Source: Chitinophagaceae bacterium (GTDB lineage Bacteria > Bacteroidota > Bacteroidia > Chitinophagales > Chitinophagaceae). Taken from it: a DNA stretch of 64,000 nucleotides. The DNA is taken from the NCBI GenBank assembly GCA_019745155.1, contig JAIETM010000010.1, positions 59,942 through 123,941 of the forward strand. The letters run 5' to 3'. The notes under the pieces are model-generated. The model saw only the letters and a program-made list of their open reading frames with translations. It searched no databases and was not told where the DNA came from. Position numbers and translations under genes: made by a program. This document shows, one piece after another, positions 1-64,000 of this stretch. Position 1 is the stretch's first letter; the number at the start of each line of letters is the position of its first letter.

Positions 1-584
1 GGCCATTTTAGTTCCCATGGTAGACCGGCCATTACGTCGCAGGCATCTGCACCGCCTACGCCAATGGCAATCATACCCAAACCACCGGCATTCACCGTAT
101 GGCTATCGGTACCAATCATCATACCACCGGGGAAAGCATAGTTTTCCAATACCACCTGGTGGATGATACCGGCACCTGGCTTCCAGAAGCCGATACCGTA
201 TTTGTTGGAAACTGAGGCCAGAAAGTCGTACACTTCTTTGCTCTCATTCACAGCTCTGTCCAGGTCTGTTTTGCTATTGTCTTTGGCAACGATCAGGTGA
301 TCGCAGTGTACGGTTGAGGGCACAGCCACTTTAGGGCGACCAGCCTGCATGAACTGCAGCAAGGCCATCTGGGCAGTAGCATCCTGCATGGCAACACGGT
401 CTGGGGCAAAATCTACATAAGACTTACCTCTCTCAAAATCAGCCAGTTGCATGTCTGTGTGCAGGTGTGCAAAAAGGATCTTCTCTGCGAGTGTGAGCGG
501 ACGGCCCAACGCTTTCTTAGCAGCGTCTACTTTGGCAGGCATCTCGCTGTACACTTTTCTGATCATTTCAATATCAAAAGCCAT
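1..584 (-). CDS. acnA: aconitate hydratase, N-terminal portion (partial; the rest lies beyond the window start)
   Basis: Absent from the ORF track because there is no stop in the window. My minus-strand translation from the ATG at 584-582 reads [78 protein letters not shown]...STVHCDHLI...[43 protein letters not shown] and GTDSHT are aconitase-family motifs. Confidence 0.9.
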
Positions 585-725
585 GATACAAAGTGGTTTA
601 AGCGGTGAAAAATGTGACGCGAAGTTAATGCAAAAGCAGTGCCAATTTTTGCACAAATGAACTTTTATCGAAGTGTTTTTGTTTAATTTTGGCGTCCCCC
701 ACGCTTTACATCAAAAAATTGATTT

Positions 726-947
726 ATGAATCGGATGAGAGCCATTCTTGAAATGCATGCTTTTGGTGTTTGCACCGCACTGGGCGAACGATTTGGTATT
801 GCCAGCGCCAAGATCAGAACTTGGTTTATTTACATTTCTTTCCTCACCATGGGATCGCCTGTCATCATTTACATGGTGATGGCATTCTGGATGAACCTGA
901 AGCGCTATATGCTTTTCAGCAGAAGAAATCCAATCAAATACTGGTAA
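726..947 (+). CDS. PspC domain-containing small membrane protein
   Basis: 73 aa. GVCTALGERFGIASAKIRTWFI followed by a hydrophobic helix matches the PspC-domain pattern. Confidence 0.7.
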   Translation: MNRMRAILEMHAFGVCTALGERFGIASAKIRTWFIYISFLTMGSPVIIYMVMAFWMNLKRYMLFSRRNPIKYW

Positions 948-1772
948 TTACACTACTGCTTTTCTCAGTTTTACCAACTGTACTAAAAGGTCTTCCAATA
1001 AGTCTAATCGAAGCATATTGGCGCCATCGCTTTTGGCTACGGCAGGGTTGGGGTGTGTTTCAATGAATAAACCATCAGCACCTGCTGCAATTGCCGCTTT
1101 GGCAATCGTACCAATGAGTTGTGGATTGCCGCCCGTTACGCCTGATGTTTGGTTGGGCTGTTGCAAGCTATGTGTGCAGTCCATAATCACTGGCGTGCCA
1201 TGTGCTTGCATGAGTGGAATATTGCGATAATCAACCACCAAGTCCTGATAACCGAAAGTGGTACCGCGTTCTGTTAACATCACTTGCTCATTACCCGCTT
1301 TGCGGATTTTCTCTACAGCAAACTTCATCGCTTCACCACTCACGAACTGGCCCTTCTTCACATTTACGATCTTACCTGTTTCTGCAGCGGCAATCAGCAG
1401 GTCAGTTTGTCGGCATAGAAAAGCAGGAATCTGCAGAATATCAATGAAAGGCGCTGCCATCGCTGCTTCTTCATGGGCGTGGATGTCTGAAGTAGTGGGC
1501 AGGCCGAAAGTATCGCCAGTCTTTTTAATCAAGGATAAACCCAAATCATCGCCCAAGCCAGTAAATGAACTAGCACTGGTTCTGTTGGCTTTGCGATAGC
1601 TAGCTTTGAACACGTAAGGGATGCCTAATTTTTTACAGATACCGTAGACTTTCTCCGCAATTTCCATCACCAGTTCTTCGCTTTCTACCACGCAGGGGCC
1701 TGCGATCAGGAAGAAATTGTTGGGATCGTAGGATTGCTTGCTGAATTTTTCCTGCAGGTAGGCGGGTATCAT
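948..1772 (-). CDS. kdsA: 3-deoxy-8-phosphooctulonate (KDO8P) synthase
   Basis: 274 aa with FFLIAGPCVVESEE, KASYRKANRTS, LQIPAFLCRQTDL and DCTHSLQ motifs typical of KdsA. Confidence 0.93.
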   Translation of the reverse strand: MIPAYLQEKFSKQSYDPNNFFLIAGPCVVESEELVMEIAEKVYGICKKLGIPYVFKASYRKANRTSASSFTGLGDDLGLSLIKKTGDTFGLPTTSDIHAHEEAAMAAPFIDILQIPAFLCRQTDLLIAAAETGKIVNVKKGQFVSGEAMKFAVEKIRKAGNEQVMLTERGTTFGYQDLVVDYRNIPLMQAHGTPVIMDCTHSLQQPNQTSGVTGGNPQLIGTIAKAAIAAGADGLFIETHPNPAVAKSDGANMLRLDLLEDLLVQLVKLRKAVV

Positions 1773-1843
1773 GTGGGAATGTTTAAATGCGGTGCGAACT
1801 TACGCCAAGTTTTGTTTTTCTTTGCGCATTCCAAACGATTGTT

Positions 1844-2812
1844 ATGTCACATCACAAAGAACGTATCCTTGTTATCGGCGCTTGTGGCCAGATTGGTGTT
1901 GAATTAACGCTTGCGCTGCGTAAAATCTATGGTAGTGCCAATGTGGTTGCTTCCGACCTGCGCGAAGAGAATCCGCTGTTGCATGGTACTGGTCCATATG
2001 TAAGCTTGGATGTGATGAACAAGGAGATGTTGCATGTGCAGGTCATCCGTCAGAATATTACTCAGATATACCTTTTGGCTGCGATCCTTTCCGCAACAGG
2101 AGAGAAGAATCCGAATCTTGCTTGGCATTTAAATATGCAGGGCTTATTGAATGTGTTAGATATCGCTCGTGAAGAAAAGCTGAGTAAAGTATACTGGCCA
2201 AGTAGTATTGCGGTGTTCGGACCAACATCGCCTAAACAACAATGTCCGCAGCAGACCATTATTGAGCCTACTACAGTTTATGGTATCAGTAAATATGCGG
2301 GCGAGTTTTGGTGTAATTATTATTTCCAACGTTTTGGCGTAGATGTGCGCAGTCTGCGTTATCCTGGTTTGATCAGTTATAAATCAGCACCAGGTGGTGG
2401 TACAACAGATTATGCAGTGGAGATATATCACGATGCACTGGAAGACAAATCTTATGAGTGCTTTTTACGAGAAGATACTTATCTGCCTATGATGTATATG
2501 CCTGATGCGATTCGTGCAACTATTGAATTGATGGAAGCACCTGCCGAACGCATCTCTGTGCGTACGTCCTATAATTTATCGGGTATGAGTTTTTCACCAA
2601 AAGAGATTGCTGCATCTATACAAAAACATATACCTGAATTTACTATCAGCTATGCGTCTGATTACAGACAAAGCATTGCAGATAGCTGGCCACAAAGTAT
2701 TGATGATAGTGTTGCACGCCGCGATTGGGGCTGGAAGCAGGAATACGATTTGGACAAGATGACTGCCGATATGTTTCTCAACCTTAAAGACGCATCAGAA
2801 TCGGAAGCCTAA
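1844..2812 (+). CDS. tdh: L-threonine 3-dehydrogenase, SDR/epimerase-like type
   Basis: ILVIGACGQIGVELTLALRKIYG, STVYGISKYAGE, GGGTTDYAVEI and ADSWPQSIDDSVARRDWGW closely resemble the flavobacterial short-chain TDH family. Start moved to the internal ATG (MSHHKERILVIGA), so the hydrophobic track extension is dropped. Confidence 0.85.
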   Translation: MSHHKERILVIGACGQIGVELTLALRKIYGSANVVASDLREENPLLHGTGPYVSLDVMNKEMLHVQVIRQNITQIYLLAAILSATGEKNPNLAWHLNMQGLLNVLDIAREEKLSKVYWPSSIAVFGPTSPKQQCPQQTIIEPTTVYGISKYAGEFWCNYYFQRFGVDVRSLRYPGLISYKSAPGGGTTDYAVEIYHDALEDKSYECFLREDTYLPMMYMPDAIRATIELMEAPAERISVRTSYNLSGMSFSPKEIAASIQKHIPEFTISYASDYRQSIADSWPQSIDDSVARRDWGWKQEYDLDKMTADMFLNLKDASESEA

Positions 2813-3532
2813 GCTGATACCACTGCGCACGCCACCCCATGGTCCTTCAATTTTCATGGACGCAGTGGTTGCAGTAATGGTAGTATGTGTTTTAAATGGA
2901 TCTGTTGCTAAGCCGTCTAATGTGTTCTGTAAACTTTGTTGTTCGGATGTTGTCATGGGTGGATCGATGACAGCATTCATCTGTCCGGTGCTGATACCAT
3001 AATGTCCGCCAATGATCCAGATGTCTACAGCGATACGTTTGGCAATATAACGCTGCACACCAATCATAATACCACCTGAATAGGATTGTATACTGCCTTG
3101 CATGATGGCATTTTTTTCTATCGAAACACCGGCTACCGTTGAATTGTAGCGAGCAGGAATAGAGGCATCAAATTTTGCATAACGGAAATAGGGTGCAACA
3201 TATAAGCCGCGCATTCTACCAGCACCTGTGTAAATGCGCAATTCAGGTGTAATGGCAAAATTACCTGTAGTGGTTTGCTCAATGGTGTTGATGACATTGG
3301 GATCATTGTTGTCGATATACTTTTTGATTTCTTCTTTATACAATAACCCACCAACAGGCATATGTCGGTAACTTACAGAGAGCGACACTTTTCTCGATAA
3401 ACCTCTTTCATAAGTAACATGATAATTGCCAAAAGCTAAAGAGCCAAGGTTTACTTTAAATACATTCTTACCCTTGAATTGTGCAAAAGCCAATAGGGGG
3501 AATAAGCAGCAGCACAGGAGTATAGGTCTCAC
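2795..3532 (-). CDS. hypothetical outer-membrane beta-barrel protein
   Basis: Signal peptide MRPILLCCCLFPLLAFAQ, alternating beta-strand pattern and a C-terminal aromatic residue (GFRF). Confidence 0.6.
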   Translation of the reverse strand: MRPILLCCCLFPLLAFAQFKGKNVFKVNLGSLAFGNYHVTYERGLSRKVSLSVSYRHMPVGGLLYKEEIKKYIDNNDPNVINTIEQTTTGNFAITPELRIYTGAGRMRGLYVAPYFRYAKFDASIPARYNSTVAGVSIEKNAIMQGSIQSYSGGIMIGVQRYIAKRIAVDIWIIGGHYGISTGQMNAVIDPPMTTSEQQSLQNTLDGLATDPFKTHTTITATTASMKIEGPWGGVRSGISLGFRF

Positions 3533-3580
3533 GGTTTGGATTTAGTTACCACAAGGTACCAAATTAATGGAGAATTGTGG

Positions 3581-4297
3581 TCATAAACCCAGTACTTGTT
3601 GCATGGTATAAATGCCTTTTTTACCAGGCAAAAACTCTGCAGCCAAGACAGCGCCACTGGCAAAGCCTTTTCTGGTATGTGCTGTATGGGTGATCTCGAT
3701 ATCGTCGATCACTGAATGGTAGGTAATGGTATGCGTACCTGGTGCTGGATCAATTCTTTCTGAGAGAATCGATAATTCCTCAGGATTGCTGCTAACATGA
3801 TTCACCCACTGTTTTTTGTTGGGTAGCACTTCCATGATTTGTTCCGCCAAGGTGATGGCTGTGCCACTAGGCGCATCTTTTTTCTGCGTATGGTGTATCT
3901 CTTTCATGGAAACCGCATAATCAGTGTGTGGCAACATCAGTTTAGCGAGATAACTATTCAGTTCAAAAAACAAATTCACACCAATGCTAAAATTACTTGC
4001 ATACAAAAGCGTACCATTCTTTGTTGCGCAAGCATCAGCAACTTCTTGCCAATCAGCCAGCCAGCCAGTTGAGCCACAAACAACGGGTATACCCAGTTCC
4101 AAACACTTTAATACATTCTGCTTTGCACTGTGCGGTCCGGTAAATTCAATAGCTACATCTGCTTTGGCAATATTTTCCTGATTGAAATCGGCAGCATTGT
4201 CCAAATCAATTTTCAACACAATCTGGTGTCCCTGACTTACCGCTACTTCTTCAATAGCTTTGCCCATTTTACCATAACCTATCAGTGCAATGTTCAT
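3581..4297 (-). CDS. dapB: 4-hydroxy-tetrahydrodipicolinate reductase
   Basis: MNIALIGYGKMGKAIE Rossmann N-terminus plus EIHHTQKKDAPSGTA, the DapB signature. Start moved to ATG 4297, which removes the overlap with the upstream gene. Confidence 0.9.
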   Translation of the reverse strand: MNIALIGYGKMGKAIEEVAVSQGHQIVLKIDLDNAADFNQENIAKADVAIEFTGPHSAKQNVLKCLELGIPVVCGSTGWLADWQEVADACATKNGTLLYASNFSIGVNLFFELNSYLAKLMLPHTDYAVSMKEIHHTQKKDAPSGTAITLAEQIMEVLPNKKQWVNHVSSNPEELSILSERIDPAPGTHTITYHSVIDDIEITHTAHTRKGFASGAVLAAEFLPGKKGIYTMQQVLGL

Positions 4298-4310
4298 AGT
4301 TGTATCTTTT

Positions 4311-4949
4311 TTAGCGCACAACAAAAGCTTGTTTGCGTTTAGGTTCTTTGATATTGAGTACGAGTTGTACGCCAGGTGATCTTGTGACTGGATTGAACTG
4401 CGGGTGTATCTGCATAGAGAGATCGTCACTCACATCAAAATGTTTCAAGTGACCCGATACGGATGCTTCTACAATGTTCAATCCCCAAACTACTACAAAC
4501 CATAGGATGGAGTAGTCTCTATCTCTTCTGAAAGAATTACGTGCAGATTGTACATACGTTAAACTCAGGTTTTTGAAAATAGGATCAAGACCTTTGTAAT
4601 CTGCACTATCTGCAGGTGTAGCATTGGCTTGAGATGCTTTGTAGATAGCATTATACGCAAACTTGCTGCGCTTGTACCAATCATTATTGTAAATGAATGT
4701 AGCAGTAGGTATGGCCAAAGCACCGTACACCAATGGTACTTTCCAGTAGTCGCGATTATAGAGCTGTCCCCAACCAGGAATCATCGCCGAGCGTTTGGCT
4801 GATTTTCTGGGATCGTGATTTTTCAGAAAAAGCGTATCTCGCTGTTTCTTTTGTTTTATGGTGCTATCTGCAAACCAAGTATGTTCCGCAGCAAAGCTTT
4901 GCAGACTCAGAAACAATAAACAATATAGTATGCACAATCGGCCATTCAT
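4311..4949 (-). CDS. DUF5683 domain-containing membrane protein
   Basis: Signal peptide, a PGWGQLYN motif, and the position between parB and dapB that is conserved in Bacteroidota. Confidence 0.7.
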   Translation of the reverse strand: MNGRLCILYCLLFLSLQSFAAEHTWFADSTIKQKKQRDTLFLKNHDPRKSAKRSAMIPGWGQLYNRDYWKVPLVYGALAIPTATFIYNNDWYKRSKFAYNAIYKASQANATPADSADYKGLDPIFKNLSLTYVQSARNSFRRDRDYSILWFVVVWGLNIVEASVSGHLKHFDVSDDLSMQIHPQFNPVTRSPGVQLVLNIKEPKRKQAFVVR

Positions 4950-4951
4950 GC

Positions 4952-5878
4952 TTAGCTGATGGTTACATTCATCTGATCCAGAATTTTATTCAGCTCCTGC
5001 AGTGAATAGTATTCAATGGTAATACTACCATGACCTGTCTTGTGGTGTTGCATCTTCACCTTGGTGCCGAAATGAGAAGCTAAGTTATCTTCTATCTTTT
5101 TGTAAGCAGGTGGTAAATCAGATTTTGCGCCATTTTTAACAGCATTGCCGGGCTTATCTGCTTTGTACATTTTGCGTACCAGCTCTTCTGTTTGGCGAAC
5201 GCTCAATCCTTTGTTCTTGATTTCATTGAAAACAAATAATTGTCTGTCGATGGTATCAATATTGATCAGCGCGCGTGCATGGCCCATGGTGATACTGCCA
5301 TTACGTACAGACAATTGAATGTCTGGCGGTAGTTTCAGTAAACGCAGGTAATTTGTTACTGTTGTTCTTTCCTTGCTCATGCGTTCAGCTACTTGTTCTT
5401 GCGTGTAGCTGAGTTCTTCCATCATGCGTTTATAGCTTAAGGCTACTTCAATTGCATTGAGGTCTTCGCGTTGTAAGTTTTCCAACAAGGCCAGTTCCAA
5501 CAATTCCTTGTCGTTCACATTGCGGATATAAGCAGGTACATCTGTCAGACCGGCCATCTTGGCTGCACGAAAACGCCTTTCACCTGCAATCAGTTGGTAT
5601 TTGCCTGAAGGGAGAGTAGATACAGTAAGCGGTTGAATAATGTCGTGTAGCTTGATCGACTCAGCCAATTCTTTCAAAGCAGCTTCATCAAAATCTCTTC
5701 TGGGCTGCTTAGGGTTTACTTGAATTTGATCAAGTGGAATTCGCGTAGTGCTTGTAGCCTGACTAACCGCTGCAGGCTGCAAATTGCCGGAAGTAGTTTT
5801 CAGATCAGCATCAATATTCTGCAGCAAAGAGCGGATGCCCTTGCCCAATAAGTCTTTATTCTGTTTAGGATTGCTCAT
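4952..5878 (-). CDS. parB: ParB/Spo0J chromosome partitioning protein
   Basis: QPRRDFDEAALKELAESI and LIAGERRFRAAKMAG ParB boxes. Start chosen at MSNPKQNK. Confidence 0.93.
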   Translation of the reverse strand: MSNPKQNKDLLGKGIRSLLQNIDADLKTTSGNLQPAAVSQATSTTRIPLDQIQVNPKQPRRDFDEAALKELAESIKLHDIIQPLTVSTLPSGKYQLIAGERRFRAAKMAGLTDVPAYIRNVNDKELLELALLENLQREDLNAIEVALSYKRMMEELSYTQEQVAERMSKERTTVTNYLRLLKLPPDIQLSVRNGSITMGHARALINIDTIDRQLFVFNEIKNKGLSVRQTEELVRKMYKADKPGNAVKNGAKSDLPPAYKKIEDNLASHFGTKVKMQHHKTGHGSITIEYYSLQELNKILDQMNVTIS

Positions 5879-5892
5879 GTATTCTTTTTTTC

Positions 5893-6693
5893 TCACTCAA
5901 TGATTCTTTCCTCATTGCTCATTTTGGTCATATTGTTCTTCTGCAGTATTTCCTTTGCAAGGTTTAAATAGTTAACCGCACCCTTGCTGTCTGCATCGTA
6001 CAAGATCACTGGTTTGCCCACACTAGGTGCTTCACTCAAACGAGTATTTCTGTGAATGATGGTGGTGAAAACCAAATCATCAAAATGTCTGCGTACTTCG
6101 CTAACCACTTGATTGCACAAACGCAAACGACCATCGTACATCGTCATCAAAATACCTTCAATCTGGAGTTCAGGGTTCAGTCGGTTTTGAACAATCTTGA
6201 TCGTGTTCAGCAATTTGCCTAAACCTTCCAATGCAAAAAACTCGCACTGCACTGGTACAATCACACTATCCGATGCAACCAACGAATTCACAGTAATCAA
6301 GCCCAAGGAAGGAGAGCAGTCGATGATCACAAAATCGTAACGATCGCGTACCACATCGAGAATATTTTTCATTACATTTTCTCTGTTGGGGTAATTGATC
6401 ATTTCAATTTCCGCGCCAACCAGATCAATATGTGAAGGAATCAGGTCCAGATTGGGAATATCTGTTTTGAGGATCACATCATCAGCCTTGGTATTGTTCA
6501 CCATGCAATCGTATAAACTGCTGGTGATATTGTGCAGATCAAAGCCAACACCTGTAGTGCTATTGGCCTGAGGGTCTGCATCAACCAATAAGGTTTTAAA
6601 TTCCAAGACAGCCAGACTGGCGGCCACATTAATGGCCGTGGTTGTTTTACCAACACCTCCTTTCTGATTTGCTACGCCGATGATTCTTGCCAT
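5893..6693 (-). CDS. parA: ParA/Soj chromosome partitioning ATPase
   Basis: Deviant Walker [21 protein letters not shown]. Lies next to parB. Confidence 0.93.
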
Positions 6694-6708
6694 TGTTGAG
6701 GGTTCTGT

Positions 6709-7389
6709 TTATAAGTCGATAGTTTCGCCAATGCCCGGCAGTAACAAGGTTTTACCTGCTGCTGCAAATGCCTGCTTGGCTGCTGTTGTATCAATAACGA
6801 TGTATCCGAATGTGTTGTAATGTACGCCAATGATGGTATTGCACTGAATCATCTCTGCACAGGCAACTGCATCAGCTACATCCATGGTGAAATTATCCCC
6901 GATGGGCAATACCGAAAATTTAGGTTTGCCCCAACGAGTCAAGAGTTGCATGTCTAATGTTAATGCGGTATCACCACTATAATAAAAATCTCCATCCGTA
7001 CTGCTGATGATAAAGCCCATGGGGTTACCGCCATAGCTGCCATCAGGTAAACCACTGCTGTGGTGGGCTACTACACATTTTACGCTACCAAAATCGAAAC
7101 TGCGTTTACCACCGGTATTCATGGGGTGGGTATTGCTGACGCCCTGATTATTCAACCAGCCTGCAATTTCCCAGCTGCAAATCACCAAAGCACCTGTTTG
7201 CTGAGCTATTGACACGCAATCTGCGATATGGTCCGCATGCCCATGCGATACCAGAATATAGTCTGCTTTGATTTCACTGATTTGGATATCCTTTGCCAGT
7301 TCGTTGCCAGAAATAAAAGGATCGAAGAGCAGGGTTTTCCCCTGTACTTCAACAGCAAAACAGGCATGTCCGTAATAAGTGAATTGCAT
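6709..7389 (-). CDS. metal-dependent hydrolase, MBL fold (UPF0173-like)
   Basis: YYGHACF and VSHGHADHIAD (HxHxDH) motifs. Start at MQFTYYGH. Confidence 0.8.
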   Translation of the reverse strand: MQFTYYGHACFAVEVQGKTLLFDPFISGNELAKDIQISEIKADYILVSHGHADHIADCVSIAQQTGALVICSWEIAGWLNNQGVSNTHPMNTGGKRSFDFGSVKCVVAHHSSGLPDGSYGGNPMGFIISSTDGDFYYSGDTALTLDMQLLTRWGKPKFSVLPIGDNFTMDVADAVACAEMIQCNTIIGVHYNTFGYIVIDTTAAKQAFAAAGKTLLLPGIGETIDL

Positions 7390-7474
7390 GATTCCGGTTG
7401 TTTTTTGGAAAGCCGTCAAAAATACAAGTTCGGCCAGTTCTATTGAAAGAATCTTATCCAGTTTCAGGTCTTAA

Positions 7475-8806
7475 ATGCAGCTATTTCGGCAAATTAACAG
7501 CCGATTTTTGGGGAAATTGGCTGGAAAGGTCAATTTTACCGACTTTATACACAAGCTTATGCGCAGCAACGGTACCTGGTGGATTCTTCTGGTGATCATG
7601 TTTTTATTGGATTGGTATGTTTTTCAGGCCGTTCGGGCGGTAAGCGCCCAGACTTCCGACAGAACAAGGATGTTCATTTTCGGTGGCTATTGGGTATTGT
7701 CGGTAGCTGCTTTATTAGCGGTCTTGCTTTTCCCATACATCACGGTTTTGCAGACATCCAAGATTTTCCGCAACTATGTATTCGCCATCCTTGCAGGATT
7801 GTTCTTCTCAAAAGTGATTGCCGGTAGTTTCTTTTTATTCGATGACTTGCGCAGGCTGGTCATCTTCGCCATGGGCAAAATATTCCCAAGCACAGGTGCA
7901 AATTTTATGAGCACAGAAGGAGCCATTAGTCGTTCTGTTTTTCTGAGCTGGTTGGGCCTAGCTTTTGGTGGTGGTTTATTCGGTACACTCTTATTCGGGT
8001 TCAGAAATAAATACAATTATCAGGTTAAGCGCATCAAGCTTAATTACCCCAACCTGCCTACTGCTTTCAAAGGTTTGAAAGCAGTGCAGATAAGCGATGT
8101 GCACAGCGGTAGTTTTCAGAATAAAGCAGCAGTGAACAAGGGTATTGAGATGATTCTTCAAGAGAAGCCTGACCTTATTTTTTTTACTGGTGATCTAGTG
8201 AACGATAGGCATGAGGAAATGCTGGAATACATAGATGTGTTTAGTCAATTGAAAGCACCGATGGGTGTGTATAGCACACTAGGTAATCATGATTATGGTG
8301 ATTATGTGCAATGGCCCAGCAAAGAGGTGAAAATGGCTAACCTGGAAAAGCTCAAAGGCATTCACGCGCAAATGGGTTGGCGCTTGCTGATGAATGAGCA
8401 TGTTGTTTTAGAAAGAGGTCAGGAAAAAATTGCGGTCATTGGTATTGAGAACTGGAGTGCCAAAGGTCGCTTTCCCAAATATGGGAGGATGGCTGAAGCT
8501 TATGCAGGATCAGAGCAAATTCCTTTCAAGATATTATTAAGCCATGATCCTAGTCATTGGGAAGCAGAAGTGATTCCTCAGTATAGTGATGTGGATTTGA
8601 TGTTATCCGGACATACGCATGGTATGCAGTTTGGCTTAGAGAGTCCTTATATCAAATGGAGCCCGGTACAATGGGTCTATAAGCAATGGGCCGGACTCTA
8701 TTCTTCTGGTAAGCAAAAGCTATATGTAAACAGAGGCTTTGGGTTTATTGGTTATCCAGGCCGCGTTGGTATACTTCCTGAGATCACTGTCTTGGAGTTT
8801 GCATAA
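7475..8806 (+). CDS. membrane-anchored metallophosphoesterase
   Basis: N-terminal transmembrane helices followed by calcineurin-like motifs: ISDVHSG, FTGDLVN, GNHDY and SGHTHG. The start is uncertain; an alternative ATG lies at 7559. Confidence 0.85.
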   Translation: MQLFRQINSRFLGKLAGKVNFTDFIHKLMRSNGTWWILLVIMFLLDWYVFQAVRAVSAQTSDRTRMFIFGGYWVLSVAALLAVLLFPYITVLQTSKIFRNYVFAILAGLFFSKVIAGSFFLFDDLRRLVIFAMGKIFPSTGANFMSTEGAISRSVFLSWLGLAFGGGLFGTLLFGFRNKYNYQVKRIKLNYPNLPTAFKGLKAVQISDVHSGSFQNKAAVNKGIEMILQEKPDLIFFTGDLVNDRHEEMLEYIDVFSQLKAPMGVYSTLGNHDYGDYVQWPSKEVKMANLEKLKGIHAQMGWRLLMNEHVVLERGQEKIAVIGIENWSAKGRFPKYGRMAEAYAGSEQIPFKILLSHDPSHWEAEVIPQYSDVDLMLSGHTHGMQFGLESPYIKWSPVQWVYKQWAGLYSSGKQKLYVNRGFGFIGYPGRVGILPEITVLEFA

Positions 8807-8833
8807 AAAGCGCAACTTTGCAATACCCTTATC

Positions 8834-9841
8834 ATGATCCAGCGAAAAATTTATACTACTATACTTGCCCTGCTTTTTGTTCAATTGATTTCTGCACAAG
8901 CAGTATTTCGCTCAGCACAAGACTCAACAGCTTATCTCGATTCTCTGCGTAAAGAGATTGATTGGCTTTTAGATTCATTAGTTAAGCCCAAGAATTATAT
9001 CGATATCAGTCTTGGTGTAAGCAATGGTTATTTTGTACAAAAGACGAGTAATAATGTTGGTGCTACTACTGGTGCGGCTTACTACAACCTGAGTGCATCT
9101 TATTACCACAAATCGGGATTAGGCATTACTGGTAGCGCACTCGCAATTGGCGCATCACCGGGTTTGAATGTCTTTCAAACATCCATCTCTCCATCTTTCG
9201 ATTATATCAAAGCAAAAAACTGGAATTACGGTATTTCTTTTACGCGCTATTTCAATAAACAAGACCTCAGTTTTTATGTGAGTCCGCTTGTAAAAGAGTG
9301 GTATGCTTACACCACCTATAAAGGCGGATGGTTGCGTACTACGCTAGCGTTGGATTATGCAACAGGCACACAGGAGGAGTTAACACAGGTAACAAGGCCT
9401 GTACGTGTACGCAATAATCGCGGGGGCTTTGATACAGCAAGGGTTACGCAAACCTTTCAAACCAATACCAGTATTAGTGATTTTTCCATCTTCTTATCAA
9501 CACAGCATCGATTCCAATTAGGTAATCTTTTTTCTGAAGAAGATCGCTTTAGCATTACGCCATCTTTATTTTCCGTTGCAGGTACACAGCGTTATGGAAC
9601 CAATATGCAATCTTCTGCCCTTGCTTTTGGACCACGCTATGCGAATAATCAATTGTTAGGCACACAAAGTGCAGTTACCAGAAGTGCGTTTCGTGTACAA
9701 AATATTAGCTTATCCATCCGTGCAGAATATTTGTATAAGAAATGGTATATACAACCATCCTTCTTGGTTGATTATACCTTGCCCTCAGCATCACGCCAGT
9801 GGAATATGATTGTCAACCTTACAACAGGTTTAACTTTTTAA
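8834..9841 (+). CDS. hypothetical outer-membrane beta-barrel protein
   Basis: Signal peptide ending SAQA, amphipathic beta-strand periodicity and a C-terminal F. Confidence 0.55.
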   Translation: MIQRKIYTTILALLFVQLISAQAVFRSAQDSTAYLDSLRKEIDWLLDSLVKPKNYIDISLGVSNGYFVQKTSNNVGATTGAAYYNLSASYYHKSGLGITGSALAIGASPGLNVFQTSISPSFDYIKAKNWNYGISFTRYFNKQDLSFYVSPLVKEWYAYTTYKGGWLRTTLALDYATGTQEELTQVTRPVRVRNNRGGFDTARVTQTFQTNTSISDFSIFLSTQHRFQLGNLFSEEDRFSITPSLFSVAGTQRYGTNMQSSALAFGPRYANNQLLGTQSAVTRSAFRVQNISLSIRAEYLYKKWYIQPSFLVDYTLPSASRQWNMIVNLTTGLTF

Positions 9842-9900
9842 TGACAGTTGGCTGAGCCATATTTGGCACAATCATTGAATCATATATCTAAACAATCTGT

Positions 9901-10482
9901 ATGAAAAGAGTTTTCTTGTCATTCGCTATTCTTTTGATAGCTGCTGCTGCTGTGCAGGCACAAAAAGGATTTCGTCTAGGTGCTAAAGTGGGTGCTAATG
10001 CCACAAAGCTAGACGGACAATCATTCGAAAGTGGTTTTAATGCCTCATGGCATGCAGGTGCTTTTGTAGAACTTGATTTCACTAAGAAATTGGGTATTCA
10101 GCCCGAGTTGTTGTGGTCTCAAACCAAAAGCACGTTTGTCAATAATGTCAATGGCTTGCCTTCTACACTCACAACAAGAGATGTAAGCTTGAATTATTTG
10201 TCTATTCCATTGTTGTTGCGTTGGAGTCCGAACAAATTGATTACGTTGAATGCTGGTCCGCAGTATAGCATCCTGATGGATCAGAACAAAAGTTTATTGC
10301 AGAATGGTCAGCAAGCGTTTAAGACTGGAGATTTTGCCGCTGTTGCAGGCTTGCAACTCAATTTGCAGTCGCTGCGTATTTATGGTCGTTATGTAGCGGG
10401 TATGTCTAATATCAATGATGTAACCAATAGCGACAAATGGCGTAACCAGCAGATTCAGGCCGGTATTGGTTTGAAATTGTAA
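9901..10482 (+). CDS. porin-family / OmpW-like outer-membrane beta-barrel protein
   Basis: 193 aa with signal peptide ...AAAVQAQ, FRLGAKVGAN and LNYLSIPLLL strand motifs. Confidence 0.7.
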   Translation: MKRVFLSFAILLIAAAAVQAQKGFRLGAKVGANATKLDGQSFESGFNASWHAGAFVELDFTKKLGIQPELLWSQTKSTFVNNVNGLPSTLTTRDVSLNYLSIPLLLRWSPNKLITLNAGPQYSILMDQNKSLLQNGQQAFKTGDFAAVAGLQLNLQSLRIYGRYVAGMSNINDVTNSDKWRNQQIQAGIGLKL

Positions 10483-10503
10483 TTTTTGAGCAAGCAATCG
10501 AAG

Positions 10504-10528
10504 GCCCTGGCATTTGCCGGGGCTTTTT
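10504..10528 (+). terminator. intrinsic terminator after the porin gene
   Basis: GCCCUGGC-AUUU-GCCGGGGC hairpin followed by UUUUU. Confidence 0.6.
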
Positions 10529-10651
10529 GCGTCATTTTGTACAGAAAACCGCCTTTTCTGACCTATGGCATCAATATTGACAGCTTATAAATCCCCATAA
10601 CCTAGCTTTACAGCTTGGTTTTGGTGTCAATTTGACTTTTGAACAAAGCGT

Positions 10652-13057
10652 ATGAACAAACAGAATATTTTCCTAAGAGCAGAAGACGATTCGGACTTTA
10701 TGCCCATTATTCCCATTAATGAGCATGATGATGCGGATAAGGATATGGAGATTCCTGATGAATTACCGATTCTTCCTTTAAGAAATACGGTGCTTTTCCC
10801 GGGTGTGGTTCTGCCAATTACCGTAGGCAGGGATAAAAGCATCAAGGCAGTGAACGATGCGTATAAAACGAATAAATTAATTGGTGTACTGGCACAGAAA
10901 GATGCCAATGTAGAAGATCCGCAAGTACATGATCTCTGTGCGGTAGGTACGGTGGCCAAAATTGTGAAACTGATCAAAATGCCTGATGGCGGTACTACCA
11001 TCATCATTCAAGGTAAGAAGCGTTTTCAGGTGCACGAGATTGTAAGTGAGGATCCTTACTTTAAAGCAAAGGTGTCGCTGCTGACTGAAGAAGCACCAAC
11101 CAACGAAGAAGATTTTGCGGCTATTGTTAGCAGTATCAAAGATTTGGCTTCTAAGATCATTCAGCTATCGCCAAATATCCCTACAGAAGCTTCGATTATT
11201 CTGCGCAATATTGAGCAGCCTTCTTTCTTAATCAATTTCGTAAGTAGTAATCTCAATAGCGATTTGGCTGAGAAGCAATCTTTGCTGGAGATTAATGATC
11301 TGCATAAACGTTCAGAGCGATTGATTCATATTCTGCAGCGCGAATTACAGTTTGCTGAATTGAAGGATAAGGTTACATCCAAGACACGTACAGAAATTGA
11401 TAAGCAGCAACGCGAATATTTTCTGCAACAACAGCTGAAGAGTATTAAGGAAGAATTGGGTGGCGACAGCAATGAACGTGAGCTGGCGCAGATGAAGAAG
11501 AAAGCAGAAACGAAAAAGTGGACAGATGCTGCAAAGAAATTATTCCAGAGTGGTATTGAAAAGCTGGAGCGTATGCACCCCAGTACACCAGATTATTCTG
11601 TGGTGTACAATCACTTGGATTTGATGTTGGATCTGCCTTGGGGCGAATTCACAGAAGACAATTATAATTTGAACAATGCCAAGAAAGTGCTGGATAGCGA
11701 TCATTATGGCATGCAGAAAATCAAGAACCGTATTATTGAATATCTAGCAGTATTGAAACTGAAGGGCGATATGAAGAGCCCGATTCTTTGCTTTGTAGGT
11801 CCTCCTGGTATTGGTAAAACTTCTTTAGGTAAAAGTATCGCACATGCGATTGGTAGAAAATATGTGCGTGTGAGTCTGGGTGGTTTGCACGATGAAAGTG
11901 AGATTCGCGGTCACCGTAAAACCTATATCGGCGCGATGCCGGGCCGAGTGTTGCAAAACCTCCGCAAAGTGCAATCGTCAAATCCGGTGATGATTCTTGA
12001 TGAGATTGATAAGATTGGTAATGATTTCAGAGGCGATCCATCTTCTGCTTTGTTGGAAGTATTGGATCCTGAACAGAACAATAGTTTCTACGATAATTAT
12101 CTGGAGCTGGAATATGATTTAAGCAAAGTGCTCTTCATTGCTACTGCGAATAATTTACAGAATATTCAACCTGCTTTACGTGATCGTTTGGAGATCATTG
12201 ATCTAAGCGGTTATGCTATTGAAGAGAAAGTAGAGATTGCGAAGAAGCATTTATTGCCTAAGCAAAAAGATGCACATGGTTTGGCCAAAGTGAATTTCAA
12301 TATCAGTGATAAGGTATTGGAAAAGCTGATTGAAAATTATACCAGAGAGAGTGGGGTGCGTGAGCTCGATAGGCAACTGGCTTCTATTATGCGTTATGAA
12401 GCGAAAGAATTTGCCATTAAGGGTAAAGTAAAGCGTACGGTTACCTCTAAGGATATTGAAAAGATATTAGGCTCCAGCAGATATAGCAATGAGATTTATA
12501 AAACAGCTAACATGCCGGGTGTGGCTGTTGGCTTGGCCTGGACTTATGTTGGTGGTGATATCCTCTTTATTGAAACCGTATTGAGTGAAGGCAAGGGCGA
12601 ATTAAAGCTAACCGGTAACTTGGGCAATGTGATGAAAGAGAGTGCTACAACGGCATTAACTTATTTGCAAGCCAATGCACGTAAACTAGGCATACCGCCG
12701 GATGAACTAGGTAAACACAATGTGCATATTCACGTTCCAGAGGGTGCAGTGCCCAAGGATGGTCCGAGTGCAGGTATTACCATGCTTTCTGCCCTGGCTT
12801 CTGCTTTTACAGGCAGAAAAATCAAACCCTATTTGGCGATGACTGGTGAAATCACCTTGCGCGGACAGGTATTGCCGGTAGGTGGTATCAAGGAAAAAGT
12901 GTTGGCGGCCAAGCGTGCCGGCTTAAAAGAAATCATCCTATGTGCTCAGAACCAGAAGGATGTGGAGGAAATTGACAGCAGCTTTATCAAAGGCCTTGTA
13001 TTCCACTACGTGAAAACCATGCAACAGGTCTTGGATCTGGCATTGGTACAACCGTAA
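10652..13057 (+). CDS. lon: ATP-dependent Lon protease (endopeptidase La)
   Basis: 801 aa. LON N-domain, Walker [14 protein letters not shown] and catalytic [11 protein letters not shown]. Confidence 0.96.
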
Positions 13058-13157
13058 TGTTTAAATTTAACCTAGGGTAATTGCAACAAAATGTTCATCC
13101 TCTTGTAATATTGCACATCAACAAGAATTTTTCATGTTGGTTGTTTTAAGGGTTAAG

Positions 13158-13189
13158 GTCCTCCGTTTCAACGGGGGACATTTTATTTT
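13158..13189 (+). terminator. intrinsic terminator after lon
   Basis: GUCCUCCGU-UUCA-ACGGGGGAC hairpin followed by AUUUUAUUUU. Confidence 0.65.
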
Positions 13190-13237
13190 CAGGCCTTTGC
13201 AGCCTCTGATCCTTTGGTTAACTTGGCGCATTATACT

Positions 13238-14263
13238 ATGCGTTCGTTTCTGATCATCATTGCTTTATGGACTTTTACAGCCGGTGCACAAACACTGGGT
13301 GGCAATGCTGTATTCAGCTTTCTCAATCTGCCCGGTTCTGCCAGACAAGCTGCTTTGGGTGGATACAATATCACCGCAGGGGGGAATGATCTGGGCATGG
13401 GCTTTCAGCAACCTGCTTTGTTACGTCCATCTATGCACGGGCAAATTGCCACCAGTATGAACGCATTTCTAGCCGGTATTCAGCAATACAATATCAGCTC
13501 GGCCTGGTACTTGTCTAAACAAGATATCACCCTTGCTGGTGGCATACAATACCTGCAATATGGTAGCATCACACAAACGGATGTTTCAGGGAATGTATTG
13601 GGCAGTTTTCGCCCACAAGATTATGTGGTGCAAGTCATGGCATCCAAATCGTATAAAGAACACTGGTGGCTGGGCACTAGTTTGAAATACGTGCATTCCA
13701 ATTATGGGCAGTATCGTGCATCAGGAATAGCGGCAGATATCAGTGTTTTGTTTAGTGATACTACTCGTTTGTTACAGGCTGCATTTTTGGTAAGAAATCT
13801 GGGAACGCAAATCAGTACCTATGCACCAGATGGCGCAAAAGAGGAAATGCCATTCGATATTCAATTGGGCATCACAAAAAAATTAGCGCAAGCACCTATG
13901 CAATTTTCATTAACAGCACATCAGCTACAGCGCTTCAATATCTACTACAACGATCCTGGTTTCAATGAAGCTGAGGGCAACACAGCAAAGCCATCATTCG
14001 GCCGAAAGCTGATGAGCCATTTGATTTTGTCAGCACAATTTTTTCCGAGTGAAAAGCTCGAGATCAATACAGGCTATAATTTTCTTCGAAGAAATGATTT
14101 AAATGTATTCAATGCATCCAATGGCTTAAACGGATTCACGATAGGTGTTGGTCTGTTATTGAAGCGATTGCATATTCGTTATGCAACGGGCTTTTATCAG
14201 CGCAATACTTTTCATCAATTCTCCATTAATCTCGAAAGAGGTGGTAAGGCTTTGGGCTTATAA
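13238..14263 (+). CDS. porQ: putative type IX secretion system membrane protein, PorQ-like
   Basis: Signal peptide and FSFLNLPGSARQAALGG near the N-terminus, which I recall as characteristic of PorQ-family proteins, plus a beta-barrel-like composition. Start at MRSFLIII. The family assignment is from memory, not from a search. Confidence 0.55.
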   Translation: MRSFLIIIALWTFTAGAQTLGGNAVFSFLNLPGSARQAALGGYNITAGGNDLGMGFQQPALLRPSMHGQIATSMNAFLAGIQQYNISSAWYLSKQDITLAGGIQYLQYGSITQTDVSGNVLGSFRPQDYVVQVMASKSYKEHWWLGTSLKYVHSNYGQYRASGIAADISVLFSDTTRLLQAAFLVRNLGTQISTYAPDGAKEEMPFDIQLGITKKLAQAPMQFSLTAHQLQRFNIYYNDPGFNEAEGNTAKPSFGRKLMSHLILSAQFFPSEKLEINTGYNFLRRNDLNVFNASNGLNGFTIGVGLLLKRLHIRYATGFYQRNTFHQFSINLERGGKALGL

Positions 14264-14797
14264 GGGTAGATACATATCCAGGTTACAACCCTGATGCATA
14301 AAACTACCCAATTCAATGAATCCATTTTTACGATAGTATTGAATGGCTTGTTCATTATCGCATTGAACTCCTCCCCAGAGTACTAGTGCCTGCATATTGG
14401 TTGATTTAGCTAATGCAATGGTTTCTTGTAATAAGCGTTTACCCAATCCCTTTCCCTGCCATGCATCTGCAACAGATGGTGCATAATTCATACACTGTGT
14501 AGCCTCAGGTAAATCTGTATAGGTTGTGTATCGCTGTAAGTCGTGTTGAAATGCTTCTTGTCTGAAAGCAGCATAACCAATGATGGCTTCCTGTTTTGTA
14601 TCAATAGCAATTAACGCACCAAGTCTTGGGTCTTGTTGATAGAAAGCTTGAATGGCGTTTGCAGCATATCCATGAGGTGCAAATCTTTGTTGGGTAGCAG
14701 CAGATAGTCCCAACAGATAATCAGATAAATGCGCAGCGTCTTCCAGACTAAATCGCCTGATAAGAATGTTCTGCTCTGCAATGGTAACGCGCAACAT
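14258..14797 (-). CDS. GNAT family N-acetyltransferase
   Basis: WQGKGLGKRLL acetyl-CoA-binding motif and YYRKNGF. Confidence 0.8.
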   Translation of the reverse strand: MLRVTIAEQNILIRRFSLEDAAHLSDYLLGLSAATQQRFAPHGYAANAIQAFYQQDPRLGALIAIDTKQEAIIGYAAFRQEAFQHDLQRYTTYTDLPEATQCMNYAPSVADAWQGKGLGKRLLQETIALAKSTNMQALVLWGGVQCDNEQAIQYYRKNGFIELGSFMHQGCNLDMYLPL

Positions 14798-14808
14798 GGT
14801 TTGCTTAC

Positions 14809-15807
14809 TTAAGCAGGCACCACTTCGTGCAGGTATTGCTTTTCTTCTTTGAAAGCTTCGCGTGGATGCAGACCTAACAAATCAAACATGCGGTGATCGT
14901 CTTCGAAGCTTGGGTTAGGTGTGGTGAGCAATTTGTCACCGGCAAAAATGCTATTTGCGCCTGCCATAAAACACAAAGCTTGTTCCGCCACACTCATATC
15001 GGTTCTACCGGCGCTCAAACGCACCATGGTCTTAGGCATGAGTATGCGTGCAGTCGCAATCATGCGTACCATATCCCATACATCTACTTTTCTGTTATGC
15101 TCCAATGGTGTGCCTTTTACTGGAACCAATGCATTGATGGGCACACTTTCCGGATGCTCAGGCATGGTGCACAAAGTGTAGAGCATTTTGATACGGTCTT
15201 CGTGTGTCTCGCCCAGACCAATAATACCGCCGCAGCAAACGGTTACGCCTGCTTTACGAACGTTGTCTAATGTTTGCAGGCGATCATCATAGGTTCTGGT
15301 GGTAATGATTTCACTATAATGTTCTTCGCTGGTATCCAAGTTGTGGTTGTAAGCATACAAACCTGCATCGGCCAGTTTCTTCGCTTGGTCTTCAGTCAGC
15401 ATGCCCAAAGTACAGCATACTTCCATGCCCATTTCATTCACACCTTTTACCATATCCAATACGCGATCGAAGTCGCGATTATCTCTTACTTCTCTCCATG
15501 CTGCACCCATGCAGAAACGGGTAGAACCTGCTGCTTTTGCTTTAGCCGCGTACTCAAGTACATCTTCTTTCTTCATCAAAGCATGCACATCTACACCTGT
15601 GCTATAGCGAGCAGCTTGCGGACAATAGGCACAATCTTCAGAACAGCCGCCTGTTTTGATACTCAGCAAAGTACATACCTGCACTTCAGCAGTATCATTA
15701 TACTTTCTGTGCAGACTTGCAGCACGGAATACCAATTCAAGTAGTGGGGTGTTATAGATAGATTGAATTTCTTCAATACTCCAGTTATTACGAATATCAG
15801 CAGACAT
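14809..15807 (-). CDS. bioB: biotin synthase
   Basis: Radical-SAM [10 protein letters not shown] motif and YNHNLDTS. Confidence 0.95.
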
Positions 15808-15842
15808 AATCTTTGTGTTTGATGGAACAAATATAGGTGAGC

Positions 15843-16901
15843 TTATTCCTCGCTACCACCTTTGTGCGCGAAATATCTGCGCCATTTATCAATAACACCC
15901 TGCATGTCTTCCGGCAATGGTGCTTCAAAATGCATGGGCTCTTTGGTGCGAGGATGGATAAAGCCCAATGTTCTGGCATGTAAAGCGCATCGTGGACAAA
16001 TAGCAAAGCAATTATCAACGAACTGTTTGTATTTGGTATAAACAGTGCCTTTCAAGATGCGGTCGCCACCATATTCCCAGTCGTTAAATAAAGTGTGGCC
16101 AATATGCTTCATGTGCACACGAATCTGGTGGGTACGGCCTGTTTCTAAGACACATTCTACCAAACTCACATAATGAAATCTTTCAATAACGGAGTAATGA
16201 GTAATGGCATGCTTACCTGTTTCACCTTCCGGATAAGCCGCAAACATTTTTCTGAACTGGTGGTGACGTGCAATATGCGCATTGATGGTACCCTGATCTT
16301 CTTCCACATTGCCCCAAACCAGTGCCACATATTTTCGGTTCACGGTATGGTTGAAGAACTGTTTGGCTAAGTGAGCTGCCGCATCAGCTGTTTTGGCTAA
16401 AACAATTAATCCGGTAGTATTCTTATCAATTCTGTGCACCAAGCCATAACGTGGTAAGGATTCCTCATCGAGGTTTGGATTCTGTTGCAGTAAATGCCAA
16501 GCCACACCATTCAGTAGAGTTCCTGTATAATTGCCCACGCCCGGATGCACCACCATATTCGGTGGTTTATTGATGACCATGATATCGGCATCTTCATACA
16601 CGATATTCAGGTTCATCTGCTCTGGCCTTACTTCGGTATGTTCCGGATTGATGAGGCTCATGAGCAGAATCTCATCGCCCGGACGAACCTTATAATTACT
16701 CTTTACGATTTTGCCATTGACCGTTAGAAATCCTGCGTCAATGCCTTGTTGAATCTTGTTACGGGTAGCGCCCTCCATACGCATCTGTACCCATTTGTCG
16801 ATGCGTAAAGGTTCCTGACCCTTATCCACTTTAAAGGTCTTTCGCTCGTATAGTTCATCGGGCGATTCTTCCAAAAGCCCGTCTTTCTCTTCGTCCAGCA
16901 T
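15843..16901 (-). CDS. rluD: RluA-family 23S rRNA pseudouridine synthase (RluD-like, with S4 domain)
   Basis: [12 protein letters not shown] catalytic motif and [10 protein letters not shown]. Start at MLDEEKDG. Confidence 0.9.
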
Positions 16902-16944
16902 GGCGCAAAAGTAAGTGCATTGTTGCAGAGTGTACATTTGCAGC

Positions 16945-17658
16945 ATGCAGGAAGTGTTTTTTCAGGATCTAGGCCGTCGATCATACAAAGAAGTTTGGGA
17001 TTATCAGGAAATGCTGCTCAAGCAGAATGTTGACCTGAAGCAGGCTGCATTTACATCGCCCCAAACAGATGTAAAACAGGTTGATACCCAACATCATTTA
17101 CTTTTTGTAGAGCATTCGCCAGTCTACACTTTGGGTAAAAGTGGTAAAGAAGAGCATGTGCTGATTAGCGAAGCGGAGAGAGCAGAAAAAGGTATCGAGT
17201 ATTTTCACATCAACCGTGGTGGTGATATCACATTTCATGGTCCGGAACAATTGGTGGGCTATCCCATTCTTGATTTGGACAAATTCAAAACAGACTTAGG
17301 TTGGTACCTGCGTAGTTTGGAAGAAGTGATCATTCTAACCATGGCAGATTATGGATTGAAGGGGGCGAGAAGCAGCGGAGAAACAGGTGTGTGGTTGGAT
17401 CCTGACATCAAAGGAAAGGAGCGTAAGATTTGCGCTATGGGTATCAAGTGCAGCAGGTGGATTACCATGCATGGCTTTGCATTCAATATCAATACTGATT
17501 TGCGTTATTTCGATTATATCGTACCCTGTGGTATTCAGGATAAGGCGGTAACTTCTTTAGAGAAAGAATTGGGTCATGCAGTACCCATGGAAGAAGTAAA
17601 GCAGAAAGTGTTGACACATTTTCAAGCCGTTTTTCAATGTCGTATCAGCGGATTGTGA
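16945..17658 (+). CDS. lipB: lipoyl(octanoyl) transferase
   Basis: RGGDITFHGPEQLVGYPI and KICAMGIK motifs. Start at MQEVFFQDLG. Confidence 0.92.
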   Translation: MQEVFFQDLGRRSYKEVWDYQEMLLKQNVDLKQAAFTSPQTDVKQVDTQHHLLFVEHSPVYTLGKSGKEEHVLISEAERAEKGIEYFHINRGGDITFHGPEQLVGYPILDLDKFKTDLGWYLRSLEEVIILTMADYGLKGARSSGETGVWLDPDIKGKERKICAMGIKCSRWITMHGFAFNINTDLRYFDYIVPCGIQDKAVTSLEKELGHAVPMEEVKQKVLTHFQAVFQCRISGL

Positions 17659-18418
17659 TGCTGTTTTTCTCTATCAAGTGCATATTCTCATACAGCTCGT
17701 AGTAATAACTACCTGCTTGCATGAAATTTGTTTTTTCTACAATCAATATTGGGGAATTGATATTATCAAGTTGAAGGATGATCAATCCCTTATTGTCTTT
17801 GAATAGTAAGCGATAATGATAATCCATGACAGCACTGCCTAGCCTGATTTCAACATGGCCATCCGCATTAATACTAATCTTACCACTAGCATTGTTGACG
17901 CCATTTTCTGTTTCCTGCAGCAATTCAATTTCGCCGGGACCTTTTGCAATGATCTCTAGTCTTGGATTACGTGATACAGAATCCTTCCAACTTTTAAAAT
18001 GATGAAAGGGTAATGTTCTGATCAGTTTCCCCTTCATCCATATGTGAATCAATCCTTTTTTATCCGGCTCAAATAATTGCTGTAAAGCAGCTTTGGGTGT
18101 GGTGAAGAAAAATTGGTCACCATTTAGCATATAAGAAATGCGGTAATAGTATTTTCTGAATAGTCCTAGTGGACGATCGATAAATCCGTTTTCCGGTAAC
18201 TGTGGTGAGTTGGTAGAGAAGATGGTTGTAAATCCTGTCTTATTGCCTGCAGCCCTTTGTACACTCAGCTGTTTGAGGTTTTTGCCAAAAGGGTTCTGCC
18301 AACTGATGCGATAACCTTTGGCTGGTAAAGTTTCTAGTGTGAAGTCGGGAAGCGCATCTTGTGCCCAACTGTTGCTGGACATCATTAGTAAGCCAATCAT
18401 GAAAAGGCAATTGCGCAT
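17645..18418 (-). CDS. hypothetical secreted protein
   Basis: Signal peptide MRNCLFMIGLLMMSSNSWAQ. I recognise no family. Confidence 0.5.
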   Translation of the reverse strand: MRNCLFMIGLLMMSSNSWAQDALPDFTLETLPAKGYRISWQNPFGKNLKQLSVQRAAGNKTGFTTIFSTNSPQLPENGFIDRPLGLFRKYYYRISYMLNGDQFFFTTPKAALQQLFEPDKKGLIHIWMKGKLIRTLPFHHFKSWKDSVSRNPRLEIIAKGPGEIELLQETENGVNNASGKISINADGHVEIRLGSAVMDYHYRLLFKDNKGLIILQLDNINSPILIVEKTNFMQAGSYYYELYENMHLIEKNSITIR

Positions 18419-18433
18419 CACCAAATATAAGTA

Positions 18434-19315
18434 TCAAAAGGGCAGAGTGCCTTCGGGTAATGATGCATTGCCTTGGAGGCCACCTGTATGTATCAACAGT
18501 AGCTTTGACTCAGGAGGAAAAAAGTCTTTTTGAATGAGGTCATTCACCGCATAAAACAATTTGGCTGTATAGACAATATCACTGGGTATTTTTTCTGTTT
18601 CCCAAAATTGTCGCATAAAGTCAAGTAGGGTATGGTTATACTTGGCAAAACCACCAAAATGGTAATCATGAATCAGCTGAATGCGATGATGGAGGTTTGC
18701 CTGCAATTGAGCAGTAATTTCTTCATACAAAGCCATATTATTTTTCATACTACTGATGCCGATGACCTGGGTTTGATCAGGTGCGCCATGAATCAGTCCT
18801 GCCAAAGTTGTTCCCGAACCAACCATGCAAATAATGTGTGAATAGGTGTTTTGTGGAATATGCTGCCAAATTGTTGCTGCGCCCTTTACGCCTAATGATC
18901 CATAGCCGCCTTCCGGAATCAGGTATTGGTGCGATTGAATAGGATAGTTTCCTTTTAAGAACTCATAGTTATTTGGTTCATGAAAACTAAACTGCATACC
19001 CAAAGATTCAGCTGCATCAAGTGTAGGCGTGGTGATAGTCTGGTGAGCGCGAATGCAGGCATGGGCTAACAGACCAGCTAGCTTACAAGCGAATGCTGTT
19101 GCCGCTACATGGTTTGAATAAGGTCCGCCAAAGGTGATAATCTCTTTTGCGCCAAGTTCTTGGGCTGCTTGCAAATAATAACGCAGCTTGAACCATTTAT
19201 TGCCGCTTATCACCGGATGTAACTCATCTAAGCGTAAAACATCTGTGTAAACCCCTCTGTTAGAGAGACTTAAGCATGTATTAATCCTGATATTGTCTGC
19301 CAAATGGTTCTGCAT
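18434..19315 (-). CDS. PLP-dependent enzyme, ACC deaminase / D-cysteine desulfhydrase family
   Basis: LHPVISGNKWFKLRYYL (lysine in the SGNK motif) and GGPYSNH. Start moved to ATG 19315, which removes the overlap with the divergent gene. Confidence 0.8.
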   Translation of the reverse strand: MQNHLADNIRINTCLSLSNRGVYTDVLRLDELHPVISGNKWFKLRYYLQAAQELGAKEIITFGGPYSNHVAATAFACKLAGLLAHACIRAHQTITTPTLDAAESLGMQFSFHEPNNYEFLKGNYPIQSHQYLIPEGGYGSLGVKGAATIWQHIPQNTYSHIICMVGSGTTLAGLIHGAPDQTQVIGISSMKNNMALYEEITAQLQANLHHRIQLIHDYHFGGFAKYNHTLLDFMRQFWETEKIPSDIVYTAKLFYAVNDLIQKDFFPPESKLLLIHTGGLQGNASLPEGTLPF

Positions 19316-19344
19316 GGCTATCTTTGCCCAATCGGGAGGCAAAG

Positions 19345-20259
19345 ATGAATCAAACAACGAAACCAACATTGGTTATTCTGGCAGCTGGTATGGCCAGTCG
19401 CTATGGTAGCATGAAGCAAACACAGTCATTCGGACCAAGTGGTGAAACCATTATGGAGTACTCCATTTATGATGCCATACGTGCCGGATTTGGTAAAGTG
19501 GTCTTCATTATCCGCGAAGATTTTGCAGAAAGCTTTAAACAGGCAATTGAACCCAAGTTTGCAGATAAGATACAGATAGATTACGTATTTCAGAGTCTGG
19601 ACAAGTTCACTGAAGGTTGGGCTATTCCGGAAACAAGGGTAAAGCCCTGGGGCACGGGCCATGCATTACTTTGTTGTAAGGGAAAGGTGAATGAGCCTTT
19701 CTCAGTCATCAATGCGGATGATTTTTATGGCCGTGATGCTTTTGCAAAAGCAGCTGATTTTCTAAACAATGAATGCTCAGAGCAACTGTACAGCATCGTT
19801 GGTTACTACTTGAAAAATACATTGAGCGAAAACGGTAGTGTTAGCCGTGGTGTGTGTGAAGTAACAGCTGACCAATTATTGCATTCTATCCATGAGCGTA
19901 CGAAGATTTACCGCAATGAAGATGGTGAAGTAGTGTATGAAGATGAGTCTGGTATCTATCCTGTTCCGGCAGATAGTGCAGTGAGTATGAATTTCTTCTG
20001 TTTCCATCCCAATATTCTTGCTTTATGTGAAGAGCAGTTTCAGGCATTTTTGAAGCGTAACTTTAAAGATCCCAAGGCTGAGTTCTTTATCCCTTTTGTG
20101 GTGAATTATTTCATTAACCACGAGTTAGGTAAGGTAAAAGTAGTGCCTACAACAGCGCAATGGTTTGGTGTAACCTATAAGGAAGATGCACCAGGTGTGC
20201 AAGCTAGCATCAATCAATTGGTGGCTTCGGAAGAATATCCCAACAATCTCTGGGCTTAA
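19345..20259 (+). CDS. sugar-phosphate nucleotidyltransferase family protein
   Basis: LVILAAGMASRYG (G-x-G-x-R nucleotide-binding loop) and KPWGTGHA. Confidence 0.75.
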   Translation: MNQTTKPTLVILAAGMASRYGSMKQTQSFGPSGETIMEYSIYDAIRAGFGKVVFIIREDFAESFKQAIEPKFADKIQIDYVFQSLDKFTEGWAIPETRVKPWGTGHALLCCKGKVNEPFSVINADDFYGRDAFAKAADFLNNECSEQLYSIVGYYLKNTLSENGSVSRGVCEVTADQLLHSIHERTKIYRNEDGEVVYEDESGIYPVPADSAVSMNFFCFHPNILALCEEQFQAFLKRNFKDPKAEFFIPFVVNYFINHELGKVKVVPTTAQWFGVTYKEDAPGVQASINQLVASEEYPNNLWA

Positions 20260-20278
20260 AGAAATAAAGTCGTTTGAA

Positions 20279-20311
20279 TAAAAAGGGCGCATCATTGATG
20301 CGCCCTTTTTT
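20279..20311. terminator. bidirectional intrinsic terminator between convergent genes
   Basis: Perfect 9-bp hairpin GGGCGCAUC-AUU-GAUGCGCCC flanked by an A-run and a U-run. Confidence 0.75.
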
Positions 20312-20330
20312 AGTATCTGTGTTAATCAAC

Positions 20331-21443
20331 TTAATTCTTATTGAAGGCTTTCACTAGGAATACATAGTCTTCCATTTCCTTCACCTGGTTGGTTCTGTTC
20401 ATGCCCTTTAAAGAGCTATGCGTAGCTACTTTTACTTTCTGGAAAGCAGTATCATCTTTCTTCAGTGCATCAATCAGCTGATAAATATTTTTACTCTTTA
20501 CAGCAAAAGCAACACCTTCAGCAGTAGCTTGTCTGGTACTCAGGATACCAACTACTTCACCATTCTTGTTCAATACAGGTGCACCTGAACTACCGGGGTT
20601 GGCGCTCATCTGCAACTGGAAGCTCACACTATCACCATTGAAACCGGTTCTGGCACTTAGGTAACCGAGGTTATAAGAAATTTCATTTCTAGGATAACCG
20701 AGTGTAAAGATTTCCTCGCCTAAATCTGCGGTCTGCTTACGGATACCGTAGGGTAGCGCACGGAAGGCTTTGAAATCAGCATCATCAATTTTGAGGATAG
20801 CAATATCTTTCTCTGCATCGGTATAGGCAATCACTGCTTTGAATTCATCGCCCTTGCTATTTACCACAACTGCAGAAGTACCGCGCACCACGTGGGCATT
20901 GGTAACCAGATAACCTTTGGGGTCAATCAGGAAGCCGGTACCACCACCGACCATTTTGGCATCGGCGGGGATCTTACCTTTTACTTCGTTGATCAGATTA
21001 CCCTGATATTGTTGATTGCGCTTGATCACCGCAATATCGCGGCTTAGCTGTTGAATTTGAGAATGGTTAACAGGAGAGAAATAGGCCACTAATCCGCTAA
21101 TCAGCAAAGCAATACCACCACCCACAGATGCGGCAATGGCAGTTACGCGGCGGTATTTATTCCAGAGCTGGATTACACGTCCTTTGGCAGAAACAGTACC
21201 GCCTTCATTGATATCGCCTCTGTTCAGCAATTGCTGGTGTGCATGCTGTAAAGTGTGCTTCAATGCGGTGCGGTCGGCATAAAAGTCCATTTGGTGCAGA
21301 AACATATTATGCTCCACCACCATCTGATCTATCTCAGGTGTCTTTTTACGCAGATCTTCAAACCAACGTTTTTCCTCTGCGCTCATCTGACCGCTGAGGT
21401 ATTTTTCGATGGTTTCTAATAATAAAATGTCTTCCATAATCAC
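20331..21443 (-). CDS. single-pass membrane protein: anti-sigma-like N-terminal domain fused to a trypsin-like (S1) serine protease
   Basis: N-terminus is LETIEKYLSGQMSAEEKRWFEDL. One TM helix, VTAIAASVGGGIALLISGLVAYF. The protease domain carries TNAHVV (His), DIAILK (Asp) and NPGSSGAP (Ser). The start codon directly abuts the stop of the sigma gene. Confidence 0.8.
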   Translation of the reverse strand: MIMEDILLLETIEKYLSGQMSAEEKRWFEDLRKKTPEIDQMVVEHNMFLHQMDFYADRTALKHTLQHAHQQLLNRGDINEGGTVSAKGRVIQLWNKYRRVTAIAASVGGGIALLISGLVAYFSPVNHSQIQQLSRDIAVIKRNQQYQGNLINEVKGKIPADAKMVGGGTGFLIDPKGYLVTNAHVVRGTSAVVVNSKGDEFKAVIAYTDAEKDIAILKIDDADFKAFRALPYGIRKQTADLGEEIFTLGYPRNEISYNLGYLSARTGFNGDSVSFQLQMSANPGSSGAPVLNKNGEVVGILSTRQATAEGVAFAVKSKNIYQLIDALKKDDTAFQKVKVATHSSLKGMNRTNQVKEMEDYVFLVKAFNKN

Positions 21444-22052
21444 TTACTCCCCGATATTATATTGTGCGAAAAACAGTTTTTTCAAACGCATCAGGCATTT
21501 GTATTTCTGGTTCTTCGCATTATCTGCGTTGGTGTAGCCGAAGGCTGCAGCTATTCGCTGCATATCCTGCTTTTGCAGGTAAAAAGCCTCCAGCAGGCTT
21601 TTGCAGGGTTCGCCCAGGCTGTTTAGCGCCCGGTCCATGATAGCGAACTCGGCATTACGTTTCTCATGAATCTCCAAGTCTTCTTCCACCGGAACAGTCT
21701 CATCCAGATTGTCCAACGTGTTTGAATAGCGTCCAGTCTGCTGTAATCGTTTAAGCCAGAGTCGCCTGCATACGGAATATACATAGGTTTTAATTTGACA
21801 GGTTAATACAAATGATTCGCTTTGTGCTTTTTCATATAGCGTAATCATTGCCTCCTGAAAAATATCCCTGGCGTCGTCATAAGAACCGTTGTTATTGAGA
21901 ATGAAAGCTTGTACCATGTTAAAGTTGTCCTTATAAATGGTCTCAATAGCTCTTGAGTCGTTGCTAGCCAGTCCTTTCAGCAATAATTGTTCGTTAGTAT
22001 CGGCTTTCACTTTCTGCCTATTAATACGGTTCGGGGTGGAAAAGTAACCCAA
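21444..22052 (-). CDS. RNA polymerase sigma-70 family (ECF-like) sigma factor
   Basis: Region-2-like DARDIFQEAMITLYEK and region-4 helix-turn-helix QDMQRIAAAFGYTNADNAKNQKYKCLMRL. The track start is TTG, so the exact start is uncertain. Confidence 0.8.
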   Translation of the reverse strand: MGYFSTPNRINRQKVKADTNEQLLLKGLASNDSRAIETIYKDNFNMVQAFILNNNGSYDDARDIFQEAMITLYEKAQSESFVLTCQIKTYVYSVCRRLWLKRLQQTGRYSNTLDNLDETVPVEEDLEIHEKRNAEFAIMDRALNSLGEPCKSLLEAFYLQKQDMQRIAAAFGYTNADNAKNQKYKCLMRLKKLFFAQYNIGE

Positions 22053-22156
22053 GATAGGCCGAAAAAAATTTTTTCAAAATTTCTGTATAAGCCGGGTTAC
22101 CTTCTGTCGATTCCCGTATTAATATCAAAATTCACTCACAACAAAAGCTCATCAAA

Positions 22157-22339
22157 ATGAAAAAAGTACTTGCCTTACTGGCTATCGCCGGTTTCGTAGC
22201 TTGTAACAGTGGCGAAAGCACTGAAGCTAAAACTGATTCTCCTGCCGTTGCTGTTGATTCAACTGTAGCTCCTGCTGTTGACTCTGCTGCTCCTGCTGTT
22301 GATTCAGCTGCTGCCGCTGCTGATACTACCAAGAAGTAA
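22157..22339 (+). CDS. small low-complexity lipoprotein (60 aa)
   Basis: MKKVLALLAIAGFVAC lipobox-like signal and an A/P/V/D/S repeat tail. A terminator follows downstream. Confidence 0.55.
   Translation: MKKVLALLAIAGFVACNSGESTEAKTDSPAVAVDSTVAPAVDSAAPAVDSAAAAADTTKK
22268..22330 (+). repeat. three tandem 21-bp units (the third degenerate) encoding APAVDSA-type repeats
   Basis: gctcctgctgttgactctgct / gctcctgctgttgattcagct / gctgccgctgctgatactacc. Confidence 0.8.
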
Positions 22340-22443
22340 TTTCTCGGTACAGTGTGTAAGGGGTTCCTGCTTGCTGCCTAAGGGCGCCGAAAGGCCGGGA
22401 ACAGTGTGACTAAATATTTTCATATGGCAAGCAATCGTTAGAG

Positions 22444-22473
22444 GCCGTTCCGTTTCCACGGAAGGGCTTTTTT
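22444..22473 (+). terminator. intrinsic terminator of the small lipoprotein gene
   Basis: GCCGUUCCGU-UUCC-ACGGAAGGGC hairpin (one mismatch) followed by UUUUUU. Confidence 0.7.
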
Positions 22474-22539
22474 CGTTTTATACTAACGCTGGTTAGTGTT
22501 ATTCGACAAAAATTATTTCTATTCATTCAATTGGTTGGC

Positions 22540-22547
22540 TATATTTG
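22540..22547 (+). promoter_or_regulatory. candidate Bacteroidota -7 promoter box (TATATTTG)
   Basis: Matches TAnnTTTG and lies 8 nt upstream of the leader ATG. I see no good -33 TTTG, so the call is weak. If real, the leader mRNA would be nearly leaderless. Confidence 0.3.
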
Positions 22548-22554
22548 GTTCATC

Positions 22555-22647
22555 ATGCAGCAATTCATCCGTCATAGCTGGTTTTATTTTGGTTACTTTT
22601 TTTTCTATTTCAACAGAAATGGCCGGGTGGTGCTTGCTACAATCTAA
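22555..22647 (+). CDS. aromatic amino-acid operon leader peptide (30 aa)
   Basis: My translation is ATG CAG CAA TTC ATC CGT CAT AGC TGG TTT TAT TTT GGT TAC TTT TTT TTC TAT TTC AAC AGA AAT GGC CGG GTG GTG CTT GCT ACA ATC TAA = MQQFIRHSWFYFGYFFFYFNRNGRVVLATI. Ten of the eleven codons 9-19 are aromatic. The ORF overlaps the antiterminator and precedes the terminator and pheA. It is not in the ORF track, which lists only a 70-aa ORF in another frame. Confidence 0.7.
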   Translation: MQQFIRHSWFYFGYFFFYFNRNGRVVLATI

Positions 22648-22677
22648 ACTCAAACTAAAAAGCATACGATCCCGGCC
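22621..22677 (+). promoter_or_regulatory. antiterminator helix of the aromatic-operon attenuator
   Basis: GGCCGGG (22621-22627) is perfectly complementary to CCCGGCC (22671-22677), and UGCUU (22631-22635) to AAGCA (22660-22664). This helix sequesters the 5' arm of the terminator. The leader stop codon (22645-22647) lies in its loop. Confidence 0.6.
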
Positions 22678-22698
22678 TAAAGCCGGGATTTTTATTTT
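22669..22698 (+). terminator. attenuator terminator immediately upstream of pheA
   Basis: AUCCCGGC-CUAAA-GCCGGGAU perfect 8-bp hairpin followed by UUUUAUUUU, which runs straight into the pheA ATG at 22699. Confidence 0.7.
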
Positions 22699-23535
22699 AT
22701 GGCGATAAAAGTCTCGATACAGGGTTATGAAGGCAGTTTCCATCAGGTGGCAGCACGGCATCTGTTTGGAAAAGATGTGGAAGTGTTACCATGCGCCACT
22801 TTTCGTGAAGTGGTGAAACTCGCACTAGATAAGAAAGCCACTGACTTTGGTTTGATGGCTATTGAAAATTCTTTAGCCGGTAGTATTCTGCCCAACTATC
22901 ATCTTTTACAACAGAATAAACTGAAAGTGGTGGGCGAATTATACCTGCACATCAGTCAGAACCTCTTGGTGAACCCTGGTGTGAAGCTCGCTGATATCAA
23001 AGAAGTGCATAGTCACCCCATGGCCTTACTACAGTGTTTGGATTTTTTAGGTAAGCATGCATTCAAACTGGTAGAAACAGAAGATACTGCGCTTAGTGCG
23101 AAACACCTGCACCAACATCGAAGTAAAACTACCGCGGCAATCGCCAGTAAATTGGCTGCTGAATTATATGGACTGAAAGTGCTGGCGCCCGATATTCAAA
23201 CGCAGAAAAACAATATCACTAGATTCTTGGTGTTACGAAGAGAGAAAGAAGCAGTTATTCCACAAAACGCAGATAAGGCATCCGTATATTTTCAAACCAA
23301 TCATACCAAAGGTATACTGGCAAAAGTCTTGGGCATCATAGCAGAAGGTGGAATCAATCTGAGCAAGCTGCAAAGCATGCCCATACCAGGCAGCAACTTT
23401 AAATATGGTTTTTATGCTGATATGGAGTTTCAGGAAGTTGCACAGTTTGAAGCAGTAATGGAATCATTAGAATCAGCAACCAATAATCTTCGGGTATTTG
23501 GTATGTATAAAAAAGGAAAACGCATCAAAGGATGA
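22699..23535 (+). CDS. pheA: prephenate dehydratase (with C-terminal ACT domain)
   Basis: IQGYEGSFHQVAA, AIENSLAGSI, TRFLVL and an ACT-like C-terminus. Confidence 0.92.
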   Translation: MAIKVSIQGYEGSFHQVAARHLFGKDVEVLPCATFREVVKLALDKKATDFGLMAIENSLAGSILPNYHLLQQNKLKVVGELYLHISQNLLVNPGVKLADIKEVHSHPMALLQCLDFLGKHAFKLVETEDTALSAKHLHQHRSKTTAAIASKLAAELYGLKVLAPDIQTQKNNITRFLVLRREKEAVIPQNADKASVYFQTNHTKGILAKVLGIIAEGGINLSKLQSMPIPGSNFKYGFYADMEFQEVAQFEAVMESLESATNNLRVFGMYKKGKRIKG

Positions 23536-24695
23536 GTATACAGATTAGTACAGCAAAGCGATTAGATGGTATTGGCGAATACTATTTCTCACAAAAGTTA
23601 AGAGAAATCGAACTATTGAATCAGCAAGGAAAGCAGATCATTAATTTGGGTATTGGTAGTCCCGATTTACCACCACACCCTGATGTGATTCGCGTTTTGC
23701 AAGAGGAGAGTGCCAAGCCTAATACACATGCTTATCAATCATACAAAGGTTCACCTGTATTGCGCAAAGCTGTAACCGATTGGTATCAGCGTTGGTATAA
23801 TGTTTCTTTAAATCCAGATACAGAAGTGCTGCCATTGATTGGTAGTAAAGAAGGTATTATGCATATCTGCATGACTTACTTGAATGATGGCGATCAGGCA
23901 TTGATTCCCGATCCGGGTTATCCTACTTATAGCAGTGCTGTGAAGTTAGCAGGTGGTGAACCTGTGCCTTATCACCTGAGTGAAGCACACGGTTGGTTTC
24001 CTGATTTTGCTTTACTTGAAGAGATGGATTTACGAAAGGTGAAATTGATGTGGGTGAATTATCCGCATATGCCTACCGGACAAGTACCTGATACCAGTAA
24101 GTTTGAAGAGTTAGTGGCATTTGGTAGAAAACACCATATCCTAATCTGCCATGATAATCCCTACAGTTTCATCTTGAATGAACAACCAACCAGTTTGCTG
24201 GCTGTAGATGGTGCAAAAGATGTAGTACTTGAGTTGAACTCACTCAGTAAGAGTAAAAATATGGCTGGCTGGCGTGTAGGTATGTTGTGTGCGGCTAAAG
24301 AAAGAATCAATGAAGTCTTACGCTTTAAAAGTAATATGGACAGTGGTATGTTTTTGCCAGTGCAGTTGGCTGCAGCAAAAGCATTGAGTTTGGATAAATC
24401 ATGGTATGATGAAGTAAATGCTATTTATGCAGCAAGAAGGGAAAAAGTGTTTGAATTGCTCAACTTATTGAAATGTCGCTACAGCAAAGATCAGGTGGGT
24501 ATGTTTGTTTGGGCATCAATACCGGAAGGTGAAGTGAGTGGATATAGTTTGAGCGACAAAATCCTATATGGTGCGAACGTGTTTATTACACCAGGCGGCA
24601 TTTTTGGTAAAGCAGGTGAACAATATATCCGCATCAGTCTTTGCGGCAGTGTTACTTTATTTGAACAAGCGATTGAAAGAATACAACAATTATGA
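23532..24695 (+). CDS. class I/II PLP-dependent aminotransferase (probable aromatic/prephenate aminotransferase)
   Basis: NPYSF and LNSLSKSKNMAGWRVG (PLP-binding lysine) motifs. ATGA overlap with pheA. The operon context suggests an aromatic substrate. Confidence 0.85.
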   Translation: MSIQISTAKRLDGIGEYYFSQKLREIELLNQQGKQIINLGIGSPDLPPHPDVIRVLQEESAKPNTHAYQSYKGSPVLRKAVTDWYQRWYNVSLNPDTEVLPLIGSKEGIMHICMTYLNDGDQALIPDPGYPTYSSAVKLAGGEPVPYHLSEAHGWFPDFALLEEMDLRKVKLMWVNYPHMPTGQVPDTSKFEELVAFGRKHHILICHDNPYSFILNEQPTSLLAVDGAKDVVLELNSLSKSKNMAGWRVGMLCAAKERINEVLRFKSNMDSGMFLPVQLAAAKALSLDKSWYDEVNAIYAARREKVFELLNLLKCRYSKDQVGMFVWASIPEGEVSGYSLSDKILYGANVFITPGGIFGKAGEQYIRISLCGSVTLFEQAIERIQQL

Positions 24696-25540
24696 CAGCG
24701 GCGATTATTGGTACAGGTTTGATAGGTGGCTCAATGGCCATAGCATTAAAAGCACATGGCTTGGCAGATACGATTATAGGTGTTGACGCAAGCGAAGCGC
24801 ACGCATTACGAGCATTGGAATTGCAATTGGTTGATCAGGTGCTTCCATTGAAAGAGGCAGTACAAGCAGCAAAGCTGGTGGTGATGGCAGTGCCTGTGGA
24901 TGCGATGAATGAATTATTACCACAAGTATTACAGGCAGCTAATCAGCAGCAAGTTGTTATGGATGTTGGCTCTACCAAAGAACCCATCTGTGCATTGGCA
25001 GCGGTTTGCGATAATGCGGGGCGTTTTGTTGCTACGCACCCCATGTGGGGTACGGAGTTCAGTGGCCCTGATGCAGCAGTGAAAGGTGCGTTCAGCGGTA
25101 AAGCAACAGTGATTTGTAATAAAGAAGCAAGTGATGCAGATGCTGTAGCCTTGGTTGAACAAATCTATCAGAAGTTACAGATGCATATTTTGTATATGAC
25201 AGCAGCAGCACACGATGTGCATGTGGCCTATATTAGTCATATCTCGCACATCACTTCATTTGCATTGGCCAATACTGTATTGGAGAAAGAAAAAGAAGAA
25301 GATGCCATTTTTGAATTGGCGAGTGGTGGTTTTGAGAGTACGGTACGTCTGGCAAAGAGTAACCCCGCTATGTGGGTGCCTATTCTGATGCAGAACAGGG
25401 AAAATGTATTGGATGTTTTAAATGAACATATTTCACAGCTGCGCAAATTCAAAGCCTGTCTGGAAAAAGAGAACTATGATTACCTGCGCGAATTGATGGA
25501 ACAAGCTAATACCATTCGTAAAGTCCTGAACAGAAATTAA
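24692..25540 (+). CDS. tyrA: prephenate dehydrogenase
   Basis: IIGTGLIGGSMA Rossmann motif, DVGSTK and HPMWG. ATGA overlap with the upstream gene. Confidence 0.9.
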   Translation: MTAAIIGTGLIGGSMAIALKAHGLADTIIGVDASEAHALRALELQLVDQVLPLKEAVQAAKLVVMAVPVDAMNELLPQVLQAANQQQVVMDVGSTKEPICALAAVCDNAGRFVATHPMWGTEFSGPDAAVKGAFSGKATVICNKEASDADAVALVEQIYQKLQMHILYMTAAAHDVHVAYISHISHITSFALANTVLEKEKEEDAIFELASGGFESTVRLAKSNPAMWVPILMQNRENVLDVLNEHISQLRKFKACLEKENYDYLRELMEQANTIRKVLNRN

Positions 25541-25568
25541 ACATCATCATACAATCAAATATCTTTAT

Positions 25569-26654
25569 ATGCAAGCAACCGCAACCATGAAAGAAAAAGT
25601 ACAAGCCATTTTATCCAAAGCGCCCATTATTATTTCGGGGCCCTGCAGTGCAGAAACTGAAGAGCAATTATTGGCAACTGCGCAACGATTAGCTAACACA
25701 GGTAAAATTGATATGCTGCGTGCAGGTATCTGGAAACCTAGAACACGTCCCGGAAGTTTTGAAGGAGTAGGTGTAAAGGGGTTACCTTGGTTATTACAAG
25801 CCAAGAAAATTACCGGCTTGCCTACAACGGTGGAAGTGGCTACAGGCAAACAAGTGGAAGATGCTTTGAATTTTGATGTAGATGTGTTGTGGGTTGGTGC
25901 AAGAACAACGGTGAATCCTTTTTCAGTGCAAGAAGTTGCTGACGCATTACGCGGTGTGGATGTACCTGTCTTGATCAAAAATCCGATTAACCCTGATTTA
26001 GAATTGTGGACAGGTGCAGTAGAACGTATTGCTAAAGCAGGTATCAAGACAATCGGTTTAATCCATCGTGGCTTTAGTTCTTATGGCAATACGGAATACC
26101 GTAATGCGCCTATGTGGCACTTAGCGATTGAGATGAAGCGCCGCAATCCCGGTATGATCATGATCAATGATCCATCGCATATTTCAGGTAGAAGAGATAT
26201 TTTGTTAGATGTATCCCAGAAAGCTATCAACCTCGATTTTGATGGTTTGATGATTGAATCGCATATTGATCCGGATAATGCGTGGAGTGATGCGAAACAG
26301 CAGGTTACGCCTGAGCGTTTGGTTGAAATGCTGGAGGAAATTGTTTGGAGAAAAGAAGATGTGGATTCAGAAGCATTTCATGCTGCATTAGAGAAGCTGC
26401 GTCAGCAGATCAATCATTTGGATGATGAATTGATGCAGTTGTTGGGACAAAGAATGAAGATTGCAGAGAAGATTGGTCAGTATAAGAAGGACAACAATAT
26501 CACCATTCTGCAAACGAATCGCTGGAATGAGATTTTGGAGCGCGCGTATAGGAAAGGCGATGTGTTGGGCTTGAGTAAAGAGTTTGTTACCAAGTATCTA
26601 GATGCAGTGCATTTGGAAAGTATCAACCATCAGAATAGAATCATGAACGATTGA
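25569..26654 (+). CDS. bifunctional 3-deoxy-7-phosphoheptulonate (DAHP) synthase (type I-beta, KDOPS-like) / chorismate mutase
   Basis: N-terminus has ISGPCSAE, GIWKPRTRP and DPSH motifs. The C-terminal ~90 aa (LRQQINHLDDELMQLLGQRMKIAEKIGQYK...) look like an AroQ-type chorismate mutase. Confidence 0.88.
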   Translation: MQATATMKEKVQAILSKAPIIISGPCSAETEEQLLATAQRLANTGKIDMLRAGIWKPRTRPGSFEGVGVKGLPWLLQAKKITGLPTTVEVATGKQVEDALNFDVDVLWVGARTTVNPFSVQEVADALRGVDVPVLIKNPINPDLELWTGAVERIAKAGIKTIGLIHRGFSSYGNTEYRNAPMWHLAIEMKRRNPGMIMINDPSHISGRRDILLDVSQKAINLDFDGLMIESHIDPDNAWSDAKQQVTPERLVEMLEEIVWRKEDVDSEAFHAALEKLRQQINHLDDELMQLLGQRMKIAEKIGQYKKDNNITILQTNRWNEILERAYRKGDVLGLSKEFVTKYLDAVHLESINHQNRIMND

Positions 26655-26656
26655 TC

Positions 26657-27679
26657 ATGCAACAAAAACAATTTCAATTCTCAGATAAGCGGGTGTCCTA
26701 TTATTTTGATGCCGATAGCAAACAGCTAAAGCAATTCTGTGATCCTGCGCATACCATTTTCATTACCGATGAGCATGTGCATGCAGCACATGGAAAAAAG
26801 TGGAAGGGCTGGAAAACCATCGTACTCAAAGCAGGTGAGGAATATAAACTGCAGCAAACAGTGGATGCGGTGATTGATACTTTGATAGAGATGGAAGCTG
26901 ATCGAAAGACTATGCTAGTGGGTATAGGTGGTGGCGTTATTACCGACTTAACAGGTTATATCGCTGCGATCTATATGCGCGGTATTCGTTTTGGTTTTGT
27001 ACCAACTACATTATTATCGATGGTAGATGCATCTATCGGCGGTAAGAATGGGGTAGACGTAGGGGTTTATAAAAATTTGGTTGGCACCATACGTCAGCCT
27101 GAATTTATTCTTTTCGATACGGTTTTGTTAAAGACTTTACCTGATCCAGTTTTTCGTGACGGATTTACAGAAATCATCAAACATGCGGCCATTCTGGATG
27201 CGCCTATGTTCAAATGGCTGGAAGCGCAAACACCAAAGAAATTGCGCAGCAACAAAGCAGCGATGAACTGGTTGGTTACACGTAATGCTGTGTTGAAATC
27301 CAAACTGGTGCAGCGCGATGAATTTGAGCAGGGCGATCGTAAGCTGTTGAATTTTGGACATACACTCGGACATGCATTGGAAAACCAATATGAATTATCG
27401 CATGGTGAAGCGGTGGCTATTGGCATGACATACGCTGCACATTTCTCAGAAAAATATACCAAGTTCAAGCAGACTGATCGATTAACTGCATTATTGACGC
27501 AGTATGGGTTGCCTACTTATGCCGCTTTTGATGCACAAAAAGTATTTGATGTATTGAAGCATGATAAGAAGCGTAGTCGTACTTCAATGCAATATGTGTT
27601 ATTGCAAAAAATAGGTAAAGCAGTAATTCAACCCATTGCTTTAACCGAATTGGCACAAATGATTCAAGCTATCAAATGA
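26657..27679 (+). CDS. aroB: 3-dehydroquinate synthase
   Basis: GIGGGVITDLTGY, VDASIGGKNGV, NFGHTLGHALE. The track start at 26651 is TTG, and I prefer the ATG at 26657. Confidence 0.92.
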   Translation: MQQKQFQFSDKRVSYYFDADSKQLKQFCDPAHTIFITDEHVHAAHGKKWKGWKTIVLKAGEEYKLQQTVDAVIDTLIEMEADRKTMLVGIGGGVITDLTGYIAAIYMRGIRFGFVPTTLLSMVDASIGGKNGVDVGVYKNLVGTIRQPEFILFDTVLLKTLPDPVFRDGFTEIIKHAAILDAPMFKWLEAQTPKKLRSNKAAMNWLVTRNAVLKSKLVQRDEFEQGDRKLLNFGHTLGHALENQYELSHGEAVAIGMTYAAHFSEKYTKFKQTDRLTALLTQYGLPTYAAFDAQKVFDVLKHDKKRSRTSMQYVLLQKIGKAVIQPIALTELAQMIQAIK

Positions 27680-28959
27680 GGGTTCATATTCAACCAGGAA
27701 ATATTGGCGGCCTTATTGTTGCGCCGGCCTCTAAAAGTGCCATGCAGCGTGCATGTGCAGCTGCTTTATTGGCTAAAGGTGTGAGTGTATTAAAGAATCC
27801 CGGCAAGAGTAAAGACGATCTGGCAGCTATTGATACCATTCAAAGATTGGGTGCTAATGTGACAACTGCAGCGGATGGTAGTTTGCAAATTCAATCATAT
27901 GGGATCGAACCAAAAGAAGCCTTTGTGCATTGCGGTGAAAGTGGTTTGGGCATTCGTATGTTCACGCCTTTGATTGCATTGTATGATCAGGCAATTAGGA
28001 TCACAGGTGAGGGCAGTCTAACTACAAGACCCATGGATTTTTTTGATGCCATCTTACCGCAGTTGCAGGTGGATGTACAGTCAAACGGAGGAAAATTACC
28101 AATAGTGGTGAAAGGCCCATTGCAGCCGAAAGATATTGAGGTAGATGGTTCTTTGAGTTCGCAGTTTTTGACTGGTCTCATCATGGCTTATGCTGGTGCA
28201 GGCGCTGATGGTGTCACCATCACAGTGAAAGAGCTGAAGAGCAAACCATATATTGATTTAACCCTACATGTTTTATCGGCTTTTGGTGCGAATGTTACGC
28301 ATACCAATCATGAGCAATTTCATTTTCATGGCAGTAAGAGTATCATTCAGCCTGCAACCTATACAGTAGAGGGTGATTGGAGTGGTGGGGCTTTCTTGCT
28401 TGTTGCAGGGGCTTTAGCAGGAGAGACTATAGTAAAGGGGTTGGATCCTTTTTCTACACAAGCAGATAAAGCCATTTTACATGCATTGATGGATGCTGGT
28501 GTGCGCATGAGTATCGAAGAGGGACAAATTACTGTTCGTCCAAGTGAATTACAAGCATTTCAGTTTGACGCAACTGATTGTCCGGATTTGTTTCCCCCAT
28601 TGGTAGCATTGGCTGTGTATTGTCAAGGTACTTCTGTTATACAAGGGGTATCGCGCTTAGCACATAAGGAAAGTAATCGCGGTTTAACACTGCAAGAGGA
28701 ATTTGGTAAAATGGGTGCTGTTATCAAGTTGCAGGATGATTTGATGATTATTGAAGGAGCTAGACCTTTGCATGGGGCAGCGGTGCATTCAAGACATGAT
28801 CATCGCATTGCGATGGCATGTGCAGTTGCTGCTTTAAAAGCTGAAGGTAAAACAAGCATTGACGATGCGGAAGCCATCAATAAATCCTATCCTAATTTTT
28901 ATGATCACTTACAGCGCTTAGGTGCCCATGTTATGGTAGATGCAACAAACAATTCATAA
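27676..28959 (+). CDS. aroA: 3-phosphoshikimate 1-carboxyvinyltransferase (EPSP synthase)
   Basis: APASKSAMQRA, LTTRPM, HKESNR and DHRIAMA motifs. ATGA overlap with aroB. Confidence 0.93.
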   Translation: MRVHIQPGNIGGLIVAPASKSAMQRACAAALLAKGVSVLKNPGKSKDDLAAIDTIQRLGANVTTAADGSLQIQSYGIEPKEAFVHCGESGLGIRMFTPLIALYDQAIRITGEGSLTTRPMDFFDAILPQLQVDVQSNGGKLPIVVKGPLQPKDIEVDGSLSSQFLTGLIMAYAGAGADGVTITVKELKSKPYIDLTLHVLSAFGANVTHTNHEQFHFHGSKSIIQPATYTVEGDWSGGAFLLVAGALAGETIVKGLDPFSTQADKAILHALMDAGVRMSIEEGQITVRPSELQAFQFDATDCPDLFPPLVALAVYCQGTSVIQGVSRLAHKESNRGLTLQEEFGKMGAVIKLQDDLMIIEGARPLHGAAVHSRHDHRIAMACAVAALKAEGKTSIDDAEAINKSYPNFYDHLQRLGAHVMVDATNNS

Positions 28960-28980
28960 GTTTACAAGACAGTCATTTAT

Positions 28981-29979
28981 ATGAATACATTCGGTCGCTT
29001 ATTCCGACTCAGCATATTTGGCGAATCACATGGTCCTGCAGTTGGCATCACCATTGATGGCGTGCCTGCAGGTATATCTCTGCGTAGTGATGATTTTATC
29101 ACAGACATTGAACGCAGAAAGGGTGGTGTACAAAAAGGCACTACCCCAAGGCAGGAATCTGATATGCCGATATTTCAATCAGGGGTGTTTAATGATATCA
29201 CTACTGGTGCACCATTGACCATGTTGTTTGAAAACAAGAACACACGTTCCGGTGATTATGAGAAGCAAAGAGCCATTCCACGTCCAGGTCATGCAGATTT
29301 TGTAGCGCATCAGAAGTTTGGTGGTTTTGAAGACTACAGAGGTGGTGGGCATTTCAGTGGAAGACTCACTGTTTGTTTGGTGGGTGCCGGCGTGGTTGCT
29401 AAAAAAATATTACAAGAAATTTCTGTACAAGCATCGATTCTCTCCATAGCTGGCGAAGCAGATCCGGACAAAGGATTACAGAAAGCGATTGATGCGAAAG
29501 ATTCTGTAGGTGGAATTGTTGAGTGTCGTGTTACGGGTTTACCAGCCGGATTAGGTGAACCATTTTTTGATTCAGTAGAATCTTTGATTAGTCACGCAGT
29601 CTTTGCCATTCCTGCCATTAAAGGCATTGAATTCGGTGCGGGCTTTGCTGCAGCCAATATGTTTGGCAGCGAACATAATGATGCAATTCTGGATGGAACA
29701 GGAGCAACTAAAACCAATCATGCAGGGGGCATTGTTGGCGGCATTACCAATGGGAATGAATTGGTTTTTCGGGTAGTGGTGAAGCCTACTTCTTCTACAC
29801 CAAAAGAACAAACAACCTATAACTGGGAAACAGATACCCAGGATATACTTTCGGTAAAGGGCAGACATGATCTCTGTATTGCTTTGCGTGTGCCTGTGGT
29901 GTTAGAGTCAGTTACAGCTTGTGTGCTCGCAGATTTATTATTGATGGAACAAAAAATAAAAAGGGTTTGGAATGGCTGA
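28981..29979 (+). CDS. aroC: chorismate synthase
   Basis: FGESHGPAVG, RPGHADF and GRHDLC motifs. At 332 aa it is at the short end for the family. Confidence 0.92.
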   Translation: MNTFGRLFRLSIFGESHGPAVGITIDGVPAGISLRSDDFITDIERRKGGVQKGTTPRQESDMPIFQSGVFNDITTGAPLTMLFENKNTRSGDYEKQRAIPRPGHADFVAHQKFGGFEDYRGGGHFSGRLTVCLVGAGVVAKKILQEISVQASILSIAGEADPDKGLQKAIDAKDSVGGIVECRVTGLPAGLGEPFFDSVESLISHAVFAIPAIKGIEFGAGFAAANMFGSEHNDAILDGTGATKTNHAGGIVGGITNGNELVFRVVVKPTSSTPKEQTTYNWETDTQDILSVKGRHDLCIALRVPVVLESVTACVLADLLLMEQKIKRVWNG

Positions 29980-30274
29980 TTTGATTTATCATGTAACGAC
30001 ACAGCAAGCATGGGATGATGCAGTTGCTAAAGGTTTTTATGCAGCTCCTTCTTTAGCGATAGAAGGGTTTATTCATTGCAGTACGGCTGATCAGGTAGCT
30101 GGTGTTTTAGAAAGATATTATCAAGGTGTGCCTAATTTAGTTAAGCTGGTGATAGATCCTGATTTACTCAAAAGTGAATTGAAATTTGAACTAGCACCTT
30201 CGGTGAATGAGTTATTTCCGCATGTGTTTGGCAATATCAATCTGGATGCTGTAGTTACGATTCAAAACATCTAG
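29972..30274 (+). CDS. DUF952 domain-containing protein
   Basis: IYHVTTQQAWD...EGFIHCSTADQV pattern. Overlaps the aroC stop by 8 nt (AATGGCTGA). Confidence 0.7.
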   Translation: MADLIYHVTTQQAWDDAVAKGFYAAPSLAIEGFIHCSTADQVAGVLERYYQGVPNLVKLVIDPDLLKSELKFELAPSVNELFPHVFGNINLDAVVTIQNI

Positions 30275-30279
30275 TAGTC

Positions 30280-30576
30280 ATGCATCAACATACCATTAAT
30301 GCGAGCATACAGTTGATTCCTGTCTCACTCAGCAAGCATCCTTATGCTTGGGTGGATGAAGCCATAGCTGTTATTCAAAGTTCAGGTATCAAGCATGAAG
30401 TCACAGCTTTTGGAACAGTTTTGGAAGGCGGTTATGCAGAAGTGATGGATGTGATTCATCAAGTACAAGAACATATGTTGTCGATAGGCTGTGAGGAGTG
30501 GATTAGCCAAATCCAAATTCAAATCAGAAAAGATGGTCCAATCACAGGGGATGCTAAAACAGAAAAGTTTCGTTAG
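30280..30576 (+). CDS. MTH1187/YkoF-like thiamine-binding family small protein
   Basis: 98 aa. ASIQLIPV...TAFGTVLEG pattern of the ferredoxin-like MTH1187 family. Confidence 0.65.
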   Translation: MHQHTINASIQLIPVSLSKHPYAWVDEAIAVIQSSGIKHEVTAFGTVLEGGYAEVMDVIHQVQEHMLSIGCEEWISQIQIQIRKDGPITGDAKTEKFR

Positions 30577-31289
30577 CGGGTCAATCGCTGCATTTTTGTA
30601 AAGCTCAAGTCCATTAACGGAAATTTTTTGGCAGCATCTGGCCAACTATAATGCCACCATTCAGTACTGAGTGGCAGGAATCCATGTTTCATCATTGTTT
30701 GTTTTAATAATTGGCGGTTTTTCAGCACTTGTTCTGGTAGGGCCCTAAAGTCGTGGTGGGCGGTATCACTAAAATGATCGAAATCCGTACCCATGTCTAG
30801 CACATTGCCAGTTTTCAGATCGTATAGCGTTAAATCAACAGCTGCACCGCGGTTATGGCCGCTCCCTTTCGCTGGGTTGGCAGCATATCGTTCATCAGGA
30901 ACAATCGACCACATTTTCCTCGTAACCCGATAAGGTCGGTAGGCATCAAACAAAACAACACCTAATCTGATGGTATTCAGTTCTTTATTCACTTTTGCCA
31001 AGGCCAATGCCGGTTCTTTTCTCAAATAGGCTTCAGGTGATTTGTATAGAATTTCCCGAGTGAAATTATCATAACTGGCATATTTCCAGTTAGTTATAAG
31101 ATTTGGGAGCAGATTGTTAACCGATATCATTGCCTGATTGCTATCCAACCTGATATGTTTACGTATTTCAGTTACCGAGCTAATGACTGGCGGCTTTTGT
31201 GGCACGACTTTTGGCAAAGGGGTGCAACTGGCAGCAATGACTGTAAGAAAAGCTAGGTGATGTAAAGTTTGTACAATGCGGCTTGCCAT
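30573..31289 (-). CDS. D-alanyl-D-alanine dipeptidase (M15D, VanX/DdpX-like), probable lipoprotein
   Basis: DAYRPYRV, SGHNRGAAVDLTL and WWHY motifs. N-terminal LTVIAASC lipobox-like signal. Confidence 0.85.
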   Translation of the reverse strand: MASRIVQTLHHLAFLTVIAASCTPLPKVVPQKPPVISSVTEIRKHIRLDSNQAMISVNNLLPNLITNWKYASYDNFTREILYKSPEAYLRKEPALALAKVNKELNTIRLGVVLFDAYRPYRVTRKMWSIVPDERYAANPAKGSGHNRGAAVDLTLYDLKTGNVLDMGTDFDHFSDTAHHDFRALPEQVLKNRQLLKQTMMKHGFLPLSTEWWHYSWPDAAKKFPLMDLSFTKMQRLTR

Positions 31290-31311
31290 GAATCCTTAAA
31301 TTTAACCAAAG

Positions 31312-31722
31312 ATGAAAAAGTGGATAACGATATGGGTGTTTTTATTTTTAATCGCTGATAATCAGCTGTTTGCAAATGATACAACTCAGCCAAAGGCGCA
31401 CTCAACCATTACGGGCACTGCCAGTTATTACAGTAAAAAGTTTGAAGGCAGAAAAACCGCTACAGGTGAGCGTTTTCATCATAAAAACTTGACTGGTGCT
31501 AGTAATAATTTTAAGTTGAACACTTGGGTGAAAGTTACAAACATCAAAACGGGTGCTTTTGTGGTGGTTCGAATCAATGACCGGATGCACAGGAATATGA
31601 AAAAAAAGGGGAGGGTAATTGATCTTACACGCAGCGCAGCTGCTAAAATTGGCATCCTTAGCAAAGGATTGGCTAAAGTAAGGGTGGAATTGGCCGAAAA
31701 GCCGTCGCAAACAAGCAATTAG
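31312..31722 (+). CDS. rlpA: RlpA-like septal-ring lytic transglycosylase (DPBB domain)
   Basis: GTASYYSKKFEGRKTATGERF and VRINDR motifs, plus a signal peptide. Confidence 0.85.
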   Translation: MKKWITIWVFLFLIADNQLFANDTTQPKAHSTITGTASYYSKKFEGRKTATGERFHHKNLTGASNNFKLNTWVKVTNIKTGAFVVVRINDRMHRNMKKKGRVIDLTRSAAAKIGILSKGLAKVRVELAEKPSQTSN

Positions 31723-31796
31723 AAATATAAACATATCTTAATTTTCGTGAAATGGTGCTCAGCCATTATTTTTGTACAACTTTTAAAAACCTGAAT

Positions 31797-33140
31797 ATGA
31801 AGAAACTCATTTTGCTATTTGTAGTGGGTGCGTTCGCTGCAAGTGGTATTGCGCAAACAACCAATCTTAAAAAGAGGCCTACACTGGGCATCAATTTTAT
31901 GATGAAGGACTTTGTAACTCCTGAACGCATTGCTTCAACTTCTCTTTCCTCTGTAATTCAGAATAAGCAATGGCAGAAGATGCGTAACATGACACCAGGT
32001 CTGCAGGTTACATATCAGCAGGGTCTAACTGACCATGTTGATTTCATGGCAAATCTGGGTGGTTCTTTCTTAGACTATCCTTTCTTATACAGTTCTGGTG
32101 TTAGAAGAACTGGTAGCGACAAGTTTTTATTAGAAGCAGATGCTAATGTGAATATCAAACTGTTAACAGACAATTATTTTGTTGTTCCATTCTTCTCTGC
32201 TGGTCTTGGTGCTTCCATGTATGGTGGTACTTACTTCGCTGCATATGCACCGGTAGGTACTGGCTTGCAATTTAAGTTAAGCGAAGACGCATATTTAACT
32301 ACTCAATGGAGATATCACCTGAGAGTATCTAGCCTTGCAAACTATCATTTCAACTATTTGATTGGATTTGCATCACCAATTACAGATCCTAAGCCTGTAG
32401 CTGCACCAGCTCCACCACCACCACCACCACCGCCACCACCACCTCCTGCTGATACAGACAAGGATGGTATCATTGATGATAAAGACAAGTGTCCAACTGT
32501 ACCAGGCGTTGCTAAGTACGATGGTTGTCCAATTCCTGACACTGATGGTGATGGTATCAACGATGAGAACGATAAGTGTCCAACTGTTAAAGGTCTGGCT
32601 AAATACCAAGGCTGTCCAATCCCTGATACTGATAAAGATGGTATCAATGATGAAGAAGATAAGTGTCCAACTGTACCAGGCGTAGCTCGCTACCAAGGTT
32701 GTCCTATTCCTGATACTGATGGTGATGGTGTTAATGATGAAGAAGATAAGTGTCCAAAAGTACCTGGCGACAAGGCTAACTTCGGTTGTCCTAAGATTGA
32801 AGCCAGCGTTAAGTTGAACAATATTCAGTTCAAGACTGGTAGCGCTGTATTGTTGCCAATCGCATTGAAAGAACTGAAGAAAGTAAACGATTACCTGAAA
32901 GCAAACACTGGCTTTGATGTGGTTGTAGAAGGCCATACTGATAATGTAGGTAAGCCTGCTAACAACAAGGTTCTGTCTCAGAAGCGTGCTCAGTCAGTAG
33001 TAAACTATCTGGTGAAACTGGGAACTCCTAAAGAGCGTCTGTCTGCTGCTGGTTACGGTTCTGAGCAACCTGTAGCTGATAACAAGACTGCTGCTGGTCG
33101 TACTCAGAACAGAAGAGTTGCCTTCAAGATCAAAGGTTAA
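31797..33140 (+). CDS. OmpA-family outer-membrane protein with a poly-Pro linker and thrombospondin type-3 repeats
   Basis: Signal peptide, N-terminal beta-barrel, 12 consecutive Pro residues, four DxDxDGxxDxxDKCP repeats, and a C-terminal OmpA domain (GHTDNVG...NRRV). Start at MKKLILLF. Confidence 0.9.
   Translation: MKKLILLFVVGAFAASGIAQTTNLKKRPTLGINFMMKDFVTPERIASTSLSSVIQNKQWQKMRNMTPGLQVTYQQGLTDHVDFMANLGGSFLDYPFLYSSGVRRTGSDKFLLEADANVNIKLLTDNYFVVPFFSAGLGASMYGGTYFAAYAPVGTGLQFKLSEDAYLTTQWRYHLRVSSLANYHFNYLIGFASPITDPKPVAAPAPPPPPPPPPPPPADTDKDGIIDDKDKCPTVPGVAKYDGCPIPDTDGDGINDENDKCPTVKGLAKYQGCPIPDTDKDGINDEEDKCPTVPGVARYQGCPIPDTDGDGVNDEEDKCPKVPGDKANFGCPKIEASVKLNNIQFKTGSAVLLPIALKELKKVNDYLKANTGFDVVVEGHTDNVGKPANNKVLSQKRAQSVVNYLVKLGTPKERLSAAGYGSEQPVADNKTAAGRTQNRRVAFKIKG
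32412..32447 (+). repeat. 12 consecutive proline codons (CCA/CCG/CCT microsatellite)
   Basis: cca cca cca cca cca cca ccg cca cca cca cct cct, read in the OmpA-family frame. Confidence 0.95.
32451..32798 (+). repeat. four tandem 87-bp repeats encoding TSP3 calcium-binding repeats
   Basis: The 29-aa units are DTDKDGIIDDKDKCPTVPGVAKYDGCPIP, DTDGDGINDENDKCPTVKGLAKYQGCPIP, DTDKDGINDEEDKCPTVPGVARYQGCPIP and DTDGDGVNDEEDKCPKVPGDKANFGCPKI. Confidence 0.95.
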
Positions 33141-33156
33141 TTAAAAGCACTTCGAT

Positions 33157-33188
33157 AAAAAAAGCGGATGAATTTCATCCGCTTTTTT
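33157..33188. terminator. bidirectional intrinsic terminator (ompA-family gene / murB)
   Basis: GCGGAUG-AAUUU-CAUCCGC hairpin flanked by an A7 run and a U6 run. Confidence 0.75.
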
Positions 33189-33214
33189 ATTGTCTGTGAG
33201 TGAGCCAAGATTGA

Positions 33215-34231
33215 TTAAAGGATGTTGACTTCTCTTTCCAGCGTTATACCAAACTTATCTGCAACAGAAGCAATTATGGCTTCAGATAAATCCATAATCT
33301 CTTTTCCACTTGCAGAACCATAATTTACCAATACCAATGCTTGCTTGCTATGGCAGCCAGCATCCAACTTTCTGTAGCCCTTCCAACCGCATTGCTCAAT
33401 TAACCAACCTGCGGCAATTTTTTTTGTATCAGCACCCGCAGTATAAGAAGGCATTTGCGGATATTGTTCTTTTAGGCTTTCATGTAAGCTTACTTCAATT
33501 ACTGGGTTCTTAAAAAAGCTACCGGCATTACCAATAACAGCTGGATCTGGTAGTTTACTTTGTCTGATGCGAATCACCGCAGCAGCAATATCCTTAATGC
33601 TTGGTTGCTGAATACCTGCGGCTATTAATTCTTGTTCTATTGCACCATAACTGGTATTCAGTTTTGCTTGTTTATTGAGGCGAAATGTAACTGAAAGTAT
33701 AATGTATTCTCCTTTTAGCGCTCGCTTGAAAACACTCTCTCGATAGCCAAATGCACAGTCTTGATTAGTGAATTGTTGTACCCTTTTTTCCTTGATGTGA
33801 TAGGCGCTAACTTCTGTGATAAAGTCTTTTACCTCTACACCATAAGCACCAATATTCTGCATGGGTGATGCTCCTACATTGCCGGGTATCAAGCTTAGAT
33901 TCTCTAATCCCGCATAATTGTTGTCAACACACCAAGTAACAAAGCTGTGCCAGTTGGTGCCCGCTTGTGCACGTACATAATAATGTGCTTGGTCTTCATG
34001 GATAAGTTCGATACCGGTTAATTCGTTTTTGAGTACTACGCCATCTATGTCTTTGGTTAAAAGAATATTACTGCCTCCGCCAAGAATGAATAATTGATTA
34101 CTTGATAGTACACGAGGATCGGAAAGCAATGATTCCAGCTGTTCCATATTTTGAAACGAGGCAAAGTATCTGGCATTCGCCTGAATGCGAAAACTATTAA
34201 AGGGCAGCAATGAAATATTTTCTTGTAGCAT
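33215..34231 (-). CDS. murB: UDP-N-acetylenolpyruvoylglucosamine reductase
   Basis: FAD-binding ILGGGSNIL, GNAGSFFKNP and AAGWLIEQCGWKG motifs. Confidence 0.93.
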   Translation of the reverse strand: MLQENISLLPFNSFRIQANARYFASFQNMEQLESLLSDPRVLSSNQLFILGGGSNILLTKDIDGVVLKNELTGIELIHEDQAHYYVRAQAGTNWHSFVTWCVDNNYAGLENLSLIPGNVGASPMQNIGAYGVEVKDFITEVSAYHIKEKRVQQFTNQDCAFGYRESVFKRALKGEYIILSVTFRLNKQAKLNTSYGAIEQELIAAGIQQPSIKDIAAAVIRIRQSKLPDPAVIGNAGSFFKNPVIEVSLHESLKEQYPQMPSYTAGADTKKIAAGWLIEQCGWKGYRKLDAGCHSKQALVLVNYGSASGKEIMDLSEAIIASVADKFGITLEREVNIL

Positions 34232-34233
34232 AT

Positions 34234-36675
34234 TTATTGCGGGTCTATATCGGGAATGATGTGAACACTTCTGTATACTTTATGCTGAGATATTATGAGC
34301 ATTTGTTGTTGAATCAAATATTTGCTTTGTTGCAAAAACTGTGCGTCTTTCGGAATCTTCAAGAGCACTTCCCAGATGTATTGATTTCGAACACGGTTCA
34401 CAACAGGCTGTGATGGTCCGCTTAGGTATTTTCCTAAGTAGGTGTGCAGACCATTGCAGAAATGATGTGCCGCTTCTTCAGCAATATGTTCATATTTGTT
34501 TTTAAACACAACCCTGATTAATCTGGAAAACGGCGGGTAGAAAAATTGTTGTCTGCTTTCCAGCTCTGCGGTATACATGGCTTCATACGCATGTACTTGT
34601 ACCGCTTTTAGTACAGGATGTTGCAGATTACTTGCTTGAATCAATACTTGTCCGTGTGCATTTTTTCTTCCAGCTCTGCCACTCACTTGTTCCATCAAAT
34701 GAAAGCCACGTTCGTTTACCCTGAAATCAGTAAAGCTTAATAAACCATCTGCATCAATAATACCTACTAGATTCACATGCGCAAAGTCCAAGCCTTTTAC
34801 CACCATTTGTGTGCCAATCAGGATATCAATTTTCTGATCTTCAAACTGACGGATAATGGTGTCATGATCATGTTTGCCTTTTACAGTATCATGGTCCATT
34901 CTAGCCACCCTTGCATCAGGAAATAGCTCTAATACAGTTTCTTCAATTTTCTCTGTCCCAAAATTGCGTTGCACAAATTGGTGGCTGCCACAAGCAACAC
35001 AGGTTTGAATTGGCGGATAGGTGGTGCCACAGTAATGGCAAGCTAATTTGTGTTTGGCCTTATGGTAGGTGAGGGTTACATCACAATGCTCGCATTGAGG
35101 TATCCAGCCACAAGTCTGACAGATAAGATAAGGAGCATACCCTCGTCTGTTTTGAAATAAAATTACCTGCTTCTTCTCTGTAAGTGTCGCTGCAATCTTT
35201 TCTTGTAACGCAGGACTGATCAAAACAGCTTCGGCTTTTCCCTTAAGAAAGGGCTTCATGTCTACTATTTCTATACTAGGTAATTCGCCTTCGCCAAATC
35301 TTTCTGTCAGTGATACATATCCATACTTCAGCTGGGCTGCATTAAACCTGCTTTCAATGGATGGAGTACCACTACCCAGTAGCACTTTGGCTTTAAATAG
35401 ATTGGCAAGGAATATAGCAGCATCTCTTGCCTGATATCTCGGTGCGGGATCTTGTTGTTTAAAAGAGGGGTCATGTTCTTCATCAATGATTACCAACCCT
35501 AAGTTGGTAAAAGGTAATAAAGCTGCCGATCTTGCCCCAAGCACCACTTTTAATTCATTCTTACATACTTTCTGCCAAATCTCTACTCTTTCATTATCGT
35601 TAAACTTAGAGTGGTAAATACCAATATGCCCTCCGAAATGTGCTTCCAGCCTTCGGATAATCTGCGCTGTTAAAGCAATTTCAGGTAACATGAAAAGTAC
35701 CTGCTTGCCATGTTGAATCTGCTCTTCAATTAATTGAATGTATATCTGTGTTTTGCCACTGCCGGTAATGCCATGTAATAAGCAAACGTCTTTACTTTTA
35801 AAAGAATTAAGTATTGCATCCTTGGCTTTTGTCTGTGCTGGTGACAGCTCAAACTGGCTATTGATTTCAGCTTTTGATCGTTGAATTCTATCGATATTTC
35901 TGCTAACGACTTTCAGTACTTGCTTTTCTATCAAACCCTTTAATTGGGCACTAGTTGCATTAGCTTTCTTGAGCAAATTCGTTTGGGTTACTTCGTGCTC
36001 TGTTTGTTGTAAATGCAAATAAGCAAGTAGTAATTCCATTTGTTTGGGTGCCCTGCTCCAGTTGTTGAGTAGTTCTTCCAGCTTAGCTTCATCCTTATAG
36101 GTGTCCTGCAGTAGAATGTATTTTTCCTTTTTCGGTTTGTAGCGCTCTTTTAATTCCTCCCATACATAGCAAACATCTTTTTCGATGAGTCGCTTAATTA
36201 CGGGATACACATGTGTAACTGACAGCAAGTTTTGTACTTCGCTCAACTTCAATTCTCGCTTCAACTCTAAAGCTTCAGTAACGATGTATTCTTCATCAGT
36301 TAATTGTTCGGGCGTATAGTCGCCACCTTCATTCCATACCAAAATACTTTCACTAGAAAGTTTGAGGTTGGCAGGTACAGCTGCTTGCATCACTTCGCCT
36401 TCACTACAGAGATAGTAGGCAGCAATCCATTCCCAAAATTGTAATTGTTGTTCGTGAACGATAGGTGTACTATCTAATACCTGAATGATCTCTTTTGGCT
36501 TAAATCTATCTGGTGCTTGCTGAATGACTTTTTTGACAATACCCGCATACTTTTTATGCTTACCTAATACTACTTCAACACGTACACCTGGTTGCACTTG
36601 TTGCTGTAAATGTGCCGGTACAGCCCAAGTATAGTTTTTAGGTAGTGCTAGTGGTATGACAACTTCTACAAACAA
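34234..36675 (-). CDS. priA: primosomal protein N' (replication restart helicase)
   Basis: 813 aa. Walker A GITGSGKT, DEEHD box and Cys-rich zinc-binding region CQTCGW...CEHCD...CHYCG...CVACGS. Confidence 0.95.
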   Translation of the reverse strand: MFVEVVIPLALPKNYTWAVPAHLQQQVQPGVRVEVVLGKHKKYAGIVKKVIQQAPDRFKPKEIIQVLDSTPIVHEQQLQFWEWIAAYYLCSEGEVMQAAVPANLKLSSESILVWNEGGDYTPEQLTDEEYIVTEALELKRELKLSEVQNLLSVTHVYPVIKRLIEKDVCYVWEELKERYKPKKEKYILLQDTYKDEAKLEELLNNWSRAPKQMELLLAYLHLQQTEHEVTQTNLLKKANATSAQLKGLIEKQVLKVVSRNIDRIQRSKAEINSQFELSPAQTKAKDAILNSFKSKDVCLLHGITGSGKTQIYIQLIEEQIQHGKQVLFMLPEIALTAQIIRRLEAHFGGHIGIYHSKFNDNERVEIWQKVCKNELKVVLGARSAALLPFTNLGLVIIDEEHDPSFKQQDPAPRYQARDAAIFLANLFKAKVLLGSGTPSIESRFNAAQLKYGYVSLTERFGEGELPSIEIVDMKPFLKGKAEAVLISPALQEKIAATLTEKKQVILFQNRRGYAPYLICQTCGWIPQCEHCDVTLTYHKAKHKLACHYCGTTYPPIQTCVACGSHQFVQRNFGTEKIEETVLELFPDARVARMDHDTVKGKHDHDTIIRQFEDQKIDILIGTQMVVKGLDFAHVNLVGIIDADGLLSFTDFRVNERGFHLMEQVSGRAGRKNAHGQVLIQASNLQHPVLKAVQVHAYEAMYTAELESRQQFFYPPFSRLIRVVFKNKYEHIAEEAAHHFCNGLHTYLGKYLSGPSQPVVNRVRNQYIWEVLLKIPKDAQFLQQSKYLIQQQMLIISQHKVYRSVHIIPDIDPQ

Positions 36676-36701
36676 ATCAGGTATTTGCTCAAAAATACGG
36701 C

Positions 36702-37463
36702 TTAGGCATCAGGATATGTGCGATATCTACGCAAGCCAGCGTCCATGGCTTTGTAGACTTTTTCTTTTAACAAAGCAATGTCTTGCATCGTATATCCATT
36801 CACAGGAATTTCTTCCAAGAAAACTGTCCTGCATTTGCCCGGTGTCATGGCAAATACGCTGCTGTAATGCATACGCTCGAGCGTATCAACAAACAGTATG
36901 GGTTTGATCGGCGTTTCTGTTTCAATGGCAATGCGGAATGCGCCATCGTAAAAATCTTTCAGTGGCTTTTCAGTAAGATTAAATGTGCCCTCTGGAAAAA
37001 TGAAAATGGAAATGTTATTGTTTAACGCTGATTTCAAGGCGCGAACACTTTTCGCTCTTTTTTCCGGACTTCTTCTGTCTACCAATACCACTGCAGCGCG
37101 ATAGATCAAGCCAAAGATGGGCACTTTCACCATTTCGTATTTCCCCAACACTCTGTAAGGTTGTTTGATGGCAATAACAATGGGGGGGATATCCATATAG
37201 GAAATATGGTTGGCTACAAAAATGTAGTGCTTAGAGCGATCATGTGGTGTTTCATAAATCTCTTCATGTCTTACGCCGATGAGCCAAAACCAAATTTGTG
37301 CCCACCATTTACAAAAAAAGTAAACCAGATTGCCCCCTTTGATTTTTCCAAAAGCAAGCGCTACAAATACAATAGGAACGACATTCAAAATAGTGAGGCA
37401 TGCGAAGATGATGCCAGCATACAGGCTATAAATAGCTTTCAGCAGGGGTTTCAGGGCATTCAT
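36702..37463 (-). CDS. plsC: 1-acyl-sn-glycerol-3-phosphate acyltransferase
   Basis: ANHISYMD (HX4D) and FPEGT motifs, plus an N-terminal TM helix. Confidence 0.88.
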   Translation of the reverse strand: MNALKPLLKAIYSLYAGIIFACLTILNVVPIVFVALAFGKIKGGNLVYFFCKWWAQIWFWLIGVRHEEIYETPHDRSKHYIFVANHISYMDIPPIVIAIKQPYRVLGKYEMVKVPIFGLIYRAAVVLVDRRSPEKRAKSVRALKSALNNNISIFIFPEGTFNLTEKPLKDFYDGAFRIAIETETPIKPILFVDTLERMHYSSVFAMTPGKCRTVFLEEIPVNGYTMQDIALLKEKVYKAMDAGLRRYRTYPDA

Positions 37464-37472
37464 CTACCGAAC

Positions 37473-38315
37473 TTATGAAAGTTTATGTAAACTCAGCAGC
37501 TTGTAGAAATAATGTTCGGGCCACTGGAATTGCGGTGTACCTGTTTTCGGGAAGATGCCAAATACAGTACTACCACTGCCCGACATGGCCGCATAGACCG
37601 CCCCTTGCGTATATAATTGCTCAATGGCTTTGCCGATTTCGGGATAGTGTGTTACTATGGGCGCTTCAAAATCATTAATAAGTTTCCCGCGCCAGGTTTC
37701 AGGTGTGTGTTGAACGATGGATGCACAATCATACTCAGGCAAACCTGGTGTAATCTGCTGAAATGCCCAACCCGTTGGAACATGAATACCGGGGTTGACA
37801 ATGGCTATTGAATAGGCACTTAAGTCGAGCTGCACGAGATTTAAATCTTCGCCTCTGCCTTTGCCTATGGCAGGTTTATTGACGATAAAAAATGGGCAAT
37901 CCGAACCCAACTGTAATGCATAATTGATCAATTGAGCTTGGCTTAATTGCAGCTGAAACTGCTCATTGAGTAAACGGAGCGTAAAAGCACCATCGGCACT
38001 GCCGCCACCCATGCCAGCACCCATTGGAATAACTTTATGCAGGTGTAATTCGATAGGAGGCAGGTTGGGGAAATCAGTTTTTAAAAGGCGATAAGCTTTT
38101 ACGCAAATATTATCGTCGGCATTTCCTGCAACAGCCAAGCCTGTGCTGTGTAAAACCACTTCCTCTTTCGCATCACGCTGTTGCTGTGGTACGATCTCTA
38201 AAATGTCTTGAAGAGGAATGGGGTAGAAAATGGTCGACAAGTCATGAAAGCCATCAGCTCTTTTCCTGAGAATATTTAGGCCCAGATTGATTTTGGCATT
38301 GGGAAAAACCACCAT
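37473..38315 (-). CDS. ispE: 4-(cytidine 5'-diphospho)-2-C-methyl-D-erythritol kinase
   Basis: PNAKINLGLNI and PMGAGMGGGSADGA GHMP-kinase motifs. Confidence 0.92.
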   Translation of the reverse strand: MVVFPNAKINLGLNILRKRADGFHDLSTIFYPIPLQDILEIVPQQQRDAKEEVVLHSTGLAVAGNADDNICVKAYRLLKTDFPNLPPIELHLHKVIPMGAGMGGGSADGAFTLRLLNEQFQLQLSQAQLINYALQLGSDCPFFIVNKPAIGKGRGEDLNLVQLDLSAYSIAIVNPGIHVPTGWAFQQITPGLPEYDCASIVQHTPETWRGKLINDFEAPIVTHYPEIGKAIEQLYTQGAVYAAMSGSGSTVFGIFPKTGTPQFQWPEHYFYKLLSLHKLS

Positions 38316-38323
38316 AATTGGGG

Positions 38324-38923
38324 TTATTTACGCTTATTGATCTCGTCGCGGATTGCAATAGCACGGATATAGTCTTCCTGTTCCAGCACATCATTCAGCA
38401 ATTGCTGCAAATCTTCTAAACTCATGCTGTGTAAGTCTTCTTGAGAGGCACTAGCCGCAGAAGGCTCTTCTACATCACCAAAAGCTTCTTTCTTCTTTTT
38501 GCCTGTATTGCCGTCTTCCATTAAAATACCGGCACTTTCTAAAATATGCTCGTAGGTATAGATTGGGCAACCAAAACGCACAGCTAAAGCCAATGCATCG
38601 CTGGTACGGCTATCAATCTCAACAGTGTCATGTTCACTAACACAAACCAGCTTGGAGTAGAAGATGCCTTCTTGTAGATCGCTGATGATGATTTCAGTGA
38701 GCTCTACATTGAAAGCATTCATGAAGTTTTTCATCAAATCATGGGTAAGGGGCCTGCTGGGTTGCATACGCTCCAAGGCTACGGCAATGGCTTGAGCTTC
38801 AAAGCCACCAATAACAATAGGCAGTCTTCTCAGACCATCTACTTCTCCCAGAACCACCGCATACGAATGCGTTTGTGTGATACTATGGCTCAGGGCCACT
38901 ATTTCCAATTCTAGCTTCTTCAT
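38324..38923 (-). CDS. bifunctional nuclease family protein (DUF151) with C-terminal UVR motif
   Basis: LPIVIGGFEAQAIA and RPLTHDL motifs, with C-terminal DYIRAIAIRDEI. Start at MKKLELEI. Confidence 0.8.
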   Translation of the reverse strand: MKKLELEIVALSHSITQTHSYAVVLGEVDGLRRLPIVIGGFEAQAIAVALERMQPSRPLTHDLMKNFMNAFNVELTEIIISDLQEGIFYSKLVCVSEHDTVEIDSRTSDALALAVRFGCPIYTYEHILESAGILMEDGNTGKKKKEAFGDVEEPSAASASQEDLHSMSLEDLQQLLNDVLEQEDYIRAIAIRDEINKRK

Positions 38924-39008
38924 AAACTGGTGCACGAAATTAGTTGAAAATGCCTCAAAAAGAACAGCTGGTTTTTTGACTTTGGCTTTAGTAACTTAGG
39001 CATCCTTA

Positions 39009-40517
39009 ATGCCCAATATGAAAAAGTACCTTTTCCTCCTTTTTTCGGTAAACAGCCTATTCCTTGGCGCTCAAAAAAACACAGTTGTAGCCGTTCCAGC
39101 AGTAGAAATGCCCATTGCCGGTGTACAAACTACTGTTACAAAAGGCAGTGTAACCATTGCCGGTAAAAAGATTGATTATACAGCCCATACAGGCTATTTG
39201 GACCTAGAGAATGATACCGGTAAGCTATTGGCCAAGGTGTTTTTTACCTATTATAAGAAAGATGGGGAAGCCGATGCTAAAAGGCCTGTCACATTTACTT
39301 TTAATGGAGGCCCTGGATCTTCTTCTGTATGGCTTCATATGGGGGCACTTGGGCCAAGAAGGGTGTATTTGAAGGATGATGGTACAGCAACTGCGCCACC
39401 ATACGACGTCATTTCGAATGAGTTTTCTTGGTTGGATAAATCCGACCTGGTTTTCATTGATCCAGTATCTACGGGTTTTAGTCGCGCAGCCAATGGTGAA
39501 AGCCCAAAACAGTTTCATGGCTACGTAGAAGATATCCAGTCTGTGGGTAGTTTTATCCGCCATTTCTTGTCTCGTTACGAGCGCTGGGGATCACCTAAGT
39601 TTTTGGCAGGTGAAAGTTATGGTACTACCAGAGCGGCCGGACTCTCTAAATTTTTACAAGACAGCTATCGAATCTATATCAATGGTATTTTCCTGATTTC
39701 GCCTGTGCTCAACTTCGGTACCAATGATTACTATGTTGGTAATGATTTACCACGAGCGCTGTATATTCCCTCTTACACTGCTGCTGCATGGTATCATAAG
39801 AAATTGGCACCTGAGCTGCAAGCCGATTTTAAAAAGGCGTTGAAGGAAAGTGAGGCTTTTGCCATTGGTGAATATGCGAGTGCATTGATCAAAGGTGCTT
39901 GGCTAACAGATGCTGAAAAAGACCGTATTGCACAGAAGATGAGCTATTATACCGGCTTAAGCAAAGAGTATTGCTTGCGTGCAAATCTGCGTGTAGAAGA
40001 AAATCGTTTCTACAAGGAATTGAGAAGGGAAGATGGTTTAACGGTTGGCCGATTGGATGCAAGATTTGTTGGTAGAGATTTGGATGATGCAGGCGAGTTG
40101 GTGAGCTATGATCCTTCTTTCACCAATATTGATGGTCCGTTTACTTCTGCGATGAATGATTATTTCCAAAAGGAATTGAAGTTCAAGGAAACAAAACCCT
40201 ATAACATTTTCGGTAGTGTCTATCCATGGAATTACAATAATGTGCAGAATCAATATTTGAATGTAGCTGAAAGCCTGCGCGATGCAATGGCCAAAAATCC
40301 TGCATTAAAAGTATATGTTGGTTCAGGTTATTATGATTTTGCAACACCTTATTTCACGGCTCAATATGATGTAGCTCATATGTTCCTCAGACCTGAGGCG
40401 CAAAAGAATGTCCGTCATTATTTTTATGAGTCTGGCCATATGTACTATATCCATATGCCCTCTATGATTCAGTTTAAAAAAGATGTGGACAGCTTTTTTG
40501 AATGGTGTCTTAAATAG
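39009..40517 (+). CDS. S10-family serine carboxypeptidase
   Basis: FNGGPGSSSVW and AGESYGT (catalytic Ser) motifs, plus a signal peptide. Confidence 0.85.
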   Translation: MPNMKKYLFLLFSVNSLFLGAQKNTVVAVPAVEMPIAGVQTTVTKGSVTIAGKKIDYTAHTGYLDLENDTGKLLAKVFFTYYKKDGEADAKRPVTFTFNGGPGSSSVWLHMGALGPRRVYLKDDGTATAPPYDVISNEFSWLDKSDLVFIDPVSTGFSRAANGESPKQFHGYVEDIQSVGSFIRHFLSRYERWGSPKFLAGESYGTTRAAGLSKFLQDSYRIYINGIFLISPVLNFGTNDYYVGNDLPRALYIPSYTAAAWYHKKLAPELQADFKKALKESEAFAIGEYASALIKGAWLTDAEKDRIAQKMSYYTGLSKEYCLRANLRVEENRFYKELRREDGLTVGRLDARFVGRDLDDAGELVSYDPSFTNIDGPFTSAMNDYFQKELKFKETKPYNIFGSVYPWNYNNVQNQYLNVAESLRDAMAKNPALKVYVGSGYYDFATPYFTAQYDVAHMFLRPEAQKNVRHYFYESGHMYYIHMPSMIQFKKDVDSFFEWCLK

Positions 40518-40596
40518 TTCTCAAAAAGCATCTTGATGAATCATGAAGCAGCAGGAAAGCTGTAACTTGTATCTCTTCAGTTAATCCTGCTTACCT

Positions 40597-42372
40597 ATGC
40601 AAGAACCTGCTGCTATTGATAAATTATTGGCACTAATCAATCACTTACCCGCTGCGGTATATCATTGTGCCATTCATGAGGATAAACTGATACTTGATTT
40701 CATCAGTGATGGGTTTTCAGACATCACAGGCTATCCGGTTGAGGATGTCGCAACGCAAAAAGTAGAAGTCTACAGGCGTGTAGTGTATCCTGATGACCGC
40801 GAGCAGCTAAGCGCTACAATTCAGCGAAGCCTACAGGCAAGAGAAGATTTTACAGTTGTCTATAGAATCCTACACCAAGATGGCGGTATCAAGTGGGTAA
40901 GAGAAAATGGCAGGATATATAGCGATACGAGTGGCGTGGCTCATTTATTGGGCTATGTATTTGATATCACTGCAGAACAACAAGCTGCTGAGCTGCTTGA
41001 AGCAAGTAGGCAGGAATTAGATTTGCTATCACGAGTTGCCAGAAATACCAATGATTCAATTATCATTTCTGATCCATCAGGCGTTATTGTTTGGGTAAAT
41101 GAAGCATTTGAGCGCATCTCTGGTTACGCAAAGACAACAATTATTGGTAAAAAGCTTGGCTATTCTTTAGAAGAGCAATCTGCGCACCATGAAGTAAGAC
41201 AGCAGCTGGAAACGGCTATTGCGGAGGCTAAGCCTTTTCAAATAGAGACACAAAGTGTTACTGCATCAGGTAATAAAATCTGGTTAGAAGTAGCTATGCA
41301 ACCGCTTTGGGATGAAGCGCAAAAGCATATTGGATTTTTACTGGTGGAGAATGATATTACGGCTAGAAAGCAGGCCGAGGTAGAGTTGGCAGAGCAGGAA
41401 GCGCGTTATCGAATGCTGTTTAGTAATAGCATTGATGGCATTTTGTTGTTAAGTGAAAAACTTGAAGTATCGGATGCCAATGAAGCTGCTTGCAGCCTTT
41501 TGCAACATCATTCTGGTAGCTTAATTGGTAAGCCACAGACTGCAATCATTGATGTGAAAGATGAACGCTTTCGCTTTTTTACAGAAGAGTTGGAGGATGA
41601 TGGAAAAGCTAGGGCGGAACTGCATTTTATCCGAGCCGATGGAAAATTGATTGAAGCAGATCTTACTGCATCTAAGTTTTATGATAGCGATGCAAGACTT
41701 CATTACGTGTATATTTTCAGGGACATTACCGCACGTAAGCAGGAGCAGGTGAAAATGGAGCAGTTATTGCGTCGTTTGTCACTAGCTACTGGATCATCCG
41801 GTACAGGTATTTGGGAGGTAGATGTGCAAACTGGTGCTATTGTTTGGGATGATATGATGTATGTATTATTCGGTTATCCTTCTTATTCACCTATAGCTGC
41901 ATTCAGTATTTGGAAACAAGCCATGCATCCAGAGGATGCGAGTTTGATGATGAAGATTATAAGTGATTTGGTTAGTGGAGAAAAAGAAGTGGAGAAAGCT
42001 TCATTTCGTATCATCAGGCCCGATGGAGAAACACGTTATCTCGATTCAAATGCTATTGTGCAGCATGATGCAAATGGGCATGTGCAGAAGTTGATTGGTA
42101 CGGTTAGGGATGTAACAGAAAGTGTGGTTTCAGCTCAAAAAATCAAGCAGCAGTACACGGCATTGCGCGAGATTGCCTTTGCACAGTCGCATGAGGTTAG
42201 AAGACATGCGGCAAATATTATTTCCGTTATTGAGTTGTTGCAGTTGGATCCTGCTTCTTTGAAAGATGCTGATATGATTCAAATGCTGCAGCACAGTGCG
42301 ACAGAAATGGATAAGCAAATTCGCTTAGTGGTGAGTAAAATCAATCAGATGGAAAAAGATCAGTCTAAGTAA
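40597..42372 (+). CDS. multi-PAS-domain signalling protein ending in an H-box-like helical segment, with no HATPase domain
   Basis: There are four PAS/PAC-like segments, with repeated G...W and DIT(A/E)RK boundaries at about aa 125, 255, 385 and 510. The C-terminus reads FAQSHEVRRHAANIISVIELL, resembling a HisKA H-box, but the protein ends about 60 aa later. Confidence 0.75.
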   Translation: MQEPAAIDKLLALINHLPAAVYHCAIHEDKLILDFISDGFSDITGYPVEDVATQKVEVYRRVVYPDDREQLSATIQRSLQAREDFTVVYRILHQDGGIKWVRENGRIYSDTSGVAHLLGYVFDITAEQQAAELLEASRQELDLLSRVARNTNDSIIISDPSGVIVWVNEAFERISGYAKTTIIGKKLGYSLEEQSAHHEVRQQLETAIAEAKPFQIETQSVTASGNKIWLEVAMQPLWDEAQKHIGFLLVENDITARKQAEVELAEQEARYRMLFSNSIDGILLLSEKLEVSDANEAACSLLQHHSGSLIGKPQTAIIDVKDERFRFFTEELEDDGKARAELHFIRADGKLIEADLTASKFYDSDARLHYVYIFRDITARKQEQVKMEQLLRRLSLATGSSGTGIWEVDVQTGAIVWDDMMYVLFGYPSYSPIAAFSIWKQAMHPEDASLMMKIISDLVSGEKEVEKASFRIIRPDGETRYLDSNAIVQHDANGHVQKLIGTVRDVTESVVSAQKIKQQYTALREIAFAQSHEVRRHAANIISVIELLQLDPASLKDADMIQMLQHSATEMDKQIRLVVSKINQMEKDQSK

Positions 42373-42377
42373 ATGGT

Positions 42378-42920
42378 TTATTTAACCAACATACCCGCAC
42401 TTAATGAGGCGATAATTTTCTTGATGCGCTGATCCAGTTTTCTTAATAATTCTTCATGGCGTTGTAGCACCGCTTCTTTTTGTTCCATTTTTTGTTTCAT
42501 AAATGGGTCACCCTTTCGGTAGCCTTTGTAAACGGCAGTGGCATCAAACCTTTGTCCGGCTTTAATCAATGCCAATTCATTGATTTGATAGCGTAGTCGG
42601 TCGTTGATCATGGTAATGGTAATCGTGAATCCTCCGTCAACAGAGCGATAATCGCCTTCTTCTGGATCAACCCGAATAATCCCATTGATAATGGTGGTAC
42701 CACCAATCAGGGTAGATTTTCTGGATTGCAGTTTCCAATTTTTTTGATTGTCCGCTACCCATTTTTCCAGATTGGCGGATGCTTTTTCCTGATTGATGCC
42801 ATCGCCAAAAAGGATAATGTCTTCGTAATGAAGCATATCTTCTTTTATAGGCATTTCCAATGTTTGTGCGGATACCAATAAGTGAAATAGGCCGCATATC
42901 AGGCTAAGCCCTAGTTTCAT
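42378..42920 (-). CDS. hypothetical secreted protein (possibly DUF4468-like)
   Basis: Signal peptide MKLGLSLICGLFHLLVSAQ. The family guess is weak. Confidence 0.45.
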   Translation of the reverse strand: MKLGLSLICGLFHLLVSAQTLEMPIKEDMLHYEDIILFGDGINQEKASANLEKWVADNQKNWKLQSRKSTLIGGTTIINGIIRVDPEEGDYRSVDGGFTITITMINDRLRYQINELALIKAGQRFDATAVYKGYRKGDPFMKQKMEQKEAVLQRHEELLRKLDQRIKKIIASLSAGMLVK

Positions 42921-43034
42921 CAAAAAAGCGGTTGCAGGATGTTTACGCATCTCGGGTTTTACTTATTTTGTGAAGGTACGTTATTCGTATGGCTGCACCA
43001 TTTGGTGCAGTACCTGTCCTCAAATTTTAAATAT

Positions 43035-43754
43035 ATGAAACAAATTGTCTTCGCAATATTACTGCTGATTGGCGTTCAATCATGCGAGATCATTGGTAAT
43101 GAACGTGTCAAGGGAAATGGGAATATCGTAACAGTAGATAGAAATATGGAAGATGTTTCCAAAATTAAGCTGGCTGGCAGTTACGAGGTAGAAATTACGC
43201 AGGGCAACGCACCATCGTTGCGTATTGAAACGGATGAGAATATCGTTCCGCTAATTAAAACGGAAATTTCAGAAGGCTGGTTGAATATCAGGACAAAGAA
43301 CAATGTGCGTATCAGCACTACGAATCAAATTAAAGTATACCTCACTGTAACTAGTCTGGAAGCTTTGCACGTTGCTGGTAGCGGTAATATTACTGGTAAG
43401 GGCAAGTTTACGAAAGGGGATAAGCTTTCTTTAAAGATCGCAGGGGCGGGTTCTGTAACATTGGATGTGAATACGCCTGAAGTGAAAACAGATATTGCTG
43501 GTAGTGGTTCTGTTTACCTCAGCGGCGAAACGCGCAAGCAGAGTATTGATATCGCAGGTTCGGGCGATTATGTGGCAGAACAACTCAAGTCTGAATCAGC
43601 CAAGATTGATATTGCCGGATCAGGCGATGTGAAGGTGTTTGCTGATGATGCAATTGATATACGTATTGCCGGCAGTGGCAACGTGTATTATAAAGGAAAT
43701 GCCTCCGTTAATCAAAAGATACTCGGAGGCGGTAAGATCGTTAGGCTGGATTAA
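43035..43754 (+). CDS. head GIN domain (DUF2807) protein, lipoprotein
   Basis: LLLIGVQSC lipobox and reiterated AGSG(N/D/S)... beta-helix-like repeats (IAGSGSVYL, IAGSGDY, IAGSGDVKV, IAGSGNVYY). Confidence 0.75.
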   Translation: MKQIVFAILLLIGVQSCEIIGNERVKGNGNIVTVDRNMEDVSKIKLAGSYEVEITQGNAPSLRIETDENIVPLIKTEISEGWLNIRTKNNVRISTTNQIKVYLTVTSLEALHVAGSGNITGKGKFTKGDKLSLKIAGAGSVTLDVNTPEVKTDIAGSGSVYLSGETRKQSIDIAGSGDYVAEQLKSESAKIDIAGSGDVKVFADDAIDIRIAGSGNVYYKGNASVNQKILGGGKIVRLD

Positions 43755-45482
43755 TCATTGTACTAATCTGTACACCGGGTAACGTAAATGCGCCGGCTCG
43801 TAATAAGGTGAGTTTTTGTAAACAAAGTCCAGCTGTGCATTTGCATTGGCTGCAAATTTTGGGTCGGCCAGTTTCTTTTCCTCTAATTGCTTTCTGAGGT
43901 TGGGGTTTTTGTTCAGCCATTCAGCTGCTACGTCTTCCCATCTATAGGCGCTATAACCTTCTTTTTGTTGCAGAATGGCATCAAAGAAATTCCAGCTGAA
44001 ATAGCTATCATCCATTGTTGGCTCTAATACTTCCACCAAAAAGCGATCAGCTCTCTGGCCTGTTGGAATAAGATAGTCTCCTTTAAGGAATCTAATCTGC
44101 TGCTGGTTATTGCTGAGCTTTACATCACCTTGGCGATAGTGTTTTTCAAACACACGTGTGGCTGTTTTATACTCTTCAATACGATAGGCTTCAACAGTAA
44201 TAGTTGTATCCTTTTCCAATCGCTTCATGTCAACCTTGTTGAGTGTAAGCAAGTCAATTACTGCATGCCAACCCTGAGGAATCAAATATGCTTTCGGCTT
44301 CACAACAGGTTTTACGCCATTGAAATAGTTGAAGAACTTGACCTGCTTGTCAAACGGTTGGGTGCGGTCGTAAAACAATCTATCCATGCCTGTTACTTCA
44401 CTCGTTTTTCTACCTGCCTGATAACCCAAAAAGCGGATGAAGTCATGACGCGTGGTGTCCTTCTGCCAGGTAGCCGCAAAGCTGGTTTGCTTTTTTACCG
44501 CCTCAATGGAAGCTGCTCTTTTTGCTTTGATGGTAGTAGCATGTTTAGACCCCTCTTCAATCATCGTTTGCATCAACGCATAAGTAGCTTTTACACGTTG
44601 AGGGAAGGGTTTCAACATATGTGTTTCCGGCACAAATCCCATGGTTTGAAAAAGTGCTGCATAGCCACTACTATATCTTGGCGCATCATAAAATGCATCC
44701 CAACCTCTGTCTGGATTGGCACCGAAGAAGTTGACATAAGGACACATAGGCCATTGCTTGGCTTCCATGCTTTTGTACAATGCAGGTTCAAAAACATCAT
44801 GTAAAAAATCGCCGATTGGTCCGCCCAGTTTATTGTGCTGCGTAGTAAGTAAAGTCATGGTATGCTGGTAATCTGCACCATCACTAACGTGGTTATCCAT
44901 GAATAAATCAGGGTTCATGAATTGAAAGATTTCTACAAAGGCCTTGGCATTTCGTGAGTCTGATTTGATGAAATCGCGATTCAGATCTAGGTTTTGTGCA
45001 TTGCCCCTGAATCCATAGCTGATAGGGCCATCTTGATTCACACGTGAGAAGCTGTTTCGATTTAGTGAGCCGCCAATATTGTAGATAGGGATAATGCCAA
45101 TAGCAAGGTTATTGGGCATATTTACTTTGCCTGTTACCAAGTCGCGCAACAGCATCATGCTGGCGTCAATACCATCCGGCTCCCCGGGGTGAATACCATT
45201 GTTGATCAGCAATACAACCTTGCCAGCTCTATGCCATTGTATGGGGTCTTGCACCTTTCCTTTACTATATAAAACGAGGTGCAAAGGGTAGCCGGCATCC
45301 GTATTGCCGAAGGTTTTTATGGTGATTCCGGTATTGGTTTTTGCTAATTCCTGATACCATTGAATGGTTTGCGCATAAGTAGCAGTTTCCTTGCCGCTAG
45401 ATTGTTCAAAAACCGTGGTATGTTTCTGGGCGCCAATGCGAATGAACAATAACAGAAAAGGCAGGAATATGATTTTTTTCAT
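43755..45482 (-). CDS. M14-family zinc carboxypeptidase
   Basis: Signal peptide, GIHPGEPDG (HxxE zinc site), NRDF and DNHVSDG motifs. Confidence 0.8.
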   Translation of the reverse strand: MKKIIFLPFLLLFIRIGAQKHTTVFEQSSGKETATYAQTIQWYQELAKTNTGITIKTFGNTDAGYPLHLVLYSKGKVQDPIQWHRAGKVVLLINNGIHPGEPDGIDASMMLLRDLVTGKVNMPNNLAIGIIPIYNIGGSLNRNSFSRVNQDGPISYGFRGNAQNLDLNRDFIKSDSRNAKAFVEIFQFMNPDLFMDNHVSDGADYQHTMTLLTTQHNKLGGPIGDFLHDVFEPALYKSMEAKQWPMCPYVNFFGANPDRGWDAFYDAPRYSSGYAALFQTMGFVPETHMLKPFPQRVKATYALMQTMIEEGSKHATTIKAKRAASIEAVKKQTSFAATWQKDTTRHDFIRFLGYQAGRKTSEVTGMDRLFYDRTQPFDKQVKFFNYFNGVKPVVKPKAYLIPQGWHAVIDLLTLNKVDMKRLEKDTTITVEAYRIEEYKTATRVFEKHYRQGDVKLSNNQQQIRFLKGDYLIPTGQRADRFLVEVLEPTMDDSYFSWNFFDAILQQKEGYSAYRWEDVAAEWLNKNPNLRKQLEEKKLADPKFAANANAQLDFVYKNSPYYEPAHLRYPVYRLVQ

Positions 45483-45515
45483 TACTTTAAGCTTAATTTG
45501 GGGGACAAATTAACG

Positions 45516-46217
45516 ATGGAAAGTCATAACCGGATATTATTGGTAGAAGACGAAAAGATTTTTAATGAGGTGGTCAAATCCCAGCTCACTAAAAACGGCT
45601 TCAATGTAGACAGTGTACTTAATGCAGAAGAGGGAGAACAGCTTTTCAAAAAGCACAAGTACGACTTGGTATTGCTGGACATTTACCTGCCAGGTGAAAA
45701 TGGATTTCAGCTTTGCAAGAAATTCCGTGATATCAATCCTGCCGTTCCCATTCTCATGTTCTCTTCACAAGGTGATGTAAACCATAAGCTGGATGCATTT
45801 AGCCTCGGTGCAGATGACTATATCGTAAAACCCTTCCATATCAATGAGCTGATTGCGCGCATGAAAGTTTTCATTAAGCGATCATTAAGCGCGGTGCAGG
45901 AAAATGAGGTGGAGCAGTTAGAAGTGGAAGACCTGTCCATTGATTTAAAACATAAGATTGTCAAAAGAGCTGGAACTGAAATTGCCCTTACAGCTAAGGA
46001 GTTCGGCTTATTGGTGCTATTGGCAAAAAATAACGGAGCCGTTGTTTCTAAACAGGAGATTTTGGAAAAAGTGTGGGACCTGAGTTTTGATACGGGTACC
46101 AACTCCATCGAAGTATACATCAACTTCCTTCGCAACAAATTAGATAAGCCTTTTGAGCATAAGCTTATCCATACCAAGCCGGGTTTCGGCTATTTCCTCA
46201 AAAAGAAAGAGGCATAA
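45516..46217 (+). CDS. OmpR/PhoB-family response regulator (no kinase gene adjacent)
   Basis: ILLVEDE and LVLLDIYLPG receiver motifs, plus a winged-helix C-terminus (LTAKEFGLL...VYINFLRNKL...GFGY). Start at MESHNR. Confidence 0.9.
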   Translation: MESHNRILLVEDEKIFNEVVKSQLTKNGFNVDSVLNAEEGEQLFKKHKYDLVLLDIYLPGENGFQLCKKFRDINPAVPILMFSSQGDVNHKLDAFSLGADDYIVKPFHINELIARMKVFIKRSLSAVQENEVEQLEVEDLSIDLKHKIVKRAGTEIALTAKEFGLLVLLAKNNGAVVSKQEILEKVWDLSFDTGTNSIEVYINFLRNKLDKPFEHKLIHTKPGFGYFLKKKEA

Positions 46218-46240
46218 AAAAACCGACCTATTGGCCGGTT
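46216..46240 (-). terminator. intrinsic terminator of rpsT (the U-run is on the minus strand)
   Basis: AACCGGCC-AAUA-GGUCGGUU hairpin (one mismatch) followed by UUUUUUU on the minus strand. Confidence 0.6.
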
Positions 46241-46268
46241 GAATATGTTTATCAACAACTTGACTTGA

Positions 46269-46514
46269 TTAAGCAGTTTTCTTAGCGAGCTTGCTCTTCA
46301 GATTGGCTGCTTTGTTCTTGTGGATGATACCACGCTTAGCCAACTTGTCGATCATGGATACCACGGTAGGCAATTGCTCACCGTATGCATTACCGTCAGT
46401 CGTAGCTTTCAGGTCACGAATGGCATTACGAGTAGTTTTGCCATAGTAACGATTACGGTCACGACGCTTGGCAGCTTGTCTGGTATCTTTTTTGGTAGCC
46501 TTATGGTTTGCCAT
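46269..46514 (-). CDS. rpsT: 30S ribosomal protein S20
   Basis: 81 aa, basic. [21 protein letters not shown] is a typical S20 N-terminus. Confidence 0.93.
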
Positions 46515-46649
46515 GTTCTAATTTTTCAGGACGGCAAAGGTAAGGGCAAAAGCCATATCGGCAAAATCCTACGCTAAAAAAGTGGAAAAATCCCCTTTAT
46601 CCCCTTTTGGGTCGGTAAAAAGCCTTCAAAATCAGGCTTGATTGCTAAG

Positions 46650-46668
46650 AATTGTTCAAAAAACAATT
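46650..46668. promoter_or_regulatory. candidate operator: perfect 7-N5-7 palindrome AATTGTT-caaaa-AACAATT
   Basis: Read directly from the sequence. The right arm also begins a second copy of the 11-nt direct repeat AATTGTTCAAA (46650-46660 and 46665-46675). Confidence 0.35.
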
Positions 46669-46804
46669 GTTCAAACAGGCAGGCTATAATTATCCCAAAA
46701 TGTCAAAAAACATCTATGGTAAGGCCATTTTTGACTGAATTTCGAGCCTGATTTTCACCGATATTTGCCACCATTTTAAGAATCAGCCGAACAATCTTTG
46801 CCGC

Positions 46805-49537
46805 ATGAAGGACTTTTCCTACATCACGAATTCGCATCCGTCGTTTATTGAAAATTTGTACCAAGACTTTGTCAAGGACCCCAATAGCGTCGATCCAGAC
46901 TTGAAGAAATTCTTCGAAGGTTTCGATTTTGCTGTGTCTAACGGCAGCGTAGCTGCTGGAGCAACTACCCCATCAGGTGATGGCGCAGCGGTTGCGAAAG
47001 AGTTCAGTGTATATCAGCTGATTGATGCGTATCGTAAGAAAGCGCACCTGATTTCTAATACCAATCCCATCCGCCCGCGTAAAGACCGTCAGGCGAATCT
47101 GGAGTTGAAATATTTTGGTTTATCGGATGCTGATTTGAATACCAACTTCCAGGCTGGTCAATTCATTGGCATGCCCGGCGCAAGCTTGAAATCAATTATC
47201 GCTAGGCTGAAAAAAGTATATGCTTCTACAGTTGGTATTGAAACAAGCTATATCAATAATCCTGAGCGCGCAGCTTGGTTGCAAGAAGCAGTAGAAGAAA
47301 AACTTTGGCAGCCTGTGCCTTTAGAGCAGAAGCGCAGGATTCTGGATAAGCTGAATCAGGGCGTGTTGTTCGAAAAATTCTTGCACACCAAATACATCGG
47401 TCAGAAAAGATTTTCATTAGAAGGTGGTGAAACGATGATTCCAGCATTAGATGCCATCATCAACACTGCTGCTAGTAATGATGTGAAAGAGGTGGTGATT
47501 GGTATGGCACACCGTGGTCGTTTAAACGTGCTGGCCAATATCATGGGTAAAACATACGAGCAGATCTTCAGTGAATTTGAAGCAACAGCTGTACCCGATA
47601 CGACTATGGGTAGTGGTGATGTAAAATACCACATGGGCTACAGTGCAGAAGTGATTACACCTGAAGGAAAAGATATTTACCTCAAACTCACACCTAACCC
47701 TTCTCACTTGGAAGCGGTTGATCCAGTAGTCGTGGGTTTTGCGCGCGCCAAGGCTGATGTAATGTATGATAGCAACTTCGATCAGGTATTACCCATCCTG
47801 ATTCACGGAGATGCTTCTATTGCAGGTCAAGGTATTGTATATGAGGTATTGCAAATGAGTCATCTCCGTGGTTACTACACAGGTGGTACCATGCACTTGG
47901 TGATCAATAACCAGATCGGTTTTACAACAGATTTTGATGATGCACGTAGTGCTGATTACTGTACATCACTGGCTGCAATGATTCAAGCACCCGTATTACA
48001 TGTAAATGGCGATGACGCGGAAGCGATGGTGAAAGCGGTACAGATTGCTACAGCATATCGTCAGAAATTCAATGCAGATATTTTCATCGATATGTTGTGC
48101 TACCGTCGCCACGGACACAATGAAGGTGATGATCCAAAATACACACAGCCGCAGCTGTACAGCATGATTGATCAGCATCATAATCCAAGAGAAGCTTATA
48201 CGCAGTATTTGTTGGAGAATGGTGAGCCTGCTGCAAGAGAACTGGCGAAGGAAATGGAAAAGAAATTCTGGTCTGATCTGCAAGAGCGTTTGGATGAAGT
48301 GAAGCAAAATCCATTGCCCTACCATTATCAGCAGCCGGAATTGTGGTGGAAGAGTTTGCGTAAGGCCAAGCCTGAGGACTTTCTTCGCTCACCTGAAACA
48401 GGCATCGGTAAGGATAAGGTGGAGCAGTTATTCCGTGGTATGATGCAATGGCCTGAAGGTTTCAAGCCATTGAAGAAAGTGGAGAAACTGGTACAGGATA
48501 AAGTAAAGCTCTATGAAACAGAGCAAAAGATAGATTGGGCAACAGCTGAGTTAATGGCTTACGGTTCTTTCCTTGTAGAAGGAAAGATTGTGCGTATGAG
48601 CGGACAAGACGTGCAACGTGGTACATTCTCTCATCGTCACGCCGTGATTCGTGATGAGCAAACCAATAAGGGGCATAATCGTCTGAATCATTTCACAGAA
48701 GATCAAGCCAAGTTTAGAATTTATAACTCATTGCTAAGTGAATATGGTGTATTAGGGTTTGAGTATGGTTATGCCATGGCCAATCCTAATGCACTGGTGA
48801 TTTGGGAGGCGCAATTCGGTGATTTCTCGAACGGTGCGCAAACCATGATTGATCAGTTCATTGCTGCAGGCGAGCAAAAATGGCAGCGCATGAATGGTGT
48901 GGTGATGTTATTACCACATGGATATGAAGGTCAAGGTCCAGAGCATAGCTCGGCTCGTTTAGAGCGTTTCTTACAACTCTGTGCTGAATTAAATATGGTG
49001 GTAACAAATATTACTACTGCTGCCAACCTTTTCCATGCATTGCGCAGACAATTGGTGTGGGATTTCCGTAAGCCATTGATCAATTTCTCACCCAAAGCGA
49101 ATTTGCGTCATCCGGGTAGTTATAGTCCGGTAGAAGAGTTTGTATCCGGACAGTTCCGTGAAGTAATTGATGATGCAGCTGCTGATCCTGCAGAAGTGAA
49201 GAAGGTCCTGTTCTGTTCTGGTAAACTCTATTTTGAATTAGCAGAGAAAAAGCAGAAGGATAACCGCACAGATGTGGCTGTTGTTCGTGTAGAGCAATTG
49301 TATCCACTGCCAGAAAATCAATTATTAGAGTTGTACAGAAAATACAGCAAAGCCACTTGGTTCTGGGTACAGGAAGAACCATTGAACATGGGTGCAGCAT
49401 CTTTCTTGCAAATGAATTTAAAGAGCATCAACTATGGTGTCATTAGTCGTAACGCAAGTGCGGCTACTGCAACCGGTTATGCCAAAATACATGCGAAAGA
49501 ACAGCATGAAATTATTGAAACAGCATTCAGCATTTAA
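46805..49537 (+). CDS. sucA: 2-oxoglutarate dehydrogenase E1 component
   Basis: 910 aa with [32 protein letters not shown] and [15 protein letters not shown] motifs. Confidence 0.96.
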
Positions 49538-49560
49538 TATCCATTCGAAACAAACGCATT

Positions 49561-50778
49561 ATGATAGAGATTAAAGTTCCAACCGTAGGTGAATCAATCA
49601 ATGAAGTAACCCTGTTGAAGTGGGTGAAGAAAGATGGGGAGTGGGTAGAGCGTGATGAAGTGATTGCAGAACTGGAAAGTGAAAAAGCCACTTTTGAAGT
49701 GAATGCTGAAAAAGCCGGTATTCTGAAGACCAATGGTCAGGAAGGAGATACATTGAATATTGGCGATTTACTCGCAAGTATTGATGAAACAGCCGAGCGT
49801 CCTGCTGCTGCAGCAGCACCTGCGCCGGAAGCCCCTAAAGCTGCTGCACCTGCTGCTAGTCAGGCTCCTGTAACAGCGGTAAGCAATGATATCAAAGCAA
49901 CACCTGTTGCTTCAGCGATAATCGCAGATAAGAAAGTAGATCCTTCTAGCATTACGCCTTCCGGTGTTGGTGGAAAGATCATGAAGCATGATGTATTGGA
50001 AGCTTTGAATAATCCAGGTAAAAAAGCTTTTGAAGGTCAGACACTCTTTAGCCGCAATGCGCGTAAAGAGAAGATGAGTAATCTGCGTAAGACCATTAGC
50101 CGCCGTCTGGTAGAAGCTAAGAATACGACTGCTATGCTCACCACATTTAATGAGGTGGACATGACACGTATCATGGAACTGCGCAAAGTGCATAAGGATA
50201 AATTCAAGGAAGCACATGGTGTGAACCTTGGTTTCATGAGTTTCTTTGCCAAAGCTTGTGCGATTGCATTGAACGAATGGCCTGCAGTGAATGCTTATAT
50301 CGATGGCGATTCATTGATTTATCATGATTATGCGGATATCAGCATCGCAGTTAGTACGCCAAGAGGTTTGACTGTCCCAGTGATTCGTAATGTAGAGAGC
50401 CTGAGCATGGCTGATATAGAGAAGAAAGTATTGGAACTGGCGGGTAAGGCAAGAGACAATAAATTGACAACTGAAGATTTAACCGGTGGTACATTCACCA
50501 TTACCAATGGTGGTGTGTTTGGTAGCTTGATGAGTACGCCAATCATCAATATTCCGCAGAGTGCTATTCTGGGTATGCACAAGATTCAGGAGCGTCCGAT
50601 GGCGGTGAATGGGAAGGTTGAGATTCGACCGATGATGTATCTGGCGTTGAGCTATGACCACCGCATCATTGATGGACGTGAAAGTGTAAGCTTCCTCGTT
50701 CGCGTAAAAGAATTACTGGAAAATCCTGAGCTCTTACTGGCAGGTAAGGATCCGGTGAAACTCTTGTTAGAACTCTAA
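49561..50778 (+). CDS. sucB: dihydrolipoyllysine-residue succinyltransferase (E2 of the 2-oxoglutarate dehydrogenase complex)
   Basis: Lipoyl domain [11 protein letters not shown], Ala/Pro linker and catalytic [10 protein letters not shown]. Confidence 0.95.
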
Positions 50779-50791
50779 TCCAAATGAATAT

Positions 50792-50815
50792 AGTCTCCTT
50801 CGGGAGACTTTTTTA
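50792..50815 (+). terminator. intrinsic terminator after sucB
   Basis: AGUCUCC-UUCG-GGAGACU hairpin followed by UUUUUU. Confidence 0.8.
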
Positions 50816-50832
50816 TTTGATACCTTGGCAGC

Positions 50833-51996
50833 ATGAAAGCAAGGCTGGATAGTTACATACAAATCGCTTTAGCGCTTATTGAGCGTTATGATGGAGCCAT
50901 GCCCTTATCCGCTTTTTTGAAACAATACTTTGCACAGCATAAAAAGCATGGCTCAAGAGATCGAAAGCTGATCAGCCATCTTGTGTACACTTATTATCGT
51001 TTGGGTAAATATGCTGCTACCAATCAACAGCAAAGACTGCTCATTGCTTTATTCTTGTGTGAGCCTGCAGATAGTCAATGGTCGGTATGCCTGCCCGAAG
51101 CCTGGCAGCAATTGATGCAAGCATCTCTAGGTGAGAAGTGCAGTTATCTACAAACACAAAACCTAACTATTACACCTGCAGCTATTTTTCCATGGATAGA
51201 TGCGTTATCTGAAGGAATAGAAAAGGAAGCATTTGTTTGGCAACACCTACAGCAGCCTGATTTGTTTTTACGTGTGCGTCCGGGTAGGATGAAGAAAGTA
51301 GTTGAAGCACTGAATACTAACACAATCGCATTTGAAGCCGATGGTAATTGTTTACGTGTGGCGAATGGTACCAAAATAGATCAGTTATTGACCATTAATA
51401 AAGATGTGGTGGTACAAGACAGGAGCTCTCAGCAGGTGGCGAATTTGTTCAGTTATTTTCAGGAAGCGGCTATCAAAAAAGTGTGGGATTGCTGTGCTGC
51501 CAGTGGGGGGAAGTCTATTTTATTAATGGATACTTTACCGGGCATACTGCTTTCCGTTTCTGATATACGCGCTTCGATTTTACACAATCTTCGTCAGCGT
51601 TTTGCAGAAGCAGGTATTGCGAAGTTTCAATCTTTTCTGGCAGACTTGTCGCAGCCCTTACCGGTAAAGCAGCAATATGATGCGATCATCTGTGATGTGC
51701 CTTGTAGTGGTAGTGGTACCTGGGGCAGAACACCAGAGCAACTCAGTTTTTTTAATACACAAGAAATTAGTCGCTATGCGCAACTACAAGCAACTATTGC
51801 GGGTAATGCTATCCCACATTTGAAGCAGGGGGGGTATTTACTCTATATTACTTGCTCTGTGTTTGCAGCGGAAAATGAAATGAATGTCATTAAGCTTGCA
51901 GAACAGCATTCCTTAAAATTAATAACACTCGAAGTGTTTACTGGCTATCAGTACAAAGCGGATACAATGTTTGCAGCTTTGCTACAAAAAGCTTAA
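50833..51996 (+). CDS. RsmB/NOP-family SAM-dependent RNA cytosine-C5 methyltransferase
   Basis: VWDCCAASGGKS (SAM site), DVPCSGSGTWGR and YITCS catalytic cysteine motifs. Confidence 0.85.
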   Translation: MKARLDSYIQIALALIERYDGAMPLSAFLKQYFAQHKKHGSRDRKLISHLVYTYYRLGKYAATNQQQRLLIALFLCEPADSQWSVCLPEAWQQLMQASLGEKCSYLQTQNLTITPAAIFPWIDALSEGIEKEAFVWQHLQQPDLFLRVRPGRMKKVVEALNTNTIAFEADGNCLRVANGTKIDQLLTINKDVVVQDRSSQQVANLFSYFQEAAIKKVWDCCAASGGKSILLMDTLPGILLSVSDIRASILHNLRQRFAEAGIAKFQSFLADLSQPLPVKQQYDAIICDVPCSGSGTWGRTPEQLSFFNTQEISRYAQLQATIAGNAIPHLKQGGYLLYITCSVFAAENEMNVIKLAEQHSLKLITLEVFTGYQYKADTMFAALLQKA

Positions 51997-52616
51997 GCGT
52001 TTAAATAATCCTGAAATAAATCAATGTATTGGCTTGCATGATAACCATCCATTAATGCATGGTGTGCATGTACCGACATGGGCATGGTGCGTTTGCCATT
52101 CTCTTCAGTCATTTTACCAAAAGAGATTTTGGGAATAGACTCTTTGAAGCTGAAGCTTCTCGCATGAGATAAGCTCGTGAACTTGATCCATGGAATAGAG
52201 GAATAGTGAATCACATTCTCATTCGAATTTGCTGGCACCAATCCAGTAGAAGCTTGCACACGTGCTACTTCTTTTGAAGCTGCTTCCAAAAATGTAGGAA
52301 AGTCTGGATGATAGTCGATATACGAAAAACCGAATGTGCCATCGGGGCGATTGATGGTGGGCGATGCATGTACAGTATCATATACAATCACTTGATCTCC
52401 GTCAATTCGATAACGAAAATGCTCCACTGCATTCGCAGCTTTCAATGATTGGTATAAATAATAGAGGAAAAAGGAAATGCCTTGCGCTTTTGCATTAGCG
52501 TATGCTTTGGTCACATCTACGTCAACAGTAATACCAAAGAATGGCTCATCGAATTGTTTGAAAAAAAAGAACTGGTCTTTCCGCTCCCAGCGTTCAAGGT
52601 CTAAGTAATGTTTCAT
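51993..52616 (-). CDS. chloramphenicol O-acetyltransferase (type A CAT) family protein
   Basis: 207 aa. W.RKDQFFFF N-terminus and the catalytic-His region SVHAHHALMDGYH (CAT HHAxxDGxH). Confidence 0.8.
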   Translation of the reverse strand: MKHYLDLERWERKDQFFFFKQFDEPFFGITVDVDVTKAYANAKAQGISFFLYYLYQSLKAANAVEHFRYRIDGDQVIVYDTVHASPTINRPDGTFGFSYIDYHPDFPTFLEAASKEVARVQASTGLVPANSNENVIHYSSIPWIKFTSLSHARSFSFKESIPKISFGKMTEENGKRTMPMSVHAHHALMDGYHASQYIDLFQDYLNA

Positions 52617-53305
52617 ATGCCCAGCAATGGAAGGATTTCAGTAATGGTGTTTACTTGATGAAAACGTGGGTTATCTATATCAACTTCTGCTGTTTCCAAT
52701 ACCCATGTTGTGTGATACGGTACATGAATGCCGTGTCCGCCTAAAGCCAATACCGGAAGTATATCAGATTTTACAGAGTTGCCAATCATCATGAATTCAC
52801 TTGCTTGTATATCAAGATGCTTGATTAGCTTTTTGTAATCTGATTCGGCTTTTTCAGACATAATCTCAATGTGATGGAAATAATGTTCTAGTCCTGATTT
52901 CATCAACTTTCTTTCCTGATCCAGTAAATCACCTTTGGTGGCAACCACCAATTTGTATTTGCCTTTCAAAGCTTGTAAAACAGTTTCTACACCATCTAGT
53001 AATTCAATCGGGCGATTGATCATTTCCTGACCAAGTTCGATGATGGTTTCAATCGTATCAAGAGAAATCTTCTTTTCGGAAACTTCCAAAGCTGTCTCAA
53101 TCATTGATAGCATAAAACCCTTGATGCCATAGCCATATAAAGGCAAGTTTTTGATCTCGTTTTTCAGCAAAGCTTTTTCTACGCTGTAGTGGGGTAGAAA
53201 ATTCTCTAACAAGCCGGCAAACTTTTCTTCTGTTTCGCGGAAATAAGGTTCGTTTACCCAAAGCGTATCGTCTGCGTCAAATGCAATGACTTTGATATGA
53301 TGCAT
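52613..53305 (-). CDS. HAD-superfamily hydrolase
   Basis: IAFDADDTLW (DxDxT nucleophile motif), VATKGD and IGNSVKSD. Confidence 0.85.
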   Translation of the reverse strand: MHHIKVIAFDADDTLWVNEPYFRETEEKFAGLLENFLPHYSVEKALLKNEIKNLPLYGYGIKGFMLSMIETALEVSEKKISLDTIETIIELGQEMINRPIELLDGVETVLQALKGKYKLVVATKGDLLDQERKLMKSGLEHYFHHIEIMSEKAESDYKKLIKHLDIQASEFMMIGNSVKSDILPVLALGGHGIHVPYHTTWVLETAEVDIDNPRFHQVNTITEILPLLGI

Positions 53306-53329
53306 ATATCAAATGTAGGAAAAGCCTGA

Positions 53330-54445
53330 TTAGGATTGCTTGAGGCTGCCGTATTGAATCACGCCGCCACCAATCACATCATCTCCATCATAGAATACAG
53401 CACTTTGGCCAGGTGCAATGCTTTTCACATTCTCGTAGAAACGAACACGAACGCCATTATTATCAGCGTACAGGTTGCTTAATGCACCATTGTCTTTATA
53501 GCGAATTTTTGTAATCGCTTCCATGCCATCTGTGATGCCATTGTACTTAATCCAGTTAATCTTGGTTACCAGCATTTCATTCTGTGCCAGATCTTCTTCA
53601 TCACCTAGTACAACCGTATTTGTATCCGGGTTGATGGCTGTTACATATGCCGGCTTACCCAATGCAATATCCAATCCCTTACGCTGGCCAATGGTATAGA
53701 AAGGGTAGCCCTTATGCTGACCTAATTTCTTACCTGTTTTATCTACAAACCAACCACCAGCTACTTGTTCTTCTAAACCATCTACGCGTCTTTTCAAAAA
53801 GCCGCGATAGTCATTATCAGGCACAAAGCAGATTTCATAACTCTCGCTTTTTTTGGCTAATTCAGGATAGCCCATATCGAGTGCCATCTGGCGTATCTGC
53901 GTTTTGTGGTATTTGCCCAAAGGCATGATGGTTCTACTCAGTAAATCTTGTTGCAAGCCCCATAACACATAGCTCTGGTCCTTGGTAGCATCCAATCCTT
54001 TGCTAATGTAAAACCGACCATTATCATGCTGTGCAACGGAAGCGTAATGTCCAGTAGCAATAAAATCACAACCCAAAGCATCGGCACGTTTCAGCAATGC
54101 GCGCCACTTGATATGCGTGTTGCACATCACACATGGGTTGGGTGTTCTTCCCGCCAGGTATTCATCCACAAAATTCTCAATCACAAAATCACCAAACTCT
54201 TCACGGATGTCTAAAATGAAATGCGGAAAGCCATGTTGTACTGCTGCCATGCGTGCATCGTTGAAACTATCCACGTTACAACAGCCAGTTTCTTTCTTGC
54301 TGGTTCCGCCACCACTGGTAGCATAATCCCATGTTTTCATGGTGATGCCCACCACCTCATAACCTTCATGATGTAACATGAGTGCCGTAACGGTACTATC
54401 AATACCGCCACTCATCGCTACCAGCACTTTTCCTTTACGGCTCAT
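53330..54445 (-). CDS. mnmA: tRNA 2-thiouridine(34) synthase
   Basis: VLVAMSGGIDSTV PP-loop, NPCVMCN and ATGHYA. Start at MSRKGKV. Confidence 0.94.
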   Translation of the reverse strand: MSRKGKVLVAMSGGIDSTVTALMLHHEGYEVVGITMKTWDYATSGGGTSKKETGCCNVDSFNDARMAAVQHGFPHFILDIREEFGDFVIENFVDEYLAGRTPNPCVMCNTHIKWRALLKRADALGCDFIATGHYASVAQHDNGRFYISKGLDATKDQSYVLWGLQQDLLSRTIMPLGKYHKTQIRQMALDMGYPELAKKSESYEICFVPDNDYRGFLKRRVDGLEEQVAGGWFVDKTGKKLGQHKGYPFYTIGQRKGLDIALGKPAYVTAINPDTNTVVLGDEEDLAQNEMLVTKINWIKYNGITDGMEAITKIRYKDNGALSNLYADNNGVRVRFYENVKSIAPGQSAVFYDGDDVIGGGVIQYGSLKQS

Positions 54446-54540
54446 GTTGAATGAATTTCGGGCAAAATTAGCACAAGGGCGGGGAATTCCGTTTTCAGCC
54501 AAATGGCACAAAGTGCCGAAAATCTTACGAAAAGCGAAAT

Positions 54541-54981
54541 TTAGACGTCTACAGCCACCAATTTGAAGGTATTACTCCAGCCATCGTACACAAAACTGCA
54601 GAAGCGCAAAACATCTCTGCCAATGATGCCATCATAAGGTGAATTGGCATAATTGCCCTCAACTACATCAATAGGTAATGCTTTATCCTGAAAGATGGGA
54701 ATGTATAAAATGGTGCGATAAATCTTCAATGCGTGGAGTCCGCCAACACCATCTACTGTGGCGTCATCCTTATAGGGACTGAGTTTCAGCTGACGAATAA
54801 AATGTTGGTCAAGGCCAGAAACATTTGAGCCGGTATCAATCAACAACTTCACTTTACAGTAAGTATTGATCGCATTGAAGTTTTTCGTACTCAGAAAAGA
54901 GTCCTCATCTGTATGCACTTCTGCTTCAACGATAGGACCGTGATCCTGTAAAGTGGGTATGGTTAATTGTAATCCGTGCAT
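54541..54981 (-). CDS. retropepsin-like (clan AA) aspartic protease, single domain
   Basis: 146 aa with LLIDTGSNVSGL (the D-T-G catalytic motif) and a distal IIGRDVL. No signal peptide or TM helix is visible. Confidence 0.65.
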   Translation of the reverse strand: MHGLQLTIPTLQDHGPIVEAEVHTDEDSFLSTKNFNAINTYCKVKLLIDTGSNVSGLDQHFIRQLKLSPYKDDATVDGVGGLHALKIYRTILYIPIFQDKALPIDVVEGNYANSPYDGIIGRDVLRFCSFVYDGWSNTFKLVAVDV

Positions 54982-55162
54982 ATATCTAATTTACGGAGAG
55001 ATATTCATAACTCATTGATTTTTAATTGTTCATGTAATTGATTGGAATATCTCAACAAAATCCACAGGCTGATTTATTCAATTCTTGGTTCAATGATGAA
55101 TTTTCTTAATTTCCATCTCCTTATTATTGACAACTATTTACAGTATTAAAAAAGATGTACGT

Positions 55163-55633
55163 ATGATCAAATTACAAGTGATTGGCAACCTCGGAAAAGA
55201 CGCCATAGTCAACAATGTAAACGGCAAAAATGTGATCAATTTCAATGTGGCACATACAGAGCGATACAGAGATGCACAAGGCAATCAAAAAGATAGAACA
55301 ACCTGGGTGGAATGTGCTTATTGGACAGAGCGCACAGGTATTGCGCCATACCTGAAGAAAGGTACTCAAGTATATCTGGAAGGAACACCTGATGTGCGTA
55401 CCTATACAACACAGGATGGACGTAATGGTGCTTCACTAACAGTGCGTATTTCAAACATACAATTGTTAGGTAGCAGATCTGGTGGTGAGAATAGCGGCGG
55501 TGGTTACAATGCAGGTTCAGGTGGCTACAGCAATAACAATAATTATAACAGCGTCAATAGTAATACGTATGCTGCAGCCCCTTCGCCTGCAGCATCTGAT
55601 ATTACAGAGCCTTTGGACGATCTTCCATTCTAA
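55163..55633 (+). CDS. ssb: single-stranded DNA-binding protein
   Basis: OB-fold N-terminus (VIGNLGKDA...W), a Gly/Asn/Ser-rich linker and an acidic tail DDLPF. Start at MIKLQVIG. Confidence 0.92.
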   Translation: MIKLQVIGNLGKDAIVNNVNGKNVINFNVAHTERYRDAQGNQKDRTTWVECAYWTERTGIAPYLKKGTQVYLEGTPDVRTYTTQDGRNGASLTVRISNIQLLGSRSGGENSGGGYNAGSGGYSNNNNYNSVNSNTYAAAPSPAASDITEPLDDLPF

Positions 55634-55652
55634 GCAATGGTTAGTAAGCAAG

Positions 55653-55676
55653 GTCCCGCACATGCGGGACTTTTTT
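55653..55676 (+). terminator. intrinsic terminator after ssb
   Basis: GUCCCGC-ACAU-GCGGGAC hairpin followed by UUUUUU. Confidence 0.8.
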
Positions 55677-55708
55677 ATTTTACCTTCGGCAGCAATATTT
55701 ATTGACAG

Positions 55709-56794
55709 ATGAAGACACAGGAAGTGATGCGGTCTTATGCGCAACTCAAAGATTTTTCGCAAGCGATATTTAAATCTATAGGATGCAATGAGGCAGATGC
55801 ATTGCTTGCAGCAGATGCCTTGGTTGCCGCTGATTTGCGGGGTATTGATAGTCACGGCGTAGCCAGATTAAGTGGTTATGTGCGTTTGTGGGAGAGAAAG
55901 CGAATTAATCCAACGCCTGATATACGCATCATCCATGAAACGCCTTCAACGGCTGTTGTGGATGGTGATGCTGGATTGGGATTAGTTGTTGCACCCAAAG
56001 CCATGCAAATTGCTATTGATAAAGCAAAGCAAGTAGGCACAGGTTGGGTGAGTGTGCAAAACAGCAATCATTTTGGCATTGCGGGTTATCACGCCATGTT
56101 GGCTTTGGCGCAGGATATGATTGGTATGGCCATGACCAATGCCAGCGCATTGGTAGCACCTACTTTTTCTACAGAGCGTATGTTGGGCACTAACCCAATT
56201 GCTGTTGCAATTCCTGCTGGTGAGCAACCAGCTTTTGTGGCAGATTTTGCTACAACTACAGCAGCAAATGGTAAGCTAGAAATTTTACAACGTAAAAATG
56301 CAGAAGCACCTCTTGGCTGGGTGCAGAATCAAGATGGAGAACCAAGTACTGATGCCAATATTTTAAAACAGCAAGGGGCTTTATTGCCATTGGGATCAGA
56401 TCGTGAACATGGTAGTCATAAAGGTTATGCATTGGGCAGCATCGTAGATATTTTCTCAGCCGTACTAAGCGGCGCCAGCTATGGGCCTTGGGCACCGCCT
56501 TTCCCTGCTTATGTGCCTATGCCGGAAAATATGCCGGGTAAGGGCTTGGGCCATTTCTTTGGCGCCATGCGTATTGATGCATTTAGGCCTGCAGAGGATT
56601 TTAAGCAGCATATGGATAATTGGATACAGCGTTTTCGCAATGCCAAGCCTGTTGCTGGACAAGCGCGTGTATTGGTACCAGGCGATCCTGAACGGGAGAT
56701 AGCCGCACAAAGAATGGAAGCTGGGATACCGCTAGTAGAATCTGTGGCCAAAGATTTGACTGAATTAGGACAAAAATTCGGTATCGACTTTTAA
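55709..56794 (+). CDS. Ldh-family (malate/L-lactate dehydrogenase type 2) oxidoreductase
   Basis: GIDSHGV, NSNHFG, TNPIA and HKGYAL motifs. Confidence 0.85.
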   Translation: MKTQEVMRSYAQLKDFSQAIFKSIGCNEADALLAADALVAADLRGIDSHGVARLSGYVRLWERKRINPTPDIRIIHETPSTAVVDGDAGLGLVVAPKAMQIAIDKAKQVGTGWVSVQNSNHFGIAGYHAMLALAQDMIGMAMTNASALVAPTFSTERMLGTNPIAVAIPAGEQPAFVADFATTTAANGKLEILQRKNAEAPLGWVQNQDGEPSTDANILKQQGALLPLGSDREHGSHKGYALGSIVDIFSAVLSGASYGPWAPPFPAYVPMPENMPGKGLGHFFGAMRIDAFRPAEDFKQHMDNWIQRFRNAKPVAGQARVLVPGDPEREIAAQRMEAGIPLVESVAKDLTELGQKFGIDF

Positions 56795-56833
56795 CTTCGC
56801 TGCCGCTTGCCATTCACCATTTAAACGGAACGT

Positions 56834-58153
56834 ATGAAAATCATGAAGTTTGGCGGTACCAGTGTTGGTAAGCCGGAAAGAATGCATCAGGTAGCATCTT
56901 TGATTACTAGAGATGCAGCACCCAAGATTGTTGTGTTGAGTGCACTGAGTGGCACAACCAATGCTTTGGTGGATATCAGCAATAGTTTAAGCAATAGTGA
57001 TCGTGCTGCTGCCAAACAAAAGATTGATGCGTTAGAAGCACATTACAGAAACTTTATTCCATCGCTGGTTCAGCAGGAAGCGATGCGTGCGAAGGCAAAT
57101 ACCATCATTAGTGAGCACTTCGAATTTCTGAATATCATCCTCAAAATTTCTTTCAGCGAAGCGCTGAACAAAGATATTCTCGCGCAAGGTGAATTGATGA
57201 GCACCAAACTCTTCAGTGTATACTTAGAAGAGATTGGCGTGGAGCATGTATTGTTACCTGCTCTAGAGTTCATGAGCATCGATCAGTATGAAGAGCCACA
57301 ACTACAGCAAATCAGGTTGAAGTTAACTGAATTGCTGAAGCAGCATAGTCATGTTAAAATGTTCATCACGCAAGGATATATCTGTCGCAATGCCCGTGGT
57401 GAAGTGGATAATCTAAAGCGTGGTGGTAGTGATTATACTGCATCACTTGTTGCTGCAGCAGTAAATGCTGATGTATGTGAAATCTGGACAGATATTGATG
57501 GTATGCACAACAACGATCCACGTATCGTTGATAAGACCGTACCTGTTGAACAATTGAGTTTCGATGAAGCTGCTGAGTTAGCTTATTTTGGTGCGAAGAT
57601 TTTGCACCCAACTTGTATCTGGCCTGCACAACAGGAGAATGTACCAGTGAAACTACTAAACACCATGCAACCGGATGCTGCCGGAACAGTGATTAGAAAA
57701 GAAGCGGGTAGTGTGGGTGTGAAAGCGGTTGCTGCAAAAGATGGTATTATCGCCATCAATATTAAGAGTAGTCGCATGTTATTGGCTTACGGCTTTATGC
57801 GTAAGATTTTTGAAGTATTTGAAAAGTATAAGACATCTGTAGATATGGTAACTACTTCAGAAGTGGCAGTGTCTGTTACCATCGATCACGATGAGCATTT
57901 AGATGCCATCATTCGTGAGTTGGAGCCATTCGGTGGCGTAGAAGTGGATAGAAACCAAACCATTATTTCTATTGTAGGTAATGAAATTGCTGAAACCAGA
58001 GAAGTGCTGACCAAGCTCTTCGATGCCATCCATGCTATTCCTGTTCGTATGGTGAGCTATGGCGGTAGTAAGCACAATGTATCTATTCTAGTACCTGCAG
58101 CCAATAAGCAAGAAACGCTTCAGTTACTGAATAAAGGGCTATTTGGCTTATAG
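56834..58153 (+). CDS. lysC: aspartate kinase
   Basis: KFGGTSV N-terminus, RGGSDYTA, and two ACT-like C-terminal domains. An alternative start ATG lies at 56843. Confidence 0.93.
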   Translation: MKIMKFGGTSVGKPERMHQVASLITRDAAPKIVVLSALSGTTNALVDISNSLSNSDRAAAKQKIDALEAHYRNFIPSLVQQEAMRAKANTIISEHFEFLNIILKISFSEALNKDILAQGELMSTKLFSVYLEEIGVEHVLLPALEFMSIDQYEEPQLQQIRLKLTELLKQHSHVKMFITQGYICRNARGEVDNLKRGGSDYTASLVAAAVNADVCEIWTDIDGMHNNDPRIVDKTVPVEQLSFDEAAELAYFGAKILHPTCIWPAQQENVPVKLLNTMQPDAAGTVIRKEAGSVGVKAVAAKDGIIAINIKSSRMLLAYGFMRKIFEVFEKYKTSVDMVTTSEVAVSVTIDHDEHLDAIIRELEPFGGVEVDRNQTIISIVGNEIAETREVLTKLFDAIHAIPVRMVSYGGSKHNVSILVPAANKQETLQLLNKGLFGL

Positions 58154-58175
58154 TCAGGATAACAATCAGTTTTAT

Positions 58176-58205
58176 AGCCGGTACCATTAGTGCCGGCTTT
58201 TTTTT
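58176..58205 (+). terminator. intrinsic terminator after lysC
   Basis: AGCCGGUA-CCAUUAG-UGCCGGCU hairpin followed by U8. Confidence 0.75.
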
Positions 58206-58261
58206 AACCATAATTAACCCTATTTATCGCCAATGCTGCATGGTTTTTGCAAGATTTGTAT

Positions 58262-59503
58262 ATGCGAATTATCATCAGCTTTTTGCTGTTACTGATGAGT
58301 GCACTCGTGAATGCACAAACTTTACGTGGAATTGTATTGAGTGCAGATAATCGTCAGCCTGTTCCAGCTGCATCTGTGTTTCTAAGTAATACGGGTGTAG
58401 GTACTATTACAAGAGATGATGGAAGATTCGAGTTAAACCGTTTTCCTTCTGGCAGATACGAATTGGTTGTAACCAGTCTTGGTTATGAAACTTATAGTGT
58501 TGTTGTTCAATCTGCATCATTGCCAGAACAACTGCAAATACTGCTCAAACCTAAAGCTAGAGAATTACAGGAAGTTGTGGTAGAGCCTTATGAGAAAAAC
58601 GGCTGGGAAAAATGGGGTAAATTTTTTCTCGAAAATTTTATCGGCATCTCAGCTTATGCAAATGAAGTTCGATTAAAAAATCCGGGAGTAATTCGATTCA
58701 GACATAACAAGAAAACCAATACCCTTAATGCTTATGCTGATGAAGCCTTGGTGATTGAAAACAATGCACTTGGTTATGTACTGCGTTATCAACTAGAACA
58801 ATTTGAATATCGGTTCTCTGCAAATATGTTATTGTTTCAAGGCTTTCCTTTTTTTGAAGAAATGGTTTCCAGAAGATCAGGTAAAATGAAGCGTTGGCAA
58901 TCGAATCGAGAAAATGTATATGAAGGTTCCCTCATGCATTTTTATCGCTCTTTGTTTCGGAATAAGCTTGTGGAGGAAGGATTTGAATTGCGTAGATCAG
59001 TAGATGTGGTGAATCAGGAGAAAGCCCGCATCAAAGAAAAAATGCGTGCACAGATGAAAGGGGCAGTGCAACAAGGCAACAAAGTTGTTTTTTCGGGAGG
59101 CACACTTGGTGTAACAGCGGATTCGGCTACCTATCAGAATCGAGTAATGCGACAGCCTGATAAGATGGAAGTTTTATATAAACCCATTATTCCTGCTGAT
59201 AGTATTGCATATGCTATTGATAGTGTAACAGTAGGACTCTATTTCAAAGATTACTTGCATGTAACTTATCCGAAAAAGAAAGAGCCTGAGGAAATTGCGA
59301 AAGCGCTCGGTAAACAGGAAGCTGGAGATGCACTAGTATCCAAGCTTCAGCTATTGAACAATAAAGAAATTGCTGTTTTAGCTAATGGTTCCTTCTTTGA
59401 GCCTACGGATATTATTGCACATGGTTATTGGGCTTATTGGGAGCGAATGGCCACCATGCTGCCATTAGATTACAAACCTATTCGCAATAACAAAGCCCCT
59501 TAA
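58262..59503 (+). CDS. carboxypeptidase-regulatory-like domain protein (secreted)
   Basis: Signal peptide followed by LRGIVLSADNRQPVPAASVFLSNTGVGTITRDDGRFEL, a CarboxypepD_reg fold pattern. Start at MRIIISF. Confidence 0.65.
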   Translation: MRIIISFLLLLMSALVNAQTLRGIVLSADNRQPVPAASVFLSNTGVGTITRDDGRFELNRFPSGRYELVVTSLGYETYSVVVQSASLPEQLQILLKPKARELQEVVVEPYEKNGWEKWGKFFLENFIGISAYANEVRLKNPGVIRFRHNKKTNTLNAYADEALVIENNALGYVLRYQLEQFEYRFSANMLLFQGFPFFEEMVSRRSGKMKRWQSNRENVYEGSLMHFYRSLFRNKLVEEGFELRRSVDVVNQEKARIKEKMRAQMKGAVQQGNKVVFSGGTLGVTADSATYQNRVMRQPDKMEVLYKPIIPADSIAYAIDSVTVGLYFKDYLHVTYPKKKEPEEIAKALGKQEAGDALVSKLQLLNNKEIAVLANGSFFEPTDIIAHGYWAYWERMATMLPLDYKPIRNNKAP

Positions 59504-59518
59504 CGGGGCTTTGTATTG

Positions 59519-60568
59519 TTAGATGATCAGCAAGGCATCTCCATAACTGAAGAAACGATACTTATCCTTAATGGCTTTCTTGTATGCTTCCATAGCCAAG
59601 TCATAACCTGCGAATGCGCAAGTCATAATCAATAAGCTAGTCTTAGGTAAATGGAAATTTGTAACCAAACTATCTGCCACATTGAAGTTGTAAGGTGGGT
59701 GGATGAAATGGTTGGTCCAGCCTTCACTTGATTTCAGCAATTGCTGTGCAGTAAAGCTGCTTTCCATCGCACGCATGGTAGTGGTACCAATAGAGCAAAT
59801 GCGGTGACCATTTTCCTTCGCCTTATTTACAATCTTACAAGCATCTTCTGTTATGCGATAATATTCAGCATCCATCTTATGCTTGCTCAGGTCTTCTACT
59901 TCAATAGGGCGGAAAGTGCCTAAGCCAGTGTGCAAAGTGATTTCTGCAAAACGAATACCCTTGATCTCGCAACGCTTGATCAATTCTTGGCTAAAGTGCA
60001 AACCTGCAGTTGGTGCTGCAACAGCACCTTCATGCTTAGCATATACTGTTTGGTAACGCTCTTTATCATCATCATCAGGCTTACGCTTGATGTATTTTGG
60101 TAAAGGCGTTTCACCTAATTTCTCCAGCATGGCTTTAAAGCTTGCTTCATCATTATCCCAAAGGAATTTGATGGTACGGCCACGGCTGGTAGTATTGTCA
60201 ATCACTTCAGCAACCAACTCTTCGTTGTCACCGAAATACAATTTGTTACCTACGCGAATCTTTCTTGCGGGATCAACAATAACATCCCAAAGACGATTGG
60301 GCTTGTTGAGTTCGCGCAATAAGAAAACTTCAATCTTGGCTCCGGTCTTCTCTTTGCGGCCATACATTCTGGCGGGGAATACCTTGGTATTGTTTACCAC
60401 AAATACATCCTTATCATCGAAGTATTCAATGATGTCGCGGAAGTTTTTGTTCTCAATAACACCTGTGTGACGATGTACCACCATTAGGCGGCTGTCTTCC
60501 CTTCTTTTGGTTGGCGTTTGCGCAATAAGATTGAGGGGGAGGTCGAATTTAAACTGACTCAGCTTCAT
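59519..60568 (-). CDS. queA: S-adenosylmethionine:tRNA ribosyltransferase-isomerase
   Basis: [23 protein letters not shown] and IGTTTMRA motifs. Confidence 0.95.
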
Positions 60569-60617
60569 GTTACGGCATGAAAATTTTAGTGATGAAAGTC
60601 GGCAAAGGTAAGTTTAA

Positions 60618-60650
60618 GTGCACAAACGGTCAAGAATACCATTTGTGCAC
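60618..60650. repeat. perfect 9-bp inverted repeat GTGCACAAA-N15-TTTGTGCAC
   Basis: Read directly from the sequence. It lies between the receptor stop (60673) and the queA start (60568), with no flanking U-run on the minus strand. Confidence 0.7.
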
Positions 60651-60672
60651 TGATAATCTGTGGGTTATGTGT

Positions 60673-63030
60673 TTATAACCTAATATTGAGCGATGCCATG
60701 AAGTTGGTTCCGGCCATCGGGAAATAGTAGTTCTCAGCAATGGTTTGTCCCCCCACAAAATAGCTGAACGTATAGCCATTCGGCTCGTAAAGTCTGTTCA
60801 ACAGATTGTTCACCTGAAGGGCGATCGTCCACTCTTTAAACAGCAGGTTATTGAATTGATAACTGGCGCGGATATCCTGAACAAAGAAAGGATTCAAACT
60901 TCTGGCTTTATTCTGTGTATTATCCAAATACTGTCTGCCAACATATTTGCTGATGAAAGCAATTTCTGATTGACTATTCGGTAAAATGCTGATGGTAGCA
61001 CCCCCTACCAATGCAGGAGAGAAGGCAATATCAGTATTGTTGTGTGCTACAGTGATTTGTCCACCATTATCATAATCGTCAATAAACTCTGTGAAGTTTT
61101 TGATCTTGTTACGGCTGATGGTGAGGTTTGCAGTTGTCCTTAACCATTTGCTGAATTGTCCGCTACCTTGTAATTCCAAACCCATACGGTAACTGTCTGG
61201 AATATTCACGCGTGTATAAGCGCCCACATCGTTCACTTTGCCGGTTAATACCAGTTGGTCGCGATACAACATGTAGTAAAAATTCGCGCTCCAGCTAAAT
61301 GCGCCAATTCTTCTGGTAACACCCGCTTCAATATCATGCAAGTGTTCAGCTTTGGGTTGATTCACAGCGCCTGCTTCAAAATCATCGCGATTGGGTTCTT
61401 TACTGCCTTTTGCATAACTGGCATAGAATTGCCATCCGGGTAGGCTGTAGGTAAGACCTGCTTTCGGATTGAAGAAATTGAATTGTCTGTTGATGAATAA
61501 AGTTGGGTTATCTCTGAAACCATTCATCACATAGTCCACACGGCGATATTGCAGGTCTGTAAACAATTCCAATCCCTTGCCTAATTGGTATTGCCATTTC
61601 GCATAGAGGTTCGCATCTTTTTTATACGCATCCAGATAATACCAACGGTGGTCTTTTGGTACACCCACTTGTGCCCAGATGATTTTGCCATAATGGCGTC
61701 CATCGTATTGGTTCCACCCACCACCCAGCGTGAGTTGATGTTTGTCTTGTTTGTATTGTGCACTGAATACCTGTCCGAAGAAATAGTTGTCCAGCCAGAG
61801 TTGTCTGATCAGATCTGTGCGCATGATGACTGAACCACCCACAACCGGATTGGGTAATCCGATACTACTGAAACTTCTGCTGGCCTTATATTGTTCATAA
61901 TAACCCTTACCTCTGGTTAAGAAGAATGCAGTATTAAAACTCCAGCGTTCGTTGAATGTGTGGTTGAAGAATAACTGGTAATGATCCTGCTGATAATTGT
62001 CGGTTTCATTTTCATAAGGATTACCAGGCTTTTCAGTACCTGCTGCATTAAAGCGTCGCTCAGTACGTAACATGGATTCAGGAATGCCATACCAAGCTTG
62101 ATAGGTTTTTTCTTTTCCTGAAATCACATTAAAGCGAAGCGATGATTTTTTGGCGAAATAGGCACCCGACAAATAAAAAGAGTGCATATCTGTGGTAGCT
62201 CTGTCAATGAACCCATCACTATTAATGCTACTCAGTCTGGCATCTAAGGTGAACTTACCATTGATTAATCCTGTACCTGCTTTCACAGTGTTCTTCCAGG
62301 TATTGAAAGAACCATAACTGTTATTCACCTCACCATAAGCTTGCTCCTGAAAACTATTGGTACTTAAGTTCATGGTTGCGCCAAATGCACCGGCACCATT
62401 GGATGAAGTACCTACACCACGCTGTACCTGAATAGAATTTACCGATGAAGCCAGATCAGGCAAATTCACAAAGAATAAACCCTGACTTTCTGCATCATTG
62501 TATGGAATGCCATTAATGGTCATATTGATGCGGGTGGCATCCGTTCCGCGTATGCGGATGCCTGTGTATCCCACACCATTACCAGCATCTGAGTTGGCCA
62601 CAACAGAAGGTGTTTGGTTGAGCAGAAAGGGGAGGTCCTGACCAAAATTTTGTTTGGCTATGGCTGCTTCGCCTAAGTTGGTTTTGGCAAAAGGCGCTTT
62701 TTCTGAAGCACGGGTTGCAGTTACCTCCAATGGTTGCAGGTGGTTGGGGTTGGGCTGTAAAAAAATTTGTAAATCATTTTCTTGAGTAGAGATCGTCTGG
62801 CTTTGGTAGCCAACAAATGAAACTGTCAGTGTCTGACTTTTTGATTTGTTATTGGCAGTAAAGCGACCATTGTCATCTGTTCTGATGGCTGTTTGACCAA
62901 TACGGACGATAGCTCCGGTTAGAGGTTCTTTGGTTTGCGCATCTGCGACCTTGCCTTTGATGGTAGCTGATTGAGCGATGGATACACTTGCTGCAAGCAG
63001 GCAGCCGATTGTTCCCAAAAATCTTTTCAT
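60673..63030 (-). CDS. TonB-dependent outer-membrane receptor (putative thiamine or thiamine-precursor uptake)
   Basis: Signal peptide MKRFLGTIGCLLAASVSIAQ, CarboxypepD_reg-like N-domain, plug (NGIPYNDAESQG) and a C-terminal beta-barrel ending in an aromatic-rich strand. Start set at ATG 63030, because the upstream part of the track ORF is a riboswitch. Confidence 0.9.
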   Translation of the reverse strand: MKRFLGTIGCLLAASVSIAQSATIKGKVADAQTKEPLTGAIVRIGQTAIRTDDNGRFTANNKSKSQTLTVSFVGYQSQTISTQENDLQIFLQPNPNHLQPLEVTATRASEKAPFAKTNLGEAAIAKQNFGQDLPFLLNQTPSVVANSDAGNGVGYTGIRIRGTDATRINMTINGIPYNDAESQGLFFVNLPDLASSVNSIQVQRGVGTSSNGAGAFGATMNLSTNSFQEQAYGEVNNSYGSFNTWKNTVKAGTGLINGKFTLDARLSSINSDGFIDRATTDMHSFYLSGAYFAKKSSLRFNVISGKEKTYQAWYGIPESMLRTERRFNAAGTEKPGNPYENETDNYQQDHYQLFFNHTFNERWSFNTAFFLTRGKGYYEQYKASRSFSSIGLPNPVVGGSVIMRTDLIRQLWLDNYFFGQVFSAQYKQDKHQLTLGGGWNQYDGRHYGKIIWAQVGVPKDHRWYYLDAYKKDANLYAKWQYQLGKGLELFTDLQYRRVDYVMNGFRDNPTLFINRQFNFFNPKAGLTYSLPGWQFYASYAKGSKEPNRDDFEAGAVNQPKAEHLHDIEAGVTRRIGAFSWSANFYYMLYRDQLVLTGKVNDVGAYTRVNIPDSYRMGLELQGSGQFSKWLRTTANLTISRNKIKNFTEFIDDYDNGGQITVAHNNTDIAFSPALVGGATISILPNSQSEIAFISKYVGRQYLDNTQNKARSLNPFFVQDIRASYQFNNLLFKEWTIALQVNNLLNRLYEPNGYTFSYFVGGQTIAENYYFPMAGTNFMASLNIRL

Positions 63031-63099
63031 GACTTTTTGTTTAAAAAATGAATCAATTTGGGAACAGGGAAAATGCTGTAGGAAAAGCACAGCTCTAGA

Positions 63100-63190
63100 A
63101 ACTGTACACCTCCCTTCGCAGGAATTACCCTGTTCAGGTTCTACGGGTATTATCTCAGCCGTTCTATGTGAACAGCACCCCGGGATTGAG
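63100..63190 (-). promoter_or_regulatory. TPP (THI-box) riboswitch
   Basis: The minus strand reads ...CUCAAUCCCGGGGUGCUGUUCACAUAGAACGGCUGAGAUAAUACCCGUAGAACCUGAACAGGGUAAUUCCUGCGAAGGGAGGUG... It contains the conserved GGGGUGC, CUGAGA, ACCC, AACCUGA, GGUAAU and GCGAAGGGA blocks in canonical order and spacing (compare E. coli thiM). Confidence 0.9.
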
Positions 63191-63193
63191 CGG

Positions 63194-63201
63194 CAAAGGT
63201 A
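63194..63201 (-). promoter_or_regulatory. candidate -7 promoter box TACCTTTG for the riboswitch-receptor transcript
   Basis: Perfect TAnnTTTG on the minus strand, a few nt upstream of the riboswitch 5' end, with a TTG about 23 nt further upstream. Confidence 0.4.
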
Positions 63202-63270
63202 GGCGGCCATTTTTTTACAGCCAAGTGTAACTTTGGCACCAATTTGCCGTTTCACCTAAAAAACACCGTA

Positions 63271-64000
63271 ATGAAACATTTGTTGATCAGCTTTTGCTGT
63301 TTATTGGGAACCCTGGCCGGGATGGCACAGGAGGAGAAGAATGTGGTGTACGATGCCAATGTGGAAGTACGCAAAGTGGCGGATTTCAAAGAAATTGAAG
63401 TGTCGGGTGCCATAGATCTGTATCTGTCACAAGGCTCAGAGGAGGCTGTGGCAGTAAGTGCCAGTGCCGATGAGGTGCGCGACAGAATCCGTACTGAAGT
63501 GAGAAATGGCGTATTGTACATTTCTTTTGATACCAAGGGTTGGAACTGGCGTAGTTGGAGTAATTCCAAGATGAAAGCTTATGTAACTTTTAAAGACCTG
63601 AAAAAAGTAGAAGCAACCGGCGCTTGCAATGTGAAGACAACAGGTAGTATCAAAGTAGCTGAGCTTCGCATTGAGTTATCAGGTGCGAGTGATTTTAATG
63701 GAGCAGTTCAGGCAGAAAAATTGGTGATTGATGCCAGTGGCGCTTCAAATGCAAAAATTGCTGGTACTGCCGGCAAAGCAGAAATTGATGCCAGTGGTGC
63801 CTGCAGTATTCGTGCATTTGATTTGAAAGTGGATTACTGTAAAGTAGAAGCATCTGGTGCATCTGGTATCCGCATTCACGTAAATAAAGAATTGAATGCT
63901 GAAGCCAGTGGTGGTAGCAATGTGTATTACAGAGGTGAGGGTTTGATTCGCGATATCAATACTAGTGGTGCGGCTTCTGTGAAGAGAAGAAATGATGATT
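63271..64000 (+). CDS. head GIN domain (DUF2807) protein, partial (runs off the window end)
   Basis: Absent from the ORF track because there is no stop in the window. My translation is MKHLLISFCCLLGTLAGMAQEEKNVVYDANVEVRKVADFKEIEVSGAIDLYLSQG...ELSGASDFNG...DASGASNAKIAG...DASGACSIRAF...EASGASGIRIH...EASGGSNVYYRG. It is a paralogue of 43035-43754. Confidence 0.8.
   Translation, partial: MKHLLISFCCLLGTLAGMAQEEKNVVYDANVEVRKVADFKEIEVSGAIDLYLSQGSEEAVAVSASADEVRDRIRTEVRNGVLYISFDTKGWNWRSWSNSKMKAYVTFKDLKKVEATGACNVKTTGSIKVAELRIELSGASDFNGAVQAEKLVIDASGASNAKIAGTAGKAEIDASGACSIRAFDLKVDYCKVEASGASGIRIHVNKELNAEASGGSNVYYRGEGLIRDINTSGAASVKRRNDD

Follow-up and report, generated by a model that had tools for sequence, protein, structure and literature searches.

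The pheA-tyrA-aro operon described here is very probably controlled by a classical ribosome-mediated transcription attenuator, which would set its expression according to how much charged tRNA-Phe, and probably charged tRNA-Tyr, is available. The candidate element lies on the forward strand of the 64,000-nucleotide stretch of DNA that was analysed (the window), and consists of a short ORF crowded with aromatic codons followed by RNA segments that can form alternative helices in front of pheA. The operon (22699–30576, forward strand) comprises pheA, an aminotransferase gene, tyrA, a DAHP synthase/chorismate mutase gene (DAHPS/CM), aroB, aroA, aroC and genes for a DUF952 and a Thiamine_BP protein, and its neighbouring genes overlap or are no more than 28 nt apart. 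The order pheA, aminotransferase, tyrA, DAHPS/CM recurs in Chitinophaga and in three Flavobacteriia. A preliminary description of this DNA had proposed a leader-peptide attenuator with alternative helices before a nine-gene aromatic amino-acid operon; the gene content and span of the operon agree with this, and the attenuator is supported by comparative conservation and covariation.

Leader ORF and alternative hairpins upstream of pheA

The leader-peptide ORF (22555–22647, forward strand) has 30 codons followed by a TAA stop codon at 22645–47 and encodes MQQFIRHSWFYFGYFFFYFNRNGRVVLATI. It is located on the same strand as pheA, which begins at 22699. Trp, Phe or Tyr is specified by 10 of codons 9–19 (22579–22611), the regulatory run from W9 to F19 being made up of 6 Phe, 3 Tyr, 1 Trp and 1 Gly codon. 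Scanning the entire window for short ORFs that combine an amino-acid run with a downstream terminator gave this ORF as the sole aromatic case. Five variants of the leader peptide were sought in a collection of 15 billion proteins, and none was present.

Downstream of the run, segment 2 (GGCCGGG, 22621–22627, forward strand) starts 12 nt downstream of the position at which the last aromatic codon begins and would be the 5' strand of an antiterminator; this heptamer occurs 4 times on the two strands of the 64-kb window. It is complementary to segment 3 (CCCGGCC, 22671–77), which is part of the 5' arm of an intrinsic terminator hairpin formed by segments 3 and 4 (22668–22690, forward strand; loop CUAAA). 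In the terminator scan, this hairpin reads GATCCCGGC-CTAAA-GCCGGGATT, with 9 pairs of which 6 are G-C, and is followed by TTTTATTTT. The U-tract, UUUUAUUUU (22690–22698), ends 1 nt before the pheA ATG and runs into it. Without segment 4, the RNAfold structure pairs segments 2 and 3 and includes an inner extension that is specific to the window (22630–22665; GUGCUU 22630–35 with AAGCAU 22660–65), at -21.0 kcal/mol vs -15.3 kcal/mol for the terminator hairpin. The leader stop codon then sits in the antiterminator loop, between segments 2 and 3. A further small hairpin, P1 (22606–22621, forward strand), is predicted by RNAalifold; it pairs UAUUUC, the last two aromatic codons, with GAAAUG across the loop AACA and adjoins segment 2. 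The 162-nt stretch as a whole folds with z = -2.97 relative to dinucleotide shuffles.

Much of this architecture was anticipated in the preliminary description, namely the 30-codon ORF with its aromatic-packed codons 9–19, the complementarity of GGCCGGG to the terminator 5' arm, the terminator with a U-tract reaching the pheA ATG, and the position of the stop codon in the antiterminator loop. Translation, folding and the terminator scan bear out each of these, and the comparison of the two free energies that it had suggested gives the values stated above.

Conservation and covariation among pheA leaders

Searches with a single protein and with a first profile gave almost only Chitinophagaceae, and a profile of distant representatives gave Flavobacteriia and Chitinophaga; the comparison covers these groups of Bacteroidota. 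The element was found in 80/80 Chitinophagaceae pheA loci, of which 76 are intact and 4 are truncated at the end of a contig, and this recurrence confirms that the arrangement is not due to chance. In 75 of the 80 loci there is a short ORF with 8–10 aromatic residues out of 10; the remaining five were recovered by a covariance model, one having a GTG start and four being cut by contig ends. Each intact copy has a GCCGGG segment that matches the terminator 5' arm, together with an intrinsic terminator, such that the short Phe/Tyr ORF and alternative segments, which the preliminary description had proposed to look for in orthologous leaders, are present in all 76 intact loci. The G+C hairpin and T-run are located 17–44 nt past the leader stop codon in 75/75 loci, with T at no fewer than 5 of 9 bases after the hairpin in every case.

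One clade reads the shared segment as AGC-CGG-G (SRV), another as G-CCG-GG (KPG/RPG). The GCCGGG motif is thus kept in different reading frames, and the constraint therefore acts on the RNA. These observations weigh against a constitutive terminator or insulator accompanied by an ORF that either arose incidentally in T-rich intergenic DNA or specifies a small hydrophobic peptide having a function of its own. The region is indeed A+T-rich and short ORFs are common, but all 80 loci keep the element with three-segment complementarity and covariation, and the C-terminus of the peptide follows a different frame from clade to clade, whereas the RNA is preserved. Moreover, the upstream gene already has its own terminator at ~22443–22475, and a constitutive one would be senseless before an essential biosynthetic operon and downstream of that operon's conserved promoter box. 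The probability of this reading is close to negligible.

The codons of the leader were compared in 66 distinct leaders. The run is 95% aromatic in frame vs 27–29% in the other two frames, both synonyms are used for each residue (TTT 250, TTC 130, TAT 110, TAC 99), and alignment indels within the ORF part are mostly multiples of 3. This frame-0 bias, with synonymous variation and in-frame indels, points to selection on coding in the aromatic run, and the ORF is probably translated. No run has fewer than 4 Phe or fewer than 2 Tyr codons, and the intact runs average 5.8 Phe and 3.2 Tyr codons in ORFs of 19–30 codons. Trp, by comparison, had been named as a possibly sensed residue on the strength of the single TGG codon in the window. 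This is doubtful, and Trp sensing was rejected as a conserved feature: TGG is present in just 26/66 distinct leaders, with R, T, N, L, G or Y at that position otherwise.

The same data bear on whether a trans-acting protein or RNA might decide between antiterminator and terminator by binding to P1 or to the U-rich tract, with the ORF being incidental. Alternative helices alone would also fit protein- or RNA-mediated attenuation, and RNA-level conservation across two reading frames is seen both for P1 and for an almost invariant UUUG that follows segment 2. However, a U-rich binding site needs neither an aromatic bias confined to frame 0 nor synonymous variation and indels that mostly preserve the frame, and an ORF with a start, a stop and 19–30 codons is kept in all 76 intact loci. 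No Rfam family matches the element at the gathering threshold. We consider such a factor very improbable, and prefer a ribosome that reads the leader.

The pairing of segment 2 with the terminator 5' arm when segment 4 is absent was found in 74/74 distinct loci, with antiterminator energies from -12.3 to -26.0 kcal/mol (mean -17.3 vs -15.8 kcal/mol for the terminators). When 55 distinct segment triples are compared after anchoring, pairing between the core G/ACCGGG and segment 3 is 100%, and the outer pair of the antiterminator covaries (GC 44, GU 7, AU 4). One locus (L050) has a G-to-A change in segments 2 and 4 that is matched by C-to-U in segment 3. The terminator is 93.7% paired in 64 sequences, with compensatory changes in 4/9 pairs. 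Covariation in the two alternative helices, another check put forward in the preliminary description, is thus seen as compensatory changes in both the antiterminator core and the terminator. P1 is 95.7% paired, has compensatory changes in 3/5 pairs (AU 28 / UG 12 / UA 8; CG 49 / UA 7), and in most loci adjoins segment 2 without overlap or competition. With P1 and the antiterminator core combined, 0/500 shuffles match the observed values in four of five whole-structure measures; such covariation controls are not probabilities, and the sequences are phylogenetically related.

Other helices are less general. The preliminary description had extended the antiterminator by UGCUU/AAGCA; this helix is real in the window according to RNAfold, but as a conserved element it was rejected, being 67% paired in fixed register and no better than controls, with a mean z of -0.43 for the interval between segments 2 and 3 folded alone, again no better than shuffles. 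It is specific to some clades only, and the conserved antiterminator is a 6-bp core, G/ACCGGG:CCCGGC/U. A long-range 1:2 helix, a candidate anti-antiterminator between the RNA before the aromatic run and segment 2, is 70% paired in fixed register, no better than slid or shuffled controls; folds of single loci have a mean z of -1.1, with the core paired in 60% of loci. The conserved P1 would most likely correspond to the 1:2 pause hairpin.

The position of the terminator hairpin can be used to evaluate a mainly translational mechanism, in which the hairpin at 22668–22690, 8 nt before the pheA AUG, occludes initiation and is opened by translation or stalling on the leader. Bacteroidota initiate without Shine-Dalgarno sequences (PMC9723704) and would by inference need unstructured upstream RNA, and the hairpin ends 6–8 nt from pheA in the window and in 9 others among the loci listed. 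In most relatives, however, it ends 25–211 nt before pheA, and occlusion is therefore not the general mechanism. The T-run that follows the hairpin in 75/75 loci also speaks against it, as do the different transcript levels of 5' region and operon in Flavobacterium psychrophilum, which amount to read-through behaviour (PMC9723704). Occlusion is quite improbable as the main mode of control; in the window alone it might act as an additional layer.

In Flavobacteriia and Chitinophaga, segments 2, 3 and 4 change together. The leaders of F. psychrophilum, Wenyingzhuangia, Ochrovirga and C. flava have quite different sequences in these segments and the same three-way complementarity, and P1 is also found by folding in F. 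psychrophilum, Wenyingzhuangia and C. flava.

Putative promoter box and proposed course of attenuation

A putative sigma-A -7 promoter box, TATATTTG (22540–22547, forward strand; consensus TAnnTTTG), precedes the leader ORF; its function is suggested by sequence and conservation. An exact TAnnTTTG is located 4–8 nt upstream of the leader ATG in 63/73 distinct upstream regions, the mode of 7 nt accounting for 39. The fifth base after the box, which is also position -3 of the ATG, is a purine in 38/39 of the loci with the 7-nt gap. In F. psychrophilum, the box is found at -12 to -5 relative to mapped transcription start sites (TSSs; PMC9723704). With a box 7 nt from the AUG, a 5' UTR of 3 nt (AUC) is therefore predicted, the candidate transcription start being the A at 22552 (forward strand). 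The preliminary description had seen in the box a hint of a nearly leaderless mRNA, a suggestion strengthened by its recurrence upstream of the other leaders.

On these data, transcription would start ~3 nt before the leader AUG, and a ribosome would load at once and translate the 30-codon leader. If Phe-tRNA or Tyr-tRNA is scarce, the ribosome would stall within 22579–22611. The leading edge of a stalled ribosome would be ~12–13 nt past the A-site codon, and it should therefore stop short of segment 2 (22621–27). Segment 2 would then be free to pair with segment 3 (22671–77) once this is made, such that the terminator is blocked and RNA polymerase enters pheA. If the supply is good, the ribosome would pass over segment 2, reach the stop codon at 22645 and sit between segments 2 and 3; segment 3 would then pair with segment 4 and transcription would end in the U-tract at ~22694–98, giving an RNA of ~145 nt.

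Folding of the window leader with the RNA 5' of the ribosome edge masked gives the antiterminator as the minimum free energy (MFE) structure for A-site codons 14–18. With the ribosome at codon 19 or further downstream, and in free RNA, the MFE structure has the terminator. At equilibrium, full-leader folding favours the terminator at any stall position in 56/74 loci, the antiterminator being the MFE structure in 18/74. The switch must therefore be kinetic, and for this reason the equilibrium stalling model is unusable as a test across loci. The attenuation switch of the E. coli trp operon is likewise kinetic. What the sequences show is the ORF, its codon bias, the three complementary segments and the terminator, with their conservation and covariation; translation of the ORF, the start site, stalling, kinetic competition between the helices and the identity of the regulating amino acids are what we infer.

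One possibility is that, in Chitinophagaceae, an essentially leaderless mRNA loads the sensing ribosome at the 5' end of the nascent RNA and in this way couples translation to transcription, and that this feature, together with a phylum-wide P1 as the pause or 1:2 counterpart, defines a Bacteroidota Phe/Tyr-leader family that is absent from Rfam and spans at least Chitinophagia and Flavobacteriia. We give this proposal an even chance. How the sensing ribosome is loaded without Shine-Dalgarno initiation is a question for which the conserved 7-nt distance from box to AUG makes a natural test case.

Relation to known attenuators

The textbook system is E. coli pheL-pheA, in which a Phe-rich leader and alternative antiterminator and terminator structures control pheA via charged tRNA-Phe (PMC11802643). 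The window element is similar in its Phe-rich leader, in its alternative helices and in the regulated pheA gene. It differs in that the leader combines Phe codons with no fewer than 2 Tyr codons, lacks a Shine-Dalgarno sequence and is probably on a near-leaderless mRNA, and in that nine genes including tyrA and common-pathway genes are downstream, against one in E. coli. For a 1:2 helix with bases in common with the 2:3 helix, there is no support in Chitinophagaceae (70% paired, at control level).

Membership in the Rfam family Phe_leader (RF01859) was rejected, with 22 bits vs a gathering score of 55 and E = 1.7, and the Rfam Leu/phe leader gave no match. The Bacteroid-trp leader (RF01692) is also a predicted leader-peptide attenuator of an aromatic amino-acid (trp) operon in Bacteroidota, but has Trp codons before a trp operon instead of Phe/Tyr codons before pheA-tyrA-aro; membership was rejected as well, no match being found in 21000–24000 at E up to 10. 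Across the window, the only Rfam match that reaches the gathering threshold is a TPP riboswitch located elsewhere.

The preliminary description regarded a mixed Phe+Tyr(+Trp) sensor that controls pheA, tyrA and the common shikimate-pathway genes together as unusual. This was overstated, as there are precedents in F. psychrophilum (PMC9723704) and in the aroR leader of Corynebacterium glutamicum. According to the account of Neshat et al. (2014) in PMC11802643, aroR is upstream of aroF and contains Phe-Tyr-Phe; Phe limitation raises transcription of the aroF operon and Tyr supply is without effect. As far as that account goes, aroR shares with the window a mixed Phe/Tyr leader, ribosome stalling and a common shikimate-pathway (DAHP synthase) gene, and differs in belonging to another phylum, in having no sequence relationship and in its three regulatory codons vs 9–10 in the window. 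By analogy, Tyr may not be sensed here although its codons are conserved, and the element would allow testing whether they really are. C. glutamicum ilvBNC is a precedent for a leaderless leader-peptide mRNA (PMC11857589).

The conceptual gain from another pheA leader-peptide attenuator is small. What this analysis adds is the conserved small hairpin P1 and the TAnnTTTG box, whose distance to the AUG is usually 7 nt. It also gives the aromatic amino-acid operon of Chitinophagaceae a well-supported regulatory annotation, which agrees among 80/80 species-level genomes. The aligned, covarying sequences suffice to curate a Bacteroidota Phe/Tyr-leader RNA family, of which Rfam has none at present.

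The closest relative is the pheA-aspC3 attenuation element of F. psychrophilum, described as the 5' region THC0290_N_0195 (Guerin et al., 2021, Table S7 and SI D9; PMC9723704) and reported there to have no Rfam match. Its leader peptide of 27 aa mixes F, Y and W (MNTNNTFYSNNSFYFYWNIGRDCYMVI), and its 170-nt 5' region has a mapped TSS, with read-through and operon expression highest in minimal medium (PMC9723704). Both organisms belong to the same phylum, both operons begin with pheA and then the aminotransferase gene, and both leaders, compared by folding and not by model score, have P1, segment 2 and then the terminator. The model R1, built from Chitinophagaceae leaders only, scores other Flavobacteriia pheA leaders at 35.7–64.7 bits (Ochrovirga 64.7, F. 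commune 37.4, Wenyingzhuangia 35.7) and C. flava twice at 44.1 bits, values that could be inflated by shared codon bias and the shared terminator. The F. psychrophilum element is unlike that of the window in its segments (GGGAUUGU/ACAAUCCC vs GCCGGG/CCCGGC in Chitinophagaceae) and in a mapped 5' UTR of ~20 nt vs the predicted 3 nt, and the aromatic run of the window is denser (10/11 codons). The attenuator type is not new, given the mixed F/Y/W pheA leader of F. psychrophilum and the Phe/Tyr leader of C. glutamicum, and by its sequence and predicted folds the window leader appears to belong with the Bacteroidota pheA leaders of the F. psychrophilum type.

Anatomy of the leader and its operon

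The leader ORF at 22555–22647 (+) encodes MQQFIRHSWFYFGYFFFYFNRNGRVVLATI and ends in a stop codon. A terminator scan places a terminator-like site, GATCCCGGC-CTAAA-GCCGGGATT, at 22668–22690 (+), and a TTTTATTTT tract directly 3´ of this hairpin has its last base one before the ATG at 22699. Segment 2, GGCCGGG (22621–22627), is the exact complement of segment 3, CCCGGCC (22671–22677). The ORF, terminator, U-tract and complementarity that a preliminary description had claimed at 22540–22701 are thus present as claimed. With segment 4 omitted, a fold that starts where the aromatic run ends and extends to the terminator loop pairs exactly these two segments, and also GUGCUU (22630–22635) with AAGCAU (22660–22665). 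In the window, the free energies of the two alternative folds are −21.0 kcal/mol for the antiterminator vs −15.3 kcal/mol for the terminator hairpin, and the whole element is more stable than shuffled sequence (z = −2.97). GGCCGGG has just four copies in the window, both strands counted. A further copy at 22393–22399 (+), ~160 nt 5´ of the leader and before the promoter box, falls within the upstream gene's 3´ region; it probably belongs to the 3´ structure of that gene, not to the attenuator. No other aromatic short-ORF run with a downstream terminator was found in a window-wide scan of amino-acid-run ORFs.

Downstream, the nine-gene aromatic operon described earlier is borne out by nine same-strand genes with overlaps or gaps of ≤28 nt (prephenate dehydratase, aminotransferase, prephenate dehydrogenase, DAHP synthase/chorismate mutase, aroB, aroA, aroC, DUF952 and MTH1187-type Thiamine_BP), followed by a convergent gene. 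The final two genes (29972–30576, +), for a DUF952 protein and for a protein of the MTH1187/Thiamine_BP family, have no evident part in making aromatic amino acids. On the 5´ side of the leader lies a 60-aa lipoprotein-like ORF (MKKVLALLAIAGFVAC..., 22157–22339, +) that has a repetitive, Ala/Val/Asp/Ser-rich tail and matches no Pfam family. It is followed by a terminator of its own at ~22443–22475, so the leader would begin a separate transcription unit. The lipoprotein-like ORF is adjoined by genes for an ECF-type sigma factor and a trypsin-like protease (20331–22052, −); a similar set stands before the pheA leader of Chitinophaga flava (trypsin-like protease, unannotated 191-aa ORF, small + strand ORF). 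The sole Rfam family over threshold in the window is a TPP riboswitch (RF00059; 63094–63192, −; 67 bits, above gathering score).

Conservation of coding and pairing

A PheA scan with one genome per species gave 80 loci (PheA identity 65–97%), all from Chitinophagaceae or unclassified Bacteroidota and including Sediminibacterium, Lacibacter, Puia, Ilyomonas and Danxiaibacter. In 75 of these, pheA is closely preceded by a short ORF that starts with ATG and holds 8–10 aromatic residues out of 10; the remaining five, one with a GTG start (L047) and four cut by contig ends, were recovered by a covariance model from the leader alignment, so the element is present in 80/80 loci. A G+C hairpin with a T-run follows 17–44 nt past the leader stop (75/75), and, once segment 4 is left out, the terminator 5´ arm pairs with a G/ACCGGG segment 3–4 codons past the aromatic run (74/74 distinct sequences). 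Many PheA homologues (loci L002–L048 and others; proteins P0009–P0120) are annotated as 291–318 aa, most 293–300, vs 278, using an in-frame ATG ~18–75 nt (mostly 45–60 nt) upstream of the aligned start, and at such loci the terminator ends mostly 50–130 nt before the aligned start. The terminator-to-start distance is uncertain because the alternative in-frame ATG makes the real pheA start uncertain.

Among 66 distinct leaders of 19–30 codons, every run holds at least four Phe and at least two Tyr codons (means 5.8 and 3.2). Aromatic residues account for 95% of run codons in frame vs 27–29% in the two alternative frames. For each residue, both synonymous codons occur, and ORF indels are mostly multiples of three; at the sequence level, coding selection is visible in the aromatic run. 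The frame of GCCGGG, by contrast, differs: Sediminibacterium-type leaders translate it as AGC-CGG-G (SRV), Lacibacter-type leaders as G-CCG-GG (KPG/RPG), which argues that conservation acts here on the RNA rather than on the peptide tail.

Segments 2, 3 and 4 were compared anchored and without gaps (55 distinct triples): the 6-bp antiterminator core is 100% paired and its outer pair variable (GC 44, GU 7, AU 4); at one locus, L050, a C-to-U change in segment 3 is matched by G-to-A in segments 2 and 4. RNAalifold detected an additional small hairpin, P1, pairing 22606–22611 with 22616–22621 in the window. Its 5´ strand is formed by the final two aromatic codons and its 3´ strand lies immediately 5´ of segment 2. 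P1 is 95.7% paired, with compensatory changes in 3/5 pairs, the strongest covariation within the element, and is also found in more distant leaders. On the MAFFT alignment, both alternative helices exceeded their controls: P1 and the antiterminator core combined, and the terminator assessed separately, surpassed all 500 shuffles and all slid controls in percentage paired and in cells with changes on both sides; the sequences are related, and such controls do not amount to probabilities. The UGCUU/AAGCA extension of the antiterminator proposed in the preliminary description pairs in the window fold but is not supported as a conserved helix. Conservation of a long-range 1:2 pairing was likewise not supported across loci; our reading is that P1 corresponds to the 1:2 pause hairpin. 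A near-invariant UUUG occurs 5 nt after segment 2 (leader alignment columns 79–82, >90% of relatives; CUUG in the window, 22633–22636). It is kept in two reading frames (V-V-F-A vs M-L-L-L), suggesting a function at the level of RNA or DNA, and with a G ten bases upstream it resembles a pause consensus, G(-10)...Y(-1)G(+1).

More distant loci, obtained via named PheA homologues, keep the F/Y leader, P1, antiterminator and terminator before pheA, aminotransferase, tyrA and DAHPS/CM genes, with leaders such as MSNNRFYFSTSFYFFSER (Flavobacterium commune), MNLFNTYGFYYFFFFTKEERLFVC (Wenyingzhuangia aestuarii) and MKTINAFGFYFFFFFFSKKEGLLMC (Ochrovirga pacifica). Segments 2, 3 and 4 are wholly different in sequence among lineages, e.g. 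GAGACUUUU/AAAAGUCUC and GGGAGGUC/GGCCUCCC, and keep their mutual complementarity; judged from these sequences, the lineage-wise change is family-level covariation. The Chitinophagaceae covariance model scores 35.7–64.7 bits on the C. flava, F. commune, Wenyingzhuangia and Ochrovirga leaders. In C. flava, the attenuator stands in two tandem copies before pheA (2160–2292 and 2309–2445 of the fetched locus), with leader peptides MTTQTTFGFFGFYYFWYQE and MLNRNFSTYYFYYFFYAKKTGTRLQ, a terminator each, and 44.1 bits each with this model.

Predicted transcription start and proposed switching

A TAnnTTTG box, TATATTTG, lies at 22540–22547 (+), and of 73 distinct upstream regions, 63 have an exact TAnnTTTG 4–8 nt before the leader ATG, most often with a 7-nt gap (39 regions). 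In F. psychrophilum this box spans −12 to −5 from mapped TSSs (PMC9723704), which places the predicted TSS at A22552 and would leave a 5´ UTR of 3 nt. The predicted +1 base, read by eye from upstream sequences, is a purine in 38/39 loci with the 7-nt gap; the same base is −3 of the ATG and may therefore reflect a translational preference instead. As the gap from box to ATG is 17–38 nt in Flavobacteriia, and the mapped UTR of the F. psychrophilum leader ~20 nt (PMC9723704), a near-leaderless ORF, which we infer for the sampled Chitinophagaceae loci, would be a trait of these loci. TAnnTTTG is also found just 3–4 nt before the first ATG of three long ORFs, at 16945 (+), 53305 (−) and 18418 (−), such that leaderless mRNAs may be fairly common in this genome; shares of 5.5% and ~3.7% have been reported for F. 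psychrophilum and B. thetaiotaomicron.

Counted from the first base of the final aromatic codon, segment 2 begins 12 nt downstream, and a ribosome with this codon in the A site would have its leading edge at about the segment 2 start. Segments 2 and 3 flank the leader stop codon, and a ribosome reading on would therefore keep them physically apart. This geometry fits classical attenuation. With all RNA 5´ of the ribosome edge masked, the minimum-energy fold in the window is the antiterminator for A-site codons 14–18; it is the terminator from codon 19 on, with the ribosome at the stop codon, and in ribosome-free RNA. When all loci are folded at equilibrium, the terminator is preferred at every stall position in 56/74, implying that the switch must be kinetic; the 2:3 helix would form ahead of segment 4 transcription. 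The E. coli trp switch is of this kind.

Comparison with known leaders

Codon bias, three-segment complementarity, 80/80 conservation and covariation support the earlier reading of the feature as a leader-peptide attenuator; it is genuine and strongly conserved. No Rfam family covers the element (Phe_leader 22 bits vs threshold 55), and Bacteroid-trp has no match to the leader region. The motifs of Weinberg et al. (2010) include Bacteroid-trp, a Leu/phe leader (Lactococcus) and an actinobacterial pheA motif; a Bacteroidota pheA leader is absent among them. The near-leaderless layout, the conserved P1, the question of Tyr sensing and the lack of a curated RNA family are worth carrying forward. 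The aroR leader (Phe-Tyr-Phe) governs the aroF operon in C. glutamicum and, in the summary given in PMC11802643, is Phe-responsive and not Tyr-responsive; in the same species, a leaderless mRNA has been discussed for the ilvBNC leader (PMC11857589). For F. psychrophilum, Guerin et al. mapped a 170-nt 5´ region with read-through in specific conditions and operon expression that peaks in minimal medium; they also note conservation of the element in other Flavobacteriaceae, again with no Rfam hit (PMC9723704). The attenuator thus represents a known kind rather than a new mechanism, such a leader being already in the literature for F. psychrophilum.
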